Assembly (NCBI GenBank): GCA_965198225.1 | Contig: CBDAOY010000003.1 | Location: forward strand, 64,001 to 128,000 | DNA: 64,000 nucleotides | Direction of reading: 5' to 3' | From: Terriglobia bacterium | GTDB lineage: Bacteria > Acidobacteriota > Terriglobia > 20CM-2-55-15 | Shown: positions 1 through 64,000 of the stretch, in pieces | Numbering within the stretch: position 1 is the stretch's first letter | How the letters are laid out: the number at the start of each line of letters is the position of its first letter | Program-made: the position numbers and the translations under genes | Notes under the pieces: generated by a model | The model's database searches: none | Seen by the model: the letters and a program-made list of their open reading frames with translations, nothing else | Told to the model about the DNA's origin: nothing

Positions 1-150
1 CAACTTCGCGGCGAGTTCGACGGCTTCGGTGCCCGACGAGGCTTCGCCGACTACTTCCATGTCCGGCTCCTCCTCCAGAATCCGTTTCAGTCCCTGCCTC
101 AAGATGGCGTGATCGTCAGCGATTACCAGTTTTATTTTTTCGTTTGTCAT
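1..150 (-). CDS. NarL/LuxR-family response regulator, 5' part only (runs off the window edge)
   Basis: Manual translation from ATG at 150: MTNEKIKLVIADDHAILRQGLKRILEEEPDMEVVGEASSGTEAVELAAKL; close paralogue of 3705..4355; overlaps the kinase stop. Confidence 0.92.
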   Translation of the reverse strand, partial: MTNEKIKLVIADDHAILRQGLKRILEEEPDMEVVGEASSGTEAVELAAKL

Positions 151-1228
151 CTTCTTCACTCGTTCCCCTGGGGATAATCATTTCGACCGTGGTCCCCTGA
201 CCCGACGCCGTACCGACCCGGAAGGATCCGCCGACGTCATTCATCCGCTGCCGGATGGTCCAGAAGCCAGAGCTCATCAATTTCCCACTTGTATCAAAAT
301 AGCGGCGGGGATCGAATCCCCTTCCGTTGTCCTCTACCGCGACCCGAACCTCCGAATCGGAGAAACTCACTGCGATGTCTACCGCAGACGCCCCGGAATG
401 CCGGATTGCATTGCTGATCGCTTCCTGACAACACCGATATAGCGCCATCGTCGGCGACTCGTCAAGCGGGTACGGTTTGCCATGAGTCCTGCAGCGCACA
501 GCCACGTCCGAGGAGCTCGATACCTGTCCGGCCAGTTCCTCCAACGCGGGGACAAAACCCAGCGTGTCGAGGATCCTCGGGTAGAGCGTGTGCGATAGAT
601 CGCGTATCTTCGACAGCAGGCTACCGACTTCGGCGCGCGCCTCTGCCAGTTCTTCGACGGCCTTTGCCGCGCTCCCGTTGCGCTTCATCTCGCTCTCGAG
701 CAGCTTGAGCTTCAGCTTCAACGCGGCAATCGTCTGACCGACGTCGTCGTGCAGCTCGTGAGTGATCCGGCGACGTTCTTCATCCCGTGCACGCAGCGTC
801 TCCCGTACGAGAACTGTTTCCGACACGGTGTTCTTCTGGGCGCGACGGAGGGCCGCGTGCATCGTCCGAGCCGCCGCGATCTGGGGCGCAAGCAGTTCCA
901 GAATCCAGCCGTGATCTTCCGACGCGGGGCTCGTCGAGACAAAGCCGAACTGTTGGTCTCCGTTGCCGAACGACACGGTCTGGGCGGCCGGTGAAGGAGC
1001 GGGCCATTCCCCGAGCTCGAATTCCCGGATCCGGCGTCCCGTGGCATACCATTCCTTCCACTCGGACGCGGATCGGTAGACCACTCGCAGCTCCTTGGCC
1101 GGCGTCAGCTTCCGGACAATCTTCATTGTTTCCGCCACGACCGACCGCATGTCCTTGGCCTGCGTGATGGTTCGTCCGAATCGGCTGATCAGGCTGACGT
1201 CTGATTTGGAGATGTCCATTCCGTTCAA
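116..1228 (-). CDS. Soluble HisKA_3 (NarX/UhpB-type) sensor histidine kinase, copy A (start TTG 1228 or ATG 1219)
   Basis: H-box EERRRITHELHDDVGQ, N-box QEAISNAIRHS, G1 VEDNGRGF, C-terminal GQGTTV; no transmembrane segment visible. Confidence 0.92.
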   Translation of the reverse strand: MNGMDISKSDVSLISRFGRTITQAKDMRSVVAETMKIVRKLTPAKELRVVYRSASEWKEWYATGRRIREFELGEWPAPSPAAQTVSFGNGDQQFGFVSTSPASEDHGWILELLAPQIAAARTMHAALRRAQKNTVSETVLVRETLRARDEERRRITHELHDDVGQTIAALKLKLKLLESEMKRNGSAAKAVEELAEARAEVGSLLSKIRDLSHTLYPRILDTLGFVPALEELAGQVSSSSDVAVRCRTHGKPYPLDESPTMALYRCCQEAISNAIRHSGASAVDIAVSFSDSEVRVAVEDNGRGFDPRRYFDTSGKLMSSGFWTIRQRMNDVGGSFRVGTASGQGTTVEMIIPRGTSEEDDKRKNKTGNR

Positions 1229-2854
1229 TTAGTGCTTCTTTCCTAAAGCGTTCAACAGATTGATGCGTCCTTTGCCCAGGAGTTTTTCAAACTCCGGGTT
1301 CAGTCCGTCGATCGAATCTGCGGTCACTATAATCGTGCGTGCGGCTGTGTTGGCCCTCCCACCCAGGGACACCAGCAGTGCGACCGACCCACTGACGAGC
1401 GGTGCACTGAAAGACGTCCCAGAAGCCCTCGCATAGAGACCTCCCGGAAACGTCGTGACAACCTCGTCCCCGGGTGCGGTTACCGAAATATTTTTTCCGA
1501 AGTTCGAGAAGTCGGCCAGCCGGTCCCCGAGATCGGTCGCCGCGACTGCGATGACGGTCGGGTAGGACGCCGGGTAGACATCGCTGGCATCTTCGGCGTT
1601 GTTTCCGGCGGACGCGACGAGAACAATGCCGTCGGACCAGGCCTTCTGCACCACCCGCCCGAAAGCTTCGGAATCCTGGCCGATCGAGAAACTCATGTTG
1701 ATGACGTCTACTTCCTGATCGATTGCCGCGTACACGGCAGTCATCGCTAGAAACAGCGTGGACTGACCCTGGGAGTCGAATGCGCGGATCGGCACCAGTT
1801 GCGCCTCGGGCGCGACCGCGTGAAGGAGCCCGGCGACCAGCGTGCCGTGTCCCAGGCGGTCGAACATGCCGTTACCGAACAGGGACATGGTCGACTGGTT
1901 TACGTGGAAGAACTGGAGCTGTTCCCAGAACAGGGACATGGTCGACTGGTCCAGGGTGAACTGCTGCATCTCCTCCCAGAACAGGGACATAGTCGACTGG
2001 TCCAGCGTGCCCGCCAGCAATTGCTCCCAGAACAGGGACATGGTCGATTGATCCAGGTTGAGCCGTTGGAGCTCTTCCCAGAACAGGGACATGGTCGACT
2101 GGTCCAGCGTACCCGCACGCAGCTGCTCCCAGAACAGGGACATGGTCGATTGGTCCAGGCCGAGCCTCAGCAATTGCTCCCAGAACAGAGACATCGTCGA
2201 CATGTCGATCGAGCTGTTCTTCAGAGCCCGTACGAGATCTTCAAAGAGAGACATCGTGGACTGATCGATGCCGCCGAACTCCGAGACCGTCCCCCCGCCC
2301 AGCAGGTTAACGCCGGGTTCCAGCCAGGTCCGAATCGCCGGATGGTCCAGATCGACGCCGGTGTCGATGAACGCGATGCGCGTCCCCGCACCCGTCGTAA
2401 TGTCACGTGTGTCGGAGGCGTGAATTACATCCAGCCCAATCTGCTCTGCGTAGTGTTCGGGTACTTCCGTTCCAAAGAAATAGGTGGGCGAACCCTCTCC
2501 GAACAGCGACATCACGCTCTGGAAGAGCGACATCGTGCTCTGGTCCAGATCGATTTCGCCGTCTGAGCCCGTTTTCTCCCGGTCCATCCGAATTATCTTG
2601 TTCTCTTCGGCGTCGATGACTGCCTTTTCCTTCTTCAGCTTTTTCTTGACGCTCTTCTTGTTCTCGACTTCGACCAGGTATATCGGTTCGTCGCCGATCT
2701 GTCCGAGAACCCTGCCCTTGTATCTTTTCAGGATCTTGTCTATCGACTTTCCGTCCTTGAGAGTCACGATCAACGTCCGGGTGCCCGCAGCTACAGCCAC
2801 GCCGGGCAGCAGCCAGCCGAGGAGGACCAGAACGAGGATGATGCGTCGATGCAT
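1229..2854 (-). CDS. Exported S8 (subtilisin-like) serine protease with internal DQSTMSLFW repeat array, copy A
   Basis: Sec-like signal peptide; triad motifs IDTG, GHGT, SGTSFSAP; oxyanion motif SAGN; prodomain-like N-terminus. Confidence 0.93.
   Translation of the reverse strand: MHRRIILVLVLLGWLLPGVAVAAGTRTLIVTLKDGKSIDKILKRYKGRVLGQIGDEPIYLVEVENKKSVKKKLKKEKAVIDAEENKIIRMDREKTGSDGEIDLDQSTMSLFQSVMSLFGEGSPTYFFGTEVPEHYAEQIGLDVIHASDTRDITTGAGTRIAFIDTGVDLDHPAIRTWLEPGVNLLGGGTVSEFGGIDQSTMSLFEDLVRALKNSSIDMSTMSLFWEQLLRLGLDQSTMSLFWEQLRAGTLDQSTMSLFWEELQRLNLDQSTMSLFWEQLLAGTLDQSTMSLFWEEMQQFTLDQSTMSLFWEQLQFFHVNQSTMSLFGNGMFDRLGHGTLVAGLLHAVAPEAQLVPIRAFDSQGQSTLFLAMTAVYAAIDQEVDVINMSFSIGQDSEAFGRVVQKAWSDGIVLVASAGNNAEDASDVYPASYPTVIAVAATDLGDRLADFSNFGKNISVTAPGDEVVTTFPGGLYARASGTSFSAPLVSGSVALLVSLGGRANTAARTIIVTADSIDGLNPEFEKLLGKGRINLLNALGKKH
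1877..2270. repeat. Coding tandem repeat, 51-bp period, 8 units (S8 copy A)
   Basis: GAACAGGGACATGGTCGACTGG-like units start at 1877, 1928, 1979, 2030, 2081, 2132, 2183 and 2243; minus strand encodes (L/I/V)(D/N)(Q/M)STMSLF(W). Confidence 0.97.
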
Positions 2855-2869
2855 CGTTTCTAGGCCTCC

Positions 2870-3292
2870 TTATGCCTGTGCTTGCATGGAATAGGCGAGT
2901 CGCCAGTCGCGAGGATCGTTATGGGACAATCCTCGAACGACAAAACGGCGATCGTCGAGCGAGATCGTCAGATCGAAGTCCCCGTCGGGCACGGTGTGAA
3001 ACATGAACTCTCCGATGGGATTCGTCCGCGTCAACGTCTTCTGCCGGTCCGTTTCGATCACGACCGGGAGGTTGGAGACATTACCCAGGGAGGCGGTTTC
3101 CGGCATCACCTGACCTCCGACATGGAGGCACGGGCTGCCGTCCGACTGCTTGACGAGAAGGTCGAGGATGACCCCCCCGCCTTCATAGATCAGGTGCCGA
3201 TCCTCGGCAGAGGCATCCCGGATCAGGGGCACCTCTTCAAACCAGGAATCAAACAGGAGCGAGCCACGAATTTCGACAACGTCATGGTTCAT
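2870..3292 (-). CDS. Small CHAT-associated cytoplasmic protein, probable beta-sandwich (carboxypeptidase-regulatory-like) fold, copy A
   Basis: ATG at 3292 preceded by GAGGAGG; motifs LLFDSW, RHLIYEGGGVILDL, TRTNPIGEFMF; paralogue of 7280..7696. Confidence 0.8.
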   Translation of the reverse strand: MNHDVVEIRGSLLFDSWFEEVPLIRDASAEDRHLIYEGGGVILDLLVKQSDGSPCLHVGGQVMPETASLGNVSNLPVVIETDRQKTLTRTNPIGEFMFHTVPDGDFDLTISLDDRRFVVRGLSHNDPRDWRLAYSMQAQA

Positions 3293-3430
3293 AATCAGTT
3301 CCTCCTCGTCTTCGGACAAAAGTTCCGAACAAACCAACAAAAGTACGGATTCGCAACGTGGCCCGAGTGTTCTTGTTGGCGCCAGTGCAGCATGCTGGGG
3401 CCGGAGCCTTCGGGCCGTCGTTATAGATCG
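3282..3430 (-). pseudogene. Decayed remnant of the 3' end of a CHAT gene
   Basis: Minus strand CGGGCCACGTTGCGAATCCGTACTTTTG...TTCGGAACTTTTGTCCGAAGACGAGGAGGAACTGATTATGAACCATGA aligns with the CHAT end CGCGCCACGTTTCCGCATCCGTACTTCTG...TTCGGAACTTTCGTCCGAAAACACGGAGGAACTCGTTATGCAACATGA; contains indels. Confidence 0.8.
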
Positions 3431-3704
3431 GTGTCCGTATTCTATGCTAAAGACCTAAGATGTTGGGATAGGAAACCTTCTCAGGCGAGGTGTAGTCAGG
3501 GGGGCTTGAAGAGTGTGATTTCCCCGGTGGCTGGCCCGAATCAAAGAGCCTCGCGGGCCCCTCGGCGGAGGATTGGGGAGAATGAGGTCGGATCGGAACC
3601 CGGCAGACACAGCGGATCAAGACGGATCGAGCGAACGGGTGCGACGCGCCACAACCCGCCGACCGACGCCGCGCGCGACCGACTCTTGGCGGGCGCGACC
3701 CGAC

Positions 3705-4355
3705 TCACACCGTGTTGACCAGTCCTTCGCGGATCGCGTACCGAATCAACTCGCCGATCGTCCGAATGCGAAGCTTGTCCATGATGTGCTGCCGATGCGT
3801 ATGGATCGTTTTGGCGCTCACGAACAGCGCATCGGCGACCTCGCTCGACGACTTGCCCTCGGCAAGGAGGTAAAACACTTCCTTTTCGCGTTTAGTGAGT
3901 GCTTCCAGGCCTCTGCGGCTTTCGTCCTCAACTGACCCGAGATTGGCGAGCGTTTTCGTCACTTTGGAGGAGAAGACGGACCCGCCCGAGTGAATCGTTC
4001 GGATCGCCGTGACGAGTTCGTTGTCGAGCGAATCTTTCAGCAGGTACCCGGCAGCGCCGGCGGTGACGGCGCTGGCGATGACCTGCCTTTCATCGTGGAC
4101 GGTCAGCATCAAGACTTTGGAGCCGCCTTCCGTGGCGATTTCCCGGGTGCTTTCGATCCCGTTCTGCCCGGGCATCGATATGTCCATGATGACGATATCC
4201 GGATGCAGTTCCCCGGCCAGTGCGACCGCCTCGGACCCGGTGGAAGCTTCGCCCACGACTTCCATGTCCTGTTCTTCTTCCAGTATTCGTCTCAGCCCCT
4301 GTCTCAGTATTGCGTGATCATCCGCGATCAACAGTCGTATCTTTCCGTTCGTCAT
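3705..4355 (-). CDS. NarL/LuxR-family response regulator, copy B
   Basis: Receiver motifs IADDH, MDISMP, GYLLK; HTH LTKREKEV...SAKTIHTHRQHIMDKL. Confidence 0.96.
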   Translation of the reverse strand: MTNGKIRLLIADDHAILRQGLRRILEEEQDMEVVGEASTGSEAVALAGELHPDIVIMDISMPGQNGIESTREIATEGGSKVLMLTVHDERQVIASAVTAGAAGYLLKDSLDNELVTAIRTIHSGGSVFSSKVTKTLANLGSVEDESRRGLEALTKREKEVFYLLAEGKSSSEVADALFVSAKTIHTHRQHIMDKLRIRTIGELIRYAIREGLVNTV

Positions 4356-5514
4356 CCTTTTCTCCCGTTGTTAAGGGCACAATCATTTCAACCGTGGTTC
4401 CCTGGCCCGACGCCGTGCCGAGCCGGAAAGATCCGCCGGTGTCGCTCATCCGCTGGCGGATCGTCCAGAATCCCGAGCTCATCAACTTCCCACTGGCATC
4501 GTAGAAACGACGAGGGTCGAACCCGCATCCATTGTCTTCGACCGATACTCTTACCTCCTGTTCCGCAAAATAGACGTGTATGGTCGCTCTGGAGGCGCCG
4601 GAATGCCTGATCGCGTTGCTGAGCGCCTCCTGACAACATCGGTACAATGCGAGGGTCGTGGGTTCATCCAGGGGTCTTGGGGTGCCGCGCACGCTGCAAC
4701 GGGCTCTGATGCCCGAAGGCCCCGACACCTGGTTCGCCAGTTCCTCCAGCGCGGGGACGAAACCCAGAGTGTCGAGGATCCTCGGATACAGCGTGTGAGA
4801 CAGGTTCCGAACCCTTGCCAGCAACTGGCCCACGTTCTCGCGGGCTTCGGCCAGCTCCTCGATCGTTGTGGCCGAAAAACCGTTCTGTGCGATCCGATTC
4901 TCCAACAGCTTGAGCTTCAGCTTGAGTGTCGCGATCATCTGCCCCACGTCATCGTGCAGGTCGTGGGTAATCCGTCGCCGCTCTGCGTCACGAGCGCGCA
5001 GAGTTTCACGAACCAGTTCCATCTCCGAGATTGCATGCTTCTGGGCTCGAAGCAGGGCCGCGCGGAGGGTCAGTACGGCGGAAATCTGCGGAGCCATCAA
5101 CTCCAGGACCCACGTCGTGTCCTCGGATGTCGGGCTGATCGAAACAAAACCGTATTGCTCGCTTCCGGTTTCGAATGCGACGGTCTGTGCGGCCGGCGAC
5201 GGGGACGGCCATTCCGCCTGATCGTAGGAACGGATGCTGCGTCCGAGGGCGTGCCACTCCTTCCAGGCTCCCGCCACCGCGTACACGACGCGCAGCTCGA
5301 CGGCGGGCGTCAGCTTCCGGACGATCTTCAGGGCCTCGGCGACGACCTTTCGGACGTCCTGGGTTTGCGTGATCGTCCGTCCGAACCGCCCGATCAGGCT
5401 GACGTCAGCGGGCGAAATCCCCGTCGTATCCGCAGCCTGTTTCGATTTCCTGCTCTCCCCGCCTGCAGCGAGCGGCTTAGTTATTTTTTTTCTTTTTGCC
5501 TTTGGCTTTGCCAT
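4318..5514 (-). CDS. Soluble HisKA_3 histidine kinase, copy B (start uncertain; nearest ATG at 5514 overlaps the S8 tail)
   Basis: H-box ERRRITHDLHDDVGQ, N-box QEALSNAIRHS, G1 VEDNGCGF; paralogue of 116..1228. Confidence 0.9.
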   Translation of the reverse strand: MAKPKAKRKKITKPLAAGGESRKSKQAADTTGISPADVSLIGRFGRTITQTQDVRKVVAEALKIVRKLTPAVELRVVYAVAGAWKEWHALGRSIRSYDQAEWPSPSPAAQTVAFETGSEQYGFVSISPTSEDTTWVLELMAPQISAVLTLRAALLRAQKHAISEMELVRETLRARDAERRRITHDLHDDVGQMIATLKLKLKLLENRIAQNGFSATTIEELAEARENVGQLLARVRNLSHTLYPRILDTLGFVPALEELANQVSGPSGIRARCSVRGTPRPLDEPTTLALYRCCQEALSNAIRHSGASRATIHVYFAEQEVRVSVEDNGCGFDPRRFYDASGKLMSSGFWTIRQRMSDTGGSFRLGTASGQGTTVEMIVPLTTGEKDDERKDTTVDRG

Positions 5515-7246
5515 TCCCGTTTCCGTTGGAATTCCCGGTACTGCCTGTGTTCGAGCCAGTTGTATCGCTGTCATCCAACGCCTCAGTCAGGTTGATGCGT
5601 CCCCAGCCCAGCTCGTTCCAGAGAGCCGGGTTCAACGATGACGATTCGATGGAGTCCGCCGTGTGTAGGATAGTGTGTCTGGCGGATATATTGTTCTTAC
5701 CCACGGACATGAGCAACGCCAGCCCGGCGCTCACCATCGGCGCACTGAACGATGTGCCGGACGCTCTGGCATACAGGCCTCCAGGGAACGTGGTTGCCAC
5801 GCCAACCCCCGGAGCCAGGACGTCGACGAAACCGTAGTTCGAGAACGACGCGAGGTGGTCTTCGAAATCCGTCGAGGCGACCGCGATCACCTTGTTGTGT
5901 TGCGCCGGATAAATGTCGTTGTTTATGTAGGCGGCGTCGTTTCCGATCGATGCGACCAGTGCGACTCCTTGCGACCATGCATCGTTCAGTGCCCGGTTCA
6001 TGGCTTTGGATTCGGTACCGATCGAAAAACTCATGTTGATGACGTCGACGTCCAGGGCGAGGGCGGCATAGACGGCGGCGACGGCGAAGAACAGCGTCGA
6101 CCGACCCTGGGAGTCGAATGCGCGGATCGGCACCAGTTGGGCTTCGGGCGCGACCGCGTGCAGGAGCCCGGCGACCAGCGTGCCGTGTCCCAGGCGGTCG
6201 AACATGCCGTTACCGAACAGGGACATCGTCGACTGGTTCACGTAGAAGAACTCGAGCTGTTCCCAGAACAGGGACATGGTCGACTGGTCCAGGGTGAACT
6301 GCTGCATCTCTTCCCAGAACAGGGACATGACCGACTGGTCCACGTCGAGCCTCTGCAGGACTTCCCAGAAAAGCGACATGGTCGACTGGTCCAGAGTACC
6401 TGCGAACAGTTGCTCCCAGAACAGGGACATGGTCGATTGATCCAGGTTGAGTCTCTGGAGCTCTTCCCAGAACAGGGACATGGTCGACTGGTCCAGGGCG
6501 CCAGCCGCGAGCCGCTCCCAGAACAGCGACATGACGGACTGATCCAGGCCAGCCCTCAGCAATTGATCCCAGAACAGCGACATCGTCGACATGTCGATCG
6601 AGCTGTTCTTCAGGGCCCGCACGAGATCTTCAAAGAGCGACATCGTAGACTGGTCGATGCTGCCGTACTCCGAGGCCGACCCCCCACCCAGCAGGTTGAC
6701 GCCGGGCTCCAGCCAGGTCCGAATCGCCGGATGGTCCAGATCGACGCCGGTGTCGATGAACGCGATGCGCGTCCCCGCACCCGTCGTAATGTCACGCGTG
6801 TCGGACGCGTGAATCACATCCAGCGCAATCTGCTCGGCGTAGTGTTCAGGCACTTCCGTCCCGAAGAAATCGGTAGGGGATCCTTCTCCGAATAACGACA
6901 TCACGCTCTGGAACAGCGACATCGTGCTCTGATCCAGATCGAGAAACCCACCGGGTATCGATGGAGGCTTGCTCTCCAGCGATACGAGGCCGTTCGGTTC
7001 CACATCGGTGACCCACTTGTCGCCGGCCAGGTCCTCGATCGGGTCTTCGTCCGTCCCGTCGGTAAGAACCAGGAAAACCGGCTCCTGGCCCATCTGTCCG
7101 AGAACCTGGAGATCGTATTTCGCCTTGACCTGGTTGATCTTGTTTGCGCTCTTGAGTGTTACGATCAGCTCCAGCCCGCCGGCTGAGGCTGCGGTCGGGA
7201 GCAGGAGCCCCGCGATCAGTAAGGTGAGAATTATGCATCTTCGCAT
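5477..7246 (-). CDS. Exported S8 serine protease with DQSTMSLFW repeat array, copy B
   Basis: Signal peptide; IDTG, GHGT and SGTSFSAP motifs; Gly/Asn/Lys-rich tail. Confidence 0.93.
   Translation of the reverse strand: MRRCIILTLLIAGLLLPTAASAGGLELIVTLKSANKINQVKAKYDLQVLGQMGQEPVFLVLTDGTDEDPIEDLAGDKWVTDVEPNGLVSLESKPPSIPGGFLDLDQSTMSLFQSVMSLFGEGSPTDFFGTEVPEHYAEQIALDVIHASDTRDITTGAGTRIAFIDTGVDLDHPAIRTWLEPGVNLLGGGSASEYGSIDQSTMSLFEDLVRALKNSSIDMSTMSLFWDQLLRAGLDQSVMSLFWERLAAGALDQSTMSLFWEELQRLNLDQSTMSLFWEQLFAGTLDQSTMSLFWEVLQRLDVDQSVMSLFWEEMQQFTLDQSTMSLFWEQLEFFYVNQSTMSLFGNGMFDRLGHGTLVAGLLHAVAPEAQLVPIRAFDSQGRSTLFFAVAAVYAALALDVDVINMSFSIGTESKAMNRALNDAWSQGVALVASIGNDAAYINNDIYPAQHNKVIAVASTDFEDHLASFSNYGFVDVLAPGVGVATTFPGGLYARASGTSFSAPMVSAGLALLMSVGKNNISARHTILHTADSIESSSLNPALWNELGWGRINLTEALDDSDTTGSNTGSTGNSNGNGNGKAKGKKKKNN
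6215..6659. repeat. Coding tandem repeat, 51-bp period, 9 units (S8 copy B)
   Basis: Units start at 6215, 6266, 6317, 6368, 6419, 6470, 6521, 6572 and 6632. Confidence 0.97.
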
Positions 7247-7279
7247 TTCTTGAGTTCTCCATCCATGGAAAGAAATCGG

Positions 7280-7696
7280 TTAACAGTCAGTCGAACACGC
7301 TAATTGCCAGTTTCGGGGATCGCTCCGCGAGAGCCCTCGCACCACAAACCGCCGACCCTCCAGCAGGATCGTGAGATCGAAGTCCACGTTCGAGACCGAA
7401 TGAAACATGAATTCTCCGATCGGATTCGTCCGCGTCGCCGTCTTCTTCCTTCGAGTCTCGATCACGACCGGGAGGTTTGCGACGTCCCCCATGGAATCCG
7501 TGTCGGGCAGCACCTGGCCCCCGACGTGAAGGCAGGGGTCTCCGTTCGTGCGTTTGACCAGAAGATCGAGGATGACTCCGCCGCCCTCGTAGATCAGATG
7601 CCGGTCCTCGGGGGACGGGTTCCGGACCCGGGGCGTTTCTTCGAACCAGGAATCGAACAAAAGTGAGCCCCGAATTTCGACAACATCATGTTGCAT
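7280..7696 (-). CDS. Small CHAT-associated beta-sandwich protein, copy B
   Basis: ATG at 7696 (MQHDVVEIRGSLLFDSW) with GGAGG RBS; overlaps the CHAT stop by 11 nt. Confidence 0.8.
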   Translation of the reverse strand: MQHDVVEIRGSLLFDSWFEETPRVRNPSPEDRHLIYEGGGVILDLLVKRTNGDPCLHVGGQVLPDTDSMGDVANLPVVIETRRKKTATRTNPIGEFMFHSVSNVDFDLTILLEGRRFVVRGLSRSDPRNWQLACSTDC

Positions 7697-9599
7697 AACG
7701 AGTTCCTCCGTGTTTTCGGACGAAAGTTCCGAATCCGCCCCAGAAGTACGGATGCGGAAACGTGGCGCGGATCGTCGCCGCGGCGCCATGAGTGGCCGCA
7801 GGCGCGTTCGTGCCGTCGTAAAGTTGATAGAACTGTCTGGAAAAAGATTGCGCCGCCTCATCCCGAATTGCCCAGAACGCCGAGACGATCGTGTGCGCAC
7901 CGGACAGGTAGAAAGCTCTCATCAGCCCCTGCCACTCGTCGCCGGCCGAGATCACCCGGCGTGCGGTATGACAGCCGGTGACGACCAGGGTGCCCGCCCG
8001 GAACTGCATGTCCATCAGTTCCCGGCTCGTCAGGCGACCCTCACTGGTTTCCAGCCAGGAAAGCGCCCCCTGGACCGTGTCGATGCCCGCATGTCCTGCG
8101 ACGTGGACCAACTCCCGATATTGCTTCAAGTGGTGGCCGAGCTCATCAGGAGACGGATTGATGAGCACGACCGCGTCATCGAAGTGTGCCGCGGACTGTT
8201 CCACTTCCGTGACGATGTCTTCCTTTTTGTCCGTGGAAAAAGCGACGAACAGCGGCGGTTCCGCTGGTTCCTCCTCCCGGACCGGGGATGCATACAGCGT
8301 CGCGCTCGGACTGTAGCCGATGGAATGATCCTCGCATAAGAACGATGCGCCATCGTGGAGGGCGTGGAATGGAACGCCGTGCAGGAATCCATGAGGCACG
8401 ACGGTGACGTGCTTGCCCACTTTGTCACGAACGGGCTCGACCAGAGCCTGGTAGAGCTGCTGCAGATGTTCCCTCGCCGTCCGCTCCAGGTGATGAATGA
8501 CCTTACCCAGCCGCTCGAACTTGACACTGCAGCTTGCGATGTGCCGCTCGAGATGGCTCGATTCGGACCGGATCGAGGGGCCCACGCCGGGTCGATGGAC
8601 GCACTCGGTGGTTCCTCGATTGACGATGAAGATGTACAGATCCTTTCCGGAGATGAAGTACTCGAGGATGGTTTCGTCGAGGTCCAGACGTTGGGCCAAC
8701 CCCTCGGATAAGACGCCCTCATCGGCGGGAGCCAGCCGCTCCACCAGGACCCGGGAGCGAGCCCGCTCCGAAAGCCGGAATGCATCCGGAACCGAAGTGG
8801 ACGCGGCGGTCGGCATCATTTGCGTGTAAACGTTCTCTCGATCGGTCATGAAGGCCATCTTGAGGTCGTCCGAGCCGATCCGATGCCAGAGGGAATCCAG
8901 CATGGATTCGGCTTTCCCCAGGAATGGAACACTCCGCGTCTCATCGATCTCGGCAAGCGACGCCCCTAATTCGTAGTAGGCGTGGAATTGCATCCATTCC
9001 GATCGACTCTCCTCTGCAAGCTTCGCGGCGGATTCGAAAGAGTCGATGGCGCACGCTCGATCCCCGGTTTTTCGTTGGATTCGCCCGATGACGATGTCGG
9101 CCATAGCTAACCGGTCGGGCAGGGAACGCTCTTCCAGCAGCGCCCGGGCCGCCGTCGCCTCTCGCAACGCCTGAGCCTCCCCCCGCTCGCCCCTGAACAG
9201 GGCCGCTTGCACCTTTGAAACGGCCGTCCAGACGCTGTTGCCTTCAGACTCGAAGCGTTTGACGGCTTCTCCCAGCAGCCGATCGACTTCTTCGTTCTGG
9301 CCCATCCGAAGCGATGCGACCGCTTCGAAGAGCAACGTCTTGCCGACTTCGTAGTTCAGCCCGATCTTCATACCCAGGGCTCGGGCTCGGCGTGCCGATC
9401 GGATCGCTTCCGAAAGATCGCCGATCTCGAGCAGCATCTCGGCCTCATCGAGCCAGCACAGGCTAACGTGACGGTCGTCGGCCTCGCGCTCGAACTCCTG
9501 CTTCAAGTCTGACATGCCGCGCAGAGCTTGACCGCTGTCTCCTCTCAGGTAATCCAGGTAGGTGCGGTTGTACCGGCTCTGCAGCTCGATCGCGTGCAT
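7686..9599 (-). CDS. TPR-CHAT domain protease (caspase/HetF-like), probably 5'-truncated
   Basis: Motifs VPHGFLHGVPFHAL, His VHVAGHA, Cys VTGCHT, IVSAFWAIRD, HPYFWGGF; helical TPR-like N-terminal half; TPR-like coding continues in frame upstream of the ATG to about 9708. Confidence 0.9.
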   Translation of the reverse strand: MHAIELQSRYNRTYLDYLRGDSGQALRGMSDLKQEFEREADDRHVSLCWLDEAEMLLEIGDLSEAIRSARRARALGMKIGLNYEVGKTLLFEAVASLRMGQNEEVDRLLGEAVKRFESEGNSVWTAVSKVQAALFRGERGEAQALREATAARALLEERSLPDRLAMADIVIGRIQRKTGDRACAIDSFESAAKLAEESRSEWMQFHAYYELGASLAEIDETRSVPFLGKAESMLDSLWHRIGSDDLKMAFMTDRENVYTQMMPTAASTSVPDAFRLSERARSRVLVERLAPADEGVLSEGLAQRLDLDETILEYFISGKDLYIFIVNRGTTECVHRPGVGPSIRSESSHLERHIASCSVKFERLGKVIHHLERTAREHLQQLYQALVEPVRDKVGKHVTVVPHGFLHGVPFHALHDGASFLCEDHSIGYSPSATLYASPVREEEPAEPPLFVAFSTDKKEDIVTEVEQSAAHFDDAVVLINPSPDELGHHLKQYRELVHVAGHAGIDTVQGALSWLETSEGRLTSRELMDMQFRAGTLVVTGCHTARRVISAGDEWQGLMRAFYLSGAHTIVSAFWAIRDEAAQSFSRQFYQLYDGTNAPAATHGAAATIRATFPHPYFWGGFGTFVRKHGGTRYAT

Positions 9600-9708
9600 G
9601 CCGAGTTCGGCAGCGAGCTCGAGGGCCCTTTCATAGCGCCCGTCGGCCTGATCGAATCGATGCAGAGCGGTGAGGACGACTCCTGAGTTCAGGGAGGACG
9701 CGAGGAGG

Positions 9709-9765
9709 CCCGGCCGCCACCCACAGGACGCCAGAACCAGAAGAGGGTTGTTCCGTACGACTCAT
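9709..9765 (-). pseudogene. Displaced (inverted) 5' end of the EamA gene
   Basis: ATG 9765 gives MSRTEQPSSGSGVLWVAAG, preceded by a CATAAT -10-like box; joins naturally to ATLWGTD at 9912 on the plus strand. Confidence 0.7.
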
Positions 9766-9844
9766 TGGTAGGGATTATGGCGCATTGGAACTGGGAGGGC
9801 GGGAAAGAAGTAGGCAATGGGCCGTGGTCGGAAGGCAGGCGCGT

Positions 9845-9910
9845 GTAGGTGCGGTCTATGACCGCACATTGTTCGAACCGAAACAACGTGCGCTCACAGA
9901 GCGCATCTAC
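9845..9910. repeat. GTAG-type REP doublet (REPIN-like)
   Basis: GTAGGTGCGGTCTATGACCGCAC ... GTGCGCTCACAGAGCGCATCTAC. Confidence 0.85.
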
Positions 9911-9911
9911 A

Positions 9912-10784
9912 GCTACTCTCTGGGGGACCGACACCGTGTTCCGCGCCCCGCTGACCGAGGTCATCGGACCCACCCACATCGTTCTCTATGAGCACCTGAT
10001 CCTGTCGCTCGTCGTCCTGCCGATCGTGATTCGGCATCGAGGCGTGTTGCGACACCTCGGCAGATCCGAATGGCTGGCGGTGCTCGGTATTTCCTGGATC
10101 GGGTCGGCGGCGGCAACCGTTCTGTTCACCTACGCGATCCAGGCGGGCAACCCGACGACCGCGGTGCTGCTCCAGAAGCTGCAGCCTTTGTTCGCGATGA
10201 CGCTGGCATGGAGTTTTCTCGGCGAGCGCTGGTCTCGAAAGTTTCCATACGTTGCGCTCGGAGCCCTGCTTGGCGGCTACTTGATCTCTTTCGGGGGAGC
10301 GAACCTTCTGGATCCGCTTTCCGCGGTCGAGCTTCGGCCGGCGCTCCTGGCGACGACTGCGGCGATGGGTTGGGGCAGCGCGACCGTTCTGGGTCGCTGG
10401 ATGGTGCCCAAGGTTCCGTTCACCTTACTCACAGGACTGCGGGTTGTCTGTGCCGTGCCGCTTCTCACGCTGTTCTCGCTGATGGAGACTCCGGTCGTGC
10501 CGCGGGGCGAACACGTCCTGCCACTCCTTTTCATGGCGCTCGTACCCGGATTCGCCGGTCTGATGCTGTACTATCGGGGCCTCCGTAGGACGCCGGCGTT
10601 CCGGGCGACGTTGGCCGAGCTGGCCTTTCCCGCGACCGCCGCGCTTCTGAACTGGACGTTTCTCGGTGCGGAGACGAACGCCGTTCAGCTCTTTGGATTC
10701 ATGCTGGTGTGGTTGTCGATCGTTCTGCTGCGAACCGGAGCACGGATTGCACGGACAAATCCAGCCACGGATTACACGGATTAA
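9912..10784 (+). CDS. EamA/DMT-family transporter lacking its native start
   Basis: Multiple hydrophobic helices; LWGTD, LQKLQPLFA...LGER, LYYRGL motifs; the ORF-track start at 9849 lies inside a REP. Confidence 0.85.
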   Translation, partial: ATLWGTDTVFRAPLTEVIGPTHIVLYEHLILSLVVLPIVIRHRGVLRHLGRSEWLAVLGISWIGSAAATVLFTYAIQAGNPTTAVLLQKLQPLFAMTLAWSFLGERWSRKFPYVALGALLGGYLISFGGANLLDPLSAVELRPALLATTAAMGWGSATVLGRWMVPKVPFTLLTGLRVVCAVPLLTLFSLMETPVVPRGEHVLPLLFMALVPGFAGLMLYYRGLRRTPAFRATLAELAFPATAALLNWTFLGAETNAVQLFGFMLVWLSIVLLRTGARIARTNPATDYTD

Positions 10785-10930
10785 GCGGATTGGTTGAGGT
10801 CTTTCGGATAGCAGAGCCCAGGTTTTTGCCATCCGTGTAATCTGTGCAATCCGTGGCCTTCCGATGCTGGACTCGACACCTCAGTTCGCGCTTGCGAAAT
10901 CTGCGAGAATCCGTGCAATCCGTGTAACAT
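10741..10930. repeat. CACGGATTACACGGA-type direct/inverted repeat cluster
   Basis: CACGGATTGCACGGA and CCACGGATTACACGGAT oppose ATCCGTGTAATCTGTGCAATCCGTGG; same family recurs at 60973-61131. Confidence 0.8.
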
Positions 10931-10937
10931 CCGCGTA

Positions 10938-12683
10938 ATGGCTTTCAAGAACCTGCAGGACTTCACCACGCACCTCGAAAAGAACGGTCAACTCCGGAGG
11001 ATTCGCGCCGAGGTCGATCCCGTGCTCGAAGCGCCGGAGATCGCCCAACGGGTCCTCCGAGAAGGCGGCCCGGCGTTGTTGTTCGAAAACCCAAAGAGTG
11101 CCTCCTTTCCGCTCCTGATGAACCTCTTCGGCACCATGGATCGCGTCGTGAGGGCCATCGGGCGGGACCCGGCGGAAATCGGAAAGGAACTTCTCGGCAC
11201 GATCCAGCGCGTCAACCCGCCGTCGCTCAAGGGTTTCTGGGAGTCCCGGAACACGCTCAAGAAGGCCGCGCTGATGCAGCCGCGTCGGACCTCGTCCGCC
11301 GCCTGCCAGCAAGTCGTCGAAAACCCGGATCTCGAGCGGCTGCCCATTGTCCAATGCTGGCCCGAAGACGCCGGCCGTTTCATAACCTACGGTATGGTCA
11401 TCACCCGTCACCCCGAAACAAAGCGCCGGAACTTTGCCCTGTATCGCCTGCAGGTCTACGACGACGACAAGACAGGCATGCACTGGCAGAGCATGAAGGG
11501 CGGGCGCGGGCACTACTGGGCCGCCGAGCAGCGGGGGGAGAGCCTGGAGGTTGCAGTCGTAATCGGTTGCAGCCCGATCCTGATGCTTGCATCGATCCTG
11601 CCGCTGCCCGAAGACATGGACGAGATCGCCTTTGCGGGATTCCTCGAGGGCCGGGGCATCAGGATGGCGCAAGCGGCCTCCATCGACATGCGGGTTCCCG
11701 CAGAAGCGGAGTTTGTCCTGGAAGGGGTTGTGCCGCCGAAGGAGCGTCGACTGGAAGGCCCGTTTGGAGATCATTTCGGCCACTACTCCGACGCGGCCGA
11801 TTTCCCCGTGTTCCACATCCGGAAGGTGACGCGCAGACGCAACCCCATTTATGTGGCTACCGTCGTGGGAAAGCCTCCACAGGAGGACAAGTTCATCGGT
11901 ATTGCGGCGGGCCAGATGGTCGGGCCGCTGATCCGTGTGATCAACCCGAACGTGGTCGACATGTGCGCTTACGTCGGTGCGGGATTCCACAACCTCCTCG
12001 TGGTGGCCGTCCAGGAACGCCACCCGAAGGAGGTGCTCAAGACGGCGATGTCGCTGCTCGGAACCGGGCAACTCTCGTTGACGAAGGTCATGGTCCTCGT
12101 CCGGGCCGATCAAGACCCCTCCGTGTTCTCCCGGGTCCTGGCCGAGATCGGTCGTCGCTGCGGGATCCAGGACAACCTTCTCCTGCTGCCGGTGGCGCCG
12201 CTCGACACGCTCGACTTCACGTCGTTCACGATGCACGTCGGAAGCAAGCTGATCATCGATGCGGCCGGCGAGGTCGTCAACGCCGAGGAACCCCGGTTGC
12301 GCGATACCCCTGAGCGCTTTGATCCGCTGGTGCGTCGGTGGAAACTGCTGGACGGGGGGTTCCTCGTCGTCGTCGTTGAGGGGAACGCTCGCGCGGTGCT
12401 GGAGCGGCTGATCGAGGCCGCGATCGGTGCGCGCTTCATCGTCGCAGTCAGCTCCGACGTCGACCTCGACGACGAGGAGAACCTGCAGTGGGGAATCTTT
12501 ACGCGTTTCGATCCGGCGCGCGATATGCTTTTTGAAAGCCAGAAATTCGTCGGTGCGCGCCCCGTATACGGCGGCACCGTCGGAATCGATGCCACCTGGA
12601 AGGAGGGCTATCCGAAGCCGCTCGAACCGGAGCCCTCGACTACCCGCCTGGTCGACCGACGTTGGGACGAGTACTGGAAATAG
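10938..12683 (+). CDS. UbiD-family decarboxylase (menaquinone futalosine-pathway type, long form)
   Basis: GPALLFENP, LEGPFGDHFGHY, VVGKPPQED, LDTLDF and GIDATWK motifs. Confidence 0.92.
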   Translation: MAFKNLQDFTTHLEKNGQLRRIRAEVDPVLEAPEIAQRVLREGGPALLFENPKSASFPLLMNLFGTMDRVVRAIGRDPAEIGKELLGTIQRVNPPSLKGFWESRNTLKKAALMQPRRTSSAACQQVVENPDLERLPIVQCWPEDAGRFITYGMVITRHPETKRRNFALYRLQVYDDDKTGMHWQSMKGGRGHYWAAEQRGESLEVAVVIGCSPILMLASILPLPEDMDEIAFAGFLEGRGIRMAQAASIDMRVPAEAEFVLEGVVPPKERRLEGPFGDHFGHYSDAADFPVFHIRKVTRRRNPIYVATVVGKPPQEDKFIGIAAGQMVGPLIRVINPNVVDMCAYVGAGFHNLLVVAVQERHPKEVLKTAMSLLGTGQLSLTKVMVLVRADQDPSVFSRVLAEIGRRCGIQDNLLLLPVAPLDTLDFTSFTMHVGSKLIIDAAGEVVNAEEPRLRDTPERFDPLVRRWKLLDGGFLVVVVEGNARAVLERLIEAAIGARFIVAVSSDVDLDDEENLQWGIFTRFDPARDMLFESQKFVGARPVYGGTVGIDATWKEGYPKPLEPEPSTTRLVDRRWDEYWK

Positions 12684-12836
12684 ATCGGGGACGGAGACCG
12701 AATTCGCGTGAGGATCGAGATCAGGGACGGAGACTGAATTACCCGGACTGCTAAACCGTTGGTTTTCGGTTCCCAAGAATTCGGTCTCCGTCCCCGATCT
12801 CCTCGATTTTGCGAATTCGGTCTCCGTCCCCGATCT
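12682..12836. repeat. Four-copy palindromic repeat AGATCGGGGACGGAGACCGAATTC (two forward, two reverse)
   Basis: Read directly; a related single hairpin GGACGGAGACCGAATTCGTCC lies at 55175-55197. Confidence 0.88.
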
Positions 12837-12904
12837 ATTTTCTGATCTATTTTTTGCCAACCGCATCGGGGCAGGGGTGTCTATGACACCGACAAGGACA
12901 GTGA

Positions 12905-13495
12905 ATGGCGCCGGCTGACGAGACGCAACTTATTCAAAAAGCTCAAGATGGGGATGTCGACGCGTTCTGCGCCCTGGTGGCACAGCACCAGCGCTCCATG
13001 TATCTGCTGGCCTACCGGTACGACGCCGAGGACCTGGCCCAGGAGGTTTTCCTGAACGCTCATCGGGCAATCGACCGGTTTCAGGGGAGGAGTTCTTTTC
13101 GCACCTGGCTGTCGCGGATTCTGGTGAATGCATTCCTGAATCACCGGAGGAAGAATGATCCGCTCTCGGAGAAACGACGGTCCGACAGCGATCCGGAAGC
13201 CAGTCCCCCGGCTCCGGGGTTCCAGACCGCGAACGCGTCGGCCCGCACGACCGAGAACCGGCTACTCGTCCAGGAAGTGTTGCGTTTTCTGGACACCGTT
13301 CCGGAAAGGCAGCGACTGATGTTCCTGCTCAAGCACCAGGAGGGTCAGACCTGCGAGGAGATCGCCAAGCTGATGGGCACCTCTGTCGGCACCGTGAAGA
13401 AGACGCTGTTCCGTGTCGTGGGGAAGCTCAGATCCGAGTTCGCTCGGAAGGAAGAACAACCATGCATCGCTGCGAAAGTTTCAGAACAAGCGTAA
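12905..13495 (+). CDS. ECF sigma-70 factor
   Basis: DAEDLAQEVF, FQGRSSFRTWLSRI and EEIAKLMGTSVGTVKKTLFR motifs. Confidence 0.93.
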   Translation: MAPADETQLIQKAQDGDVDAFCALVAQHQRSMYLLAYRYDAEDLAQEVFLNAHRAIDRFQGRSSFRTWLSRILVNAFLNHRRKNDPLSEKRRSDSDPEASPPAPGFQTANASARTTENRLLVQEVLRFLDTVPERQRLMFLLKHQEGQTCEEIAKLMGTSVGTVKKTLFRVVGKLRSEFARKEEQPCIAAKVSEQA

Positions 13496-14202
13496 TCGAG
13501 CCGATCCTGGACGGGCGAGAGCTCAGCGCGGAGGAACGCCTCGAGTTGTCGTCCTGCCAAGACTGCATGGACTTCTACAGAGAGTCGGTCCAAGCCCTGG
13601 AGATTCTGGCACTTGCATCTGAGGAGCCGGATGAGGAGTTCTTTGCCGGGTTCAACGACCGCCTCCGGCGCCGGATTATCAACGATCGCGTCGCGGAAGA
13701 ACGGGGCGTGGGCGGGCGACCCTCCTGGCTCGCACTTTTGAAGCCGCTGGTTCCCGCAGCAAGCCTCCTCGCTGTGATGGTCGCCGTTTACAGTAGCATC
13801 GGGCCGGCAGACGTTCCCTCGCCCGCCGGGAATCTGATTGTCTGGGAGCCTGTTCTGGAGATTGACCCCGGCACAGTGGACTTCCTCGAACGGTCGGAGT
13901 TGTTCCTCCGAACGTTCACGAAACTGAGGGTCACCGACGTGGAAGACCTGGCAGAGGCCCAGGCGATCTCCCACGCCCAGATCCTGGCGATCGAGCCACG
14001 GAAGGAAGCCGTAGTCGATTTCCCGCCCGTGTTGATGGTCTTCGAAGAATACGAGAACGTCTTGCGAGACATCCGTAACCTGCCCGAAGCGGCGGCTGAG
14101 GAAGATGTCGCCGATATCCAGGAAAGGATCGAGCGCAATGGACTCGTTGCCAGGATGAAGGGGTATCAGCCCGAGGTCACGCTGGTGGCGCTCGAACAAT
14201 GA
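13462..14202 (+). CDS. Putative membrane anti-sigma factor (degenerate zinc-finger N-terminus)
   Basis: Overlaps the sigma gene; C...LSSCQDC (ZAS-like, His absent); one transmembrane helix. Confidence 0.78.
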   Translation: MHRCESFRTSVIEPILDGRELSAEERLELSSCQDCMDFYRESVQALEILALASEEPDEEFFAGFNDRLRRRIINDRVAEERGVGGRPSWLALLKPLVPAASLLAVMVAVYSSIGPADVPSPAGNLIVWEPVLEIDPGTVDFLERSELFLRTFTKLRVTDVEDLAEAQAISHAQILAIEPRKEAVVDFPPVLMVFEEYENVLRDIRNLPEAAAEEDVADIQERIERNGLVARMKGYQPEVTLVALEQ

Positions 14203-14263
14203 AGTGAAGAAGGAAGAAAAGCTCCAAATGCCATTACCCGTTGAGTATACGAGGAAAGAATCA

Positions 14264-15616
14264 ATGCAACGTCATCCATTAACATTTCGGATAATCGGAC
14301 TGGTTGTGCTGTCCGTGGTTGCGCTGCCGCCCGCCGAGGCCCAGGTTGTGTCCCCAGCGCTCGTGTCGCAGTTCGCCGCCGAGCTGGATGAGGCGCGGGA
14401 CATCTTCAACGAAGGTCTGCGAATGTTCGAACAGGGACGCTGGGAAGGGGCCGAGCAGAATTTCCGCGAAGTGATGCGTCGTTTCCCGGACAACGCGATC
14501 GCCGACCGTTCATCCTACTATCACATCCGGACCCTGGTCCGGTTGAACCGGGCGACACAGGCGCTGGAAGAGATCGGTGCGTTCCCGACGCGGTTCCCGG
14601 ATTCCCGCTGGCTGAGCGATGTTCACGAGGAGCGGCTCCGTCTGACGAACAATCTCCCCAGGGTGATGGCATTCCAGGCACCCGCGGCTCCGCCGGCCCC
14701 ACCGGCTCCCCCCGCAGCCGAGCTACCTCCGGTTCCACCCGCTCCCCCGGCTCCGCCGCGTCCTTTTGAGTTCGCGGACCTGGAAGAGGTCATCGAACAG
14801 TCCATGGAAGGAATGGAGGAGAGGATGATGGAAGCTCGCGAGGGCTTCCGGGTGGCCGAGAGCGTCCTGCGCGGTATGCAGGGTGTGGTTGCCGGCGGCG
14901 AGGAAGTCGATCCCGAAACCAGCCTGCAGCAGGAAATCCTTCGATCCCTGTTTCGGAACGACCCGGACCGCGCGCTGGAGGTTGCGGCCGATCGCCTGGA
15001 AGCGAACCCGAGCGATCCTGTCGTGATGGCCAACTTCCACATGATTGCGCGGGAGGATTCCGACGCATCGCTCGAGATGCTTGCGAACCTGGCGAAGAAC
15101 TCGCCCGATGACCGTGTCCGCAAGGAAGCCATCTTCTGGATCAGCCGATGGGACGGAGACGAGGATCGCGTCGTCGAGGTGCTGCTCGACATCCTGCCCA
15201 CGATTGACGACGACGAGACTGCATCGTCGGTGGCCTTCTCCCTGAGCCGGGTTGACAGCGAAAGCGCGGTCCAGGCGCTGCTGACGATTGCCAACGACGC
15301 CGTTCGCAACGTCGAACTCCGTAAGAACGCGATCTTCTACATCGGGCGAACAGATGCAGGTAATCAGGTCGACGCTTTGAGACAGATCTACTCGAATGCC
15401 TCCGACAGCGAGGAGATTCGCAAACAGGTGGCTTTTGCTCTCAGCCGGCTGGATGAAGACGACGAAGGCGGAGCCGGCGCCATCGCGCTGATGGGAGAGA
15501 TCGCCAGGAACGATCCCAGCATCGAGGTCAAGAAGCAGGCCGTCTTCTGGCTCGGCCGGATGGACAGTCCCGAAGCTCTGCAGATTCTGGAAGATCTTCT
15601 GCGCGGTCCGCAGTGA
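14264..15616 (+). CDS. Exported TPR (BamD-like) plus HEAT-repeat protein with Pro-rich linker
   Basis: RBS GAGGA, signal peptide ending AEA-Q, FPDSRW TPR motif, repeated RKxA(I/V)F(W/Y). Confidence 0.82.
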   Translation: MQRHPLTFRIIGLVVLSVVALPPAEAQVVSPALVSQFAAELDEARDIFNEGLRMFEQGRWEGAEQNFREVMRRFPDNAIADRSSYYHIRTLVRLNRATQALEEIGAFPTRFPDSRWLSDVHEERLRLTNNLPRVMAFQAPAAPPAPPAPPAAELPPVPPAPPAPPRPFEFADLEEVIEQSMEGMEERMMEAREGFRVAESVLRGMQGVVAGGEEVDPETSLQQEILRSLFRNDPDRALEVAADRLEANPSDPVVMANFHMIAREDSDASLEMLANLAKNSPDDRVRKEAIFWISRWDGDEDRVVEVLLDILPTIDDDETASSVAFSLSRVDSESAVQALLTIANDAVRNVELRKNAIFYIGRTDAGNQVDALRQIYSNASDSEEIRKQVAFALSRLDEDDEGGAGAIALMGEIARNDPSIEVKKQAVFWLGRMDSPEALQILEDLLRGPQ

Positions 15617-15619
15617 GGT

Positions 15620-15676
15620 GTAGGTGCGGTCTATGACCGCACAACAAAGGGACGGGCGCTCATAGAGCGCCCCTAC
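15620..15676. repeat. GTAG-type REP doublet
   Basis: GTAGGTGCGGTCTATGACCGCAC ... GGGCGCTCATAGAGCGCCCCTAC. Confidence 0.85.
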
Positions 15677-15688
15677 AGGCATCGCATC

Positions 15689-16525
15689 ATGATCTACCTG
15701 ATTCCAGCGCTGTTCGTGCTGAACTTGCAAGTTGCGACAGGGGATTTTGTCCAGATTGCGGGTCCGAGCCTCGAGTCGCGTTTCGAGAGCGCGATCGCGC
15801 GGGGCAGGAGCGCAGCGGACGAGACGTTCTGGGTGGCATACCAGTTTCCCGTGGAAGACGGTGTCCGAGTCGGCGGACGCGGCGCGACCCTCAACACCGA
15901 TCGGGGTTCGCAGACTGTTTACCGGTCCCGGGACGGTATTGTCTTGATCCCAGAGGAAGGGGTGCCCACTCAGCGGGTAGGACTCTTCTTGATGGCCCGC
16001 AAGTCCGATGGTGCGATCCGGAGGATGCGGGTCCTGGATCTGGACGAGAATTACGAGATACGAGACCGCGAGGTCTACTGGCTGGGCGCTGCCGAAGCGG
16101 ACGAGAGCGTCGACATGGTCGCCCGAGTCGCGGCCGGCGGCCAGAACCGCAACGTCTCGAGCCTGATGATGGTGATGAGCCTCCACGAAACCGAACGCTC
16201 GACCGACCGACTGATCGAGATCGCCCGCGGCTCCGCACCACGAGATGTGCGCAAGGACGCCTTGTTCTGGCTCGGCCAGGAGGTCAGCCAGCGGGCCGGC
16301 GACGCGTTGCGGGACATGGTCATGGAAGACGGACCTGAGACAGAGATCCAAAAACAGGCGGTCTTCGCCATCAGCCGCCGCGACGATGATGAGTCAATCC
16401 CGCTGCTGATCGAAGTCGCCGCCGACCACTCCAGCCTGGCAGTCCGCAAGCAGGCCATCTTCTGGCTCGGCCGCAAACAAGACCCCCGCGTCGTCGATTT
16501 CTTCGAACGCATGTTGAGGAACTAA
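15689..16525 (+). CDS. HEAT-repeat protein, probably exported
   Basis: RKDALFWLGQ, KQAVFAIS and RKQAIFWLG repeats. Confidence 0.85.
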   Translation: MIYLIPALFVLNLQVATGDFVQIAGPSLESRFESAIARGRSAADETFWVAYQFPVEDGVRVGGRGATLNTDRGSQTVYRSRDGIVLIPEEGVPTQRVGLFLMARKSDGAIRRMRVLDLDENYEIRDREVYWLGAAEADESVDMVARVAAGGQNRNVSSLMMVMSLHETERSTDRLIEIARGSAPRDVRKDALFWLGQEVSQRAGDALRDMVMEDGPETEIQKQAVFAISRRDDDESIPLLIEVAADHSSLAVRKQAIFWLGRKQDPRVVDFFERMLRN

Positions 16526-16648
16526 TATGGGGGCAGAGCCCCCGTTCCCTCGATCCATTTTTCACTTATTACAGTCTCGCAAGCGCGAGATTGACGCTCT
16601 GCGCCCCTATTTAGGCTTTGCGGGATGTGGACCGTTTATAATGAGGTC

Positions 16649-16939
16649 ATGGATAACAGGAAGAAAATCGAGGTCCGGTGTTCGTGTTGCGATGCAACAC
16701 TGACGGTCGATGCCGCGAGCGGGGAAGTCCTGTTTACGAAGGAGCCGGAGAAGAAAGGCCTTTCATTCGACGACGCGCTTGCGAAGGTCAAGGCTCACGA
16801 GGCCACCGCGTCGGCTCGCTTCGATGAGGCGTTCCAGAAAGAGAAGGGCCGGAAGGATCTGATCGACGCTAAATTCCAGGAAGCGATGGAGCGCGCCGAC
16901 GAACTGGAAATGCCCGTCCGGGATATTGATTTAGACTGA
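16649..16939 (+). CDS. Small conserved protein with N-terminal Cys motif (CSCC) and helical C-terminus
   Basis: MDNRKKIEVRCSCCDATLTVD; TATAAT at 16637-16642 lies 6 nt before the ATG, suggesting a leaderless transcript. Confidence 0.75.
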   Translation: MDNRKKIEVRCSCCDATLTVDAASGEVLFTKEPEKKGLSFDDALAKVKAHEATASARFDEAFQKEKGRKDLIDAKFQEAMERADELEMPVRDIDLD

Positions 16940-16959
16940 AGACTGCTTGCTCAAACGAG

Positions 16960-16991
16960 AAAAAGGGCGGCCAATAAGGCCGCCCTTTTTT
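16960..16991. terminator. Bidirectional intrinsic terminator
   Basis: AAAAAGGGCGGCC-AATAA-GGCCGCCCTTTTTT between convergent genes. Confidence 0.9.
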
Positions 16992-17005
16992 GTTCGCTTT
17001 CTTCT

Positions 17006-17070
17006 GTAGGTGCGGTCTATGACCGCACGGTCTTCGCGCCGAGACAAGGTGCGCTCATAGAGCACCTGCA
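17006..17070. repeat. GTAG-type REP doublet
   Basis: GTAGGTGCGGTCTATGACCGCAC ... GGTGCGCTCATAGAGCACCTGC. Confidence 0.8.
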
Positions 17071-17082
17071 CCTGCCTGACGT

Positions 17083-19284
17083 CTATCTCCTCCCTCTCGG
17101 CCCCCGGCCCCGGTCTCCACGGGGGGGGCCGCCGCGCCCACGTCCACCCCGGTCACGGCCTCCTCCTCCTCCGCTGGGGATCTCAGCCGGCTCACCACGC
17201 TGCTCGCGCAGCAACGCGCGTCGGGAGAGCTTGACCTTGTTTCCTTCAACGGCGATGACCTTGACCTGAAGCTGGTCGCCTTCCTTCAGCTCATCGTGGA
17301 TGTCGCGGATGCGATGCTCGGCCACCTCCGAGATATGCAGCAGTCCGTCCGTGCCCGGGAAGATCTCGACGAAGGCGCCGAAATCGACCAGGCGGACGAC
17401 CTTGCCGAGGTATGTCTTGCCGATCTCCGCTTCGGCTGTCAGGTCCTTGATGATCTGGATCGCCTGTTCCGCCGACTGGCCATCGCTGGAAGCGATGTTG
17501 ACACGACCGTCGTCGTTGACGTCGATCTTGACCCCGGTTCGTTCGACGATCGAACGAATCATTTTGCCGCCCGGTCCGATCACGTCGCGGATTTTGTCGA
17601 CTGGGATCTGGATCGTGTGGATCCTGGGAGCGTGGGGCGAGATATCATCCTTGATGGCTGGAATCGCTTCCTGCATCTTGTCGAGGATGTGCATCCGGCC
17701 GGCCTTGGCTTGTTCCATGGCTTTGGACATGATCTCGAACGTCACGTTCGTGATCTTGATGTCCATCTGGAGCGCCGTGATACCCTCGCGCGTGCCGGCG
17801 ACCTTGAAGTCCATATCACCGTAGTGGTCCTCGGCGCCTGCGATGTCGCTCAGGACGGCATACTTGCCGCCTTCCGACACCAGGCCCATCGCGACACCGG
17901 CAACCGGCCGCTTGATCGGCACACCGGCTTCCATCAAGGCGAGGGCGGCACCGCAGACCGTCGCCATCGACGACGAACCGTTCGACTCCAGGATGTCGGA
18001 GACAACCCGGACGGTGTAAGGAAAGTCGTCCTCGGAGGGCATCATCGGCAGCAAGGCCCGTTCGGCCAGCGTGCCGTGTCCCACCTCGCGTCGGCTGGTT
18101 CCCATCAGCCGACGAACTTCGCCGACTGAAAACGGCGGGAAGTTATAGTGCAACAGGAAACGCTTGAACGATTCTCCCTCTAGACGGTCCATCCTTTGCG
18201 CGTCGTCGGCCGTACCCAGCGTCGCTGTCACAAGCGCCTGGGTTTCCCCGCGGGTAAAGATCACCGATCCATGCGTGCGGGGCAGGAGGTTTCCTTCGAT
18301 CCAGATCGGACGGATTTCGTCCGTCGCGCGCCGGTCCGGACGGATGCTATCGTAAAGGATCTGGTCCCTGAAGATTTTCTCCTTCAGCTGGCTGAAAGCG
18401 CGCCCGGCGAGCTTGAGCGTTTCCTCTTCGGCTTCCTCGAAGCTCGCGAGAACCTTGGCCTTGGCGTTGTCGACTTTGGCGTAGCTGGTCAGCTTGTCGT
18501 ACTTTTGTGTGTTGAGCGCGTCTTCGAGCTCCTCTCGGATCAGACTTTCAACCTTCTTGTCGATTTCAGCATCCTCAGCCGGTCCCTCAGGCTGCGTCTT
18601 CTCTGGCTGGATGATGTCGTAGAGCTGCTGCTCGAGTCCGATGATCTGCTTCACGAGGTCGTGACCGAAGGCGATGGCCTCGATCATGACTTCCTCCGAA
18701 ACCTCCTCGGCCCCCGCCTCGACCATCGTGACCCCTTCGGCTGTACCGGCAACCACCAGGTTCAACCGGCTCTCTTCCATCTCCGTGTACGAGGGGTTGA
18801 CGATGTAGCTGCCGTCGACCAGGCCGACGCGAACCGCCGCGATCGGCTGAGTGAAGGGAAGGGTCGACAGATAGAGTGCCGTCGAAGCGCCGATGATGCT
18901 GAGCGTCGACGGATCGGTGTCCGGGTCGGCCGACAACACGAGCGCGATAATCTGAGTTTCGTTCCGGTAACCATCGGGGAACAACGGGCGGATCGGCCGG
19001 TCGATCATGCGGCTGTTGAGCACCTCACGGTCCGACGGTTTGCCCTCGCGCTTGAAAAAACCGCCCGGGATCTTGCCGGCGGCGTAAAAATTCTCTCTGT
19101 GGTCGCATGTGAGCGGGAAAAAATTCAGACCCTCGCGGGGCTCTTTCGCTCCGCATGCAGAGACAAGAACGACCGTTTCGCCGTACGTTATGTAGGCGGC
19201 ACCGTCGGCCTGCGTGGCCAGCTTTCCCACTTCGATCGACAGTTCGCGACCGCCGATCTCCATGCTGACTTTGTGAACATTCAT
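17083..19284 (-). CDS. pnp: Polyribonucleotide nucleotidyltransferase
   Basis: FFPLT, IPGGFFKREG, ESNGSSSMA and GDMDFKVAGT motifs; KH and S1 domains. Confidence 0.99.
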   Translation of the reverse strand: MNVHKVSMEIGGRELSIEVGKLATQADGAAYITYGETVVLVSACGAKEPREGLNFFPLTCDHRENFYAAGKIPGGFFKREGKPSDREVLNSRMIDRPIRPLFPDGYRNETQIIALVLSADPDTDPSTLSIIGASTALYLSTLPFTQPIAAVRVGLVDGSYIVNPSYTEMEESRLNLVVAGTAEGVTMVEAGAEEVSEEVMIEAIAFGHDLVKQIIGLEQQLYDIIQPEKTQPEGPAEDAEIDKKVESLIREELEDALNTQKYDKLTSYAKVDNAKAKVLASFEEAEEETLKLAGRAFSQLKEKIFRDQILYDSIRPDRRATDEIRPIWIEGNLLPRTHGSVIFTRGETQALVTATLGTADDAQRMDRLEGESFKRFLLHYNFPPFSVGEVRRLMGTSRREVGHGTLAERALLPMMPSEDDFPYTVRVVSDILESNGSSSMATVCGAALALMEAGVPIKRPVAGVAMGLVSEGGKYAVLSDIAGAEDHYGDMDFKVAGTREGITALQMDIKITNVTFEIMSKAMEQAKAGRMHILDKMQEAIPAIKDDISPHAPRIHTIQIPVDKIRDVIGPGGKMIRSIVERTGVKIDVNDDGRVNIASSDGQSAEQAIQIIKDLTAEAEIGKTYLGKVVRLVDFGAFVEIFPGTDGLLHISEVAEHRIRDIHDELKEGDQLQVKVIAVEGNKVKLSRRALLREQRGEPAEIPSGGGGGRDRGGRGRGGPPRGDRGRGPRGRR

Positions 19285-19450
19285 GATTGTTTGAACTTCC
19301 TTTCGTCGGCGTCCGACGAGGCTTGCGATAAGCGAAACGAACAGTCGCTTCGACTACGGGTCGTTACACGACCCCCAAAATGATAATTGGAGTGGTACAT
19401 CCCACGGGTTGGATTCTTAATCCGGAGCTTGGAGACGGGATCCGGTGTGC

Positions 19451-19720
19451 TTACTTACGCAGGCCCAGCTTCGAGATCACTTCACGATAGCGACCGACTT
19501 CGGCTCGCTTCAGGTACTCGAGTAGACGCCGACGTCTTCCGACTAGTTTCAGCAGTCCTCGCCGCGACCCATGATCCTTCTTGTGTGTCTTGAAATGCTC
19601 AGTAAGGTAAGAGATTCGTTCACTGAGTATTGCGATCTGGACTTCCGGAGACCCCGTATCCGAAGGATGGATTCTGAACTGATCGATAATTGAGCCTTTT
19701 GATTCCCTCGTCAGAGCCAT
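19451..19720 (-). CDS. rpsO: 30S ribosomal protein S15
   Basis: [12 protein letters not shown] and [16 protein letters not shown]. Confidence 0.99.
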
Positions 19721-19753
19721 TCTCTACTTTTTTCTTCCTCCGTATAGTAGCGT

Positions 19754-20596
19754 TCAGAGTAGCACAACTTTGGGGTGCGCCCAACCATTTTCCATGGTCG
19801 CGACAGCGATAAGTTCGAGTTTTTTGTTAAAGATGCGGACAGTCGACCCTACTTCGGTACACTCTACTGGACGTCCGTGACGGACGTCGTCTTCTCCCGC
19901 CCCATCGACCTGGAAGCGGCCCAAATCGGTCAGCAGTTCCTCCGGCGGAATCACGTCCGCGGCCGAGACCTGATCGAGAGCCACGGCGCGATCGAGGCCG
20001 AAAGGTCCGGACCGGGTTCGTCGCAGAGAATCCAGGTGAGCCCCTGTACCGATCTGTTCCCCCAGATCCCGTGCCAGGCTCCGCACGTATGTGCCGCCGG
20101 AGCAGCGGATCCGGAATTCGACACACGGTAGATCGAGCGCTACCAGATCGAAAGCCTCCACCTCGACCGAAACGGGAGGGAGGTCGAGGGCGATGCCTCG
20201 GCGCGCCAACCGGTAAGCCGTTACGCCGGATACCTTCTTGGCGGAATAGGCCGGAGGGATCTGTTCGAGCCGACCGGTCATGCCATCCATCGCGTTGACG
20301 ATGTCTTCTCGATCGAGATCGACCGGCTGCGGAGAGGCCAGGGCTTCACCTTCTCGATCGCAGGTCGTCGTAGCCCATCCGAATCGGATCCGACCCGTGT
20401 ATTCCTTGGGAGAAGCGGGTATGAATCGCGCCAATCGAGTCGCTTTCCCGATGCTGAGGGGAAGAACGCCCGTAGCCATCGGATCCAGTGTTCCCAGGTG
20501 TCCGACTTTCTTGATCCCGAGCTGCCGGCGGACGTGGGCGACGACGTCGTGCGACGTCATGCCGCCGGGCTTGTCGACGATGAGAACGCCGTTCAA
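19754..20596 (-). CDS. truB: tRNA pseudouridine(55) synthase
   Basis: DKPGGMTSHDVV, GHLGTLDPMATGVL and CSGGTYVRSL. Confidence 0.98.
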   Translation of the reverse strand: MNGVLIVDKPGGMTSHDVVAHVRRQLGIKKVGHLGTLDPMATGVLPLSIGKATRLARFIPASPKEYTGRIRFGWATTTCDREGEALASPQPVDLDREDIVNAMDGMTGRLEQIPPAYSAKKVSGVTAYRLARRGIALDLPPVSVEVEAFDLVALDLPCVEFRIRCSGGTYVRSLARDLGEQIGTGAHLDSLRRTRSGPFGLDRAVALDQVSAADVIPPEELLTDLGRFQVDGAGEDDVRHGRPVECTEVGSTVRIFNKKLELIAVATMENGWAHPKVVLL

Positions 20597-20614
20597 ATCG
20601 TGGTACCGGATCGA

Positions 20615-21610
20615 TCAGGCAGTCTGGGAGGGCGAAGAGATCGACGAATCTCTTGGAGAGTTGTGGTTCAGCTGGGCCCGGACCATCGAAACAACCTGTT
20701 CCTGAACGTCTTCCAGCGGGCCGACCATTCGACATCCTGCGGCCTTGCGGTGTCCACCGCCACCGAACCCGGCGGCTATTCGCGAGACGTCCAATTCGCT
20801 TTTCGATCGCAGGCTGACCCGGAAAGACCCGTCGTCCAACTCGCGGAATAACACAGCGACGTCGACGCCGACGATCGTGAGCGGGTAGTTCACGAGGCCC
20901 TCGACATCTTCGTCCATGCACCCGTGCCGGATCATATCGTCCCTCGTCAGTGCCGTCCATACGATGCGGCCACTCTCGTCGAGTTGCATCGCGTTCAGGA
21001 TCACGCCCATCGAACGTACTTTTTCGAGCGTGTTGGAGTAGAAGATCCTCATCGCCAGGCCGGCGACATCGGCACCGTGCTCGGCCAGTTCGGCAGCTAG
21101 TCGAAAAGTGGCCGCCGTCGTCGTGTCGAACTGGAACGAGCCCGTATCGGTCAGGACGGCGACGTAGACGTTCGTAGCGATTTCCGGCGTGATGTCCACG
21201 CCCAGGGCCTTCGAGAGACGAAAGATCATCTCGCCGACCGCACAGGCCGAGGACTCGATCCAGTTCACCGCACCGAAGGGCTCTGTCGAATGATGGTGGT
21301 CGATGTTGACCACGAACTGATCGTGCAGCCCTCCGATACCCGGCCGCTCCAGCGTTCCGCACTCCAGGACGAAAGCGGCGCCGAAGGGTCGGTCGAGCCG
21401 GTCGGCGACCTGGACCTGGTCTGAGGCGGGCAGCGCCTCGTAGCGCGAGGGCACCGGATCGTGGCTGATGATCGTGACCTTCTTGCCCAGCGCCCGCAGC
21501 GAGAGGGCCAGCGCGAGCTGGGATCCGAGCGAATCGCCATCGGGTCGCACGTGCGACGCGATCACGAAGTCGTCGCGAGTCTGGATGACTTCGATTACTT
21601 TCTTGATCAT
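20615..21610 (-). CDS. nrnA: DHH/DHHA1 oligoribonuclease / pAp phosphatase
   Basis: HVRPDGDSLGS, IDHH, DTGSF and GGGGH; canonical position after rbfA. Confidence 0.93.
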   Translation of the reverse strand: MIKKVIEVIQTRDDFVIASHVRPDGDSLGSQLALALSLRALGKKVTIISHDPVPSRYEALPASDQVQVADRLDRPFGAAFVLECGTLERPGIGGLHDQFVVNIDHHHSTEPFGAVNWIESSACAVGEMIFRLSKALGVDITPEIATNVYVAVLTDTGSFQFDTTTAATFRLAAELAEHGADVAGLAMRIFYSNTLEKVRSMGVILNAMQLDESGRIVWTALTRDDMIRHGCMDEDVEGLVNYPLTIVGVDVAVLFRELDDGSFRVSLRSKSELDVSRIAAGFGGGGHRKAAGCRMVGPLEDVQEQVVSMVRAQLNHNSPRDSSISSPSQTA

Positions 21611-21963
21611 TGTTGCGACGAATGAATCTCTTCTATCAGCTCTTCGACGCGGCTGCCTTTTTCGACAGAGGAGTCGTAGCCGAACGTCAACTCCGGCGTC
21701 CTTCGCAGGTGTGGCAAGCGCTGGCTGAGCTGGCTTCGAAGGAAGCCGCGCGCCGATTCCAACCCCGCCAGTGTATCCGCGCGCCCTTTCGCGTCACCGA
21801 GCGTGCTCACGTATACGCGCGCGTGTCGCATATCTGCCGATAGTCGGACCTCGGTTACCGTGACCGTCCCGATTCGAGGGTCTGCGAGAGCGCTCTCGAC
21901 GAGCGCGGCTATCTCTGTGCGAAGCTGCTGCGACAACCTGTTGATGCGCCTCTTCTCGATCAT
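21607..21963 (-). CDS. rbfA: Ribosome-binding factor A
   Basis: DPRIGTVTVTEVRLSADM and RRTPELTFGYD. Confidence 0.97.
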   Translation of the reverse strand: MIEKRRINRLSQQLRTEIAALVESALADPRIGTVTVTEVRLSADMRHARVYVSTLGDAKGRADTLAGLESARGFLRSQLSQRLPHLRRTPELTFGYDSSVEKGSRVEELIEEIHSSQQ

Positions 21964-22244
21964 CACAAGAACTCGATGTTTCCGTTGACCGTGCAATCGG
22001 GCAGCGCTCGCTCGACCTCCTGCAGTGCCAGGTTCAATTGCTGTTCCAGGTAACCATGGTCCGGTCCTATCGAAACGATGCCGACTTCTGCACGTTGCCA
22101 GAGCTCCTGGTGGTTCACTTCCGACACGGCCACGTTGAATCTTCCCCTCAGACGATCCTTGAGCCTGCGGACGGCCATCCGCTTGTCCTTGAGCGAATGC
22201 GCGTACGGAATATGCAAGTCGAGTTGGAGCAGCCCGATGTGCAT
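21963..22244 (-). CDS. DUF503 (YlxP-like) protein
   Basis: HSLKDKR and RFNVAVSEV; lies between infB and rbfA. Confidence 0.93.
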   Translation of the reverse strand: MHIGLLQLDLHIPYAHSLKDKRMAVRRLKDRLRGRFNVAVSEVNHQELWQRAEVGIVSIGPDHGYLEQQLNLALQEVERALPDCTVNGNIEFL

Positions 22245-22245
22245 T

Positions 22246-22504
22246 GTCAGTAGTCAGTAATCAGTAGTCAGGAGTCAGTTGCGCGTAGCCAACTGATAAC
22301 TCGTAACTGATGCGTGGCAACTAGCGGTTGCGGCCCTGCCCGGCCCAAAGTCGAGCTGGCCTAGCTTGACTTCACACCGGGTGTTCCGACACCGCAAGCC
22401 CCGGGTCGCAGGGAACGCGCCGTCGCGTGTCCCACCTTCAAAGAGCCCCCGCGAACACGGATTCGACCGTCGAGTTACCAGTTGACTGACAACTGACAAC
22501 TAGC
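22246..22504. repeat. Heptamer (GTCAGTA / TGACAAC) repeat arms around a GC-rich structured spacer
   Basis: GTCAGTA GTCAGTA ATCAGTA GTCAGGA GTCAGTT at 22246; AACTGAT repeats at 22291; TGACAAC repeats near 22487. Confidence 0.7.
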
Positions 22505-22514
22505 CGCGAAGCGG

Positions 22515-25106
22515 CTACACCCCGATATCTGCCGTGACTTTTTCGGTGACGAAGGCTTCGATGAGGTCGCCGACTTTGACGTCGTTGTAGTTCTGGAGGC
22601 CGATGCCGCACTCGTAGCCCGTTTTCACCTCGGTCGTGTCTTCCTTGAACCGCTTCAACGAAGAGATCTTGCCTTCGTAGATCACGACGTTGTTACGCAG
22701 CAGTCGAACGTCGGCATTCCGCAGCACACGTCCGTCGGTGATATAGCACCCGGCAATCACGCCGACTTTGGGAATCTTGAAGGTATCGCGAACCTCGGCG
22801 GTGCCGAGATAGGTTTCCTTCGTGACCGGTTCCAGGACACCCACCATCGCGCTCTTGATCTCGTCCACGACGTTATAGATCACGGTATGCAGCCGGATAT
22901 CCACCTTCTCGCGGTCGGCCAGTTCCGCGGCTTTTCTCTCCGGGCGGACGTTGAAGCCGATGATGATGGCGTTCGAAGTTGCCGCCAGAAGGACGTCGTA
23001 CTCCGTGATCCCGCCGACCATGGAGTGGATGATGCGAACCTTGACCTTTTCCGTACTCGTCTTGTTGAGCATGTCGGTCAGCACCTCGACCGAACCCTGG
23101 ACGTCGGCCTTGAGGATGATCGGCACTTCCTTGATGTCACCCTTCGCCAACTGAAGATGGAGTTGGTCGAGCGTGAGCCGAGCGCTCTTGGCCATCGCGA
23201 TTTCCCGCGCCTTTTCCTGCCGGAACCCGGCGATCTGCCGGGCCTTGTTGTCGTCGGCAATCATCTGGAACGGATCGCCGGCTTGAGGCAGTCCCTGGAG
23301 GCCGAGGACCTCGACCGGAACTGACGGCCCGGCTTCCTTGACCTGTTCACCGTGCTCGTCATACATCGCTCGGACCTTGCCGTACACGGCTCCGACGATG
23401 AAGTTGTCGCCGACCCGCAGCGTGCCGTTCTGGATGAGAACGGTCGCGACATTGCCCCGTCCTCTGTCGAGCTTTGCTTCGAGCACCGTACCCATCGCCG
23501 GGAAATCCGGGTCCCCCTTGAGCTGCCGCATGTCCGAGACCAGCAGGATCATCTCCTGCAATCCGTCGAGGTTCGTCTTTTGTTTGGCCGAAACCTCCAC
23601 GGTCACGACGTCACCACCCCAGTCTTCCGCCAGCAGGTTCTGTTCGGCCAACTCACGCTTGACCCGATCCACGTCGGCGTTTGGAACATCGATCTTGTTG
23701 ATCGCGACGAGGATGGGAACGTTGGCAGCCCGTGTGTGCGCAATCGACTCGATCGTCTGCGGCATCACCCCGTCATCGGCCGCGACGACGAGGATCACGA
23801 CATCGGTCACCGAAGCGCCCCGAGCACGCATCAACGTAAAAGCCTCGTGACCCGGAGTATCCAGGAACGTGATCTTTCGGTTTCCTGTCTGAACCTGGTA
23901 CGCCCCGATGTGCTGCGTGATCCCGCCGTGCTCCTGTTCGGTGACGCTCGTCTCGCGGATCGCGTCCAGCAGCGACGTCTTGCCGTGGTCGACGTGCCCC
24001 ATGATCGTCACGACCGGAGACCGTTCCACCATCTTCTCGGGTTCGGCGACTTCAACGGCTTCGAGCAGCACGCTCTCCTCGAAGGTTACGAATTCGGCTT
24101 CTGCGTTGAAGTCCTTACAGAGCTGCTCGGCCAGTTCTCTGTCAAGGGCGTGATTGATATTCGCAAAGACCCCGCGGTCCATCAGTTTCTTGATAACGTC
24201 CTTGGTTCGCGCGTCGAGCGTTTCGGCAAGTTCCTTGACCGTCAGATTTTCCGTCAGGGTCACGTGCATGAACTCGCGCGGGGCTTCGGGCTTCGGCTGC
24301 GGCCGGGGCATCGGTCGCCGGTTCATCTGCCGTTCGACCCTCGATGCACGGGTCGGTCTCGGTCGGTCCCTGCGTGGCGGTGCCGGACCGCGACCCCACG
24401 GCCGGCCTCCCGGCGGCGGCGCCTGCGGAGGGCGTCCCGTTCGAGACGGTGGCGCGCCGGTTCGAGGGTGGCCCGGACGGACAGGTCGGCGACCCCGTGT
24501 CGGGACCGGTCGATTCTGCTGACGTAGCCGCTCCTGGGCGAGCTGCTGCATTGTTTTCTTTGGAGGTGGAGCCGGTGGGGCAGCCGCCGGCTTCTTTTCC
24601 GCGGGTGGCGCTTGCGCCGCCGCGGGCGGGGTAGATGCTGCAGGCGCCTGGGCAGGCTGTGGTGCTTCCGTCGCGGGTGGCGGGCTCGCGGCGACCTTCT
24701 GCGGCGCTACGGGTGCCGCCGCTGCTTTGGGTGGCGCTTCCGGACTCGGCTTGACGACCCTGGCTGCCGGAGCCTCGACGGGCGCAGCGACCTCGACCGG
24801 CTTCGGCTTTGCCTTGACCACGTGCGGCTTGTCGGCCGGAATCTCCTCGATCTTTTCTTCGGCTGCTTCTTCCTCGGCAGCCTTTGTTTTCTTGGCGGCC
24901 GTCGTCTTTTTCGCAGCCTTGCGTTTGGGTTTCGGCTTTTCGATGACGAGCACGCCAAGAATGTGGCGCAGCTGTTCGGCCATCCGGTCCTCGACCGTAT
25001 TCGAGTGCGAGGTCACCGGGGCACCCAAGTGTTGAAGTTCTCGAATCACTTCGCTATTGTCGCGGTTGAGTTCCCGCGCCAGCTGGTAGACTCGAAGCTT
25101 TCCCAT
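22515..25106 (-). CDS. infB: Translation initiation factor IF-2
   Basis: GHVDHGKTSLLD, DTPGHEAF and NKID motifs. Confidence 0.99.
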   Translation of the reverse strand: MGKLRVYQLARELNRDNSEVIRELQHLGAPVTSHSNTVEDRMAEQLRHILGVLVIEKPKPKRKAAKKTTAAKKTKAAEEEAAEEKIEEIPADKPHVVKAKPKPVEVAAPVEAPAARVVKPSPEAPPKAAAAPVAPQKVAASPPPATEAPQPAQAPAASTPPAAAQAPPAEKKPAAAPPAPPPKKTMQQLAQERLRQQNRPVPTRGRRPVRPGHPRTGAPPSRTGRPPQAPPPGGRPWGRGPAPPRRDRPRPTRASRVERQMNRRPMPRPQPKPEAPREFMHVTLTENLTVKELAETLDARTKDVIKKLMDRGVFANINHALDRELAEQLCKDFNAEAEFVTFEESVLLEAVEVAEPEKMVERSPVVTIMGHVDHGKTSLLDAIRETSVTEQEHGGITQHIGAYQVQTGNRKITFLDTPGHEAFTLMRARGASVTDVVILVVAADDGVMPQTIESIAHTRAANVPILVAINKIDVPNADVDRVKRELAEQNLLAEDWGGDVVTVEVSAKQKTNLDGLQEMILLVSDMRQLKGDPDFPAMGTVLEAKLDRGRGNVATVLIQNGTLRVGDNFIVGAVYGKVRAMYDEHGEQVKEAGPSVPVEVLGLQGLPQAGDPFQMIADDNKARQIAGFRQEKAREIAMAKSARLTLDQLHLQLAKGDIKEVPIILKADVQGSVEVLTDMLNKTSTEKVKVRIIHSMVGGITEYDVLLAATSNAIIIGFNVRPERKAAELADREKVDIRLHTVIYNVVDEIKSAMVGVLEPVTKETYLGTAEVRDTFKIPKVGVIAGCYITDGRVLRNADVRLLRNNVVIYEGKISSLKRFKEDTTEVKTGYECGIGLQNYNDVKVGDLIEAFVTEKVTADIGV

Positions 25107-25429
25107 CCTCTTAGCTAGACCTCTCCTTCAGGGTAACCACCAAGAATATCACGGCCATCGTCGGCTCGACCCCTGCCAGGCTTCTTCGCCTTCCACCGCT
25201 TCGGCCAGGGCGATTTCGGCGGCAGACTCTTGGTCCGCCGCCGCGGTTTCCGCGCCGGACTCCTGGTCCGCCACCCGCGGCAGACTCTTCGTCCGCCGCC
25301 GCGGCTTCGACGGACTCCGGCGCGCTTTCGGCGGATTCCGCCGCGTCTTCAGGCCCCGCCTCCCCACTCGGTTCGCCATCGCCCCCTGGCGCGCCATCGC
25401 CCGCCGGCCCGCCATCGCCCGCCGCCGCG

Positions 25430-26920
25430 TCATCGCCTGCCGGCGCACCATCGCCTGCCGGCGCACCATCGCCTGCCGGCGCACCATGCCGGCGCGTCAT
25501 CGCCTGCCGGCGCGTCATCGCCTGCCGGCGCAGTGTCGTCCGCCTCGTCGGAGGGGTCTCCGAAGAAGTCCTCCGACTTGCTGAACATCCGCTCCTGCGC
25601 TACGCGCTCCATCTCGTCCTGGTAGGAGGACTGGTTGGCGTAGTATTCCGAGAGCGCGTCCCGGATCCTGTCGATTGTCTTCCCCCCGATGCCTGGAACC
25701 GCCTCCAGGTCCTCGGGGGCCAGGTCGGCCAGCTGCTCCACCGTCATGATCTCGGCCGACTGCAGCTTCTTGATCAGGCCCGGGGTCAGATCTTCTATCG
25801 TCTCCAGCGGAGTGGCCGCCTGCATTCGCTCGATCTGTTCCTCGATCTCAGCTCGTTTTTCTTCCTCACTCTTGATGTCGATCCGCCACCCGATCAGCCT
25901 CGAGGCCAGCCGGACGTTCTGTCCCTTCTTGCCGATGGCCAGCGACAGCTGACCTTCCTCGACGATGATCTCCATGACCCGCTCGATCTCTTGTTCGTCT
26001 TCTCGAAGCGTGACGTCGGGTGCGTCCAGCGTCGTCACTCGGCTCACCTTTGCCGGACTGATCGCGTTGGTCGCGAAGCTGACGATGTCGTCCGACCACT
26101 GGATGATATCGATCTTCTCCCCGCGCAACTCCCGGATGATGGACTGAACACGCGATCCCTTCATACCGACACACGCTCCGACCGGGTCCACGTCTCTTTC
26201 ACGTGAGGCTACAGCGATCTTGGTCCGCTCCCCCGCTTCGCGGGCGATACTCCTGATCTGTACGGTTCCGTCGTAGATTTCCGGTACCTCTGTCTGGAAT
26301 AGATGCTGGACGAGTATCGGGTCCCCGCGGGAGACGACGACCTGGGGGCCCTTGGCGGTCTTCTCCACGCGAACGATGACCACACGAATCCGATCGCCCA
26401 TGGCGAAGGCTTCCAGCCGGGACTGTTCGCGCCGCGGAATGCGACCCTCTGTCTTCCCCAGCTCGACGATGACGTCACCGTTCTCGAAACGTTTCACAAC
26501 GGAGTTGACGATTTCACCGACGTGTTCGTGGTATTCGGCATAGACGCTTTCACGCTCTGCCTCGCGCACCTTCTGGAAGATCACCTGCTTCGCCATCTGT
26601 GCCGCGATGCGACCCAGGCCGGCGGTCGGTTTCGGAAACTCGACTTCGTCGTCGACCTGTGCGTCATCCTTGATTGCCCGTGCCTCTTCGAGCGAGATCT
26701 CTATGGAGTCGTCTTCGACCGCCTCCACCACGCTCTTGACGGCAAACACTTCGATCTCACCGGTTTCCGGGTTGATTCTCGAGCGCAGCTCCTCGCTCGA
26801 CTTGAAGTACTTCCGCGAGGCCACAACGATGGCGTCCTCGATCGCGTCGACGACTATCTGCGGATCGATGCCCTTTTCCCGGCTGATCTGGTCGATCATC
26901 TGAAAAAGCTGATTCGACAT
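25430..26920 (-). CDS. nusA: Transcription termination/antitermination factor NusA, with a frameshifted low-complexity tail
   Basis: GRIAAQMAKQVI, REAGERTKIAV, GACVGMKGSR and LSLAIGKKGQNVRLA; 18-bp repeats at the 3' end. Confidence 0.98.
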   Translation of the reverse strand: MSNQLFQMIDQISREKGIDPQIVVDAIEDAIVVASRKYFKSSEELRSRINPETGEIEVFAVKSVVEAVEDDSIEISLEEARAIKDDAQVDDEVEFPKPTAGLGRIAAQMAKQVIFQKVREAERESVYAEYHEHVGEIVNSVVKRFENGDVIVELGKTEGRIPRREQSRLEAFAMGDRIRVVIVRVEKTAKGPQVVVSRGDPILVQHLFQTEVPEIYDGTVQIRSIAREAGERTKIAVASRERDVDPVGACVGMKGSRVQSIIRELRGEKIDIIQWSDDIVSFATNAISPAKVSRVTTLDAPDVTLREDEQEIERVMEIIVEEGQLSLAIGKKGQNVRLASRLIGWRIDIKSEEEKRAEIEEQIERMQAATPLETIEDLTPGLIKKLQSAEIMTVEQLADLAPEDLEAVPGIGGKTIDRIRDALSEYYANQSSYQDEMERVAQERMFSKSEDFFGDPSDEADDTAPAGDDAPAGDDAPAWCAGRRWCAGRRWCAGRR

Positions 26921-26949
26921 CCGTCAATGACTCCTGGCTCGTATGATCG

Positions 26950-27429
26950 TCATTTGCGGGCCATCTCGGTGGTCCAGTCGACTTCGAGTCGCGCCTCCTG
27001 GATCACGTCCAGAGGAATCTCGATCAGGTTTCCTTCGCCGAGCTCCATCCAGACCTTGTTTCCCTGGAGACCCTTGAGTCGCCCCTTGAATACCTTCTGA
27101 TTGTCGAGTGAAAGCCGGGTCCGGATCTTGGCCAAGCGTCCCTCAAACCGCTTGTAGTCGTTGTTCCTGACCAGTTTGCGATCCAGACCGGGGGAGGAAA
27201 CTTCCAGCGTGTATGAAAATGGGATTAGATTTTCAACATCCAGGACTGTTCCAACCTGTTCGCTGATCAGTTCGCAATCGCGATGTGAGATCCCTCCGTC
27301 CCGATCGATAAAGACCCGAAGAACCCGATGGCGACCAGTCCCCCTGAGCTCGACCTCGACTGGCTCATAACCTTCCGATTCGACGACTTCTTCGACGACC
27401 TGACGGACCTTCTCCAGCTCAACTCCCAT
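26950..27429 (-). CDS. rimP: Ribosome maturation factor RimP
   Basis: LRVFIDR and YTLEVSSPGLDRKL. Confidence 0.97.
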   Translation of the reverse strand: MGVELEKVRQVVEEVVESEGYEPVEVELRGTGRHRVLRVFIDRDGGISHRDCELISEQVGTVLDVENLIPFSYTLEVSSPGLDRKLVRNNDYKRFEGRLAKIRTRLSLDNQKVFKGRLKGLQGNKVWMELGEGNLIEIPLDVIQEARLEVDWTTEMARK

Positions 27430-27441
27430 GCCAAACAACAA

Positions 27442-27465
27442 AAAAGTGGGCTAAAGCCCACTTTT
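27442..27465 (-). promoter_or_regulatory. rimP leader hairpin with U-tract (attenuator-like)
   Basis: AAAAGTGGGC-TAAA-GCCCACTTTT immediately upstream of rimP. Confidence 0.75.
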
Positions 27466-27479
27466 CCCTTCAGGAGTAG

Positions 27480-27508
27480 AGTATAGGTGCCAAAGGGAAT
27501 GAAATCAA
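27480..27508 (-). promoter_or_regulatory. Sigma-70 promoter of the rimP operon
   Basis: Minus strand TTGATT-17 nt-TATACT. Confidence 0.78.
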
Positions 27509-27613
27509 CCCGTTATTTAGCTTGCGACCCCTCCCAGCGGACGTCACATCATCGCAAAATCACTTGCGGAAACCGGGTTTTACACCCTTTCGGCCAGACA
27601 TTCGGAGGCGAAC

Positions 27614-28138
27614 TCACCCCGTCTGAAGGAACAGCTTTACGAGAAGGACCACAGTGGCGCCGGCGAAGCCGGCCAGGGCGTTGTGCTCTCGGTTGGCGAG
27701 ATACTGCTCGAGCGAAAACCCCTCGAAAACCCGCAGGTCCAGCCGTGCCGGGAAGAACAGGCGGACGCGGCTCTTGAACCGATCGAAATCCTGCCCGAAC
27801 AGATCTTCCAGGTGCCGTTCCTCCTTGCGCATCACCGCAGGGTAAATGATGACGAATGGTACCAGCAGGCTTGCGGCCGAAGCCAGGCTGCCGCTCATCA
27901 CAGCGAACCCTGTAGCCAACAAGAAACTCCCGAAATAGAGTGGGTTGCGGGTCATGCGGTACGGACCGGTCTGTGCCAGAGCCGCGTCCTTGTGGATGAC
28001 GCCCGCCGCAGCCGCCCGAAAGGCGAGCCCCAGCAGCGCGACGGGAAACCCGGCCAGCATGAATTGGGAGGTAGGCGTCGAGAAATAGAAAACGACTGCA
28101 GCCACCCCGAAACCCAGCGGGACCCGAAACGCGGCCAT
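27614..28138 (-). CDS. Isoprenylcysteine carboxylmethyltransferase / PEMT-family membrane protein
   Basis: LAQTGPYRMTRNPLYFGS and EERHLEDLFG. Confidence 0.88.
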   Translation of the reverse strand: MAAFRVPLGFGVAAVVFYFSTPTSQFMLAGFPVALLGLAFRAAAAGVIHKDAALAQTGPYRMTRNPLYFGSFLLATGFAVMSGSLASAASLLVPFVIIYPAVMRKEERHLEDLFGQDFDRFKSRVRLFFPARLDLRVFEGFSLEQYLANREHNALAGFAGATVVLLVKLFLQTG

Positions 28139-29226
28139 CAGGCCGTCGGGTCGGCTGTCCGCTCGGTATCGAACTCGAGCCGCCGGGTGCAGGCTTCATA
28201 GACACGATCGACGCTGATGTCGGTCAGGCAGCCGAGGTGCTCCAAGGGGCATGCATCCCTAGCGTAGCAGGGGCGACAGTCCATGCGCTGCTCGACGACG
28301 ATGTCCTCCCGGCGGAAGGGCCCGTTGCGATCGCTGCTGGTCGGTCCGAATATCGACACGATCGGGGTTCCGACCGCGGCGGCAAAGTGCATCGGTCCCG
28401 TGTCGCCGCCGACGAACAGACGCGCACGCTCGCAGAGAGCCACAAGTTCCTGGAGACTCGCCGGAATCATGCGGACTCGATCACCTGCAACGGCTTGAAC
28501 CGCGGACGCGATATCGTCCTCTCCCGGTCCCCACGTCACGGCCACGGTCAGGTCGTCGTCGAGAAGCCGCTTTGCCAATGCCCCGTAGCGTTTGGGATCC
28601 CAGCGCTTGGTCGGCCATCCGCCGCCGGGGTTGATCAAAACGTACCCGGTCAGGCCGTCGAGCGCCCGGGCGAGAGAATCGCGGGCCGTCGATGGCGCCG
28701 CGAGCGGTGCGGGGGTATCCCAGTCGGGATCGATGCCGAGCGGCTTCAACAGCTCCATCTGCTGGTCGATGATATGGATCCGCCGAGGCGTCACGACCTC
28801 CGTGTAGAAAAAGCGGCTCGTGGATTCTTTCAGGAAGTCGCGTTCCCACCCGATTCGAATCGGGGCGGCGGACAGATACCCGACAAAAGCCGACTTCAAC
28901 AGCCCCTGGAAATCGATCGTGCAGTCGTATCCGTCGGTGCGTAACGCCCAGACGAACTCGAGTATCTCCTTCGCGCTGCCGATACCGGGCGAGTACCGCC
29001 ACTGGTAGGTGTCGATGGGGACCAGTCGGACTCCCAGGCCGCTCATCTCGACGACAGACTTGTTCTTTCGCTCGATCAGCCAGTCGATTTCGGCATTCGG
29101 GAAATGATCCAGGAGCAGTCGGACGGACGGGAGACAATGCACGATATCACCGAGCGATCCGAACTTCACGACGAGGATCCGTTTCGGTTCCGCGGTCGGT
29201 TTCATCTGCGAGGAATTCCTGCTCAT
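28138..29226 (-). CDS. GT9 LPS heptosyltransferase (WaaC-like)
   Basis: ILVVKFGSLGDIVH, IDFQGLLKSA and GGDTGPMHFAAA. Confidence 0.9.
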   Translation of the reverse strand: MSRNSSQMKPTAEPKRILVVKFGSLGDIVHCLPSVRLLLDHFPNAEIDWLIERKNKSVVEMSGLGVRLVPIDTYQWRYSPGIGSAKEILEFVWALRTDGYDCTIDFQGLLKSAFVGYLSAAPIRIGWERDFLKESTSRFFYTEVVTPRRIHIIDQQMELLKPLGIDPDWDTPAPLAAPSTARDSLARALDGLTGYVLINPGGGWPTKRWDPKRYGALAKRLLDDDLTVAVTWGPGEDDIASAVQAVAGDRVRMIPASLQELVALCERARLFVGGDTGPMHFAAAVGTPIVSIFGPTSSDRNGPFRREDIVVEQRMDCRPCYARDACPLEHLGCLTDISVDRVYEACTRRLEFDTERTADPTA

Positions 29227-29236
29227 CGGTCCGTGT

Positions 29237-29695
29237 TCAACCGTATCGTTCCAGTATTGTACCCAGAATATCCTTGGTGGAGTGGTCTTTAGGGTCGCCG
29301 GCGATTCGGACTTCGCCTCCGTATCCGCGGACTTGATCCCCCTCGGGAACCGTAGCCTCGGTGTAATCGGTCCCCTTTGCGTGCACACTCGGTCGAAGTG
29401 CCTCGATTACCCTGGACACATCAGTCTCGTCGAAGACCACGACGTAGTCGACACATTCCAATGCCGAGACCAGCACCACGCGATCGTCCTCGTTCATGAT
29501 CGGGCGACCTTCCCCTTTAAGCCGCCGCACGGATCGGTCGCTGTTTACCGCCACGACGAGGGTGTCGCCTAGCTCGGCTGCGCCCTCCAGGTATCGGACA
29601 TGACCGGCATGGAGAATGTCGAAGCATCCATTCGCCAGCACCGTCCGATGCCCGCGGGTGATCGCCGACAGCTCCTCCAGCCCGCGTCGTTTCAT
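29237..29695 (-). CDS. rfaE2: ADP-heptose synthase adenylyltransferase domain (RfaE2/HldC)
   Basis: [27 protein letters not shown] and KGTDY. Confidence 0.92.
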
Positions 29696-30669
29696 CAGGA
29701 TGCCCCAACGGCGGACCGTAGCTCTTCCAGGGTCACCGCACGCGTGCCGTGCTTCATGACGACGATCCCCCCGGCGTAGTTGGCCAGCCTCGCGGCGTCC
29801 CTGAACGACCCTCCCGCGGCCAGTGCGAGCGTGAAGGTCGCGATGACCGTGTCACCGGCGCCGGTGACGTCGGCGATCTCGTCGGTGCCGTAGATCGGGA
29901 TGTGGGTCGTCTTCCGCCTCCGCTCGAACAGCGCCATTCCATCCTTCCCGCGTGTGATGAGGATCGCGCCGTGCTTCAGGCGTCGCAGCAGCGTGCGGCC
30001 GGCCCATTCCAGCTTCTCGAGGTCGTTTCCGATCCGGATGCCCAGAGCCGCTTCGACCTCCGGCTCGTTCGGAGTCGCTGCGGTCATTCCTTTGTAATCA
30101 CCGATGACGAAGCGGGAGTCGAGGGTAACCGGCAGCCCGGACGCCGTGAGCGTCGACGCAAGCTCCGGTGTCACCGTCCCGTACCCGTAGTCGGACATCA
30201 GTACCGCGTCGGCCCGCTTCAACCGGCTTTCGAGCCTGCGCCGGATGGTTTGGGAGTGGCCACTGTTCGCGACAGCTCGGCCGGCGTCCAGACGCAGGAC
30301 CTGCTGGCGGTAAGAGTGGACCGCGCCGGCAAGGATTCGCGTTTTGGTCGGCGTTCGGTAGGAGCGAACCTTGCGGATACCGGTCGTGTCGATCCCCCGC
30401 GAGGAGAAATACTCGATCAGCTGAAGGCCTTCCGCGTCCTCGCCGACGATACCGACCGGCAAGGGATTGGCTCCCAGCGTGCGCAGGTTGTGAACGGCGT
30501 TGGCCCCTCCTCCGGGCACAAGTTGGGTTTCCCGGTGGGACAGGATCAAGACCGGGGCTTCGCGAGATACTCTTGAAATCTCACCGTAGACAAAGACATC
30601 CGCCACGAGGTCTGCGAGGACGACGACCCTGCGTCCTTCGAACTTGTCGATCAGCTTCTTCAGGTTCAT
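29695..30669 (-). CDS. rfaE1: Heptose-7-phosphate kinase (RfaE1/HldA, PfkB family)
   Basis: [20 protein letters not shown] and DVTGAGDTV. Confidence 0.92.
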
Positions 30670-30675
30670 CCTGTC

Positions 30676-31239
30676 CTACCGGTTCTTCAGGATAAGGTCG
30701 ACTGCTTCGGCCAGGTCTTCGGCGACGAAATCCGGCTGCTCGTCGGCGGCCTTGAACTCTGCGTATTCCTGTCGGCCGTCACCGGTCAGCACAAGCACCG
30801 TGCCGGCTCCGGCGGCTTTGCCCGTCCGGACATCCAGGTAGCGGTCGCCCACCATGTAGGATCGACCGAGGTCGAGGCCGAGTTCATCCCGAGCTCGGAG
30901 CAGCATACCGGGACGGGGCTTTCGGCAATTGCAACCGGTTTCCGGGTGGTGCGGGCAGAAGTAGACACCATCGAGTCTCGCCTGCGAGAGGGCGATCTTC
31001 TCGCGCAGCCGATCATGAACGCGGTGGACCATCGACTCCTGGAAGTAGCCGCGCTCGATACCCGACTGGTTCGTAGCCAGGAGCACCTTCATCCCGCTCT
31101 GGTTGATCCGCCGGATCGCCTCGCCTGTCCAGGGAAAAACCCGGTAAAGCGAGACGTCGTACATGTAGCCCACTTCTTCCGACACGGTTCCGTCGCGGTC
31201 GAGGAAGATCGCTGACGCGCTGTGGTCGGTGCCGCTCAT
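30676..31239 (-). CDS. gmhB: D,D-heptose 1,7-bisphosphate phosphatase
   Basis: FLDRDGT, TNQSG, CPHHP..CNCRKP and MVGDR. Confidence 0.93.
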   Translation of the reverse strand: MSGTDHSASAIFLDRDGTVSEEVGYMYDVSLYRVFPWTGEAIRRINQSGMKVLLATNQSGIERGYFQESMVHRVHDRLREKIALSQARLDGVYFCPHHPETGCNCRKPRPGMLLRARDELGLDLGRSYMVGDRYLDVRTGKAAGAGTVLVLTGDGRQEYAEFKAADEQPDFVAEDLAEAVDLILKNR

Positions 31240-32255
31240 GCCGGGGTCCGGGCGACCAGGGCCATCGCCGACGAACAAACCTCTGACACCGTGACCGCGT
31301 CCATGCACCGATGATCGATGGGACACTCGCGGAGCATGCAGGGGCTGCAGTCGACGGCGTGCCGCACGACGCTCGTATTGGGGCCGACCGGACTGGTGAC
31401 CTCCGCGTCAGTAGACCCGAAAACCGCGACGGTCGGGGTTCCCAGCGCTGCGCCGATGTGCATCGGTCCCGAGTCGTTCGTGACCATTAATGACGCTTCA
31501 GCAAGAATGCCGACCAGGGTTTCCAGGCTCGTCAGTCCCGACAGGAGAGCGGCTCCGCTTTTCATCCGATCCCGAACGCGTTCTCCGATCGTCCGTTCCG
31601 ATTCCGATCCGATGATCGCCACCGAGAGATCCAACTCGTCCGCCAACCTGTCTGCCACCTCGGCGAAGCGATCCTCTCGCCAGCGCTTGGCTCCCCCGAA
31701 GGCAGCACCAGGGTTGACGACCAGAAAACTCCTGGCCGCCCCGATGCCCTCGAGTTCCAGCAGCCGCCGGGCGTCGGTCGTCTCGTCCGTCGAGGCTTTG
31801 ATCCGAAGCTCGGGTTCCGCACTCGGGCCAAAGGCCTCGGCAACCAGTCTCAGGTAGTAGCTACACTGGTGCTGCCTGGCCGGCGACGGCCGGACTGAGC
31901 GGGTCAGCAGCAGGCTGCGTCCGTCGGTTCGGTAGCCGACTCTTTCCGGTATGCCGCCCGCCCAGACCGTCAGGGCGGCTTCGAAGGAGTTTGGCAGCAG
32001 CACCGCCAGGTCGAAGCGCTTTCGACGGATTTCCCTCGCCGTCCGGATCCACTCCCCTATGCCTTTTGCTTTTGGCTTGCCCCACACGTTGTCGATGAAG
32101 GAGGCGGAACGAAACAATCCAGCCACCCACGGACGGACAAGCAGGGTGACCTCGGCGTCGGGAAAATGAGACCGGACTGCTTTGATGGCCGGCATGCTCA
32201 ACACGCAATCTCCGACCCAGTTCGGACCGCGGATCAGGATGTTGTCTGGGGTCAT
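31236..32255 (-). CDS. waaF: LPS heptosyltransferase II
   Basis: GPNWVGD, LPNSF, NPGAAFGGAKRW and NDSGPMH. Confidence 0.93.
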   Translation of the reverse strand: MTPDNILIRGPNWVGDCVLSMPAIKAVRSHFPDAEVTLLVRPWVAGLFRSASFIDNVWGKPKAKGIGEWIRTAREIRRKRFDLAVLLPNSFEAALTVWAGGIPERVGYRTDGRSLLLTRSVRPSPARQHQCSYYLRLVAEAFGPSAEPELRIKASTDETTDARRLLELEGIGAARSFLVVNPGAAFGGAKRWREDRFAEVADRLADELDLSVAIIGSESERTIGERVRDRMKSGAALLSGLTSLETLVGILAEASLMVTNDSGPMHIGAALGTPTVAVFGSTDAEVTSPVGPNTSVVRHAVDCSPCMLRECPIDHRCMDAVTVSEVCSSAMALVARTPA

Positions 32256-32330
32256 CTTTTACAAGAGTGGTCTGTGGCCAGAATCGCTCCCCAACTGACC
32301 ACTGACCACTGGCCACTCGTCAGGGACCGA

Positions 32331-33275
32331 TCAAACTCGGGATGGGCCGATTCGTTCTAGAATGAGTTCTCTAAGGTCATTTAAACGCAGTATGTTAGCA
32401 GAAATGCGGAGGAAGTAGAAATCGCCGGGCCCGAGGCGCACGGCGTCTTTCTCGGTCGTGATCCGGATGCCTTTGCCAAGATCCGCCAGATTTGTCGGCC
32501 GGTAGGCGTGATGGTCGGGAAAGGATTTCTTCTGCGCCAGTTCGATCCCCATCCCTTCGAGCATTTCGAAGAAGTCGTCCGGTCTGGCGATGCCGGCAAA
32601 AGCGACCACCGGTTTGGAGGGCAGCGACTCCACCGAGACTGGTTTCCCGTTGAGGAATAGTCCCTCGTTGAGGGTGTGGATTCTAAATGTCTGAATCGGC
32701 AATTCCGGCACCGGAACCCGATCGGAGGTGCGAACGCACGCGGCGTGGGCCCGTTCCAACGACGACTTCGGTTCCCGCCATCGGCCCGTGGGCAGCAGCT
32801 TTTCGCCATTCGCCCACTCTTCGGAGTCGATCGTGACGATGTCGACGTCGCGTGCCAGCCGGCGATGCTGAAATCCGTCGTCCAGGATGAAGAGGTTGCC
32901 GAGCCGCTCCCTCTCGGCCATGAGCCCGGCCTCGTAACGGTCTTTCCCGACGACGACGGCGACCCCCGGCAGACGCAGAGCGATCATGTACGGCTCGTCT
33001 CCCGACTCCTCCCATCCAAGCGTCGGACCCGCGCCCCGGCTGACTACTACAGTGCCGCGGCTGGATCGTCGGTATCCGCGCGAGAGCACAACGGGACGGT
33101 AGCCCCGGTCGCGAAACTCGGCCGCCAGCGCGATGACCAGAGGCGTCTTGCCGGTACCGCCGATCGTAAGGTTTCCCACGCTGATTACGGGGTGATCGAG
33201 ACGATGGGTCTTCAGGTAGCCGCGCGTGTAGAGGCTGGCCCGCGCGTTGACAATCGAGCGGAAAACGCGACTCAA
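32331..33275 (-). CDS. lpxK: Tetraacyldisaccharide 4'-kinase
   Basis: ISVGNLTIGGTGKTP, LSRGY, LDDGFQH and TTEKD. Confidence 0.97.
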   Translation of the reverse strand: MSRVFRSIVNARASLYTRGYLKTHRLDHPVISVGNLTIGGTGKTPLVIALAAEFRDRGYRPVVLSRGYRRSSRGTVVVSRGAGPTLGWEESGDEPYMIALRLPGVAVVVGKDRYEAGLMAERERLGNLFILDDGFQHRRLARDVDIVTIDSEEWANGEKLLPTGRWREPKSSLERAHAACVRTSDRVPVPELPIQTFRIHTLNEGLFLNGKPVSVESLPSKPVVAFAGIARPDDFFEMLEGMGIELAQKKSFPDHHAYRPTNLADLGKGIRITTEKDAVRLGPGDFYFLRISANILRLNDLRELILERIGPSRV

Positions 33276-34549
33276 ATCGCCTGTCCCTTCTCGAGGCCAC
33301 GACTCGTTTCTCGAAGACAGAGTCGAATTGCTTCAAGCGCTTTTTCGGTTGCACCGCTGTTTTCCTCTACCAGGCGCTTCCCGTTGCGTCCGAACTCCGC
33401 GGCGACCGATGGCGTGCTGAGGAGGCGCTCGAGCTCGACGACCAGTTCGTCCACATCCCGAACCTGAATCGCGGCCCTCGCGGCCAGAAACGTTCGTGCC
33501 ATGTCCCTGAAGTTTTCCATGTGAGGCCCGAACAGAACCGGTTTTTCGAATCGTGCCGGCTCCAGTACGTTGTGACCACCCCGGGGGACAAGCGTGCCCC
33601 CCATGAACACGAGCGTCGCGTATTTGAAGACGGCGGTCAGCTCGCCGATGGAATCAAGCAGGATGATGTCTTCCGACCCGTCCGCGAGCGCGATCTCCGA
33701 CCGTCGTCGAAAACGGAATTCGCTGGCGCTGAGCAGCAGTTCGACTTCGTCGAAACGCTGAGACAGACGTGGTGCGATCAGGAGCTTCAAGTTCGGATGC
33801 CCCGCACGCACCCTCCGGTAAGCTTTCAGGACGTGTTGCTCCTCGCCGACGGCTGTACTGGCCGCCACGAGGAGTAGCTGACAACTCTCGAGCGCTTCGC
33901 CCAGGGCCGGATCGAGGCCCGGCGCAGTGGCCGGCAGGTCATACTTGATGTTACCGAACACCACGACCTTCTGAGGATTGGCGCCAATCGACCGAATACG
34001 GACCGCGTCCATTTCCGACTGCATCCCCAGGATCCTGTAGTCTTCGAGTACCGTCTTGAGCCAGCGACGGCCCATCAGGTAGCGGGCGTACGATTTGTCC
34101 GAGATGCGGCCGTTGACCATCACCACCGGGACGCTGCGCCGGCGGCATTCCCTCAGGAAATTTGGCCATATTTCAGTCTCAGCGATGACGACGAGTTCTG
34201 GACGGACCCGCCCCAGACTGCGGCGCACCGCTGTAGGGATGTCGAGTGGAAAATAGACCAGGCGGTCGACATCGTCGCGCTGGTCGGCCAGCTGCCGGCC
34301 CGTGAGGGTCGTCGTCGAGAGGACAAGACGGCGGTCGGGCAGCTCCTGGCGCAGGCGCTCGATCAACCGGTCCACGGCTTTGACTTCTCCGACCGAAACG
34401 GCGTGGATCCAGATCGAGGGTTCACCCGCCCTCTCCACGAAGCCCAATCGCTCGGTGATGGTCAGCCCGTACCTCTTGAAACCGAGGAGGTAATAGGGCA
34501 GTGCCACCAGCAGACCCAGTGTGAAGACGAAGGTGTAGATCACGTACAT
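33272..34549 (-). CDS. waaA: Kdo transferase
   Basis: WIHAVSVGE, ETEIWPN and GGHNVLEPA. Confidence 0.97.
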   Translation of the reverse strand: MYVIYTFVFTLGLLVALPYYLLGFKRYGLTITERLGFVERAGEPSIWIHAVSVGEVKAVDRLIERLRQELPDRRLVLSTTTLTGRQLADQRDDVDRLVYFPLDIPTAVRRSLGRVRPELVVIAETEIWPNFLRECRRRSVPVVMVNGRISDKSYARYLMGRRWLKTVLEDYRILGMQSEMDAVRIRSIGANPQKVVVFGNIKYDLPATAPGLDPALGEALESCQLLLVAASTAVGEEQHVLKAYRRVRAGHPNLKLLIAPRLSQRFDEVELLLSASEFRFRRRSEIALADGSEDIILLDSIGELTAVFKYATLVFMGGTLVPRGGHNVLEPARFEKPVLFGPHMENFRDMARTFLAARAAIQVRDVDELVVELERLLSTPSVAAEFGRNGKRLVEENSGATEKALEAIRLCLRETSRGLEKGQAI

Positions 34550-34645
34550 GGGCTGATCAGCGCAGTATACTCGGCTCCACAGGGGTTGAACCCTCAGTTA
34601 TCATAGATAGTTTGTTTCACCGTGTTGACGCGAGCAATGAACTGA

Positions 34646-35671
<1,026 letters not shown>

Positions 35672-35769
35672 CGAGTGAACAGTGACGAGTGACAAGTAAG
35701 AACAAACCCTGATTCCTACTCGTCACTTGTCACTTTTTCGATACAGCCATTTTTGCACATACAAACACC

Positions 35770-36957
35770 GTGTCCAAGCTCTCCATCTCCGACCTGCAGC
35801 TCACAGGGAAGCGTGTCTTGATGCGCGTCGACTTCAACGTGCCTGTCGTCGAGGGGGCGATCACCGACGACACGCGAATCAAGGCGGCTCTGCCATCCAT
35901 CGAGCACGTCGGGAATCAGGGGGGGCGCTTGATCCTGGCGTCCCATGTCGGTCGTCCGAAGGGCAAGCCGGATTCTGCGCTGAGTCTCCAACCCGTCTCC
36001 GAACGGCTCGAGGAGCTCTGCGGGAAGCGAACCGGGTTCTCCAGCGACTCGGTCGGAGCCAAAGCCCTGGCGTTGGTCCACGGTCTGTCCGACGGCGACA
36101 TGCTCGTGCTGGAGAACCTCCGGTTCCACGCGGAAGAGGAAGCCAACGATCCTAAGTTCGCTTCCGAACTGGCTTCACTCTGTGACATCTACGTCAACGA
36201 CGCCTTCGGAACGGCGCACCGCACTCATGCTTCAACCGTCGGCATCGCCGATCACGTCTCACCCCGCGCAGCCGGCTTTCTCATGCAGAAGGAACTCGAA
36301 TCGCTCAGCCGGGCCTTGGCCGGGGCCGCCCAGCCTTACGTTGCGATCGTTGGTGGCGCGAAGATCTCGGGGAAGATCGAGTTGATCGAGAACTTCCTGA
36401 AGATCGCGGACGACATCCTGATCGGCGGCGCCATGGCGTATACGTTCTTCCGGGCCCTGCGGATCGCGACGGGCAACTCGCTGGTCGAGGAAAGCCGAGT
36501 CGACCTGGCAGGACGGCTGCTCGAGGCGGCCAGGAGGGAAGGAACGCGGATTCATCTTCCGGAGGACCATGTTGTTGCCCGCGACCTTGACGGGGCGGGA
36601 CTCCAGAACGTTTCGGTTGCGGAAACGGCGCGGGAGGAGATGGGATTGGACATCGGACCGGAGACCGCTCAGAAATACGCATCGATCATCGAGCGAGCGC
36701 GAACTATCGTGTGGAATGGGCCGATGGGGGTTTTCGAGAACCCGAGGTTTGCCCAAGGAACCCTCTCGATCGCCCGTGCAGTCGCGTTCGCTGATGCCTT
36801 TTCGATAGTCGGCGGCGGCGATTCCGCCGCCGCCGTGACCCAATCGGGAATGGCCGACCGCATCAGCCACATCTCCACGGGAGGTGGTGCGTGTCTGGAA
36901 TTCCTCTCCGGAAGGAAGTTGCCCGCAGTAGAAGTGCTGACGGAGGGAGGAGGCTGA
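35770..36957 (+). CDS. pgk: Phosphoglycerate kinase
   Basis: RVDFNVP, NDAFGTAHR, WNGPMGVFE and STGGGA. Confidence 0.99.
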   Translation: MSKLSISDLQLTGKRVLMRVDFNVPVVEGAITDDTRIKAALPSIEHVGNQGGRLILASHVGRPKGKPDSALSLQPVSERLEELCGKRTGFSSDSVGAKALALVHGLSDGDMLVLENLRFHAEEEANDPKFASELASLCDIYVNDAFGTAHRTHASTVGIADHVSPRAAGFLMQKELESLSRALAGAAQPYVAIVGGAKISGKIELIENFLKIADDILIGGAMAYTFFRALRIATGNSLVEESRVDLAGRLLEAARREGTRIHLPEDHVVARDLDGAGLQNVSVAETAREEMGLDIGPETAQKYASIIERARTIVWNGPMGVFENPRFAQGTLSIARAVAFADAFSIVGGGDSAAAVTQSGMADRISHISTGGGACLEFLSGRKLPAVEVLTEGGG

Positions 36958-36959
36958 GA

Positions 36960-37718
36960 ATGCGCAGACCGGTCATCGCCGGAAACTGGAAGATGTTCAA
37001 GACCGTGAGCGAGACGGAAGAGTTTTTCGACGTCCTGCTTCCCGCGATCGATGACGTCGATCATTGCGACGTCGTCGTCGCGCCCCCTTTTACCGCACTG
37101 GGCGCCGCGCTGGAGAAGGCCCGGGGCAGCCGCGTCGCGATATCGGCGCAGGACCTCCACTGGGAAGAGCAGGGAGCGTTCACTGGCGAGATTTCCGCAT
37201 CGATGCTCAGCGATGTCGGTTGCAGCCATGTCATCATCGGGCATTCAGAGCGCAGGCAGCACTTCGGCGAGACCGACGAAACGGTATCCTGGAAGATCCC
37301 GGCAGCGATCCGGGCGGGCCTCACAGCAATTGTCTGTGTCGGCGAGACGCTCGAGCAACGAGAGGGTGGGCTGGCGGAAGACATAGTGAAAACGCAACTT
37401 AGCGACGGACTCGCCCGATTGACTGAGAACGACCTTTCTCATATCATAGTTGCTTACGAGCCAGTCTGGGCGATCGGCACGGGACGTACCGCAACTCCCG
37501 ACATCGCCGAGCACATGCATGCGGCTATCCGTTCCTCCGCCTCGGAGATCTCCGGCGCGGGGTCTGCGGACGGTATCCGAATCCTCTACGGAGGCAGCGT
37601 GAAGCCCGGCAATATTGCCGATCTCATGGCTCAGGCCAATATCGACGGGGCTCTGGTGGGCGGAGCGAGTCTTGAATCGGACTCCTTTGCCTCGATCATC
37701 CGTTACAGGACGTCTTGA
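36960..37718 (+). CDS. tpiA: Triosephosphate isomerase
   Basis: AGNWKM, IGHSERR and AYEPVWAIGTG. Confidence 0.99.
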   Translation: MRRPVIAGNWKMFKTVSETEEFFDVLLPAIDDVDHCDVVVAPPFTALGAALEKARGSRVAISAQDLHWEEQGAFTGEISASMLSDVGCSHVIIGHSERRQHFGETDETVSWKIPAAIRAGLTAIVCVGETLEQREGGLAEDIVKTQLSDGLARLTENDLSHIIVAYEPVWAIGTGRTATPDIAEHMHAAIRSSASEISGAGSADGIRILYGGSVKPGNIADLMAQANIDGALVGGASLESDSFASIIRYRTS

Positions 37719-37749
37719 ACGGGTTTCCCGGACAGGACGCTATGTGCCC

Positions 37750-38133
37750 ATGATTACATTTCTGACGATCCTTCACGTTATCGTTTCGGTGTTTTTGATC
37801 CTGGTGGTGTTGCTCCAGCAGGGCAAGGGGCAGGACCTTGCCGGCGCGTTCGGCGGGGGAGGTTCCCAGGCGAATGTCGGCGCTCGGAGTGCCACGACCG
37901 TCCTGCACCGCCTGACCACTGTTGCGGCCGTCATGTTCATGGTCACGTCTCTGACCCTGACGATCATGATCTCCAGTCCGGGCAGCAGTTCCGTCATCAG
38001 CGAGGACGCGGTCGCCCCGATCGAGGTCCCGGTCCCGGCCGAGGCGGAACAACCGGAACCAGTTGCGCCCGACACAGAAACGCAACCTGACGATACGCCG
38101 GAGGATGGAGCGGCCCCAGACCCCGGGCCCTAG
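37750..38133 (+). CDS. secG: Preprotein translocase subunit SecG
   Basis: VLLQQGKGQDLAGAFGGG, two transmembrane helices, follows tpiA. Confidence 0.96.
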   Translation: MITFLTILHVIVSVFLILVVLLQQGKGQDLAGAFGGGGSQANVGARSATTVLHRLTTVAAVMFMVTSLTLTIMISSPGSSSVISEDAVAPIEVPVPAEAEQPEPVAPDTETQPDDTPEDGAAPDPGP

Positions 38134-38141
38134 ATCAGACA

Positions 38142-38223
38142 GCCGAAGTGGTGGAACTGGCAGACACGCCATCTTGAGGGGGTGGTGCCTTCGGGTGTGC
38201 GGGTTCGAATCCCGCCTTCGGCA
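38142..38223 (+). tRNA. tRNA-Leu (GAG); CCA not encoded
   Basis: Acceptor stem GCCGAAG/CTTCGGC-A, anticodon loop TTGAGGG, long variable arm, GGTTCGAATCC; typical position after secG. Confidence 0.96.
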
Positions 38224-38344
38224 TAATTTTTCGAGTTCAGGGTCGCACGTCCCGATAGTGTCCCCTCCCCTTCAATCGCTCACCGCATTTCGCAAGGCCC
38301 ACAAAGATTGAAACCGAAGTCCTCCTGAACCTACAATTCAACCT

Positions 38345-38728
38345 ATGATCGTTGAGGGCGTGAAGGTCGGGCTGACCCTCCTTGCCGTCGTGACGTTCCA
38401 GGCTTGCAACCTCTGGTGCGGCGCGATCGGCGTGGGTCGAACCGAGACCTCGACACCGGAGAGCGTTCCGAGTTGCCACCACGCTGAGGATTCTGATGCC
38501 CGGCAGCGTACCGGCGAAGAGGAACATCCATCCCCTTGCGAAGGCGGATCATGCCTGCGCGAACCGGTCTTCAAGGCCTGCAGCCTCCAATCGCAGATGG
38601 AAGTCGATCAGCTCCCTCCGAGCGTTGTCGTAGTGGTCGCTTCAAACCTGCGATGGTCCGCATCTTCACCGGTCGGGCCACAGCTCCCGGGCGTGCACTG
38701 CATACCGCCCCTTGTACTCCGAATCTGA
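38345..38728 (+). CDS. Cys/His-rich hypothetical protein upstream of the copper operon
   Basis: Hydrophobic N-terminus, CxxxC, SCHH, ends PPLVLRI. Confidence 0.55.
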   Translation: MIVEGVKVGLTLLAVVTFQACNLWCGAIGVGRTETSTPESVPSCHHAEDSDARQRTGEEEHPSPCEGGSCLREPVFKACSLQSQMEVDQLPPSVVVVVASNLRWSASSPVGPQLPGVHCIPPLVLRI

Positions 38729-38869
38729 TACCTCGGGATTGACGCGTCTTGTCCCCGCACGGGGACGAAACCGCAACCTCCAAAACTCCGGCGACCGTGG
38801 CGCGTGGGGAATCATCGTGGTTCAGCGTCGCTATCGAGAGAGCCGGCGGAAGGCAACCGAGGCCAAGAA

Positions 38870-40333
38870 ATGACTCCTCCTGAAAACCCACGCATTGACC
38901 GGCGTATCACGCCAGTGCCGATCCGGATCTGGATTCCGATCGCGGGGCTGTGCTTGTTCGTAGCCGCTTGCGCTCCCAGAGACGCCGGGTTCGGATCCGT
39001 GCAGGTCATGCTCGAGCAGAGAGCGGGAATCGAAGCGAATTGGGATAACCTTCGAAGCGATCCGGACAAGGAAATGGCGATCGCCAACCTTCTCGGCCAA
39101 CCCGTCGGCGCCGAGCAGGCCGTCGAGATCGCGCTTCGCAACAACACCGAACTCCAGGCTGCTTATGAAGAGCTCGGAATCGCCGAGGCCCGCGTTCTCC
39201 AATCCAGCCTTCCGCCCAACATCGATGTCGAAGGTCATGTCGGCTACGTCGACGCCGTCGACCGGACGGAATTCGATGTCGCGGCACTAATCGACATATC
39301 GGACCTGATTCTGCTGCCGCTTCGACGTGGCGCCGCGTCTGCCGAACTCGAAGCGGTGCGCTTTGGCGCCGCGGGCCGCACGCTGGAGCTGATCCACATG
39401 GTCCGTAGGACGTTTTACACCTACCAGGCCACCGAGCAACTGCTCGAGTTGGCGCGAACCGTGCTGGAGGCTTCCGACGCCTCCTACGCCATGGCCCTGC
39501 GGTTGTACGAGGCCGGCAACATCACGTCCCTGGAACAGGCACGCCAGCAGGCGTTCTTTGAAGAAGCGAGACTGGAGGTGGTGGCCGCCGAAGGCACTGC
39601 GCTGGCGTGGCGCGAGGAGCTCAACGTCCTGATGGGCCTGTCCGGATCCGAGGCGGCCTGGACACTCTATGGGCGATTGGCCGACCCGACGGATCCGCCG
39701 CCCGACGTCGAGACGATCGAGACGCTGGCCCTCGATCAGAGCCTGGACCTGCTGGAGCTCGACCGCCGATACATCGCCGCGGCCCGTCGGGCGAGAGTGG
39801 CCCGGGTGGAAGGCCTGTTTCCTTCTCTCCGCGCCGGCGTGCATGTCGGTCGGGAAATCGATCTCAGAGAAGCCGGCCCGGTAGTGGGCTTTGAGATCCC
39901 GATCTTCGACCGCGGACAGGCTGTCGTCGCCGCGGCGCGAGCCGAAATGCGGCAGCTCGAACACAGGTATGCGGCTGGCGAAGTTCGCATCCGGTCCGCC
40001 GTTCGCTCGGCCTGGAATCAGACGCGTATCGCCGGAGAGAGAGTTCGGCATTACCGCGAAACTCTGCTCCCCCTGCGCCAGCAGATCGTCGACGGAACCC
40101 AACGCGACTACAACGCGATGCAGGCGAGCGCTTTCGAACTGATTACTGCGCGGAAGGAAGAGGTGCAGACAGGACGCCGTTACGTAATCGCTCTCAGGGA
40201 CTACTGGCAGGCGCGGACAGCCCTGGATTCGATCCTGGCGGGCCGACTCGTTCCAGTGCCCGATGGGTTGGGCTCTCGCCTGGAAGGGCCCTCGGCACGG
40301 GACAGGGAAGCCCCCTCGGCCGCGAACGATTAA
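38870..40333 (+). CDS. TolC-family outer membrane protein (copper-resistance-associated lipoprotein); start uncertain
   Basis: Lipobox-like FVAAC, AVEIALRNNTELQA, EIPIFDRGQA; adjacent to a multicopper oxidase. Confidence 0.9.
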   Translation: MTPPENPRIDRRITPVPIRIWIPIAGLCLFVAACAPRDAGFGSVQVMLEQRAGIEANWDNLRSDPDKEMAIANLLGQPVGAEQAVEIALRNNTELQAAYEELGIAEARVLQSSLPPNIDVEGHVGYVDAVDRTEFDVAALIDISDLILLPLRRGAASAELEAVRFGAAGRTLELIHMVRRTFYTYQATEQLLELARTVLEASDASYAMALRLYEAGNITSLEQARQQAFFEEARLEVVAAEGTALAWREELNVLMGLSGSEAAWTLYGRLADPTDPPPDVETIETLALDQSLDLLELDRRYIAAARRARVARVEGLFPSLRAGVHVGREIDLREAGPVVGFEIPIFDRGQAVVAAARAEMRQLEHRYAAGEVRIRSAVRSAWNQTRIAGERVRHYRETLLPLRQQIVDGTQRDYNAMQASAFELITARKEEVQTGRRYVIALRDYWQARTALDSILAGRLVPVPDGLGSRLEGPSARDREAPSAAND

Positions 40334-40360
40334 AAGTGCAATGAAAACAGGAGAATAACC

Positions 40361-41707
40361 ATGGTTTCAAGACGGGACTTTGTGACGAAATCAGCCGTTG
40401 CCGGAGGCTTGCTGATTGCTCAGGCTTCCGGTGGAGAAGCGTTAGCGGCTACAGCGAATCGTCAGGAAAGGACTGCGGATCGAGACCGCACGCCGATCGC
40501 GACGCCGAACGGCGCATCTTTGCCGTTCAACGTCGTCAATGGCGCCAAAGTCTTTCACCTCACCGCGCAGCCCGTGAAGCACGAGTTCGCTCCCGGACTC
40601 GACGCGGAGTGCTGGGGTTACAACGGCCGCACGCCGGGCCCGACCCTGGAGGCCGTCGAGGGTGATCGGGTACGGATCTATGTCACGAACCGGCTTCCGG
40701 AGCCGACGACGGTCCACTGGCACGGAGTCGTTCTGCCCAACGGAATGGACGGGGTCGGGGGTCTGACCCAACCTTACATTCGCCCGGGAGAGACATTCCG
40801 GTACGAGTTCACCTTCGAGCGTCCGGGCACCTACATGTACCATCCGCACGTCGACGAGATGACGCAGATGGGGATGGGCCTGATGGGGATGCTCGTGGTT
40901 CACGAGAAGGACGACCAGCATCCTGTCGACAGGGATTTCGCGATCATGCTGAGTGAGTGGATGGTGCGACCCGGCGCCCGGCGACCCGACCCGCGAGAGA
41001 TGACCGACTTCAACGTGCTGACGATGAACAGCAGGGTCTTCCCGGGCACCGCCCCCCTGGTAGCGCGTACCGGGGACCGTGTACGAATCCGTTTCGGGAA
41101 CCTCAGCGCGATGGATAACCATCCGATCCACCTGCACGGGTACTCGTTCCGAATCACGGGAACCGACGGCGGCCGAATCGCCGAAACCGCCCAATGGCCT
41201 GAGACGACAGTCGTGGTTCCGGTCGGGGCCACGCGCGACGTCGAGTTCGTCGCCGACGCTCCCGGCGACTGGGCGCTCCACTGCCATTTCACGCACCACA
41301 TCATGAACCAGATGGGCCATGAAGGACCGAACACGCTTGGTGCGATCACCGAAGACATCGACGAGCGAGTGCGTCGCCTCCTGCCCGGGTACATGACCAT
41401 GGGCCGGACCGGGATGTCCGGAATGGGCGAGATGGCCGAAATGGATCCGATGGGAATGCCGAGCATGGAACGTATGCCGGGAATGGATCACATGAGCATG
41501 CCGGTCCCCGACAACAGCATTCCGATGAAAGGAATGCCCGGCAAACACGACTACATCGATATGGGAGGCATGTTCACGGTCCTGAAGGTACGCGATGACG
41601 TCCGCAGCTACGATGACCCCGGCTGGTACGACAACCCGGAGGGGACGTTGGCGCGCCGAGCGTCGGCGGATGAACTGGAAGAGGATGGTATCGATGTGAG
41701 TCTGTAG
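40361..41707 (+). CDS. Tat-exported multicopper oxidase with Met-rich region
   Basis: SRRDFV Tat motif; HWHG, YHPH, HPIHLHG and HCHFTHH copper motifs. Confidence 0.96.
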   Translation: MVSRRDFVTKSAVAGGLLIAQASGGEALAATANRQERTADRDRTPIATPNGASLPFNVVNGAKVFHLTAQPVKHEFAPGLDAECWGYNGRTPGPTLEAVEGDRVRIYVTNRLPEPTTVHWHGVVLPNGMDGVGGLTQPYIRPGETFRYEFTFERPGTYMYHPHVDEMTQMGMGLMGMLVVHEKDDQHPVDRDFAIMLSEWMVRPGARRPDPREMTDFNVLTMNSRVFPGTAPLVARTGDRVRIRFGNLSAMDNHPIHLHGYSFRITGTDGGRIAETAQWPETTVVVPVGATRDVEFVADAPGDWALHCHFTHHIMNQMGHEGPNTLGAITEDIDERVRRLLPGYMTMGRTGMSGMGEMAEMDPMGMPSMERMPGMDHMSMPVPDNSIPMKGMPGKHDYIDMGGMFTVLKVRDDVRSYDDPGWYDNPEGTLARRASADELEEDGIDVSL

Positions 41708-42027
41708 CGCAATCGGTCCGGTCAATGGCCTGCACCTCACGCCCTGACAAAATAGGGATAGTCTCGACTGTCCCTATTTCATCCAACATGTAATCAGCGA
41801 CTTAGATTCGGGACACAGGAGGCTGTCCATACTTCTTCGCCGCAAGTGTTTTCAATATTTTGACTCCGGCTTGACGTTCAGTCATGGAATTCCGACGCAA
41901 AAATACCGGTGCCTGCTTGTGGCTGCCCTCCCGTAAGTGTCCGCTTTTTTACGAGATACCCCTTCGGCCTTGAGATTCGCAGAGATTGGCCGCCCGATTG
42001 CCTCTGTAGAAATCGGAGGCTGCAATC

Positions 42028-42186
42028 ATGATCCCGATCCGAGTCAAATTCGATGCGCGCTACCAGCACTTCAAGCTTGTCGAGGAATACAAAGGTCACC
42101 TGTTCGAAGACGGCGAAGACTACTGCCTGGTCACCGATGACGTGCTCGACGAAGACAACACGGGCGACTACTACGATATCCAATAG
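42028..42186 (+). CDS. 52-aa acidic small protein (absent from the ORF track)
   Basis: GGAGG 8 nt before the ATG; MIPIRVKFDARYQHFKLVEEYKGHLFEDGEDYCLVTDDVLDEDNTGDYYDIQ; strongly C/G-ending codons. Confidence 0.7.
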   Translation: MIPIRVKFDARYQHFKLVEEYKGHLFEDGEDYCLVTDDVLDEDNTGDYYDIQ

Positions 42187-42378
42187 CTCTTAGCTTTCCC
42201 TTTTCTTCCGTTCCATCCTGAGTCACGGAAGTCCTTCACAAAGGTGCGGTCAGGGGACCGCACCTTTCGTTTTTCGCATACCCGACGTCCCACCAGTCAC
42301 GCTGGCCTGCATTCTCACCAACCCTGGCGAGTCGTTGAAGAGTTCTCGGGTGCGAGAGGGCGAACTTCAGGATCGGGT

Positions 42379-42445
42379 GTACGTGCGTTCTATGAGCGCA
42401 CCTCGTTTCGGTTCGACGAATGTGCGGTCATAGACCGCACCTACA
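42379..42445. repeat. GTAG-type REP doublet (related hairpin at 42241-42266)
   Basis: GTACGTGCGTTCTATGAGCGCAC ... GTGCGGTCATAGACCGCACCTAC. Confidence 0.82.
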
Positions 42446-42462
42446 CGCTAGAATCAACAGGT

Positions 42463-43176
42463 ATGAGCGTGTATCCGCGAGATCTCGACCGTGCCCTGGT
42501 CCAAGAGATACTGGCCGACGGCGGTCACCTCCCCGCGCTCGCAGCCCGAATTGAGAGGATCAGCCGCCGATTCGTGGGTGATCCCTACCGCGAAGGCTTG
42601 CTCGTCGGTTCGCGCTCGTCGGGGGAAGTCTTTACGGCGTCGCTGGAAGCTTTCGACTGCGTGACCTACGTCGAAAACGTGCTAGCCCTCGCGGGGGCGT
42701 CGAACCACAGGACTTTTGTCGGGCGACTTCGCCGGATTCGGTATGCCGGAGGCGTCATCGACTGGGAGCACCGCAACCATTACATGACGACCTGGATTCG
42801 GAACAACGGGCGCGAAGGCCTCGTCCATGACCGAACGGCCCGTCGCGGTTCGGTAAGCCGTTCCCGGCGGCTCGACATGGTGGATGGGATTCCCGCTCGG
42901 ACGGTGCGGGTGCGAAGCGTCCCGAAACGTACTTTTCTGCGCCGTTTGGGCGATGTCCGCGACGGAGACCTCGCTTTTTTCGGTTCGACCAGGCCGGACC
43001 TCGATGTGTTCCATTGCGGGCTCCTCTTCGGTCGCGGGGGCCGCATCGTCATGCGTCACGCGGCCCGGAGCCGCGGGCAAGTCGTAGAACAGGACCTTGC
43101 CGAGTTTCTCGGGGCGAACCGAATGACGGGAGTGATTCTGGTCCGGCCGCAAGCTCGCGCCGAAAAGGTCGGATGA
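42463..43176 (+). CDS. DUF1460 NlpC/P60-like N-acetylmuramoyl-L-alanine amidase, no signal peptide
   Basis: FDCVTYVENVLAL, RNHYMTTW, LDVFHCG and MRHA. Confidence 0.88.
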   Translation: MSVYPRDLDRALVQEILADGGHLPALAARIERISRRFVGDPYREGLLVGSRSSGEVFTASLEAFDCVTYVENVLALAGASNHRTFVGRLRRIRYAGGVIDWEHRNHYMTTWIRNNGREGLVHDRTARRGSVSRSRRLDMVDGIPARTVRVRSVPKRTFLRRLGDVRDGDLAFFGSTRPDLDVFHCGLLFGRGGRIVMRHAARSRGQVVEQDLAEFLGANRMTGVILVRPQARAEKVG

Positions 43177-44498
43177 GAGTCCTCTATCCGGCGGACCGTT
43201 CCGCTTCGACGATCAACGACCTCATATCATCGACGTCGGGTGAAATACTCTTCGTTGGCGATCCCCGAGTCGAACTGGACATTGGATCGACCACCCTGGA
43301 GCGGATGGCGGACGTGCTCGACGGCTCCGAAGCGGGAATCGTTTACTCGGACGCCAAAGAGCGACGGCGGATCGACTACCAGACCGGCAGTATCCGCGAC
43401 GATTTTGACTTCGGGCCGCTGGTTTGTTTCTCGATGTCGGCGGTTCGGTCTGCGGTAAGCAAGTTCGGAGCAGTCGAGAAGGACCTCCGCTGGTCAGGGC
43501 TCTACGACCTGAGACTGAAAATCTCGGCCGACCACCCGATCGTTCGTATGCCCGAGCGGTTGTACGGAGCGCGGGACCCGGATACGCGCGCCAGCGGAGA
43601 GCGCCTGTTTGATTACGTCGATCCGCGCCAGCGAGCGTATCAGGACGAGATGGAACGCGTCGCCACAGCCCACCTGAGGCGTGTGGGCGCGTACCTCGCC
43701 CCTCGCTTCCGTCGGGTCGGTGATGTCGTTGAATCCTTCCCCGTAAAAGCCAGCATCGTCATTCCGGTCCGCAACCGCGAGTCGACGCTGCGAGCTGCCC
43801 TCTCGAGCGCTCTAGAGCAGGAGGCAGATTTTCCCCACAACGTCATCGTCGTCGACAACCACTCAACCGACGGTACCGGTGCAATCATCGAAGGAATCCG
43901 CGACCCACGCCTCGTCCATCTCATTCCCGGGCGCAGGGATCTGGGCATCGGCGGCTGCTGGAACGAGGCCATCTATTCCGACCAGTGCGGCAGGTATGCG
44001 CTTCAACTGGATTCCGACGACTTGCTCTCGGAGCCGAGCGTTCTGACGCGGATGGTCGACTGCATGGAGCAGGAGGGCTACGCGATGCTCGTTGGCTCCT
44101 ACCGGACCGTCGATTTTGCACTCAATGAGACACTGCCGGGACTGGTTGACCACCGGGAGTGGACGGCGGAGAACGGCCACAACAACGCGCTGCGCGTAAA
44201 CGGTTTCGGGGCCCCGAGGGCTTACGACGCCACCGTCGTGCGCCACTTCGGTTTTCCGAACGTGAGCTACGGGGAAGACTACGCCGTCGGTCTGCGCACG
44301 TGTCGCGAATACGAAGTTGGCAGGATCTTCGAGCCTCTTTACCTGTGCCGTAGGTGGGAGGGCAACAGCGATAGCGCTCCGCCTGCGGAGGTGCTCAATC
44401 GCTTCGACACGTTCAAGGACGGCATCCGGACATCAGAGATTCGCGCCCGGATCGCGATGAACCGGTCTCGAGATCCTCAATCCGGCGAACACGATTGA
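43173..44498 (+). CDS. GT2-family glycosyltransferase
   Basis: SIVIPVRNRE, VDNHSTDGT, LGIGGCWN, QLDSDD and SYGEDY. Confidence 0.92.
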   Translation: MRVLYPADRSASTINDLISSTSGEILFVGDPRVELDIGSTTLERMADVLDGSEAGIVYSDAKERRRIDYQTGSIRDDFDFGPLVCFSMSAVRSAVSKFGAVEKDLRWSGLYDLRLKISADHPIVRMPERLYGARDPDTRASGERLFDYVDPRQRAYQDEMERVATAHLRRVGAYLAPRFRRVGDVVESFPVKASIVIPVRNRESTLRAALSSALEQEADFPHNVIVVDNHSTDGTGAIIEGIRDPRLVHLIPGRRDLGIGGCWNEAIYSDQCGRYALQLDSDDLLSEPSVLTRMVDCMEQEGYAMLVGSYRTVDFALNETLPGLVDHREWTAENGHNNALRVNGFGAPRAYDATVVRHFGFPNVSYGEDYAVGLRTCREYEVGRIFEPLYLCRRWEGNSDSAPPAEVLNRFDTFKDGIRTSEIRARIAMNRSRDPQSGEHD

Positions 44499-45442
44499 CG
44501 GACATGAGCTGGGAGCAACGGATCATCGGTCGAGCACAGACGACAGGCACTGTCGAAATGGTGGAGCAGTTGTTTGCCCGTCAGTTGCCGTCGTGGCCGC
44601 TCCTGAGGACCGGTGTCGAGAATCTTGAACGCGTGCGCGTCAAGAGGCTCCGCATTCGATGGTTCGAGGTTCTGGTCCGACACATCCCGCATCGGATCGC
44701 GAGCACCACAGCGAGAGTGGATCCCCCCTCGATTCGCGAACGTCCCTGCTTTCTCTGTCCAGACAGCCTTCCTGAAGAAGAGCGGGGCATCGAATTTGGA
44801 GACCGGTTCGTGATTCTCTGCAATCCTTACCCGATTCTGGATCGGCATCTGTCTGTCGTCAGAAGGGAGCATGTTCCCCAGCGTATCGGGGGCGAGTTGT
44901 CGACGATGCTCGACCTGGCACGGGCGCTGCCGGGATACATGGTCCTCTACAACGGGCCGGAGTGCGGCGCTTCGGCTCCCGACCACCTCCACTTTCAGGC
45001 CTGTCGGAACGAGAAGGTCCCTGCGATTGCCGACGTGAAGCGAGTGCGGGGTGTCGCGATCGAAGATTATGCCCGTCACGTCCTGGTACTCCGGGACAGA
45101 GACCCCGCCGCGGTTTCTGATCGCTTCGGCCACGTCATGGATCGATTGGAGGGGATGGTTCCGGGCCGTTCGGAACCGATGGTCAACGTGGTCGTGTTCT
45201 TCAGCGAGGCGGAATGGGTGGTCATGGTGTTTCCGCGCGGGAAGCACCGACCCGAAGCGTACGCGAGCGGGGAACTGACGTTCTCTCCCGCGTCGATCGA
45301 TTTGTGCGGGGTTCCTGTTTTGCCGGTGGAATCCGACTTTGAGAAGGTTGATAGTGCCACGGTCGAAAATATCTTCGTAGAGGTGACGATTGCCCCGGCC
45401 GCGTTCGACGAAATCTTGGATGCGCTGGAGTCGGTGAAATGA
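44495..45442 (+). CDS. DUF4922 protein (HIT-like nucleotide phosphorylase/transferase)
   Basis: RPCFLC, NPYPI and YNGPECGASAPDHLHFQ (HxHxQ). Confidence 0.88.
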   Translation: MTDMSWEQRIIGRAQTTGTVEMVEQLFARQLPSWPLLRTGVENLERVRVKRLRIRWFEVLVRHIPHRIASTTARVDPPSIRERPCFLCPDSLPEEERGIEFGDRFVILCNPYPILDRHLSVVRREHVPQRIGGELSTMLDLARALPGYMVLYNGPECGASAPDHLHFQACRNEKVPAIADVKRVRGVAIEDYARHVLVLRDRDPAAVSDRFGHVMDRLEGMVPGRSEPMVNVVVFFSEAEWVVMVFPRGKHRPEAYASGELTFSPASIDLCGVPVLPVESDFEKVDSATVENIFVEVTIAPAAFDEILDALESVK

Positions 45443-46665
45443 ACATCGCCGTCGGTCTTGTGCAGTCCCGGGATGTGATTGCGATCCGGCTGCGAGAAGG
45501 CTACAGAGACGCTTCAGGAAAGCAATACAGGTCCGGTTCCTATCGATTCAGTGAGGCGGTCGTACTCGAGCCACTGGATAGCGCGAGGGCTTCGTTCGTC
45601 GTGGAAGATGTCAAGATCGGGATCGGTTTTCACTGGGAACAGAACCGTCGGCAGGGCTTTCGCGGGAGTTTGCGCATCGTCGATGACGATGGCCTGACGC
45701 TCATCAACGACGTCGGTCTGGAGAGTTACGTGGAGAGCGTCATCGCGTCGGAGATGAACGCTGATTCCCCCGTCGAACTGCTGAAGGCCCACGCCGTCAT
45801 TTCCCGGAGCTGGCTCATCGCCCAGTTGCGCCAGAGGGTCGGCGATGGCGGTTCCTACAGCAGGCAGGAGCAGCCTGGTCCCGACGAATGGGAAATTCAA
45901 CGGTGGTACGGAAGGGATGCACACACTAGATTCGATGTCTGCGCCGATGACCACTGCCAGCGATACCAGGGAATCGAGGACTCCCCCGACAGCGTCCGAC
46001 GTGCGGTCGAGGCGACACGAGGGCAGTGTCTGGTTTTCGGGACGGATGTCTGTGATGCGCGCTTCTCAAAGTGCTGCGGGGGTGTCACCGAGGACTATTC
46101 CGCGGCGTGGGACGAGAGGGAGATCCCCTACCTGCGGTCAGTTCCCGATGGCCCGGAGCGCCTCGACGACATCGATTCGTGGATCCGCTCGGACCCGCGA
46201 GCCCATTGCAACACCAAAGATGAAGGACTGCTCAGACGGATTCTTCCCGACTTCGATTTCGAGACCCGCGATTTCTTCAGGTGGTCGGTACGTTACAGCC
46301 GGGAAGAACTCTCCGAGGTGGTCGGTACGAAAAGCGGCATCGACCTGGGCACCGTGACGGATCTCGAACCGTTGGAAAGAGGCAGTTCGGGACGGATCAC
46401 TCGCCTCCGGATCGTGGGAAGCCGGGCTAAGCTGTCGGTGGGAAAGGAACTTGAAATCCGGCGTCTGCTGTCGGCCACACACCTGTTCAGTTCAGCTTTC
46501 GTCGTCGATGAAAACCGCGATGGCATCACGCTGGTCGGTGCGGGATGGGGGCATGGTGTTGGTCTGTGCCAGATCGGAGCGGCGGTGATGGCGTCTCGTG
46601 GAGGTGTTTACGAAGAGATCCTGTCCCACTACTATCCCGGAGCGAGGGTCGAAGTCCGATCGTGA
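45439..46665 (+). CDS. SpoIID/LytB-family lytic transglycosylase-like protein
   Basis: LESYVESVIASEM, LKAHAVISRS, CADDHCQRYQG and GWGHGVGLCQIGA. Confidence 0.93.
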   Translation: MNIAVGLVQSRDVIAIRLREGYRDASGKQYRSGSYRFSEAVVLEPLDSARASFVVEDVKIGIGFHWEQNRRQGFRGSLRIVDDDGLTLINDVGLESYVESVIASEMNADSPVELLKAHAVISRSWLIAQLRQRVGDGGSYSRQEQPGPDEWEIQRWYGRDAHTRFDVCADDHCQRYQGIEDSPDSVRRAVEATRGQCLVFGTDVCDARFSKCCGGVTEDYSAAWDEREIPYLRSVPDGPERLDDIDSWIRSDPRAHCNTKDEGLLRRILPDFDFETRDFFRWSVRYSREELSEVVGTKSGIDLGTVTDLEPLERGSSGRITRLRIVGSRAKLSVGKELEIRRLLSATHLFSSAFVVDENRDGITLVGAGWGHGVGLCQIGAAVMASRGGVYEEILSHYYPGARVEVRS

Positions 46666-47504
46666 CGCGGTCGGCGAACGTCCGATGCCAGGCCCGTTGC
46701 CTGCAGCAGACGGATCGCGTACCAGCCGATGTCGACCTGCCACCAGTGCCGGCTGAAGCAGGCGGATCCCGGATCGTCATGGTGATTACCGTGCCAGTTC
46801 TCGCCCCACGCGGTCGCCTGGAGAGGGCCCAGCCACCAGATGTTCTGGGAGGAGTCGACACCTTCGGAGAGCCCCGGCCTCAGATGAAGGATGCTGTTGA
46901 CCACGCACTGCCCGTGAAGGGAATAGGTCAGTCGTATCGCCCCAACCCAGAAGAACCCCGGCCAGCCGAACAGAAAAAAACCGAAGGCCAACGACAGCGC
47001 GACGATCGGGATCTGGATCCTGTGCCAGAACCGGTATCGTGTCTGGATCAAATCCGGGCACCATCGCTCCATACTCGAAGCCTTCCACTGGTATAGCCAG
47101 CGCAGGTGAGCCCACCAGAAACCACCGTGGCGCGGACTGGAGACGTCTTCTGCCGTGTCGGACTTGGCATGATGGTTGCGATGGTTTGCGACCCACGTGG
47201 ATGGCGCGCCGGAACCGTTGAAAACGGCGAAGAAGATGAGGATCTGCTCGAGGACCGGGTTGAGCTTCAACGCTCTGTGGGCCAGAGCACGATGGTAGGC
47301 CAGGGTGGTTCCCAGGCCGCCGATACAAGCGAAGAGAAAGGCTGTCAGGAACAGCGGCCAACCCGGCAGGGGGTACAGGACCAAACCCACGAGTGACAGC
47401 GCGTGAATCAGGACGAGAAATACCAGAACCCAGATGTTGCCGCCTTCAGCTTTGTACCAGGGTTGTGTCCACGGGTGCTTCTCGGCAAACGCCGAATCCT
47501 TCAT
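46632..47504 (-). CDS. Fatty-acid (acyl-CoA, delta-9 type) desaturase
   Basis: His boxes YHRALAH, HRNHH and WHGNHH; GFWWAH. Confidence 0.93.
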   Translation of the reverse strand: MKDSAFAEKHPWTQPWYKAEGGNIWVLVFLVLIHALSLVGLVLYPLPGWPLFLTAFLFACIGGLGTTLAYHRALAHRALKLNPVLEQILIFFAVFNGSGAPSTWVANHRNHHAKSDTAEDVSSPRHGGFWWAHLRWLYQWKASSMERWCPDLIQTRYRFWHRIQIPIVALSLAFGFFLFGWPGFFWVGAIRLTYSLHGQCVVNSILHLRPGLSEGVDSSQNIWWLGPLQATAWGENWHGNHHDDPGSACFSRHWWQVDIGWYAIRLLQATGLASDVRRPRHDRTSTLAPG

Positions 47505-47725
47505 CCTTCCTCCTAGTTTGGTCTGTGCACACGGCCCATGCTGTGTCTCGGCTGCCTGGGCCGACAAAGAGACGCCATAGTAGCACGCGTACCGCCCGCT
47601 CGAAAGGGTTTGCAGTCATTCAGCTTGATGCTGATAATTCTGTCTAACTCTTCTACCTGAAAGAGGTTCTGCCGTTGACGAAGAGACAGGAAGCGCGCGG
47701 TGATCCCGGGCGGCGAACGTCGGGC

Positions 47726-48325
47726 ATGACTTTCGTGGGGATCGACCTGGCCGGATCGGAGAAAAGACAGACGGGCTTCTGCCGCCTCAAAGGGAGGCGC
47801 GCCGAGACCGCCGTCATCTATGACGATGACCAACTTCTGTCGCGGATGGCTCGGTACAGGCCGACCTTGGTCGGTATGGACGCGCCACTGTTTCTACCGG
47901 CCGGCCGATGCTGCTTGCGTAACGACTGCACATGTCCGAGAGACGTCCATTTCCGGCAGTGCGATCTCGAACTCCGCCGCCGCCGCATCAAGTTCTTTCC
48001 GATCACTTTGGGGCCGATGCGCCAGTTGACGATGCGCGGTATTCGCCTGGCGAAGCAGTTGGAAGAGATGGGGCACGTGATGCTGGAAACCTATCCCGGG
48101 GCGGCTCAGGACATATGGAAGATTCCCCGGCAGAAGAATCCGCCCGGCTTGAGGCGGGGTCTAGGGAAGATGGTCCACATCTCCCGTCGGGGTATCACCC
48201 GGCACGAGCTGGATGCGATAACCTGTGCCCGCCTGGCGCAGCTGCACCACAAGGGACAGACCGAACTCATCGGAAGGGAAGATGAGGGGTGGATGGTATT
48301 GCCGTTAGGGTCCGCCCAAGAATAA
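47726..48325 (+). CDS. DUF429 RNase H-like-fold protein; C-terminus altered by a MITE
   Basis: VGIDLAG, MDAPL, ETYPG and HELDAITCA. Confidence 0.85.
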   Translation: MTFVGIDLAGSEKRQTGFCRLKGRRAETAVIYDDDQLLSRMARYRPTLVGMDAPLFLPAGRCCLRNDCTCPRDVHFRQCDLELRRRRIKFFPITLGPMRQLTMRGIRLAKQLEEMGHVMLETYPGAAQDIWKIPRQKNPPGLRRGLGKMVHISRRGITRHELDAITCARLAQLHHKGQTELIGREDEGWMVLPLGSAQE

Positions 48326-48486
48326 CTTTGCAGAATCGGCGCCCAGATTTGCGTCAGATTCGGTTGCGACCGATTGAGCAGTACCGGAGGAATAGCCGGA
48401 CTATTTCGAGGATCTGCGATTGAGGAGCGGCCGAAGATGGCGTGAAGATGGGATGCCAAAATGCAAAGTTATTCTTGGGCGGGCCC
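48308..48486. mobile_element. 179-bp MITE with ~24-bp terminal inverted repeats and TTA target duplication
   Basis: TTA|GGGTCCGCCCAAGAATAACTTTGCA ... TGCAAAGTTATTCTTGGGCGGGCCC|TTA. Confidence 0.88.
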
Positions 48487-48506
48487 TTAGTAGAGGAGGC
48501 TAGAAG

Positions 48507-49481
48507 ATGAAGAGACTGGTTTTGGGGGTCTGTCTGATCATGCTGACGGCAGGACCGGCTTTCGCGACGTTCTCGATCGTGGCCATCGACCCGGACACCG
48601 GCGAGATGGGCGTTGCCGTCGCGTCGCGCTACTTTTCAGTGGGCGCCGTTGTGCCCTGGGCTGAGGCCGATGTCGGGGCGGTCGCGACCCAGGCCAGCGT
48701 GAACGTCGGGTATGGACCCCGCGCACTGGAGCTGTTGAAAGAAGGGCTGACTGCCCAGGAGGTATTGGACCGTCTTTTCGAAGAAGACTCGTTTCCGGGC
48801 AAGGCGGGCCGGCAGATCGCAATCGTCGACCGGCATGGTAACGTGGCGGTCCATACAGGCGAGGCCGCCAACGAGTGGCGCGGTCACCAGAAAGGCGCAA
48901 CCTATTCTGTGCAGGGCAATATCCTTGCCGGACCCGAGGTCGCCGACGCCATGGCCGCCGCGTTCGAGAACACCAGAGGTGAACTGACCGAACGGCTCTA
49001 CGCCGCGTTGGCCGCGGGAGACGCCGCCGGCGGGGATCGACGAGGCCGGCAGTCGGCATCAATCCTCGTCGTGGGAAAGGGAATGGGCAGGAACACGAAC
49101 AACGATCGCTATGCTTACGTCAACGTCGATGACCATCCCGACCCGTTCGGCGAGCTGCGCCGCCTGCTCGACATCCAGCTTGGCATCAATCACTCGTCCC
49201 GGCTGCGCCGCTCGTTGCGGGGTGGCGATCTGGATGCTGCGATGCTGTCCGCAGAACGGTTGATCCGTTACCGCCCTCGCAGCGCGACCGCGTTCATGGA
49301 TCGCGGGTTTCTGCTCTACCTGAACGGGCAGGCCGATTCGGCGATCGATTCCTTCAGGCAAGCGCGAGGTCTCGCTGAGGACAATTTCAAGGAGCTGTGG
49401 GAGCGCATGATCTCGACGGCCGTCTACGAACGCGTGGCTGAAGACACCAAATTCGTAAACAGAGTGTTGGGCGGCAACTGA
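48507..49481 (+). CDS. DUF1028 Ntn-hydrolase-like protein with signal peptide and C-terminal TPR
   Basis: AFA-TFSIVA, GAVATQA and GGDRRGRQSA. Confidence 0.92.
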   Translation: MKRLVLGVCLIMLTAGPAFATFSIVAIDPDTGEMGVAVASRYFSVGAVVPWAEADVGAVATQASVNVGYGPRALELLKEGLTAQEVLDRLFEEDSFPGKAGRQIAIVDRHGNVAVHTGEAANEWRGHQKGATYSVQGNILAGPEVADAMAAAFENTRGELTERLYAALAAGDAAGGDRRGRQSASILVVGKGMGRNTNNDRYAYVNVDDHPDPFGELRRLLDIQLGINHSSRLRRSLRGGDLDAAMLSAERLIRYRPRSATAFMDRGFLLYLNGQADSAIDSFRQARGLAEDNFKELWERMISTAVYERVAEDTKFVNRVLGGN

Positions 49482-49598
49482 TTCATCCGGCGTTTCTGCT
49501 CAACATACATCCGGGGACAGGGCTATACCCCTGTCCCCCTCACATTGGCTCTCTCGCGGCCCCGGTTGATTGAGCGGATGTTATCGATCCGATAAGAT

Positions 49599-49630
49599 GT
49601 GCGGTCATAGACGTCATAGACCGCACCTAC
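49599..49630. repeat. GTAG-type REP with an internal 9-bp duplication
   Basis: GTGCGGTCATAGAC-GTCATAGAC-CGCACCTAC. Confidence 0.75.
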
Positions 49631-49645
49631 AGCTGACTACTGACT

Positions 49646-52229
49646 ATGCTCATCCTTCGTGTATCTCTAATAATGTTGCTTATGACTGTCATGTCCGGTT
49701 GCGGGAGCGCTGACATCGACGACACCGATCCCGTACCCGGAATAAGCCTCGAGCTTGCGACACGGCGCGCTCGCACCATCGAAGATCTTCGCTACGATCT
49801 TTCCCTCGATATTCCGTCTGAGGCTTCGGAACCGATTTCCGGACGCGCGGCCCTCCGGTTCACGTTGACGGAGACGTCGGGACCCCTCGTGCTGGATTTC
49901 GCACCAGGCGGGGATTTTCTGACGTCGGTGACCACGGGCGGCACCCCCTCCCGATTCCGGGCTGCCAACGGCCACATCCTCATTCCAACAGACGAACTGG
50001 TCCACGGCGAGAACACCGTGGAGATAGTCTTTCGGGCCGGTGATGCGTCACTCAATCGGAACCCGGAGTTCATGTATACGCTGTTCGTGCCGGCGCGGGC
50101 GCATCTGGCATTCCCGTGTTTCGATCAGCCGGACCTCAAGGCTCGATACACGCTGGAACTGGAAGTTCCGGCCGATTGGGAAGCGGTCGCCAACGGGCCG
50201 GAGATATCCCGGGAACCCGAGGGGGATCGCGTCCGCATCCGTTACTCGGAAACCCAGCCGATTCCGACCTACCTGTTCGCGTTTGCCGCCGGAGAATTTC
50301 AGGTGGAAACCGCCGAGCTCGGCGGGCGCAGATACCGGATGTTCCATCGCGAAACGGATGCTGAGAAGGTCGAACGCAACCGGGATGTCGCTTTCGACCT
50401 GCACGCCTCGGCGTTGGGGTGGCTCGAAGACTACACCGCGATCGAGTATCCGTTCGAGAAATTCGATTTCGTTCTCATTCCCTCGTTTCAGTTCGGCGGT
50501 ATGGAGCATCCCGGAGCCATCTTCTACAACCAGTCGTCGTTGCTGCTCGACCCCTCCGCCACTCAGAGCCAGATGTTGGGGCGGGCGAGCGTGATCTCGC
50601 ACGAAACCGCGCACATGTGGTTTGGCGATCTGGTGACGATGCGGTGGTTCAACGACGTGTGGATGAAGGAGGTGTTTGCCAACTTCATGGCCGCCAAGAT
50701 CGTGAACCCCTCCTTTCCGGAGGTCAATCACGACCTCCGCTTTCTGGTTGCACACTATCCGTCGGCGTACGGTGTGGACCGAACCGAGGGCACTCACCCG
50801 ATCCGGCAGGAGCTTGCCAACCTGAACGAAGCCGGCAGTCTCTATGGCGCGATCATCTACCAGAAGGCACCGATTGTGATGCGCCAGCTCGAACGCATTC
50901 TCGGGGGTGAGGCGTTCCAGGACGGCCTGCGCGTCTACCTCAAGCAGTTCGAATTCGGCAACGCGACCTGGACCGACCTGGTGGGGGTCCTCGATGAACG
51001 GACCGAGCTCGACCTGGTCACGTGGAGCCGGGCATGGGTCGAAGAAGCCGGAAGACCTTCTATTCGCACGGAGTTGGTACCCGACTCGCAAGGGGGGATC
51101 CGAAACACTTGCCTTCGTGCAATCCGATCGACAACAGGGGCGGTCGCTCGTCTGGACGCAGCAGATGGAAGTCTTGCTCGGCACCGCTTCCGACGTCCGT
51201 TCGTTTCGGGTCGGGCTGGAGAACCAGCGGTCCGAATTGGATGTCGCGCGCTTGCCCCGGCCGGATTTCGTGTTGCCGACCGGTGGGGGGCTGGCCTACG
51301 GGAGCTTCACGCTGGACGAGGGCAGCCGTCGATTCCTGCTGCAAAACGTTCCCGAGATCGATGATCCTGTCACTCGCGGCGCGGCCTGGGTCACGCTGTG
51401 GGAGGAGTTGCTCGACGGCCGGGTGCCGACTCCGGAATTCCTCGAACTGGCCTTGCGCGCTCTGCCTATGGAGGACACGGAGCAGAACGTCCAGCTCGTG
51501 TTGGGCTACGTGCGCTCCGCGTTCTGGAGATTCCTGCCGGGAGTCGATCGGCAGACGCTCTCGCAGAGGCTCGAGCGGGTCCTGCGGCGGGAACTGGCGC
51601 GTGCGGAATCATCGAGCTTGAAATCGACATACTTTTCGGCGTTTCGTTCCATCGTTACGACACCGGAAGGAATCGCGTTTCTGGAGCGCGTGTGGCGGCG
51701 CGACGAAGAGATTCCCGGTCTGACGCTCTCGGAGAATGACGAAGCCGCGATGGCCCTGGACCTTGCCGTGAGATCCGTCCCCGGGGCTGCGGAAATCCTC
51801 GAGGAACAACTGGGTAGGATTGAGAATCCAGACCGCAAGGCCCGTTTCGACTTCGTCATGCCGGCGCTGTCGGATAGCCAGGAGACAAGGGACGCTTTCT
51901 TTGCGAGCCTGACGGATGTCGAGAACCGGCGTCGTGAGCCGTGGGTGCTGGAAGGCGTGCGTTACCTCAACCACCCGCTCCGTGCCGAGCAGTCTCGGAA
52001 ATACCTGCGCCCCGCCCTGGACCTGCTCCAGGAACTCCGGAGCACCGGCGACATCTTCTTTCCGCGAAACTGGATGGGAGCGATGCTCGGCGGGCACGAT
52101 TCACCCGCATCAGCAGACGTGGTTCGTGACTTTCTCAGCGACCACCGCGACTACCCGATAAGGCTTCGTCGCATCATATTGCAGGCAGCCGACCCTCTGT
52201 TCCGCGCGACTGAGATTCGGGGCGAGTAA
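49646..52229 (+). pseudogene. pepN: M1 aminopeptidase N (lipoprotein), split by a +1 frameshift near 51100
   Basis: FPCFDQPDLKA, GGMEH, HETAHMWFGD...KE and YQKA; the C-terminal domain continues in ORF 50907..52229; removing one C at ATC-C-GAA restores GGIETLAFVQSD. Confidence 0.85.
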
Positions 52230-52351
52230 TCTGCTGTGGATCAGGAATCCAACCACCCCGTCTGCGCCAGGCCGCGCATCCACGTTCTTATCCAAGGAGG
52301 GGAGTCTTGGGAGGAGTCACCCGATCTTCGATTTCAAATCTCGACTGAACA

Positions 52352-53590
52352 CTAGTTCGACGTCGGCCAGAGGGCTCCCTGGTTTGCTTTCGTGACCTGT
52401 CCGATTCCTTTGTACACGAATTTCTGTATCCGTTTTCCCTCGTAGGTCTCGGTCGTGTAAACGTTGCCCTGCGAATCGGTCGCAATACTATGCACCGCGA
52501 AGAACTGACCCGGCTGGCGTCCTCCATCGCCGAAACTGGTCAAGACCTCCATGGTTTCACGGAGTAGGATGTAGACCTTCATGTTCTGACCGTCGGCCAG
52601 ATAGATGTACTTCTGCTCCGGATCCTTCGAGAAGGCGATGTCCCAGGTGGAGCCCTGAGCGAGCGTTTCTGATGCGATGAACGCTTCCTTTACGTACGTG
52701 CCATCTCGCTGGAACACCTGAATTCGATCGGAAGCGCGATCGCATACGTACAGGAGTCCGTCGTCTGCCAGGTCGACGCAGTGCACCGGGCCACGGAACT
52801 GCTGAGCGGGAGGGGCGTCCGGACTGTACCGACCGAGCGGGGCGTCATCGGGCTTGTTGCCGTACGCGCCCCAGTATCGTTTGAATTTGCCGGTATCCGC
52901 GTCTACGACCGCGACGCGCTTGTTGAGGTAGCCGTCGGCGAAATAGGCCTCGTTGGCCTGTGGATCGACAAAGAGGTCCGCGACTCGTCCGAAGTTCTCT
53001 GTGTCGTTGCTGTCGGCCTGAAACCTCGGCCTGCCGTTGGGGGCGGTACCCGCAGCATGCGCCCCGGACTTACCCATTTGCATCAAGAACTTTCCGTTCC
53101 GGTTGAACTTCAAGACCTGCGCGTCGGGTTGGCCATTCCCGCCGATCCAGATGTTGTCCTTGTGGTCGACCACGATCCCGTGGTTGGACCCCGGCCACTC
53201 GTAGCCCTCGCCCGGCCCACCCCAGTGTCCGACAAGGTTGCCTTCCGGATCGAACTCGAGGATATTCGGCGCCGGGATACAGCACTCGCTCACGGGCGGA
53301 TCAAGGGTGGCGCCGATTTCAGTCCGCTCGGCAAACGTGGTCCGCCGATGAATGACCCAGACATGGTCCCTTGAGTCGACATCCACGCCGATAGTCGAGC
53401 CCATGATCCAATGGTTCGGCAGCGGCTTCGGCCAGAACGGGTCGACCTCGAAGATCGGTGCCTCGACCATGTCCTCGCTTTGCGCCACAGCGCTGCGTTC
53501 GAGCACCACTGCGCCGACGCCCAGTGCGACCATGAGTGCGAGAAACGTCGCACCGATAAAGAGATTAGGCTTTCGCTTCATCCTTCTCAT
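52352..53590 (-). CDS. Exported NHL-repeat beta-propeller (peptidyl-alpha-hydroxyglycine lyase-like)
   Basis: FEVDPFWPKPLP, ADGYLNKR, YVCDR..DRIQVF and HSIATDSQGNVY. Confidence 0.85.
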   Translation of the reverse strand: MRRMKRKPNLFIGATFLALMVALGVGAVVLERSAVAQSEDMVEAPIFEVDPFWPKPLPNHWIMGSTIGVDVDSRDHVWVIHRRTTFAERTEIGATLDPPVSECCIPAPNILEFDPEGNLVGHWGGPGEGYEWPGSNHGIVVDHKDNIWIGGNGQPDAQVLKFNRNGKFLMQMGKSGAHAAGTAPNGRPRFQADSNDTENFGRVADLFVDPQANEAYFADGYLNKRVAVVDADTGKFKRYWGAYGNKPDDAPLGRYSPDAPPAQQFRGPVHCVDLADDGLLYVCDRASDRIQVFQRDGTYVKEAFIASETLAQGSTWDIAFSKDPEQKYIYLADGQNMKVYILLRETMEVLTSFGDGGRQPGQFFAVHSIATDSQGNVYTTETYEGKRIQKFVYKGIGQVTKANQGALWPTSN

Positions 53591-53772
53591 CTCCTGTTCC
53601 TCCCGTGGGAGGAGTAAGCAGCATAAAAATCAAGACCTTCCACCGGGTAAATCGAGGGCGTCAGTATAACGGAAAATCGGGGTGGCTACCATTTTCTTGG
53701 GGTGGCGGAAAGTTTCGCAGTGCGAGCACGTGAATCGGAAGGAGGGGCCCGGTTGGCGCCGTTGGTTTTCGG

Positions 53773-55173
53773 TTGTCAGCCGCCTTTCGATCCAATTACT
53801 CTACGCTCGTGTTGCAGCCTCTGCCCAGACACTCTGCAGCCCGCCGTCACCTCCTCCTGCTGTCGGCGGTGCTGGTCGTATTCCTAGTGCCATCCGACAG
53901 CGCTGCGCACGAGGTTCCAAACGACGTGACGGTCCGGGTGTTCGTCAAGCCGGAGGGGGAACGATTGCGTCTGCTGGTTCGGGTGCCTCTGGAGGCACTG
54001 CAGGACGTGGAGTGGCCAACCCGCGGTCCGGGGTACCTGGACCTGACGGCCCTCGACGCAATTCTTCGTGACGCCGCAACGCTCTGGATCTCAGACAACG
54101 TCGACTTCTACGAGGACGATGTCCTGCTTCCCGATGCCAGCGCGGTTCAATTGCAGGTTTCGTTGCCCTCCGATAGTTCCTTCGCGTCTTACCAAGAAGC
54201 CCTTGCGCACATCCGTGGCCCGGGATTGCCCGAGGACACGGAGCTGTATTGGGAGCAGGGGATGCTCGACGTCCTGTTTGAGTATCCCATTCGTTCGGAC
54301 CAGTCGGACTTCTCGATCGATCCCAGTTTCGAGCGGTTGGGGCTGCACGTGCTGACCGCGCTTCGTTTTCTACCGCCGGACGGCACGGTCCGCGCGTTCC
54401 AGTTGCCGGGGCATCCGGGCCTCGTCCGGCTCGACCCGCGATGGCACCAGGCCGCCCTGCGTTTCGTTCTGTTGGGGTTCCTCCACATCCTGGACGGGAT
54501 CGATCACCTGTTATTCCTGCTGTGCCTGGTAATCCCGTTCCGCCGCTTTCGCCCGCTCCTGGTGATCGTCACGTCCTTTACCGTCGCACATTCGATGACG
54601 TTGATAGCGTCGGCTTTCGACCTGGCGCCAGACGCGTTGTGGTTTCCCCCTCTGGTCGAGATGCTGATCGCGATGTCCATCGTGTACATGGCACTCGAGA
54701 ACATCGTGGGAACCAAGGTTGAACGCCGGTGGATGATCACCTTCGGGTTCGGACTGATCCACGGGTTCGGCTTCTCATTCGCGCTCCAGCAGACGCTGCA
54801 GTTCGCCGGATCCCATCTTCTGACGTCATTGTTGTCCTTCAACCTCGGCGTGGAGTTGGGACAGATCCTCGTCCTCATGCTGGTGATCCCGGGACTGGGC
54901 CTGCTGTTCCGTTACGGCGTCGCCGAGCGTATCGGGGTCATCATTCTCTCCGTGTTCGTCGCTCACACGGGCTGGCACTGGATGGTCGAGCGGTGGGGCG
55001 TGTTGAGCCAGTACCCGATGCCGGAACTGAACGCCTCGCTGCTGGCAAGTGCCATGAGATGGCTAATGCTGATCGTAGCCCTGGCAGGAGTGGTGTGGCT
55101 GCTCTCCGGCTCGCTGCGACAATGGATCGAGCAGGAGGGCGAGGACAAGGAGGCGATCGGCGCGGAGGACTAG
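53773..55173 (+). CDS. HupE/UreJ-family membrane protein; start uncertain
   Basis: AHE after a signal-like segment; GFLHILDGIDHLLF, FTVAHS, FGLIHGFGF and FNLGVELGQ. Confidence 0.88.
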   Translation: MSAAFRSNYSTLVLQPLPRHSAARRHLLLLSAVLVVFLVPSDSAAHEVPNDVTVRVFVKPEGERLRLLVRVPLEALQDVEWPTRGPGYLDLTALDAILRDAATLWISDNVDFYEDDVLLPDASAVQLQVSLPSDSSFASYQEALAHIRGPGLPEDTELYWEQGMLDVLFEYPIRSDQSDFSIDPSFERLGLHVLTALRFLPPDGTVRAFQLPGHPGLVRLDPRWHQAALRFVLLGFLHILDGIDHLLFLLCLVIPFRRFRPLLVIVTSFTVAHSMTLIASAFDLAPDALWFPPLVEMLIAMSIVYMALENIVGTKVERRWMITFGFGLIHGFGFSFALQQTLQFAGSHLLTSLLSFNLGVELGQILVLMLVIPGLGLLFRYGVAERIGVIILSVFVAHTGWHWMVERWGVLSQYPMPELNASLLASAMRWLMLIVALAGVVWLLSGSLRQWIEQEGEDKEAIGAED

Positions 55174-55200
55174 TGGACGGAGACCGAATTCGTCCCAGAC

Positions 55201-55700
55201 CTACGGAATCACCGCAGTGATGTTTCGTTTCGGTACCTGCCCGACGGGGATACGGGCGATCTCTTCCCGGGTGGCGATATCGACGGCGGAAACGGAGTTC
55301 GAGCCGGCGTTGGCGACGTAGACCGTCTTGCTGTCCGGCGTGATCGTGAGCCAGTCGGGATGTTCCCCCACGTGGACGCCCCCGAGCAGTGTCAGATCGG
55401 GCAGGGAATAGCCATACACGTAGCTGTTGACCTTGCTGCAGACCCATAACGTCTTCCCATCGGGAGCGACTCCGATTCCGTAAAATTCCGCCCGCTGATC
55501 GAGCCCGCGACCACGTGTTTGCCGTCGGGTGTGACGTAGGTGTTGTGCACGCCGCCTCGCGTCAAAACGCGACCGGCCTGTTCCAGGGAGGTCGTGTCGA
55601 TGACATCCACGGCGCCCGGTCCGGAGATGATCGCGACGTAAACCCGTCGGCCGTCCTTGCTGATGGCAACGTTGTTGGGTCGGCCGCTCAGGGGGATCAT
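55201..55700 (-). pseudogene. YVTN/YncE beta-propeller gene, 5'-truncated with an internal frame break near 55482
   Basis: One frame gives IPLSGRPNNVAISKDGRRVYVA...TPDGKHVVAGS; another gives GIGVAPDGKTLWV...TPDSKTVYVANAGSNSVSAVD. Confidence 0.82.
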
Positions 55701-55836
55701 CCCTTCCACCCGGGAGGCAGGCACTGGTCTTCCCGCGACGATCCGGAGTGGCAGATGCTGGCCGACTGGGTGCGCGGTAAAGCGCCCTCTCCCGAGCAGT
55801 AGAATCCTCCCCTTCCCCAAAATCAATGGGTCTCGA

Positions 55837-56049
55837 TTGCAGATTGCGATATTGAGCAATCCTCATTGCAGGTTGCTCATTGGAAATTGCTTCATTTCGA
55901 ATCTTCGAAACCAGCTTCGAGAGAGTTTGCAGGCATCAGCGCTCTTGTCGCGTCGAGAGGAAGAGTGTTTACGTTCGATCAATGACAACTGGAGCAATTT
56001 GCAATGTCCAACTTCCAATGCGGATTGGTCCAATGACCAATTTGCGATA
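55837..56049. repeat. Imperfect ~55-bp inverted repeat built from CATTG/CAATG units
   Basis: ATTGCAGATTGCGATATTGAGCAATCCTCATTGCAGGTTGCTCATTGGAAATTGC pairs with GCAATTTGCAATGTCCAACTTCCAATGCGGATTGGTCCAATGACCAATTTGCGAT. Confidence 0.72.
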
Positions 56050-56220
56050 GATCTGGAGCTCCTGCATTTCTCAAAGCCGGGAATCCCAATCTCCTCCACC
56101 ACGGATTTTCCCCGGTCTTCTAATCCCTTTCTAAAGAAGCGCCTGCGTGCTCTGGCCGCCATCCTTCCCGATTCGACCTGAAACGATTGTGGGGCAGGAA
56201 ACGTAGTCTATACAGTAGAA

Positions 56221-56252
56221 ATGATATTGATATGATATCATTTTAATATCAT
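56221..56252. promoter_or_regulatory. Nested AT-rich palindrome, candidate operator
   Basis: ATGATATT-GAT-ATGATATCAT-TTT-AATATCAT directly before the SPFH RBS (GGAGG). Confidence 0.6.
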
Positions 56253-56263
56253 GGGAGGATGCC

Positions 56264-57145
56264 ATGCAAGTAAACAACGAAAAAACAATCCAGGTACAGA
56301 GCGGGTGGGTGATGCTGTTCTTCAACATCATCCTCTTGCTTGGCGGGATATTCCTCACGCTATATGCCATCGACGAAGCCGCCTCCTGGCTCTTCCTGTC
56401 GATTCCGGCCATCGTTCTCGGTGGGATTTGCACGGGTGGATTCTTTACCCTGCAGCCCAACGAAGCGCGTGTCTTGATTCTGTTCGGGCAGTACGTCGGC
56501 ACCGCCCGTGAGAGCGGGTTTCGCTGGACGAACCCCTTCTACACGAAGGCGAAGATCTCCCTGCGCTCGAGGAATTTCGACGGCGAGAAACTGAAGGTCA
56601 ACGAGGCTGGCGGAAACCCCATCGAGATTTCAGCGGTCGTGGTGTGGCGTGTCGCCGACACAGCGAAGGCGGTCTTCGACGTCGACGATTACGAGCACTT
56701 CGTGAAGGTCCAGAGTGAATCGGCCTTACGGCACATGGCGAATCAATACCCCTACGATCAAGGTGAGGACGAGGATGAGACACAGGTCACCCTGCGAAGC
56801 GGGATGGACGAGGTCAACCGAACCCTACTGGATCAGGTGCAGGACCGTCTCAGACGCGCCGGCGTGAAAGTCGAGGAGGCTAGGCTGAACCACCTCGCAT
56901 ATGCGCCGGAGATCGCCGGTGCGATGCTCCGACGCCGGCAGGCCGAAGCGATCATCGCGGCGCGAAAGAAAATCGTTCATGGCGCGGTCAGCATGGTGGA
57001 CATGGCCCTGCGCGATCTGGCAGAGCAACGTGTAGTGGAACTTGACGAGGAGCGCAAGGCGACGATGGTGAGTAACCTGCTCGTCGTCCTGTGCGGCGAA
57101 ACTGAAGCCCACCCGGTGATCAACGCGGGTTCGCTCTACAACTAG
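56264..57145 (+). CDS. SPFH/Band 7 domain protein
   Basis: [26 protein letters not shown] and [12 protein letters not shown]. Confidence 0.95.
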
Positions 57146-57157
57146 CAGGACCGAATC

Positions 57158-57343
57158 GTGTCTCGCAAGGCATTTCTCCTGAGGATCGATGTCAAGCTCT
57201 GGGAAGAGCTCATGCGGTGGTCGCATGACGAGTTGCGCAGTGTCAACGGTCAAATCGAGTACCTGTTGAAGCAGGCCGTCGACAAGAGAAAGGGAGTCCA
57301 TTCAGCCGACTCCCTCCCGGATCCGAAACCCGACGATTCTTGA
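57158..57343 (+). CDS. Arc-like ribbon-helix-helix DNA-binding protein
   Basis: RKAFLLRID...DELRSVNGQIEYLL. Confidence 0.88.
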   Translation: MSRKAFLLRIDVKLWEELMRWSHDELRSVNGQIEYLLKQAVDKRKGVHSADSLPDPKPDDS

Positions 57344-57397
57344 GATCGGAGATGATTCATCGAGAGATTCTGGAGGGGCGGATCTCCTGAGGACGGT

Positions 57398-57579
57398 GTA
57401 GGTGCGGTCTATGACCGCACGTGATTCCGGCTTGAGGGAGGCCTGGGGGGACCGGACCAGCTGTCTTTCTCCACACACCCGCGCACGGCGATCGGCACTT
57501 GAACGCTCAAACTCACCTCGAGAGGGGGACGGTGGGCCCGACGCTAATGAATGGTTCCGCTCATAGAGCGCACCTGCAC
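57398..57579. repeat. GTAG-type REP doublet with a long spacer
   Basis: GTAGGTGCGGTCTATGACCGCAC at 57398 and CGCTCATAGAGCGCACCTGCAC ending near 57579. Confidence 0.75.
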
Positions 57580-57650
57580 GCGATCAGATCAGCGATCTGA
57601 AACCTCAAACCTGCAATCTCGAATTTCGAATGAGTCCTTCGGGGGCTTTC

Positions 57651-57941
57651 TCAGGATCTACCCGGCGGTTTCTTTTTCGGGTCAGGGTGGGAGTGGGCCG
57701 TGCCCTTCAAGTATTTCTCAGGATCCTTCGTGAAAGCGGCCATGTCAGCTTTCATGCAGAAGTAGTAAGTCTTCCCGTTGTACTTGGCGGACAGTTCAGG
57801 TTTCTTCTCAACCATCATATTGCATACCGGGTCTTTGACCTTTTCGGCCTTTTCCGGCGCCTTTGTTTGTGCCCACGCGGCGGTGACCGGCGCGCCGGCA
57901 AAGACGGCAACAAGCGCCATCGCCAGAACCCATTGTTTCAT
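57651..57941 (-). CDS. Exported YHS-domain protein
   Basis: Signal peptide; KDPVCNM and YNGKTYYFC...FTKDPEKY. Confidence 0.88.
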   Translation of the reverse strand: MKQWVLAMALVAVFAGAPVTAAWAQTKAPEKAEKVKDPVCNMMVEKKPELSAKYNGKTYYFCMKADMAAFTKDPEKYLKGTAHSHPDPKKKPPGRS

Positions 57942-58232
57942 GTTACGAAACACCTCCCAGTGATTGTCTAAACCAATAAACCGTCGACGGTTACAATGCA
58001 AGAAAAAACCATCGGACTTCGAGAACGCCTTCCCGATCATCCCGTGTCGTTCCCCGAGGGTCAGTCGTGATCGACAGACCGAAAACCGGTTTCAGGTTTG
58101 CCAGGATTGTCGGGGAAGAAGCGGCGGCCTGTGCCGTTCTCTCTGTTGTTGGACGCGGCTTGAGCCGGGAAGTTAGAAGTTAGTTTTACCGTAGTCCGTT
58201 GTCAGCAGTCAGTCGTGATCAGCACGACCCTC

Positions 58233-58260
58233 GACTCCCCTCCTGCTAATGAGGGGAGTC
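58233..58260. terminator. Stem-loop, possible terminator
   Basis: GACTCCCCTC-CTGCTAAT-GAGGGGAGTC followed by TTT. Confidence 0.5.
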
Positions 58261-58324
58261 TTTGGCATATGACGCAGTACGTCGAGGAGCTTTCCCAACT
58301 TCCTACTGACTACTGGCAACTGAC

Positions 58325-59643
58325 CAGTAGTGTCCGACAGATTTAGGACCTCCCGGTCCTAAAGTTAGAACTGACGCGATGTAGCGCGCTTGTCAAGGTG
58401 TTAACGATTTGATTTCTGTGCGGCCTTCGCGGCAGCCTTTCCAGAGGTTTCTGGGAGGCACCGATGCACGCTGGCAAGCTGGTCTTCGCACAAGTCATGG
58501 AGTTCGCGCCGTGGTATACGTTCCGTCGTCTGGTGACCAAGTACCGCGGCAATTTCAACGTCCGCACATTCAGTTGCCTGGACCAGTTCCTATGCATGGC
58601 CTTCGCTCAGCTGACCTATCGGGAGAGCCTGCGCGACATTCAAGCCTGCTTGCGAGCCCAACCCGCCAAGCTCTACCACCTGGGGTTGCACGGGAAGGTC
58701 AGCCGCAGTGCATTGGCCGATGCCAACGAGTCTCGCGACTGGCGCATCTACGGAGAGTTCGCTCAGGCGCTGATCCGCATCGCACGCCGCTTGTATGCCC
58801 ACGAGCCGCTCGGGATCGACCTGGACGAAACCGTCTACGCGCTCGACTCCACGATGATCAGTCTGTGCTTGTCGCTGTTCCCTTGGGCGCACTTTCGAAA
58901 GACCGAAGCCGCGGTGAAGCTTCATACGCTGCTCGACCTGCGTGGCGGTATCCCCAGCTTCATCCACATCTCCGAAGGCAGGCTGCACGACGTCAACGTT
59001 CTCGACCTGCTCATCGCCGAAGCCGGTGCTTTCTACGTGATGGACCGCGGCTATCTCGACTTCGATCGCCTCTACACCTTCAATCAAGCCGGGAGCTTCT
59101 TCGTCACCCGTGCTCGATCCGACTTCGCGTTCAAGCGCATCTACTCCCAACCCGTCGACCGACACACGGGCCTCATCTGCGATCAGACTATCGAACTGAC
59201 CGTATTTCGCTCCCGCCGCGGCTACCCCGAACGGTTGCGTCGCATTCGTTATCGCGATCCCGAGGGTCGGCGACTGGTTTTCTTGACCAATCACATGACG
59301 CTCCCAGCCCGGACCATCTGCGAGTTGTATCGCCTGCGCTGGCAGGTGGAGCTGTTCTTCAAATGGATCAAACAGCACCTGCGCATCAAGCGTTTCTTCG
59401 GCACTTCCGAGAACGCCGTCAAAACTCAGGTCTGGGTCGCCGTGAGCGTTTACGTGCTGGTGGCTATCGTGCGTAAAGAACTGAATTTGCCTTTGTCGTT
59501 GCACTCAATGTTACAGATCTTGAGTGTCACACCATTTGAGAATGTGCCTCTTTTTCAGCTGCTTACCGAATCCGGGCTCATCTCAAATCGACACTCTAAC
59601 GCTAACCAATTGAATCTATTCTGAAACGTGTCGGACACTACTG
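58325..59643 (+). mobile_element. Complete IS4-family insertion sequence
   Basis: Terminal inverted repeats CAGTAGTGTCCGACA / TGTCGGACACTACTG; 9-bp target duplication GCAACTGAC at 58316-58324 and 59644-59652. Confidence 0.95.
58464..59624 (+). CDS. IS4-family DDE transposase (DUF4372 N-terminus)
   Basis: ALDST, MDRGY and YRLRWQVELFFKWIKQ (YREK signature). Confidence 0.96.
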   Translation: MHAGKLVFAQVMEFAPWYTFRRLVTKYRGNFNVRTFSCLDQFLCMAFAQLTYRESLRDIQACLRAQPAKLYHLGLHGKVSRSALADANESRDWRIYGEFAQALIRIARRLYAHEPLGIDLDETVYALDSTMISLCLSLFPWAHFRKTEAAVKLHTLLDLRGGIPSFIHISEGRLHDVNVLDLLIAEAGAFYVMDRGYLDFDRLYTFNQAGSFFVTRARSDFAFKRIYSQPVDRHTGLICDQTIELTVFRSRRGYPERLRRIRYRDPEGRRLVFLTNHMTLPARTICELYRLRWQVELFFKWIKQHLRIKRFFGTSENAVKTQVWVAVSVYVLVAIVRKELNLPLSLHSMLQILSVTPFENVPLFQLLTESGLISNRHSNANQLNLF

Positions 59644-59766
59644 GCAACTGACAACTGATCCCGGGTACAATACCCGGGATCGATCGGTGTCCGATCGCGT
59701 CTGCGCCTGGGATCAGGAGATTGGTGCTCCTCATCATCAGGCGCTCTCCGTTTCTGGAGGGTTTGT

Positions 59767-60972
59767 TTGGGAGTTTACAAGTGTCACGCGGTGCTGATGT
59801 GGTCTCTGCTCCTGGCCGTCACGTTTGCGGCCGTGCCTCGCTACGTGGAGATGGAGTTCCACGCGGCTGCTGCCGCGGCTCCCCCCGAGCTCCCCGCCCC
59901 GCTCGAGTTCGTCAAGGGGACCTTCGGCCGGAACGAGACGCTCTCGACTACCCTGGCCGCTCACGATGTGTCCCACTTCGTGGCCTACCAGGTCGCGCAA
60001 GCTGTTCGACCCGTCTTCGATGTCCGGAGTTTCAAGCCTGGTCAAGCGTTCCAGATCATCAGAGAGGCCGACGGCAGCCTGCGTGCGTTTGATTACACGA
60101 TCGACGATGAGCGGATCCTCAGGGTCGAGCGGAAAGATGACGAGTTCCTCGGTCGCGTGGATGAGCTCGAGTTCGAAGTCATTTCCGGGACGGTGTCAGC
60201 TACGATTACCAGTTCGTTGTGGGATGCCCTGGATGGGGCTCCTAAACGCGGTTGGCTCGTCATGGAACTGGAGCAGATCTACCAGTACGACATCGATTTT
60301 TTCAAAGAGATTCGGCCCGGCGATTCAATCAACCTAATCATCGAGGAGAAATACCACCGCGGCAAGTTCGTCAAGTATGGTCCCGTGCGGGCGGCGGAGT
60401 TCGTCAACCAGGGACGCCCCTACCAGGCGTATCTCTTCCGTGACGCGTACTACGACGAGAAGGGCATGGGCGTGGAGCGCTCGCTGCTGCGTGCACCGCT
60501 GCTCTACTCCAGGGTCAGCTCGCGTTTTTCTTATCGGCGTCTGCACCCAATTTACCGGACGGTGCGTCCCCACCTGGGCGTGGACTACGCTGCCCCGACC
60601 GGAACGCCGGTTCAGACCGTGGGCAACGGCACCGTGACTTTCGCGGGCACGAATGGTGGGTTCGGGCGAATGGTGACGGTGCGACATCCGAACGGCATGA
60701 CGACGTCCTACGCCCATCTATCCCGGATATCGGTCAGCCGTGGCCAAAAGGTGAAAAGGGGAGACACGGTAGGTCTGGTGGGCATGACGGGGACGGCAAC
60801 GGGGCCCCATCTCGATTACCGGATGACCGTCAACGGAAGACCCGTCAATCCCTTGACGGTCAAAGCCGATCCTCCAAAGCCGATCGCCCCCCGCTACAAG
60901 GACGAGTATCTCCGCTTCATCACGGATCTGCATACCGGGCTGCAGGATCTCGCGATCCAGGTCGGTAACTAG
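59767..60972 (+). CDS. M23 peptidoglycan DD-endopeptidase (MepM-like); start uncertain
   Basis: HLGVDYAAPTGTP, YAHL and TGPHLDY. Confidence 0.93.
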   Translation: MGVYKCHAVLMWSLLLAVTFAAVPRYVEMEFHAAAAAAPPELPAPLEFVKGTFGRNETLSTTLAAHDVSHFVAYQVAQAVRPVFDVRSFKPGQAFQIIREADGSLRAFDYTIDDERILRVERKDDEFLGRVDELEFEVISGTVSATITSSLWDALDGAPKRGWLVMELEQIYQYDIDFFKEIRPGDSINLIIEEKYHRGKFVKYGPVRAAEFVNQGRPYQAYLFRDAYYDEKGMGVERSLLRAPLLYSRVSSRFSYRRLHPIYRTVRPHLGVDYAAPTGTPVQTVGNGTVTFAGTNGGFGRMVTVRHPNGMTTSYAHLSRISVSRGQKVKRGDTVGLVGMTGTATGPHLDYRMTVNGRPVNPLTVKADPPKPIAPRYKDEYLRFITDLHTGLQDLAIQVGN

Positions 60973-61131
60973 GCCACGGATTACACGGACAGCAAGAAGC
61001 AGGCCACGGATTACACGGACAGGAAAGAAACCGTCGTCTGCTCTCCGAAAGACATTGTCCTAATCCGATAAATCCGTGCAATCCGTGGCTGAAACTATCC
61101 GCGTAATCCTGGTGAATCGGCGTAATCGGTG
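60973..61131. repeat. GCCACGGATTACACGGA repeat/hairpin cluster
   Basis: Two direct copies of AGGCCACGGATTACACGGACAG, opposed by ATCCGTGCAATCCGTGGC. Confidence 0.82.
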
Positions 61132-61132
61132 T

Positions 61133-62143
61133 CTACGGTAGCTCGTCGTTCAGTTCCTGAAAGACTTTCCTTATTGCTGTGGGTCCCTGGCTTGATGACA
61201 GCCTCCATCCGGCCAGGTCTCCCCAATCTGCCTGTTCGTCCCCTTCTTCCGGACTCAGGCCCGCCTCGTGGAGCCGCGTTGCTTCCGCGATGACCGCTTC
61301 GAGGGCACGACGGTATTCGGCCAGTTCCTCACGGGAGACTTCCGGTTCCTCGACGAAACCGTGCCCCGGAATGTAGGTCTCCACATCCATGTTCTGTGCC
61401 TTGTCGATGACTTCGACCCACTCGGAAGGGTAGGCGGAGCGCATCGCCGGGAAGACCCGATTCAGGAATGCCTCGCTCATGAACAGGATCCTTTCCGCCG
61501 GCAGGTACACGTGGAGATCTCCGCCGGTGTGCGCCCGGCCCAGGAACAGGATCTGGATCTCCTTGCCTCCCATCGTGATCGTCCTCTGGTCGTCGACGGT
61601 CTCGGTCGGGACGACGATCGGCGGGGGCTCGGCACCGCCCCGTCCGCGTCGGTTGGGGTTGTTCGCCGAACGTTCCAGGGTGGCCTTCGATGTCGATGAA
61701 GAGATGAAGGTCGCCTCGGACGGGAATTCGCTGTTGCCACTGGTGTGGTCGCCGTGATCGGAGCAGATCACGACGTGGGTGATCGGTTGTTCGGTGATCT
61801 GCCCGATCTCATCGATCATGCGTCTGGTTTCTTCCGCGTTTCCCTGGCCATCTGCGACCAGTACCCCTTCGTCGGTTACCACGAACATGCTGACCGTCGT
61901 GAACGGTTCATCGCCGCCCACACCGCGAAGCTGCTCGTAGGAATAGACGCCCGCCGCCAGTTCCTTGACGCGGGGGAAGTCGGCCGCGCCGAGACCCCGG
62001 GCTGCCGGGTCGGCCGTCCGCACGAGGGGCGGTGGCGCGGCCTCGGCGGGCGCTTCCTCTTCCGGCTCTTCGGCGGGAGCGCATGCGGCCAGTACTAGCA
62101 TAGTAAACAGAACAAAAATCGGTCCTCGGGTCTTGCTCGTCAT
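61133..62143 (-). CDS. Metallo-beta-lactamase-fold lipoprotein (cyclase-like)
   Basis: Lipobox LAAC; SDHGDHTSGN (first His of HxHxDH replaced), AHTGGD and IPGHG. Confidence 0.85.
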   Translation of the reverse strand: MTSKTRGPIFVLFTMLVLAACAPAEEPEEEAPAEAAPPPLVRTADPAARGLGAADFPRVKELAAGVYSYEQLRGVGGDEPFTTVSMFVVTDEGVLVADGQGNAEETRRMIDEIGQITEQPITHVVICSDHGDHTSGNSEFPSEATFISSSTSKATLERSANNPNRRGRGGAEPPPIVVPTETVDDQRTITMGGKEIQILFLGRAHTGGDLHVYLPAERILFMSEAFLNRVFPAMRSAYPSEWVEVIDKAQNMDVETYIPGHGFVEEPEVSREELAEYRRALEAVIAEATRLHEAGLSPEEGDEQADWGDLAGWRLSSSQGPTAIRKVFQELNDELP

Positions 62144-62381
62144 CTAGTCCTCCCGTGTGTGGGCAGCTATTTGAGCACAGGGAGCAATCCGACTCAAGCC
62201 AGCTTTTTTTGATGGGTGACCTAGACAAGTATGGCCTTGTCGGCGGGGCGGGGGAGGCCAACGTGAAGACAGCGTACCTAACATGAATAAGCATAATTCC
62301 TAGGTTTACGCCCTATTGATTTCGATCGTGGTCTGGTGATTAAATCTGGCTGCTTCATCTTCTTCAAAAACTACAGAAACT

Positions 62382-62840
62382 ATGATCTCGCCCGTACCCG
62401 GAGAACCCACGCCCGACATTGTGCTCGTCGACGACGATCCCGACGTCCTCCGAGCCACTCGCCAGGCTCTGTCGCTGGCCGGGTTTCCCGTCTCAGAGAC
62501 CACCGATCCCAGAAAGGCCATCGAGATCCTCTCGGAGACTACCGAGCGGCTCTGTCTCCTGGTCACCGACGTTTCGATGCCCAATCTGAGCGGACCGGAG
62601 TTGGCTCGCCAGGCTTATCGCAAGTGTCCGAACCTGCGGGTTCTCTTCATTTCAGGCGGGTTCGACAGCGAAGTGAAGTTTCGGTGGAGCGACCCGCAGC
62701 TGCAGAAGCCCTTTACGCCGGATCAGCTGGTGCGCGAGGTCAAGCGTGTGATCGCGGGCGAGCAGTCCGATCGTTGGATGAGGGCGACGGAGGAACTTGA
62801 CTGGGCGGGTCCGGAGCGTCGCTCAAAATCCCTCGTCTGA
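62382..62840 (+). CDS. Single-domain response regulator receiver
   Basis: LVDDD, VTDVSMP, FISG and QKPF. Confidence 0.88.
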   Translation: MISPVPGEPTPDIVLVDDDPDVLRATRQALSLAGFPVSETTDPRKAIEILSETTERLCLLVTDVSMPNLSGPELARQAYRKCPNLRVLFISGGFDSEVKFRWSDPQLQKPFTPDQLVREVKRVIAGEQSDRWMRATEELDWAGPERRSKSLV

Positions 62841-62994
62841 TTCCAGGACGTCTTTCCACAGCCGCCTCAGGAAGCGCCAGGCCGTCGGGTCGCTTTCTCG
62901 AGTTCAAAAGCCAGATGTTCCAGGCGACCTCTCCAGCTTCGAAACGAGACATGATTTAGTCTCGCGTTCCCCGGCACCTGTTACAGGCCACTAG

Positions 62995-64000
62995 CAGGCT
63001 GCTGAAAAACTTCGTTCGTTAAGAGAACGAGGGCTTCGATTGGGAATCTCAGAGCAATGAACGCCGAGGTGAATGACGAAAGTGAGAAATCGGTCATCCG
63101 ATGGAGACGGATTGAGGGGCCAGGCGATCCAGAGTGGCCTGTGTTGATCCATTCAGCAGGTCTCCATTGTGAGATTCCGTATGCGAACCATGTTGTAGGC
63201 GGCCGCGGCGAAAGTGAACATCCAGCCCACTCGATCCGCCCCGCGATGGCGCGTCTTGCGCATCGTGCCAACGGTCTTCATCCAGCCAAAGATTTCTTCG
63301 ACGCGCTTGCGCTTCCGTTGACTGACCCGGTAGCTGTCGTGTCGCACGGTGCGCCGGTCGATCGCAGTGAACTGTCGTTTCTGAGCGACATGAGGTGTCA
63401 CCTTCAACGCGCGTGCCTGAGAGACAAACGACCGGGTGTCGTAGCCCTTGTCCGCACCCAGAGTTGCGCGTCCCGCTCCCGATACGCCGGCAACCATCCT
63501 CAAAGCGGCTTCGCGTTCCGCTGTCCCGGTCGCGGCGGTGACTTCGGCATCGACCACCAGTCCGTGCCGGTTGTCCATGAGCACATGTCCCATGTAATTG
63601 AGTTTCGCTTCAGTCCCAAGCGACTTGCGAAACATCCGGGCACCCGGGTCCGTCGTCGATTGATGCGTCTGATTCGTCCGCTGTTCCCCGTGAAAATGGA
63701 CATCGGGGTTCCGCGGCCCACGCCGGTTCTTTCGCCGCACCTTCCCTTTCTTTCGGAAGCTCTTCTGTCCGGCCCACGCTTCAATCAGCGTTCCGTCCAC
63801 GCTGAAATGTTCATCCGAAAGCAGACGGCTCGCGCGTGCCTTCTCCACCACAGCCCGGAAGAACAACTCGGCGACTTCTCCGGCCAACAATCGGTCACGG
63901 TTCTTGGTAAACACCGTCGGTACCCATACCTCGTCGTCCAGGCTCAGGCCAACGAACCAGCGAAACAGCAGGTTATAGTTCAGCTGCTCCATCAACATCC
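62995..64000 (-). mobile_element. IS5-family insertion sequence, partial (runs off the window)
   Basis: End CAGGCTGCTGAAAAAC directly after a CTAG target (62991-62994); transposase gene inside. Confidence 0.78.
63153..63998 (-). CDS. IS5-family transposase, 3' part
   Basis: FSVDGTLIEAWA, GADKGYD and RKRVEEIFGWMK. Confidence 0.93.
   Translation of the reverse strand: MLMEQLNYNLLFRWFVGLSLDDEVWVPTVFTKNRDRLLAGEVAELFFRAVVEKARASRLLSDEHFSVDGTLIEAWAGQKSFRKKGKVRRKNRRGPRNPDVHFHGEQRTNQTHQSTTDPGARMFRKSLGTEAKLNYMGHVLMDNRHGLVVDAEVTAATGTAEREAALRMVAGVSGAGRATLGADKGYDTRSFVSQARALKVTPHVAQKRQFTAIDRRTVRHDSYRVSQRKRKRVEEIFGWMKTVGTMRKTRHRGADRVGWMFTFAAAAYNMVRIRNLTMETC

Follow-up and report, generated by a model that had tools for sequence, protein, structure and literature searches.

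The locus raises the question of how two proteases, one of the CHAT type and one an exported S8 subtilase, are connected to a two-component system. The window, that is, the whole stretch of 64,000 nucleotides that was analysed, carries on its minus strand (as for all features below) genes for a CHAT protease, a small beta-sandwich protein, an S8 subtilase, a soluble HisKA_3 kinase, and a NarL-type regulator, and the packed or overlapping five-gene set described in an earlier note on this DNA was confirmed. This protease-coupled two-component signalling cassette looks like a gene set kept among soil Acidobacteria, and the window's version appears to be a sigma-factor switch, common but unstudied, in rewired form. 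By a small degree, we lean toward the view that a module of ECF sigma factor, TPR-CHAT, soluble zinc-finger anti-sigma-like protein, and exported S8 protease, widespread in Acidobacteria, is present here as a variant with two-component output, working by the mechanism proposed below.

Layout and conservation of the cassette

The first set begins with the CHAT (clan CD) protease gene (7686-9599, 637 aa), the stop of which overlaps by 11 nt with the start of small beta-sandwich protein 1 (small-1; 7280-7696, 138 aa). The open reading frame of small-1 was listed as 7280-7900, and ATG 7696 was set as its start from 94 homologues of 79-147 aa. The set continues with the S8-1 subtilase (5477-7246, 589 aa), the soluble histidine kinase HK-1 (4318-5574; Pfam HisKA_3 and HATPase_c), and the NarL/GerE-type response regulator RR-1 (3705-4355; Pfam Response_reg and GerE), for which no NCBIfam equivalog was found at its cut-off. 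In HK-1, a domain of approximately 140 aa of unknown family, with a GAF-like lead only, precedes HisKA_3 and HATPase_c. As homology to relatives begins near residue 50, the true start of HK-1 is probably later than listed.

The last four genes had been described as occurring twice in tandem. A second set is present, consisting of small-2 (2870-3292), S8-2 (1229-2854, 541 aa), HK-2 (116-1228, 370 aa; Pfam and gene calls), and RR-2, but only the first 159 nt of RR-2 (1-159) lie in the window. The remainder lies to its left (G000:C3:63500-64000), and the complete gene, G000:C3:63500-64159, was read from the genome beyond the window. The paralogues of the two sets are 77% (small protein), 68% (S8), and 70% (HK) identical. 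A hydrophobic N-terminal segment was found by KD19 hydropathy only in the two S8 proteins (2.2 and 2.7), the other proteins reaching at most 1.39, which agrees with the previously described export of S8 and lack of a membrane anchor in the kinase.

All 10 cassettes located on 8 other Terriglobia records had the order CHAT-small-S8-HK-RR, even where small-protein identity fell to 46%; the five genes are thus syntenic elsewhere, a point on which the earlier proposal had depended. Extra small-RR pairs occur in three of these loci (L005, L007, and L010). Pilin-like clusters adjoin the two-component cassettes of the window (L004), L006, and L009, based on PilX-like matches, and that of L011, based on prepilin-like N-termini recognised by eye.

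The CHAT protease, its predicted partner, and the sigma-factor form

The window's CHAT matched Pfam CHAT with 120.8 bits (cut-off 24; 1e-34), and H499, H503, and C543 were invariant in 20 of 20 aligned sequences, so the His/Cys motifs are intact as described before. The label "TPR-CHAT" stood only in part: no TPR was found in this protein by a Pfam search at E <= 0.01, but its helical region aligns to TPR-carrying relatives at 24-29% identity.

The small protein had no Pfam or NCBIfam family match. Its model was all-beta (pLDDT 70), and its N-terminal segment (LLFDSW..P.VR) is conserved and predicted to be disordered. In the prediction of the CHAT-small complex, scores of 0.69, 0.72, and 0.64 were obtained, while the best of three controls scored 0.00. 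The runs shared at least 84% of contacts, with a partner pLDDT of at least 70. Of 80 solved complexes, 58 reached the mark used, against 2 of 110 mismatched pairs, counts that are rough here since own alignments were used. The interface comprised CHAT residues 348-377, 461, 502-506, 541-544, and 574-583, and small-protein residues 13-16, 21-28, and parts of the sandwich. On the CHAT side, the contact lists include the surroundings of catalytic His503 and Cys543, and on the small-protein side the segment with invariant Arg25; the low-error pairs listed all involve the CHAT helix 348-377, and the placement of Arg25 at His503/Cys543 is read from two residue lists only. The prediction supports CHAT-small binding, the score being a model's confidence. 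Accordingly, the binding part of the earlier suggestion that CHAT acts on the small protein gained support, and the small protein is a predicted partner and a probable substrate of CHAT.

By sequence comparison, the small protein matches soluble zinc-finger anti-sigma factors over their C-terminal domain. A third copy of the domain in the window's genome forms the C-terminal part of a 204-aa protein directly after an ECF sigma factor, and this protein matches zf-HC2 with 22.9 bits (cut-off 22.2). A profile search with the small domain returned 997 proteins at E <= 0.001; among the 150 matches listed, most of those outside the standalone group were approximately 200-220 aa, with the domain in the C-terminal half. 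The motif H-x3/4-C-x2-C lies within the first 80 residues of 76 of 87 such longer proteins, only one of which has a transmembrane-like segment. Strong standalone matches (E < 1e-40) were found in 12 of 33 other genomes of the same family.

The earlier note had stated that CHAT-S8 loci usually pair with an ECF sigma factor and an anti-sigma factor, and this proved correct. Among 27 S8-anchored acidobacterial loci outside the cassette type, CHAT was found in 23, an anti-sigma-like protein in 22, and an ECF sigma factor in 19, given that 15 of the 20 loci of one sampled set were chosen knowing of a small-domain match nearby and that the anti-sigma-like assignment in L035 and L037 rests on position and zinc motif only. 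A review agrees for group ECF54, and HK-RR pairs take the corresponding place in 10 of 10 cassettes. As CHAT-S8 loci mostly carry an ECF sigma factor and an anti-sigma-like protein, the window was read as a two-component-output variant of this module. The anti-sigma-like proteins at ECF-type loci have the zinc motif in 26 of 26 cases and the linker pattern in 20 of 26, with the conserved Arg in 19 of those 20. The common form would thus comprise an N-terminal H-x3/4-C-x2-C domain, a linker (hh-F-D-S-F..P..AG-V/A-R), and a C-terminal beta-sandwich. The window form (138 aa) appears to keep only the linker and beta-sandwich, and the sigma factor seems to be replaced by the soluble HisKA_3 kinase and NarL-type regulator.

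The S8 subtilase and its repeat array

S8-1, which has 550 homologues, matched Peptidase_S8 with 123 bits and consists of a signal peptide, a fervidolysin-like prodomain, and a catalytic domain. Asp, His, Ser, and the oxyanion Asn were invariant across a 30-sequence alignment, consistent with the intact triad noted earlier. Period-51 arrays (17 aa) were detected by TRF at 6215-6548 and 1877-2201. The motif table places nine [QM]S[TV]MSLF units in S8-1 (6212-6652), between Asp165 and His354 and mostly 17 aa apart, and eight in S8-2 (approximately 1874-2263), between Asp164 and His336. Two further units per protein lie at the prodomain junction, residues ~105-120 (in S8-1, aa 106-120, 6887-6931). 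By analogy with subtilisin maturation, the S8-1 pair may be the autoprocessing site.

Of the 120 S8 homologues listed, 85 allowed both Asp and His to be placed. A 5-mer repeated at least three times between them was found in 59 of the 85; it also occurred upstream of Asp in 43 of these 59 and after His in none of the 85. The repeat is a hallmark of this S8 subfamily, with a lineage-specific motif shared by the prodomain junction and the Asp-His insert. As the repeats are copies of the enzyme's own prodomain-junction site, the exported S8 most likely cuts itself at them. In the S8-2 model (pLDDT 77.7 overall), the insertion sits in the loop just before the catalytic His helix. The array itself was modelled as low-confidence helices (pLDDT ~45-65), which neither show nor exclude cleavage at the repeats.

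Proposed mechanism and alternatives

In the favoured two-component-variant account, the cytoplasmic CHAT would dock the beta-sandwich on the helix just before its protease domain and cut the linker at or near invariant Arg25. In the ECF form, this cut would free or destabilise the sigma-binding part; in the window form, it would alter the action of the small protein on the kinase or regulator, which is the least supported step. Gene order and the extra small-RR pairs are what would tie the small protein to the kinase and regulator. Several observations count against this account. The account alone does not explain where S8 fits into the pathway, because S8 is exported and every other component is cytoplasmic; the window's CHAT lacks approximately 170-215 N-terminal residues and the second CHAT is a remnant; and of the small-domain matches in relatives, 37 of 76 lie within 3 kb of an S8, which leaves about half of them without one.

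The original description of ECF54, a group with which the module can be compared, is reportedly that of Huang et al. in 2015. In later accounts, the ECF54 context comprises CHAT, subtilase, and a "carboxypeptidase" gene (PMC8999054; Casas-Pastor et al. 2021, PMC7826278), and regulation by proteolysis is proposed (PMC8999054). The shared trio would be CHAT, subtilase, and a carboxypeptidase-regulatory-like beta-sandwich protein. However, ECF54 is described there from Actinobacteria, with neither an anti-sigma factor nor a mechanism, whereas the modules here are acidobacterial and their beta-sandwich protein has a zinc-finger anti-sigma-like N-terminus; the likeness is one of gene context. Moreover, the window has a kinase and NarL regulator where ECF54 has a sigma factor. 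Csx29-Csx30-CASP-sigma and CalpL-CalpT-CalpS provide precedent for protease cleavage of anti-sigma-type partners. In the type III-E CRISPR Craspase, CASP-sigma/RpoE is held by Csx30, the protein that the TPR-CHAT Csx29 cleaves (PMC10028731), and the likeness is a signal-switched TPR-CHAT cutting a sigma-controlling partner. Unlike Craspase, the window has no Cas7-11 or crRNA, its CHAT reaches 49.6 bits with the Csx29 model (cut-off 300), the partner family is different, an exported S8 is added, and the output is two-component. In CalpL-CalpT-CalpS, a SAVED-Lon protease cleaves an anti-sigma factor upon cyclic-oligoadenylate signalling; the likeness is the release of a sigma factor once a soluble protease has cut a soluble protein of anti-sigma type, but the protease family differs, the signal is a nucleotide, and there is no secreted protease.

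The truncated CHAT also allows a different reading, which we consider possible but doubtful: the cassette is decaying in this genome, the adjacent CHAT being an allele that lacks its 5' part, and with it a promoter of its own and the sensing region, and the second CHAT being already lost, so that the leftover small-S8-HK-RR sets run without protease input or are served by an orphan full-length TPR-CHAT. Orthologues are 844-856 aa, and the N-terminal residues missing in the window are present in six of six. Homology to them extends to approximately 9737, where there is no start codon, and no in-frame start occurs from the stop at 9762-9764 to ATG 9599. Having lost this repeat region, the window's CHAT may be impaired in its sensing part. 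L005, L006, and L009 have approximately 1.6 kb between EamA and the CHAT body that the window lacks, and a genome-wide search for the missing part gave a best match of only 29% identity. A 3'-end remnant of a second CHAT lies just upstream of small-2 (3288-3446; tblastn with orthologue C-termini, 43-51% identity over 37-53 aa, E 1e-6 to 5e-5), lesions occur in relatives (CHAT split over two frames in L005; second CHAT broken near its 3' end in L006), and an orphan 945-aa TPR-CHAT is present on contig C5 of the same genome. However, the remaining frame is open for 637 codons with intact catalytic residues. Moreover, the contig pieces listed stop or start at 9710 and none of these bridges it, one run-X3 contig matches 6767-9710 and then continues for 1,796 letters not found on the window's stretch, and opposite-strand joints between 9710 and 9911 were seen in three runs; the join at 9710 may therefore be an assembly artefact or one of two forms.

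Two further readings concern the subtilase, and each was judged unlikely. According to one, the peptide loop that the earlier note proposed with DQSTMSLF-type peptides, the self-cut S8 releases peptides specific to the lineage, 17 residues long here and eight in most relatives, which are re-imported and bind the CHAT TPR region or the beta-sandwich, turning on cleavage of the small or anti-sigma-like protein; if true, the module would be a protease-based quorum or diffusion sensor. Only then would it resemble the RRNPP systems of Firmicutes (Rap/NprR/PlcR/PrgX), in which an exported precursor is imported by Opp and bound by a cytoplasmic TPR receptor, with the receptor gene followed by the peptide gene. 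Here, however, the receptor would be neither a transcription factor nor a phosphatase but a protease, the subtilase would be its own peptide precursor, and the hosts are diderm Acidobacteria. Multi-copy precursors cut by subtilases are known from cyanobactin PatE with PatA/PatG and yeast alpha-factor with Kex2, which likewise have tandem near-identical units flanked by an S8 recognition motif, whereas the units here sit inside the catalytic domain of the protease itself, between Asp and His; unlike PatE, the locus has no modifying enzymes, and the PatA/PatG model gave only a weak domain match to S8 (NCBIfam, 51.8-73.3 bits, cut-off 421). The sharing of the array and junction motifs and their absence after His fit self-cleavage sites, and the motif differs among paralogous modules within one genome. 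Each beta-sandwich gene directly precedes its own S8, also where two such pairs follow one CHAT (L046 and the window). SBP_bac_5 (OppA-type) genes, five of them confirmed by Pfam, occur in 7 of 27 ECF-type loci, from four families, and the five genomes checked (3.7-6.9 Mb) hold only 3-7 each; complete Opp permease and ATPase sets lie inside L033, and ABC exporters adjoin 4 of 27 loci. However, no Opp genes were found in the flanks of the 10 two-component cassettes and of the window, the window's contig has none of the genome's seven SBP_bac_5 genes, the window's CHAT lacks the N-terminal repeats, and no covariation was seen between the S8 motif, which changes, and the linker motif of the beta-sandwich protein, which does not. 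According to the other reading, S8 is an output, a protease secreted for feeding or remodelling and controlled by the sigma factor or regulator, with Opp importing general products, the repeats acting as an internal pro-region or autoinhibitory pseudo-substrate loop that delays activation, and the CHAT/anti-sigma switch answering another cytoplasmic cue. The insertion before the His helix could occupy or distort the cleft, the array is absent in 5 of 34 S8 proteins of module loci, four of them with CHAT (L032, L035, and two in L037; not L036), and the HD_5 (HD-GYP-type) genes after S8 in 9 of 27 loci look like an output set, with the pilin-like clusters as a further point in favour. However, motif diversification between paralogous modules, the pairing of each beta-sandwich gene with its own S8, and the recurrent dedicated importer would be left unexplained. 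A role in anti-phage defence or conflict, in which CHAT would serve as a suicide or effector protease like the CHATs associated with CRISPR or CBASS, is very improbable. CHAT proteases do act in type III CRISPR and CBASS-like defence, and the window's CHAT does match the Csx29 model weakly, but far below its cut-off. PADLOC gave no specific match for CHAT, the small protein, HK, or the ECF-type partners, only generic subtilase and HTH ones, and cas, cyclase, and SAVED genes were absent among the annotated open reading frames of the loci (Pfam on selected frames, seed matches). The presence of up to eight module-type S8 matches in one genome and the export of S8 fit signalling better.

Gene content and conservation of the two-component cassette

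The window covers positions 64001–128000 of contig C3 in a 6.4-Mb genome of 9 contigs, and a minus-strand gene row spans window positions 1–9600. This row consists of CHAT (7686–9599; Pfam CHAT, 1e-34), a small protein, the subtilase S8-1 (5477–7246), the kinase HK-1 (4318–5574) with HisKA_3 and HATPase_c domains, and the NarL/GerE regulator RR-1 (3705–4355). A second set, also on the minus strand, comprises small-2 (2870–3292), S8-2 (1229–2854), kinase-2 (116–1228), and a second regulator, which starts at 159 and continues beyond the window, its remainder being read from the genome. The gene description in the earlier note was correct overall, with three corrections: a Pfam TPR is absent from CHAT, CHAT is truncated at its 5′ end, and the second regulator lies mostly outside the window. 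The open reading frame listed for the small protein was 206 aa. Since 94 homologues of 79–147 aa align from the ATG at 7696, this ATG was taken as the start, giving a true length of 138 aa and an overlap of 11 nt with the CHAT stop. An N-terminal hydrophobic segment was found only in the two S8 proteins, and none was found in CHAT, the small protein, the kinases, or the regulator.

The kinase and regulator belong to the NarL/HisKA_3 class, with HisKA_3, HATPase_c, receiver, and GerE HTH domains all above the Pfam cut-offs, and the H-box HDLHDDVGQ and the receiver residues DD..D..T..K were readable in the sequence. No NCBIfam equivalog was assigned to the pair at its cut-off. For the N-terminal domain of the kinase, Pfam and NCBIfam returned nothing, and the ESM Atlas gave GAF clusters at 0.87–0.89 only and unnamed clusters at 0.90–0.93; a GAF-like domain is therefore kept as a lead. 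The promoter and terminator scan was uninformative, with 0 promoter-like sites and 6 terminator-like sites versus 8.2 expected. In the RNA-labelled sequencing run X14, a few short contigs matched portions of this sequence, too little to call the genes transcribed.

The conservation of the cassette was evaluated by a one-genome-per-species scan with the small-protein alignment, and tblastn with the five window proteins was used for gene order. The scan gave 9 loci on 8 records, which were Terriglobia, Solibacteraceae, and Sulfopaludibacter MAGs. The order CHAT–small protein–S8–kinase–regulator was kept in 10 of 10 cassettes on these 8 records, with small-protein identities down to 46% in tblastn, so that the five-gene synteny assumed in the earlier note extends to other genomes. 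Two tandem full cassettes were present on 2 of the records. A strong standalone small protein (E < 1e-40) was found in 12 of the 33 other genomes of the same family among 60 relatives. In an even sample of the phylum, any small-protein match was limited to 9 of 401 genomes including the window's own, and the matches outside that genome were weak.

Additional pairs, in which a NarL-type regulator comes immediately after a small beta-sandwich protein without kinase, S8, or CHAT, were also observed in loci cut from other genomes (L005 10745–11540, L007 14317–15349, and L010 10715–11726), which hints at a functional partnership between the small protein and the regulator. In addition, two proteins of about 260–290 aa, P0247 and P0297, carry the same beta-sandwich domain after a receiver-like N-terminus, although their Response_reg scores (25.5 and 23.7 bits) do not reach the cut-off of 30.2. 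PilX-like or prepilin-type genes adjoin the two-component cassette in L004 (5030–11247, left of the window), L006 (612–2673), L009 (13859–18550), and L011 (6198–11614, where the prepilin call comes from N-termini read by eye only, PilX-like matches being found elsewhere), and these pilin-like genes may be targets of the regulator. An ECF-sigma-like ORF was noted at window positions 12905–13495 by a seed match, followed by ORFs at 13462–14202 and 14204–15616, and L009 has an ECF-like ORF at a similar position.

The small protein, the ECF-type module, and predicted docking on CHAT

A third, distant copy of the small-protein domain was found in the window's genome on contig C9, where the profile of the small-protein alignment matched the C-terminal half of P0215 with an E value of 1.4e-13. 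P0215 is a 204-aa protein with a zf-HC2 match and no hydrophobic segment, encoded directly after an ECF sigma gene. In a profile search of 1.84 billion representatives, 997 proteins were obtained at E ≤ 0.001. The 16 proteins at E ≤ 1e-30 were mostly standalone and about 136–144 aa long, with the others resembling fragments or a gene-call fusion, and the remainder among the 150 matches listed were mostly about 200–220 aa with the domain at about residues 85–200. When the listed matches of 180–300 aa were considered, 76 of 87 had H-x3/4-C-x2-C within the first 80 residues, and a transmembrane-like segment was seen in only 1 of 87. The 138-aa small protein itself has no N-terminal H-x3-C-x2-C sigma-binding domain and starts at the linker. 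Judged by this homology, the C-terminal domain of zinc-finger anti-sigma factors exists in the small protein in detached form, and an unnamed protein thereby gains an ancestry. The AlphaFold model was an all-beta sandwich (pLDDT 70.4, pTM 0.63) with residues 1–19 below pLDDT 50. Foldseek gave 0 matches in the PDB at E ≤ 0.001, and VIA-align over 48,161 chains returned generic Ig-like sandwiches only (best Z 6.8); the fold is a common beta-sandwich for which no family can be named.

The earlier note had stated, as a point to be checked, that CHAT and S8 usually occur with an ECF sigma factor and an anti-sigma factor. A total of 27 S8-anchored acidobacterial loci outside the cassette type were compared, of which 7 were all the matches in the phylum sample other than the window's own and 20 came from relatives. 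With 15 of those 20 having been picked in the knowledge that a small-domain match was nearby, TPR-CHAT was present in 23 of 27 loci (about 910–990 aa in most), an anti-sigma-like beta-sandwich protein in 22 of 27 (in L035 and L037 by position and zinc motif only), and an ECF sigma in 19 of 27. An HD_5 (HD-GYP-type) protein adjoined S8 in 9 loci, SBP_bac_5, an OppA-type binding protein, was present in 7, and an ABC exporter in 4. The usual order was ECF sigma, TPR-CHAT, anti-sigma-like protein, and S8. In loci picked by S8 alone, CHAT was present in 10 of 12. When the two genome searches were crossed, a small-domain match lay within 3 kb of S8 in 34 of 69 cases and S8 lay within 3 kb of a small-domain match in 37 of 76, these counts being limited by many short contigs and a narrow profile. 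In this family, one genome can hold up to about eight copies of the module. The statement in the earlier note was therefore sound, as the counts agree with a review passage on ECF54, which names carboxypeptidase, subtilase, and CHAT proteins in the gene context and regards control by proteolysis as possible (PMC8999054).

The anti-sigma-like proteins of the module loci carried the zinc motif in 26 of 26 cases and the linker pattern hh-F-D-S, just before the sandwich, in 20 of 26, with a conserved Arg in the printed stretch of 19 of these 20. The small protein begins with the same linker, in which R25 never varies and F14, D15, S16, W17, and P22 hardly do. The window is a form of the module with the kinase and the regulator in place of the sigma factor and the zinc-finger domain. 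The protease front end is retained but has been rewired to a two-component pair instead of a sigma factor, which offers a natural experiment in output exchange between signalling modules.

The HD_5 neighbours are standalone proteins of about 190–330 aa, located mostly 3′ of S8 (L031, L038, L039, L040, L042, L046, L048, L049, and L055), which points to a possible connection with the turnover of cyclic-di-GMP. Three orthologous loci (L039 16099–17334, L040 7975–9216, and L041 7081–8322) encode a DUF5666 protein of about 410 aa in the interval from CHAT to the anti-sigma-like gene, and in L032 a DUF5666 domain is fused to S8 as its C-terminal part.

The CHAT protein of the window matched Pfam PF12770 (clan CD) at residues 377–623 with 120.8 bits versus a cut-off of 24. 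H499, H503, and C543 were invariant in 20 of 20 aligned sequences, and we infer the catalytic His from the HxxxH..GC pattern. The prediction of the complex of CHAT and the small protein, proposed in the earlier note, gave 0.69, 0.72, and 0.64, and the best of three controls gave 0.00. The runs agreed in at least 84% of contacts with a partner pLDDT of at least 70. Of 80 solved complexes, 58 passed this mark, as did 2 of 110 mismatched pairs; the calibration is only rough here since our own alignments were used. Binding of the small protein to CHAT is supported by the model, in which the sandwich face (small-protein residues 33–46, 59–67, and 91–97) is placed on CHAT helix 348–377. The interface lists also include small-protein residues 13–16 and 21–28 and CHAT residues 502–506 and 541–544, flanking the invariant His503 and Cys543. 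As the printed low-error pairs concern helix 348–377 only, placing the linker in the CHAT active site is our reading of the two residue lists. Several clan CD proteases are specific for Arg/Lys, and, helped by this analogy, we infer that CHAT would cut the linker of the small or anti-sigma-like protein at the conserved Arg. This proposed cleavage site is concrete and testable.

Repeats of the subtilase and the question of a peptide signal

S8-1 and S8-2 scored 123 and 129.8 bits with Peptidase S8 (cut-off 21.8), and D164, H336, the oxyanion N418, and S481 (S8-2 numbering) were invariant in 30 sequences. Among the named subfamilies, mycosin, QhpE, PrtP, and PatA/PatG, none reached its NCBIfam cut-off, and the best was mycosin with 125.3 and 144.8 versus 278.75. 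Between the catalytic Asp and His, [QM]S[TV]MSLF units occur 9 times in S8-1 and 8 times in S8-2, mostly 17 aa apart, and 2 further units per protein are present at residues 105–120, at the end of the prodomain. The Asp and His were located in 85 of the best 120 S8 homologues. The array is a trait of the family: in 59 of these 85, the stretch from Asp to His holds three or more copies of one 5-mer. That 5-mer also occurred before the Asp in 43 of the 59 array-bearing homologues, and it occurred after the His in 0 of 85. Most relatives have 8-aa units. The motif varies by lineage (DQSTMSLF, DWSVMSLF, DQSLIWLF, NQSTVALL, DQSTTTILE, NQSSASYMFE, and others) and also differs among paralogous modules of one genome, such as QASAGF, QSSSEF, and QSTASF in genome G417. 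In the AlphaFold model, the prodomain and catalytic domain were confident, and the junction 94–120 and the array 195–330 were low-confidence helices.

Prodomains of the subtilisin type end in the active-site cleft. The motif sits at the prodomain end, and its junction and array copies vary in concert. Most simply, it would be the cleavage site of the enzyme itself, present in tandem. The array unit boundary (..F-L-D-Q-S..) also loosely resembles the anti-sigma linker (..F-D-S-F..), with MSLFWEE versus SLLFDSWFEE in the window, a likeness that may be chance.

Two readings of the array, both doubtful in our view, and a defence reading were weighed. S8 might be both a protease and a pheromone precursor within a peptide quorum-sensing circuit of diderm bacteria that runs from protease to protease, each genome holding many channels insulated from one another; we consider this rather unlikely. 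In such a circuit, the exported S8 would excise the tandem motif copies from the Asp–His loop as module-specific peptides, and an Opp-type system would bring them back into the cell. The cytoplasmic TPR-CHAT would read them and then cut the soluble anti-sigma factor at the conserved Arg or, in the window, the small protein gating the kinase–regulator pair. This reading agrees with SBP_bac_5 at 7 of the 27 ECF-type loci, from four families and with five confirmed by Pfam, and with a full Opp set within L033; the five genomes checked hold only 3–7 SBP_bac_5-type genes each, and each beta-sandwich gene is directly followed by its own S8. However, no importer was found in the flanks of the two-component cassettes, and the S8 motif and the beta-sandwich linker of the anti-sigma-like proteins of the module loci gave no signal of covariation, because variation in the motif is met by an almost unchanging linker. 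The secreted signalling peptide that an RRNPP-type quorum-sensing system would use is putative here and is read from the S8 repeat pattern. If the repeats were released, they would represent a new route to signalling peptides, with a protease carrying its own junction motif in tandem within its catalytic domain.

The same array could instead be a pro-like internal loop, with S8 as the output of the system, a reading to which we give a low probability. A role in defence is unlikely, since PADLOC gave no match for CHAT, the small protein, the kinase, the ECF sigma, the anti-sigma-like protein, or HD_5, with generic subtilase and HTH matches only, and the Csx29 (Craspase, type III-E CRISPR) model NF041237 scored 49.6 bits, below its cut-off of 300.

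Few groups of soil bacteria are as abundant as the Acidobacteria, yet to our knowledge their means of sensing neighbours and environment are almost entirely undescribed. Proteases cutting anti-sigma-type partners are already known, as is the CHAT, subtilase, and carboxypeptidase context of ECF54 from the review passage. Full-text searches turned up this context note but no account of an S8 subfamily with repeats, of what the small protein is, of the linker docking on CHAT predicted here, or of a CHAT–S8 two-component cassette. The supplementary group descriptions of Casas-Pastor et al. 2021 may already list an ECF group from Acidobacteria with such neighbours.

Truncation of CHAT and the junction at 9710–9911

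No Pfam TPR was found at E ≤ 0.01 in the window's CHAT. Its residues 7–290 align at 24–29% identity to relatives carrying TPR_12 and TPR_1, and the strongest TPR part of these relatives falls in a region absent from the window's gene. Six CHAT orthologues are 844–856 aa long with a conserved N-terminal region, and their homology to the window starts at their residues 163–184, corresponding to window positions 9710–9737. In the window, the frame has a stop at 9762–9764, and the first start codon that follows is the ATG at 9599. The distance from EamA to this point is about 1.8 kb in L005, L006, and L009 versus 0.21 kb in the window, and the missing 5′ part was not found elsewhere in the window's genome. 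An orphan full-length TPR-CHAT of 945 aa was observed on contig C5 of this genome (L060 6505–9342); ECF sigma, beta-sandwich, and S8 genes are all absent from its neighbourhood. A remnant of the 3′ end of a second CHAT lies at 3288–3446; therefore, a full cassette was ancestral to the second set.

The junction was checked with contigs of three runs from three studies, each with at least 93% of the sampled words. Contig pieces listed in the three runs end or begin at 9710, and one contig of run X3 extends 1,796 letters past 9710 into sequence absent from the window stretch. Joints on opposite strands connect 9710 and 9911; inverted repeats were considered as their cause, and none was found around 9710–9911. 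A short repeat with a palindromic core lies at about 9842–9905, and its bin was roughly 50–100 times deeper than the flanks in three metagenome runs. With up to 3 mismatches allowed, the window holds a single copy of this repeat, and a related peptide-like string is also present in an ORF of L004, a locus of the same genome. The truncation may be a real deletion or an assembly join. The CHAT genes of close relatives also have lesions, as that of L005 (4200–6784) is split across two frames and that of L006 (14213–17517) is disrupted some 35 codons short of its end, which could be MAG errors or decay.

Follow-up and report, generated by a model that had tools for sequence, protein, structure and literature searches.

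What does a tandem array of near-identical short peptides do inside the catalytic domain of a secreted protease? The question is raised by two paralogous secreted S8 subtilases of a soil acidobacterium, encoded on the minus strand of the window (the whole stretch of 64,000 nucleotides that was analysed; Table 1). Both proteins matched Peptidase_S8 (Pfam PF00082; 129.8 bits for copy A and 123 bits for copy B, at a cut-off of 21.8), which places them in family S8, and both show the order Asp-His-Ser with an oxyanion Asn (D164/H336/N418/S481 in A; D165/H354/S499 in B). His336, Asn418 and Ser481 were invariant in an alignment of 36 sequences. The N-terminal prodomain is inhibitor-I9-like; residues 25-89 were predicted by AlphaFold to fold as beta-alpha-beta-beta-alpha-beta (pLDDT 83-90), and a Fervidolysin_NPro-like domain was matched by copy A only (25 bits, cut-off 21). 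The two copies are 70% identical, and their array regions differ by one 17-aa gap. Assignment as a type VII secretion mycosin (TIGR03921) was rejected, the score of 144.8 bits not reaching the cut-off of 278.75. Among the defence models of PADLOC, copy A was matched only by the generic 'subtilase' model (65 bits), and the neighbouring CHAT protein, small protein and kinase by none. Opposite-strand open reading frames across the arrays (1799-2566 and 5675-6895) mirror the repeat and are not genes. One RNA library holds two pieces of copy A (1697-1917 and 2617-2848), which does not by itself prove transcription.

Table 1. Features of the two subtilases and their neighbours, with positions in the window.
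Feature	Position (nt)	Strand	Residues or size	Remarks
Histidine kinase A	116..1228	-		70% identical to kinase B
Subtilase copy A	1229..2854	-	541 aa	ORF and Peptidase_S8 match
Copy A catalytic Ser	1412-1414	-	Ser481	
Copy A oxyanion Asn	1601-1603	-	Asn418	
Copy A catalytic His	1847-1849	-	His336	HGT
Copy A array	1877..2266	-	aa 197-326	8 units, between Asp164 and His336
Copy A catalytic Asp	2363-2365	-	Asp164	DTG
Copy A linker motif	2501..2545	-	aa 104-118	DQSTMSLFQSVMSLF; between prodomain fold and catalytic core
Copy A prodomain	2585-2782	-	aa ~25-90	
Copy A signal peptide	2786-2854	-	aa 1-23	
Small protein A	2870..3289	-	139 aa	Paralogue of small protein B, 77% identical
Response regulator	3705..4355	-		Receiver and LuxR/GerE DNA-binding domain (domain matches)
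Histidine kinase B	4318..5574	-		HisKA_3 and HATPase_c; no membrane segment
Subtilase copy B	5477..7246	-	589 aa	ORF and Peptidase_S8 match
Copy B C-terminal tail	5480-5575	-		Gly/Asn/Lys-rich
Copy B catalytic Ser	5750-5752	-	Ser499	
Copy B catalytic His	6185-6187	-	His354	
Copy B array	6215..6655	-	aa 198-344	9 units, between Asp165 and His354
Copy B catalytic Asp	6752-6754	-	Asp165	
Copy B linker motif	6890..6934	-	aa 105-119	DQSTMSLFQSVMSLF
Small protein B	7280..7681	-	133 aa	No Pfam family
TPR-CHAT caspase-like protease	7686..9599	-	637 aa	No signal peptide, no membrane segment

Array units were located with the regular expression [DN][QM]S[TV]MSLF (unit of 17 aa, core DQSTMSLF). The initial annotation had placed arrays with an almost invariant core between the catalytic Asp and His of both subtilases. 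The placement was borne out; the near-invariance holds for the 8-aa core and not beyond it, Trp being absent from the first and last units. Cores start at residues 197, 217, 234, 251, 268, 285, 302 and 319 of copy A and at residues 198, 218, 235, 252, 269, 286, 303, 320 and 337 of copy B, the first unit having a 12-aa linker (spacing 20). Tandem Repeats Finder reported a period of 51 in both genes (copy A: 1877-2201, 6.4 copies, score 338; copy B: 6215-6548, 6.5 copies, score 284). The array motif is not due to chance, since all 21 occurrences of [QMW]S[TV]MSLF in the six-frame translation of the 6.4 Mb genome fall in these two genes. Contigs from three independent studies cover copy A with identities of mostly at least 99%, and none of them reaches across the array, whose exact number of eight units therefore depends on this assembly. 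The motif was further said to recur at the likely junction of prodomain and catalytic domain. It does recur in both copies, within a linker of ~35 aa past the prodomain fold, and therefore does not necessarily mark the exact scissile site.

The 17 units of the two arrays (136 pairs) were compared codon by codon. Core codons differed by 0.30 synonymous and 0.083 non-synonymous changes per codon per pair, in line with the synonymous DNA variation noted at first sight, and the array-linker codons of the same units by 0.11 synonymous and 0.69 non-synonymous changes. Between the pro-linker motif and the array cores, 1-6 of the 8 codons differed synonymously (including Ser AGC versus TCG) and 0-1 non-synonymously; the identity of pro-linker and array is therefore not explained by gene conversion. 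Protein-level identity without DNA identity was found again in four further lineages with other motifs. Overall, the core is maintained through selection on the peptide and not through DNA homogenisation. Some array-linker positions were semi-conserved among 167 units (W9 79%, E10 71%, L12 77%, L15 53% and L17 76%).

Sequence comparison shows that such insertions extend beyond these two genes. Most members of a large subtilase family, which comprises 831 clusters at E 1e-30 or better, carry a motif cassette in the same place, a surface loop between Asp and His that lies just ahead of the His, with repeats of short motifs such as QSTAAILD, QQMASLLD and many others. An exact 6-mer was repeated in the Asp-His segment of 143 of the 215 homologues parsed and of 69 of the 112 representatives of 50% clusters. 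The commonest 6-mer occurred 1 to 11 times per segment among the 215 proteins, which agrees with the variable copy number that the initial annotation had claimed. In short relatives the cassette consists of just 2-5 units, each of 8 aa, and the 17-aa array is a clade-specific enlargement, from 8 to 17 aa per unit and from 2-5 to 8-13 copies. A hydrophobic N-terminus was found in 189 of 206 family members. A search with the array only against 5.8 billion proteins (80-256 aa) returned one match, a fragment of such a subtilase, and thus no stand-alone repeat protein of that size. Solved structures searched by sequence gave generic subtilisins only, with the insert unaligned, and none with the insert.

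The comparison of core and unit number across homologues that had been suggested at the outset showed that the pro-linker and insert motifs vary in concert. An 8-mer of the pro-linker matched an 8-mer of the protein's own insert at 7-8 of 8 places in 111 of 180 family members, compared with 0 of 180 when the linker was shuffled and 150 of 2687 linker/insert pairs taken across different proteins. Over 30 clearly different cores were found; 60 motif changes were counted on the tree, an overcount because the 8-mer windows lie in different registers. The concerted change fits a single recognition site serving both places. The 7/8 linker copy is absent in 69 of the 180 members, importer-linked ones among them (L055-L060, L067 and L069), and is therefore not essential to the module.

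Structure prediction of the insert, also proposed at the outset, lent no support to a stable structural domain. In the AlphaFold model of copy A, the array had a pLDDT of 29-54, compared with 83-96 for the prodomain and catalytic core, and the linker with the motif (aa 92-120) was below 50; the insert of a short relative likewise showed no confident fold. Low confidence of this kind indicates the lack of a confident fold and does not prove disorder. Each 17-aa unit was drawn, with low confidence, as one 12-residue helix. The best Foldseek matches to the model of the short relative were unautoprocessed pro-subtilisin E with IS1 (9e-26) and pro-Tk-subtilisin (6e-24).

The genes around the subtilases were compared with those of relatives, in which the order TPR-CHAT protease, small anti-sigma-like protein and then subtilase is conserved. 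The CHAT assignment in the window was clear (PF12770, 120.8 bits, cut-off 24), and His503 and Cys543 were invariant in 10 orthologues, the dyad being assigned by position in the CHAT match and not from structure. A match of the same protein to type III-E Csx29 (NF041237) was weak (49.6 bits, cut-off 300), and this identity was rejected. The small proteins of the window align with soluble zinc anti-sigma-like proteins of related clusters in the C-terminal domain alone (21-27% identity). The H-x3-C-x2-C motif, present in the N-terminal anti-sigma domain of the 209-233 aa relatives of L066-L068, is absent from them, and they were not regarded as zinc-binding (ZAS) anti-sigma factors. Neither they nor their anti-sigma-like relatives matched a Pfam family. 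Beside the module lie an ECF sigma factor and an oligopeptide ABC importer in the relatives, and a soluble histidine kinase and a LuxR-type regulator in the window's lineage. No membrane segment was predicted in the CHAT protein, the small protein, the anti-sigma-like protein, the ECF factor or the kinase. The longest open reading frame of kinase B overlaps the end of subtilase B, and its true start is probably later; the regulator of kinase A extends past the left end of the window.

A CHAT gene was present in 24 of 25 genome loci of this class (12-20 kb around each). ECF genes of the relatives were recognised by Sigma70_r2/r4 only; a family-5 peptide-binding protein adjoins the ECF gene in 10 of the 14 ECF-type genome loci, with permeases and ATPases in 9. 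A further 73 metagenome loci were collected via the anti-sigma-like protein alone, and counts were limited to loci with room. Here the subtilase lay directly downstream of the anti-sigma-like gene in 53 of 55 and a CHAT gene upstream in 28 of 42 (none upstream in the other 14 of 42); an ECF gene was found in 12 of 17 and a peptide-binding protein in 10 of 13. A 6-mer was repeated in the Asp-His segment of 44 of the 53 subtilase ORFs parsed at these loci. In the window's lineage, no importer or ECF gene lies next to the cassette, and the family-5 binding proteins of the window genome are only distant (25-28% identity).

The reading that we tentatively prefer, while putting it at somewhat below even chances, is that the arrays are cleavage sites recognised by the enzyme itself and that the excised peptides are the inward signal of the module. 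The enzyme would be exported via its signal peptide and fold on its prodomain. It would then cut its own motif, most plausibly after two hydrophobic residues (...MSLF| in the window; after IL or LL of ...ILD or ...LLD in the relatives), which would free the prodomain and excise the loop as near-identical peptides, in the window of ~17 aa (W-E-x-L-x-x-x-x-L-D-Q-S-T-M-S-L-F). The subtilase, as the one extracytoplasmic member of the module, would have these peptides as its output. In the relatives, we infer uptake by the adjoining oligopeptide ABC importer. The cytoplasmic TPR-CHAT protease would sense the imported peptides and cleave the soluble zinc anti-sigma-like protein, whereby the ECF sigma factor would be freed. 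For the window's lineage, we propose that the sigma factor and the N-terminal domain of the anti-sigma factor gave way to the soluble histidine kinase and the LuxR-type regulator. Such a self-contained circuit, with a secreted protease as precursor of its own pheromone or messenger, permease import, and TPR-CHAT sensing that destroys a soluble anti-sigma factor, is possible and, taken as a whole, doubtful.

Given the importer, the cytoplasmic TPR-CHAT protease, the anti-sigma-like protein and the ECF factor of the relatives, a released peptide would have a destination, and cutting of a sigma-factor inhibitor by a TPR-CHAT protease has precedent in Csx29/Csx30 (PMC10028731). The initial annotation's view of the array as a set of self-cleavage sites is thus favoured by the concerted change of linker and array and by the peptide-handling context, and weakened by the absence of importer and sigma factor beside the window's own cassette. 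With these genes lacking and a kinase devoid of membrane segments, no inward route is evident in that lineage, which counts against this view, as do the family members without a 7/8 linker copy and the metagenome loci without an upstream CHAT gene. Self-cleavage is also opposed by the position of the proposed F|W bond, mid-helix in the low-confidence model, and by the damage that a cut between Asp and His might do to the catalytic domain; an importer beside a secreted protease could merely serve nutrition.

A somewhat improbable alternative is that the motifs act as a tethered pseudosubstrate or internal propeptide, filling the enzyme's own substrate cleft; the enzyme would be inactive or slow for as long as they are neither cut nor displaced. 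Copy number would then set the delay, the pieces would have no signalling role, and the importer would take up digestion products. In subtilisins the segment that immediately precedes the catalytic His runs into the active site, and the tails of subtilase prodomains remain in the cleft as inhibitors. The position of the array directly before this His, the match of linker and insert motifs and the flexible, unfolded prediction are accounted for in this way. However, one or two copies would be enough for a latch, and neither the multiplication of near-identical copies to 11-13 nor the tight association with partners that are entirely cytoplasmic is explained.

We consider it unlikely that the array is a docking or assembly element kept in the mature enzyme, in which amphipathic helices would attach to one another or to a partner, the membrane or a substrate polymer. 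The one helix predicted per 17-aa unit and the semi-conserved W9, E10, L12, L15 and L17, beyond the needs of a mere spacer, would suit such a role, but neither AlphaFold model packs confidently, no known repeat family was matched, the 2-5 short units of the relatives are too small for a domain, and the pro-linker copy is left unexplained. An exposed, unfolded loop would be an easy target for foreign or host-cell proteases, whose cleavage of this bait could report attack to the cell with the same contextual arguments as the self-cleavage reading; this has very little probability, as a matching copy in the pro-linker of the enzyme itself suggests self-recognition and unrelated proteases would not require wide motif differences between lineages. 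Neutral tandem-repeat expansion in a tolerant surface loop, kept uniform through unequal crossing-over, would suit the regular DNA period and the differing copy number of close relatives, but is highly improbable, being already disfavoured by the codon comparisons, with their synonymous excess in the core and the opposite in the linkers, by the non-tandem pro-linker copy identical in protein and not in DNA, and by the persistence of the feature through the whole family.

Subtilases are among the best-studied enzymes, yet a large environmental family bears a cassette, matched to the pro-linker, of which our literature searches found no description; nor did they find the motif string 'QSTAAIL' or TPR-CHAT together with subtilisin. 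Apart from a paper on fungal gasdermins, nothing was found on subtilases together with CHAT and TPR domains, and nothing relevant on tandem repeats in the Asp-His segment of subtilisin-like enzymes or on subtilisin, oligopeptide, ECF or quorum in Acidobacteria, although tables on the ECF54 context may exist in supplements. Release and sensing of the pieces, as the self-cleavage reading has it, would be a new way of making a peptide signal without a separate precursor gene. Acidobacteriota would gain a first candidate for peptide signalling and free-standing TPR-CHAT proteases a candidate ligand, and an ECF sigma context for which only synteny has so far been described would gain a mechanism. 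ECF sigma factors would then also receive outside signals without a transmembrane anti-sigma factor, by a route that is widespread within and outside Acidobacteriota and in which each lineage has its own peptide 'dialect'. Even as a latch alone, the array would be a novel form of self-control in a protease, in which the number of pseudosubstrates can be tuned.

Parts of the proposed module resemble described systems. For ECF54 sigma factors, a conserved context that includes carboxypeptidases, subtilases and proteins with a CHAT domain has been described in Actinobacteria, on the basis of synteny only, and proteolytic regulation was proposed; in the available part of that account, the repeat insert, an anti-sigma factor and a peptide importer are all unmentioned (PMC8999054). 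In Csx29/Csx30, a TPR-CHAT protease is genetically coupled to a sigma/anti-sigma pair (PMC10028731, PMC11506125). The window locus differs in having no CRISPR genes, its trigger would be a peptide and not RNA, and its CHAT protein is a free cytoplasmic protein and not part of an anti-sigma factor. The likeness to ECF54 is one of gene context only, and the window cassette is without an ECF gene.

Among subtilases, tripeptidyl peptidase II also has a long insert between the catalytic Asp and His, which is a folded part of an oligomer, whereas here it is a motif repeat; the likeness is by description only. The junction of pro-subtilisins carries the enzyme's own recognition sequence, and the furin prodomain has a second, internal autoprocessing site. 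The present enzymes share with autoprocessing pro-subtilisin E and pro-Tk-subtilisin the prodomain, the catalytic domain and, putatively, a recognition sequence near the junction; here, in contrast, the recognition-like motif is repeated up to 13 times in the Asp-His segment of the catalytic domain. Tandem-repeat precursors are cut by subtilases in yeast alpha-factor/Kex2 and the fungal Kex2-processed repeat proteins, likewise as many near-identical peptides separated by protease sites, and borosins have their peptide precursor fused to, and thus part of, its own processing enzyme. These precursors are separate proteins or C-terminal tails, and we know of none inside the catalytic domain of a protease.

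In the RNPP systems of Firmicutes (Phr/Rap, PapR/PlcR and NprX/NprR), a precursor is exported, cut by secreted subtilisin-type proteases, taken up by an oligopeptide permease and bound by a cytoplasmic TPR receptor, and the proposed module would work similarly. Importer genes, as candidates for the permease that such a route needs, are adjacent in 9-10 of the 14 ECF-type genome loci and 10 of the 13 metagenome loci with room, and absent beside the window's cassette. Unlike in RNPP systems, the host is a diderm acidobacterium, the receptor would be a TPR-CHAT protease and not a transcription factor or phosphatase, and the precursor would be the protease itself.

A single gene string, entirely on the minus strand, fills the left 9.6 kb of the window. 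After the LuxR-type regulator gene comes a second cassette, shorter than the first and made up of small protein A, subtilase A, histidine kinase and regulator; unlike the first (3705–9599), this one (116–3340) lacks a CHAT gene. The longest reading frame of histidine kinase B overlaps the final 98 bases of subtilase B (5477–5574), and its true start probably lies further downstream. Two related genomes (loci L042 and L043) carry two complete cassettes each, both with CHAT, and their paired subtilases differ consistently at one motif residue in nearly all copies (DQSTMSLF vs DQSVMSLF). Relatives also have an orphan third pair, in which a small-protein paralogue (∼55% identical) precedes a LuxR-type regulator and both subtilase and kinase are missing.

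Genes at the left end of the window and orphan pairs in related loci (L-numbers); positions refer to the window unless a locus is named.
Feature	Position	Strand	Remark
TPR-CHAT protease	7686–9599	-	
Small protein B	7280–7681	-	
Subtilase B	5477–7246	-	
Histidine kinase (B)	4318–5574	-	longest ORF
LuxR-type response regulator	3705–4355	-	
Small protein A	2870–3289	-	
Subtilase A	1229–2854	-	
Histidine kinase (A)	116–1228	-	
Second cassette's regulator	1–150 + L005 11503–12000	-	crosses window edge
Orphan small-protein paralogue + LuxR-type regulator	L042 5985–6975; L043 4367–5369; L061 10754–11761		

The subtilases are 70% identical, their arrays differ by exactly one 17-aa unit, and each carries the catalytic residues Asp, His, Asn and Ser in addition to a predicted hydrophobic N-terminal signal and prodomain. 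No further member of the family was found in their own genome. The initial annotation had placed motif arrays between the catalytic Asp and His and one more copy at the likely prodomain junction, and this was borne out: 8 units lie in A (aa 197–326) and 9 in B (aa 198–344), with DQSTMSLFQSVMSLF in the pro-linker, the stretch between prodomain fold and catalytic core (aa 104–118 in A, 105–119 in B). A six-frame translation of the 6.4 Mb genome confined the motif to these two proteins (21 of 21 matches). The unit consensus, drawn from 167 units in 42 proteins of the 17-aa-unit clade, is (in percent) D88 Q82 S100 T58/V39 M97 S86 L99 F99 W79 E71 x L77 x x L53 x L76; given the conservation from the Trp onwards, the 'linker' part of the unit is not free either. 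Long plus-strand ORFs facing the arrays (1799–2566 and 5675–6895) were rejected as genes, being an EQGHGRLVQ-type mirror of the repeat. The C-terminus of copy B (window 5480–5575) comprises a Ser/Thr/Gly/Asn-rich stretch and a Lys-rich tail (…GKAKGKKKKNN) that is common to several homologues in alignment A2 and missing from copy A; it is possibly surface-binding.

The DNA beneath the near-constant core had been described as varying synonymously, and the counts agree. Over the 136 pairs of the 17 array units, core codons showed 331 synonymous vs 90 non-synonymous differences, and linker codons 137 vs 839. The pro-linker copy differs from the array copies synonymously at 1–6 of 8 codons and non-synonymously at 0–1; its Ser codon is AGC, and those of the array are TCG/TCC. 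Identical peptide copies with likewise scattered synonymous codons occur in the WSVMSLF, QSVMSLF, QAMASLLD, QSTVAFLD and QSTAAILD lineages. At the codon level, the motif copies are kept alike by selection and not by DNA homogenisation.

Of 7999 candidates scored, 593 proteins matched copy A with E ≤ 1e-5, and an exhaustive scan without a profile gave 831 clusters (50% identity) with E ≤ 1e-30. An exact 6-mer was repeated in the Asp–His segment of 143 of the 215 homologues with both residues locatable (median Asp–His distance 86 residues with the repeat vs 61 without), and in 69 of 112 cluster representatives. Typical relatives of ∼440 aa read ...LSQQMASLLDQQMASLLDKRFLFVLNQAMASLLD...FGHGT and more distant ones ...DQSTAAILDQSTAAILDGSQAVVLNQSTAAILDQSTAAILD.... 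In a tree of the catalytic core only, leaving out insert and linker, the 17-aa-unit proteins form a single clade (29 rows, support 99) neighbouring a clade of 8-aa-unit proteins (76 rows). Family spread and core tree together mark the window's array as an enlargement of an older motif cassette. Short-unit arrays of many relatives share a plan of 2–3 motif copies, a spacer of ∼8 residues and 2 further copies (for example L047 6011–7435 and L055 9195–10637); the spacer ends hydrophobic-hydrophobic-Asn (…AVLN, …FVLN) and looks like a degenerate unit. The subtilase of one related genome (G080; L061 7200–8815) is split across two frames near residue 197, at the array start, by a frameshift or assembly error within the repeat.

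Linker and insert change together. An 8-mer match (7 or 8 positions) between the 47 residues before the catalytic core and the protein's own insert was found in 111 of 180 proteins, 89 of them matching fully. At this threshold, shuffled upstream stretches matched in 0 of 180 cases, and upstream stretches paired with the insert of another protein in 150 of 2687. Not every protein shows the match (69 of the 180 lack it), and several importer-linked members have repeats in the insert alone. It is seen with more than 30 plainly different cores, including QQMASLLD, QDMMALLD, QSMAALLD, NYTAYLLD, AETLFLLD, QSLIWLF, WSVMSLF, QSTVHILD, QSVAVILE and NPNTVAVLN; the Q-to-W exchange takes two base changes and is present in all copies of the affected proteins, the linker copy included. 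Locus L135 (6916–9892) has one anti-sigma-like gene followed by two tandem subtilase genes with the motifs QSSVAVLD and QSAVAVLD (three copies each), the same residue being changed in every copy per protein; the subtilases of L047–L049 are also tandem, but with identical motifs.

AlphaFold2 models, run with alignments, were confident for prodomain and catalytic core and not for the motif-bearing parts. Copy A had a mean pLDDT of 70.9 (below 50 at aa 92–120, 212–250 and 269–332), each unit being modelled as one 12-residue helix packed without confidence; the short relative P0076 had a mean of 86.5 (below 50 at aa 207–227, linker ∼60). The nearest known folds are unprocessed pro-subtilisins, and no solved structure has the insert. 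The models argue against a stable domain, making it improbable rather than impossible.

Gene context was compared over 25 loci in 24 genomes belonging to the class, among them the window's own genome (L006 was left out as a duplicate of L043); 24 of the 25 have a CHAT gene within the fetched 12–20 kb. The window's layout, CHAT (637 aa)–small protein–subtilase–kinase–regulator, occurs at 9 loci, and at one more without the kinase. At 14 loci an ECF sigma gene and a 960-aa TPR-CHAT accompany the subtilase and a 200–233 aa protein, which has an N-terminal H-x3-C-x2-C zinc anti-sigma motif and a C-terminal half homologous to the window's small protein. A family-5 peptide-binding protein adjoins the ECF gene in 10 of these 14, and in 9 of them two permeases and two ATPases of oligopeptide type lie alongside. 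Hydrophobic N-termini were found in the subtilase and the peptide-binding protein; no membrane segment was predicted in CHAT, small protein or kinase, nor in the relatives' ECF and anti-sigma-like proteins. Beyond S8 and CHAT, curated protein families gave sub-threshold matches only, and defence-system models nothing specific to the module proteins.

A second, independent sample of 73 metagenome loci, found solely via the anti-sigma-like protein, agrees with this gene order. Of the 55 loci offering 900 bases of room or more, 53 have the subtilase immediately downstream; CHAT lies upstream in 28 of 42, ECF was present in 12 of 17, the binding protein in 10 of 13, and a kinase downstream in 1 of 26. 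Among the 53 subtilase ORFs (two being unrelated second subtilases), 44 repeat a 6-mer in the Asp–His segment and 27 have the linker/insert match. The 14 of 42 loci without CHAT upstream (L137 and 13 others) retain anti-sigma-like gene and subtilase and are a module variant with different input or output; neighbours in L137 are a YflT-like protein, a CHASE3-GAF histidine kinase and a sigma-54 activator. In the metagenome protein P0238 (677 aa), the zinc anti-sigma-like part runs without a stop into a subtilase with a signal-like hydrophobic stretch and QSTAAILD repeats; the fusion may stem from an error of sequencing or gene calling, and if real would be a membrane-anchored anti-sigma factor carrying an outside protease.

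Overall, the array is a real, selected and widespread feature. The initial reading of it as self-cleavage sites yielding peptides is partly supported by the family-wide linker/insert match, the gene context and the absence of a confident fold, and has been widened; the mechanism itself we infer. Many identical, lineage-specific copies, matching the pro-linker and set in an apparently unfolded loop next to the active-site His, fit a set of self-cut sites freeing defined peptides. The subtilase is the only part of the module predicted to be extracytoplasmic, and the peptide importer the only evident inward route. With these features and the TPR-CHAT precedents in mind, we tentatively favour a scheme in which the subtilase would be exported and cut itself at the motif, the released peptides would be imported and sensed by TPR-CHAT, and cleavage of the anti-sigma-like protein would switch transcription. 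Such a circuit might report cell density, a completed secretion, or whatever conditions set off maturation of the protease. The main rival, a purely autoinhibitory pseudosubstrate array, we consider less likely. The scheme of peptide release and sensing is directly testable by experiment. Its final steps are least secure in the window's lineage, where a soluble kinase and a LuxR regulator would have taken over the output, the units have lengthened to 17 aa, and the cassette adjoins no importer genes.

The repeat insert and its pro-linker match appear to be undescribed: the literature search found nothing on either, nor on the small protein's likeness to anti-sigma factors or the association with an importer. 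As for the precedents, passages of PMC10028731 describe TPR-CHAT proteases cutting a sigma-factor inhibitor in type III-E CRISPR systems, and the anti-sigma factor DdvA has a TPR-CHAT domain as its sensor (PMC11506125). The gene association is partly in print already: for ECF54 sigma factors, an actinobacterial group without a clear regulator according to part of a classification paper (PMC7826278), sections of a review place carboxypeptidase, subtilase and CHAT proteins nearby and suggest proteolytic control (PMC8999054).
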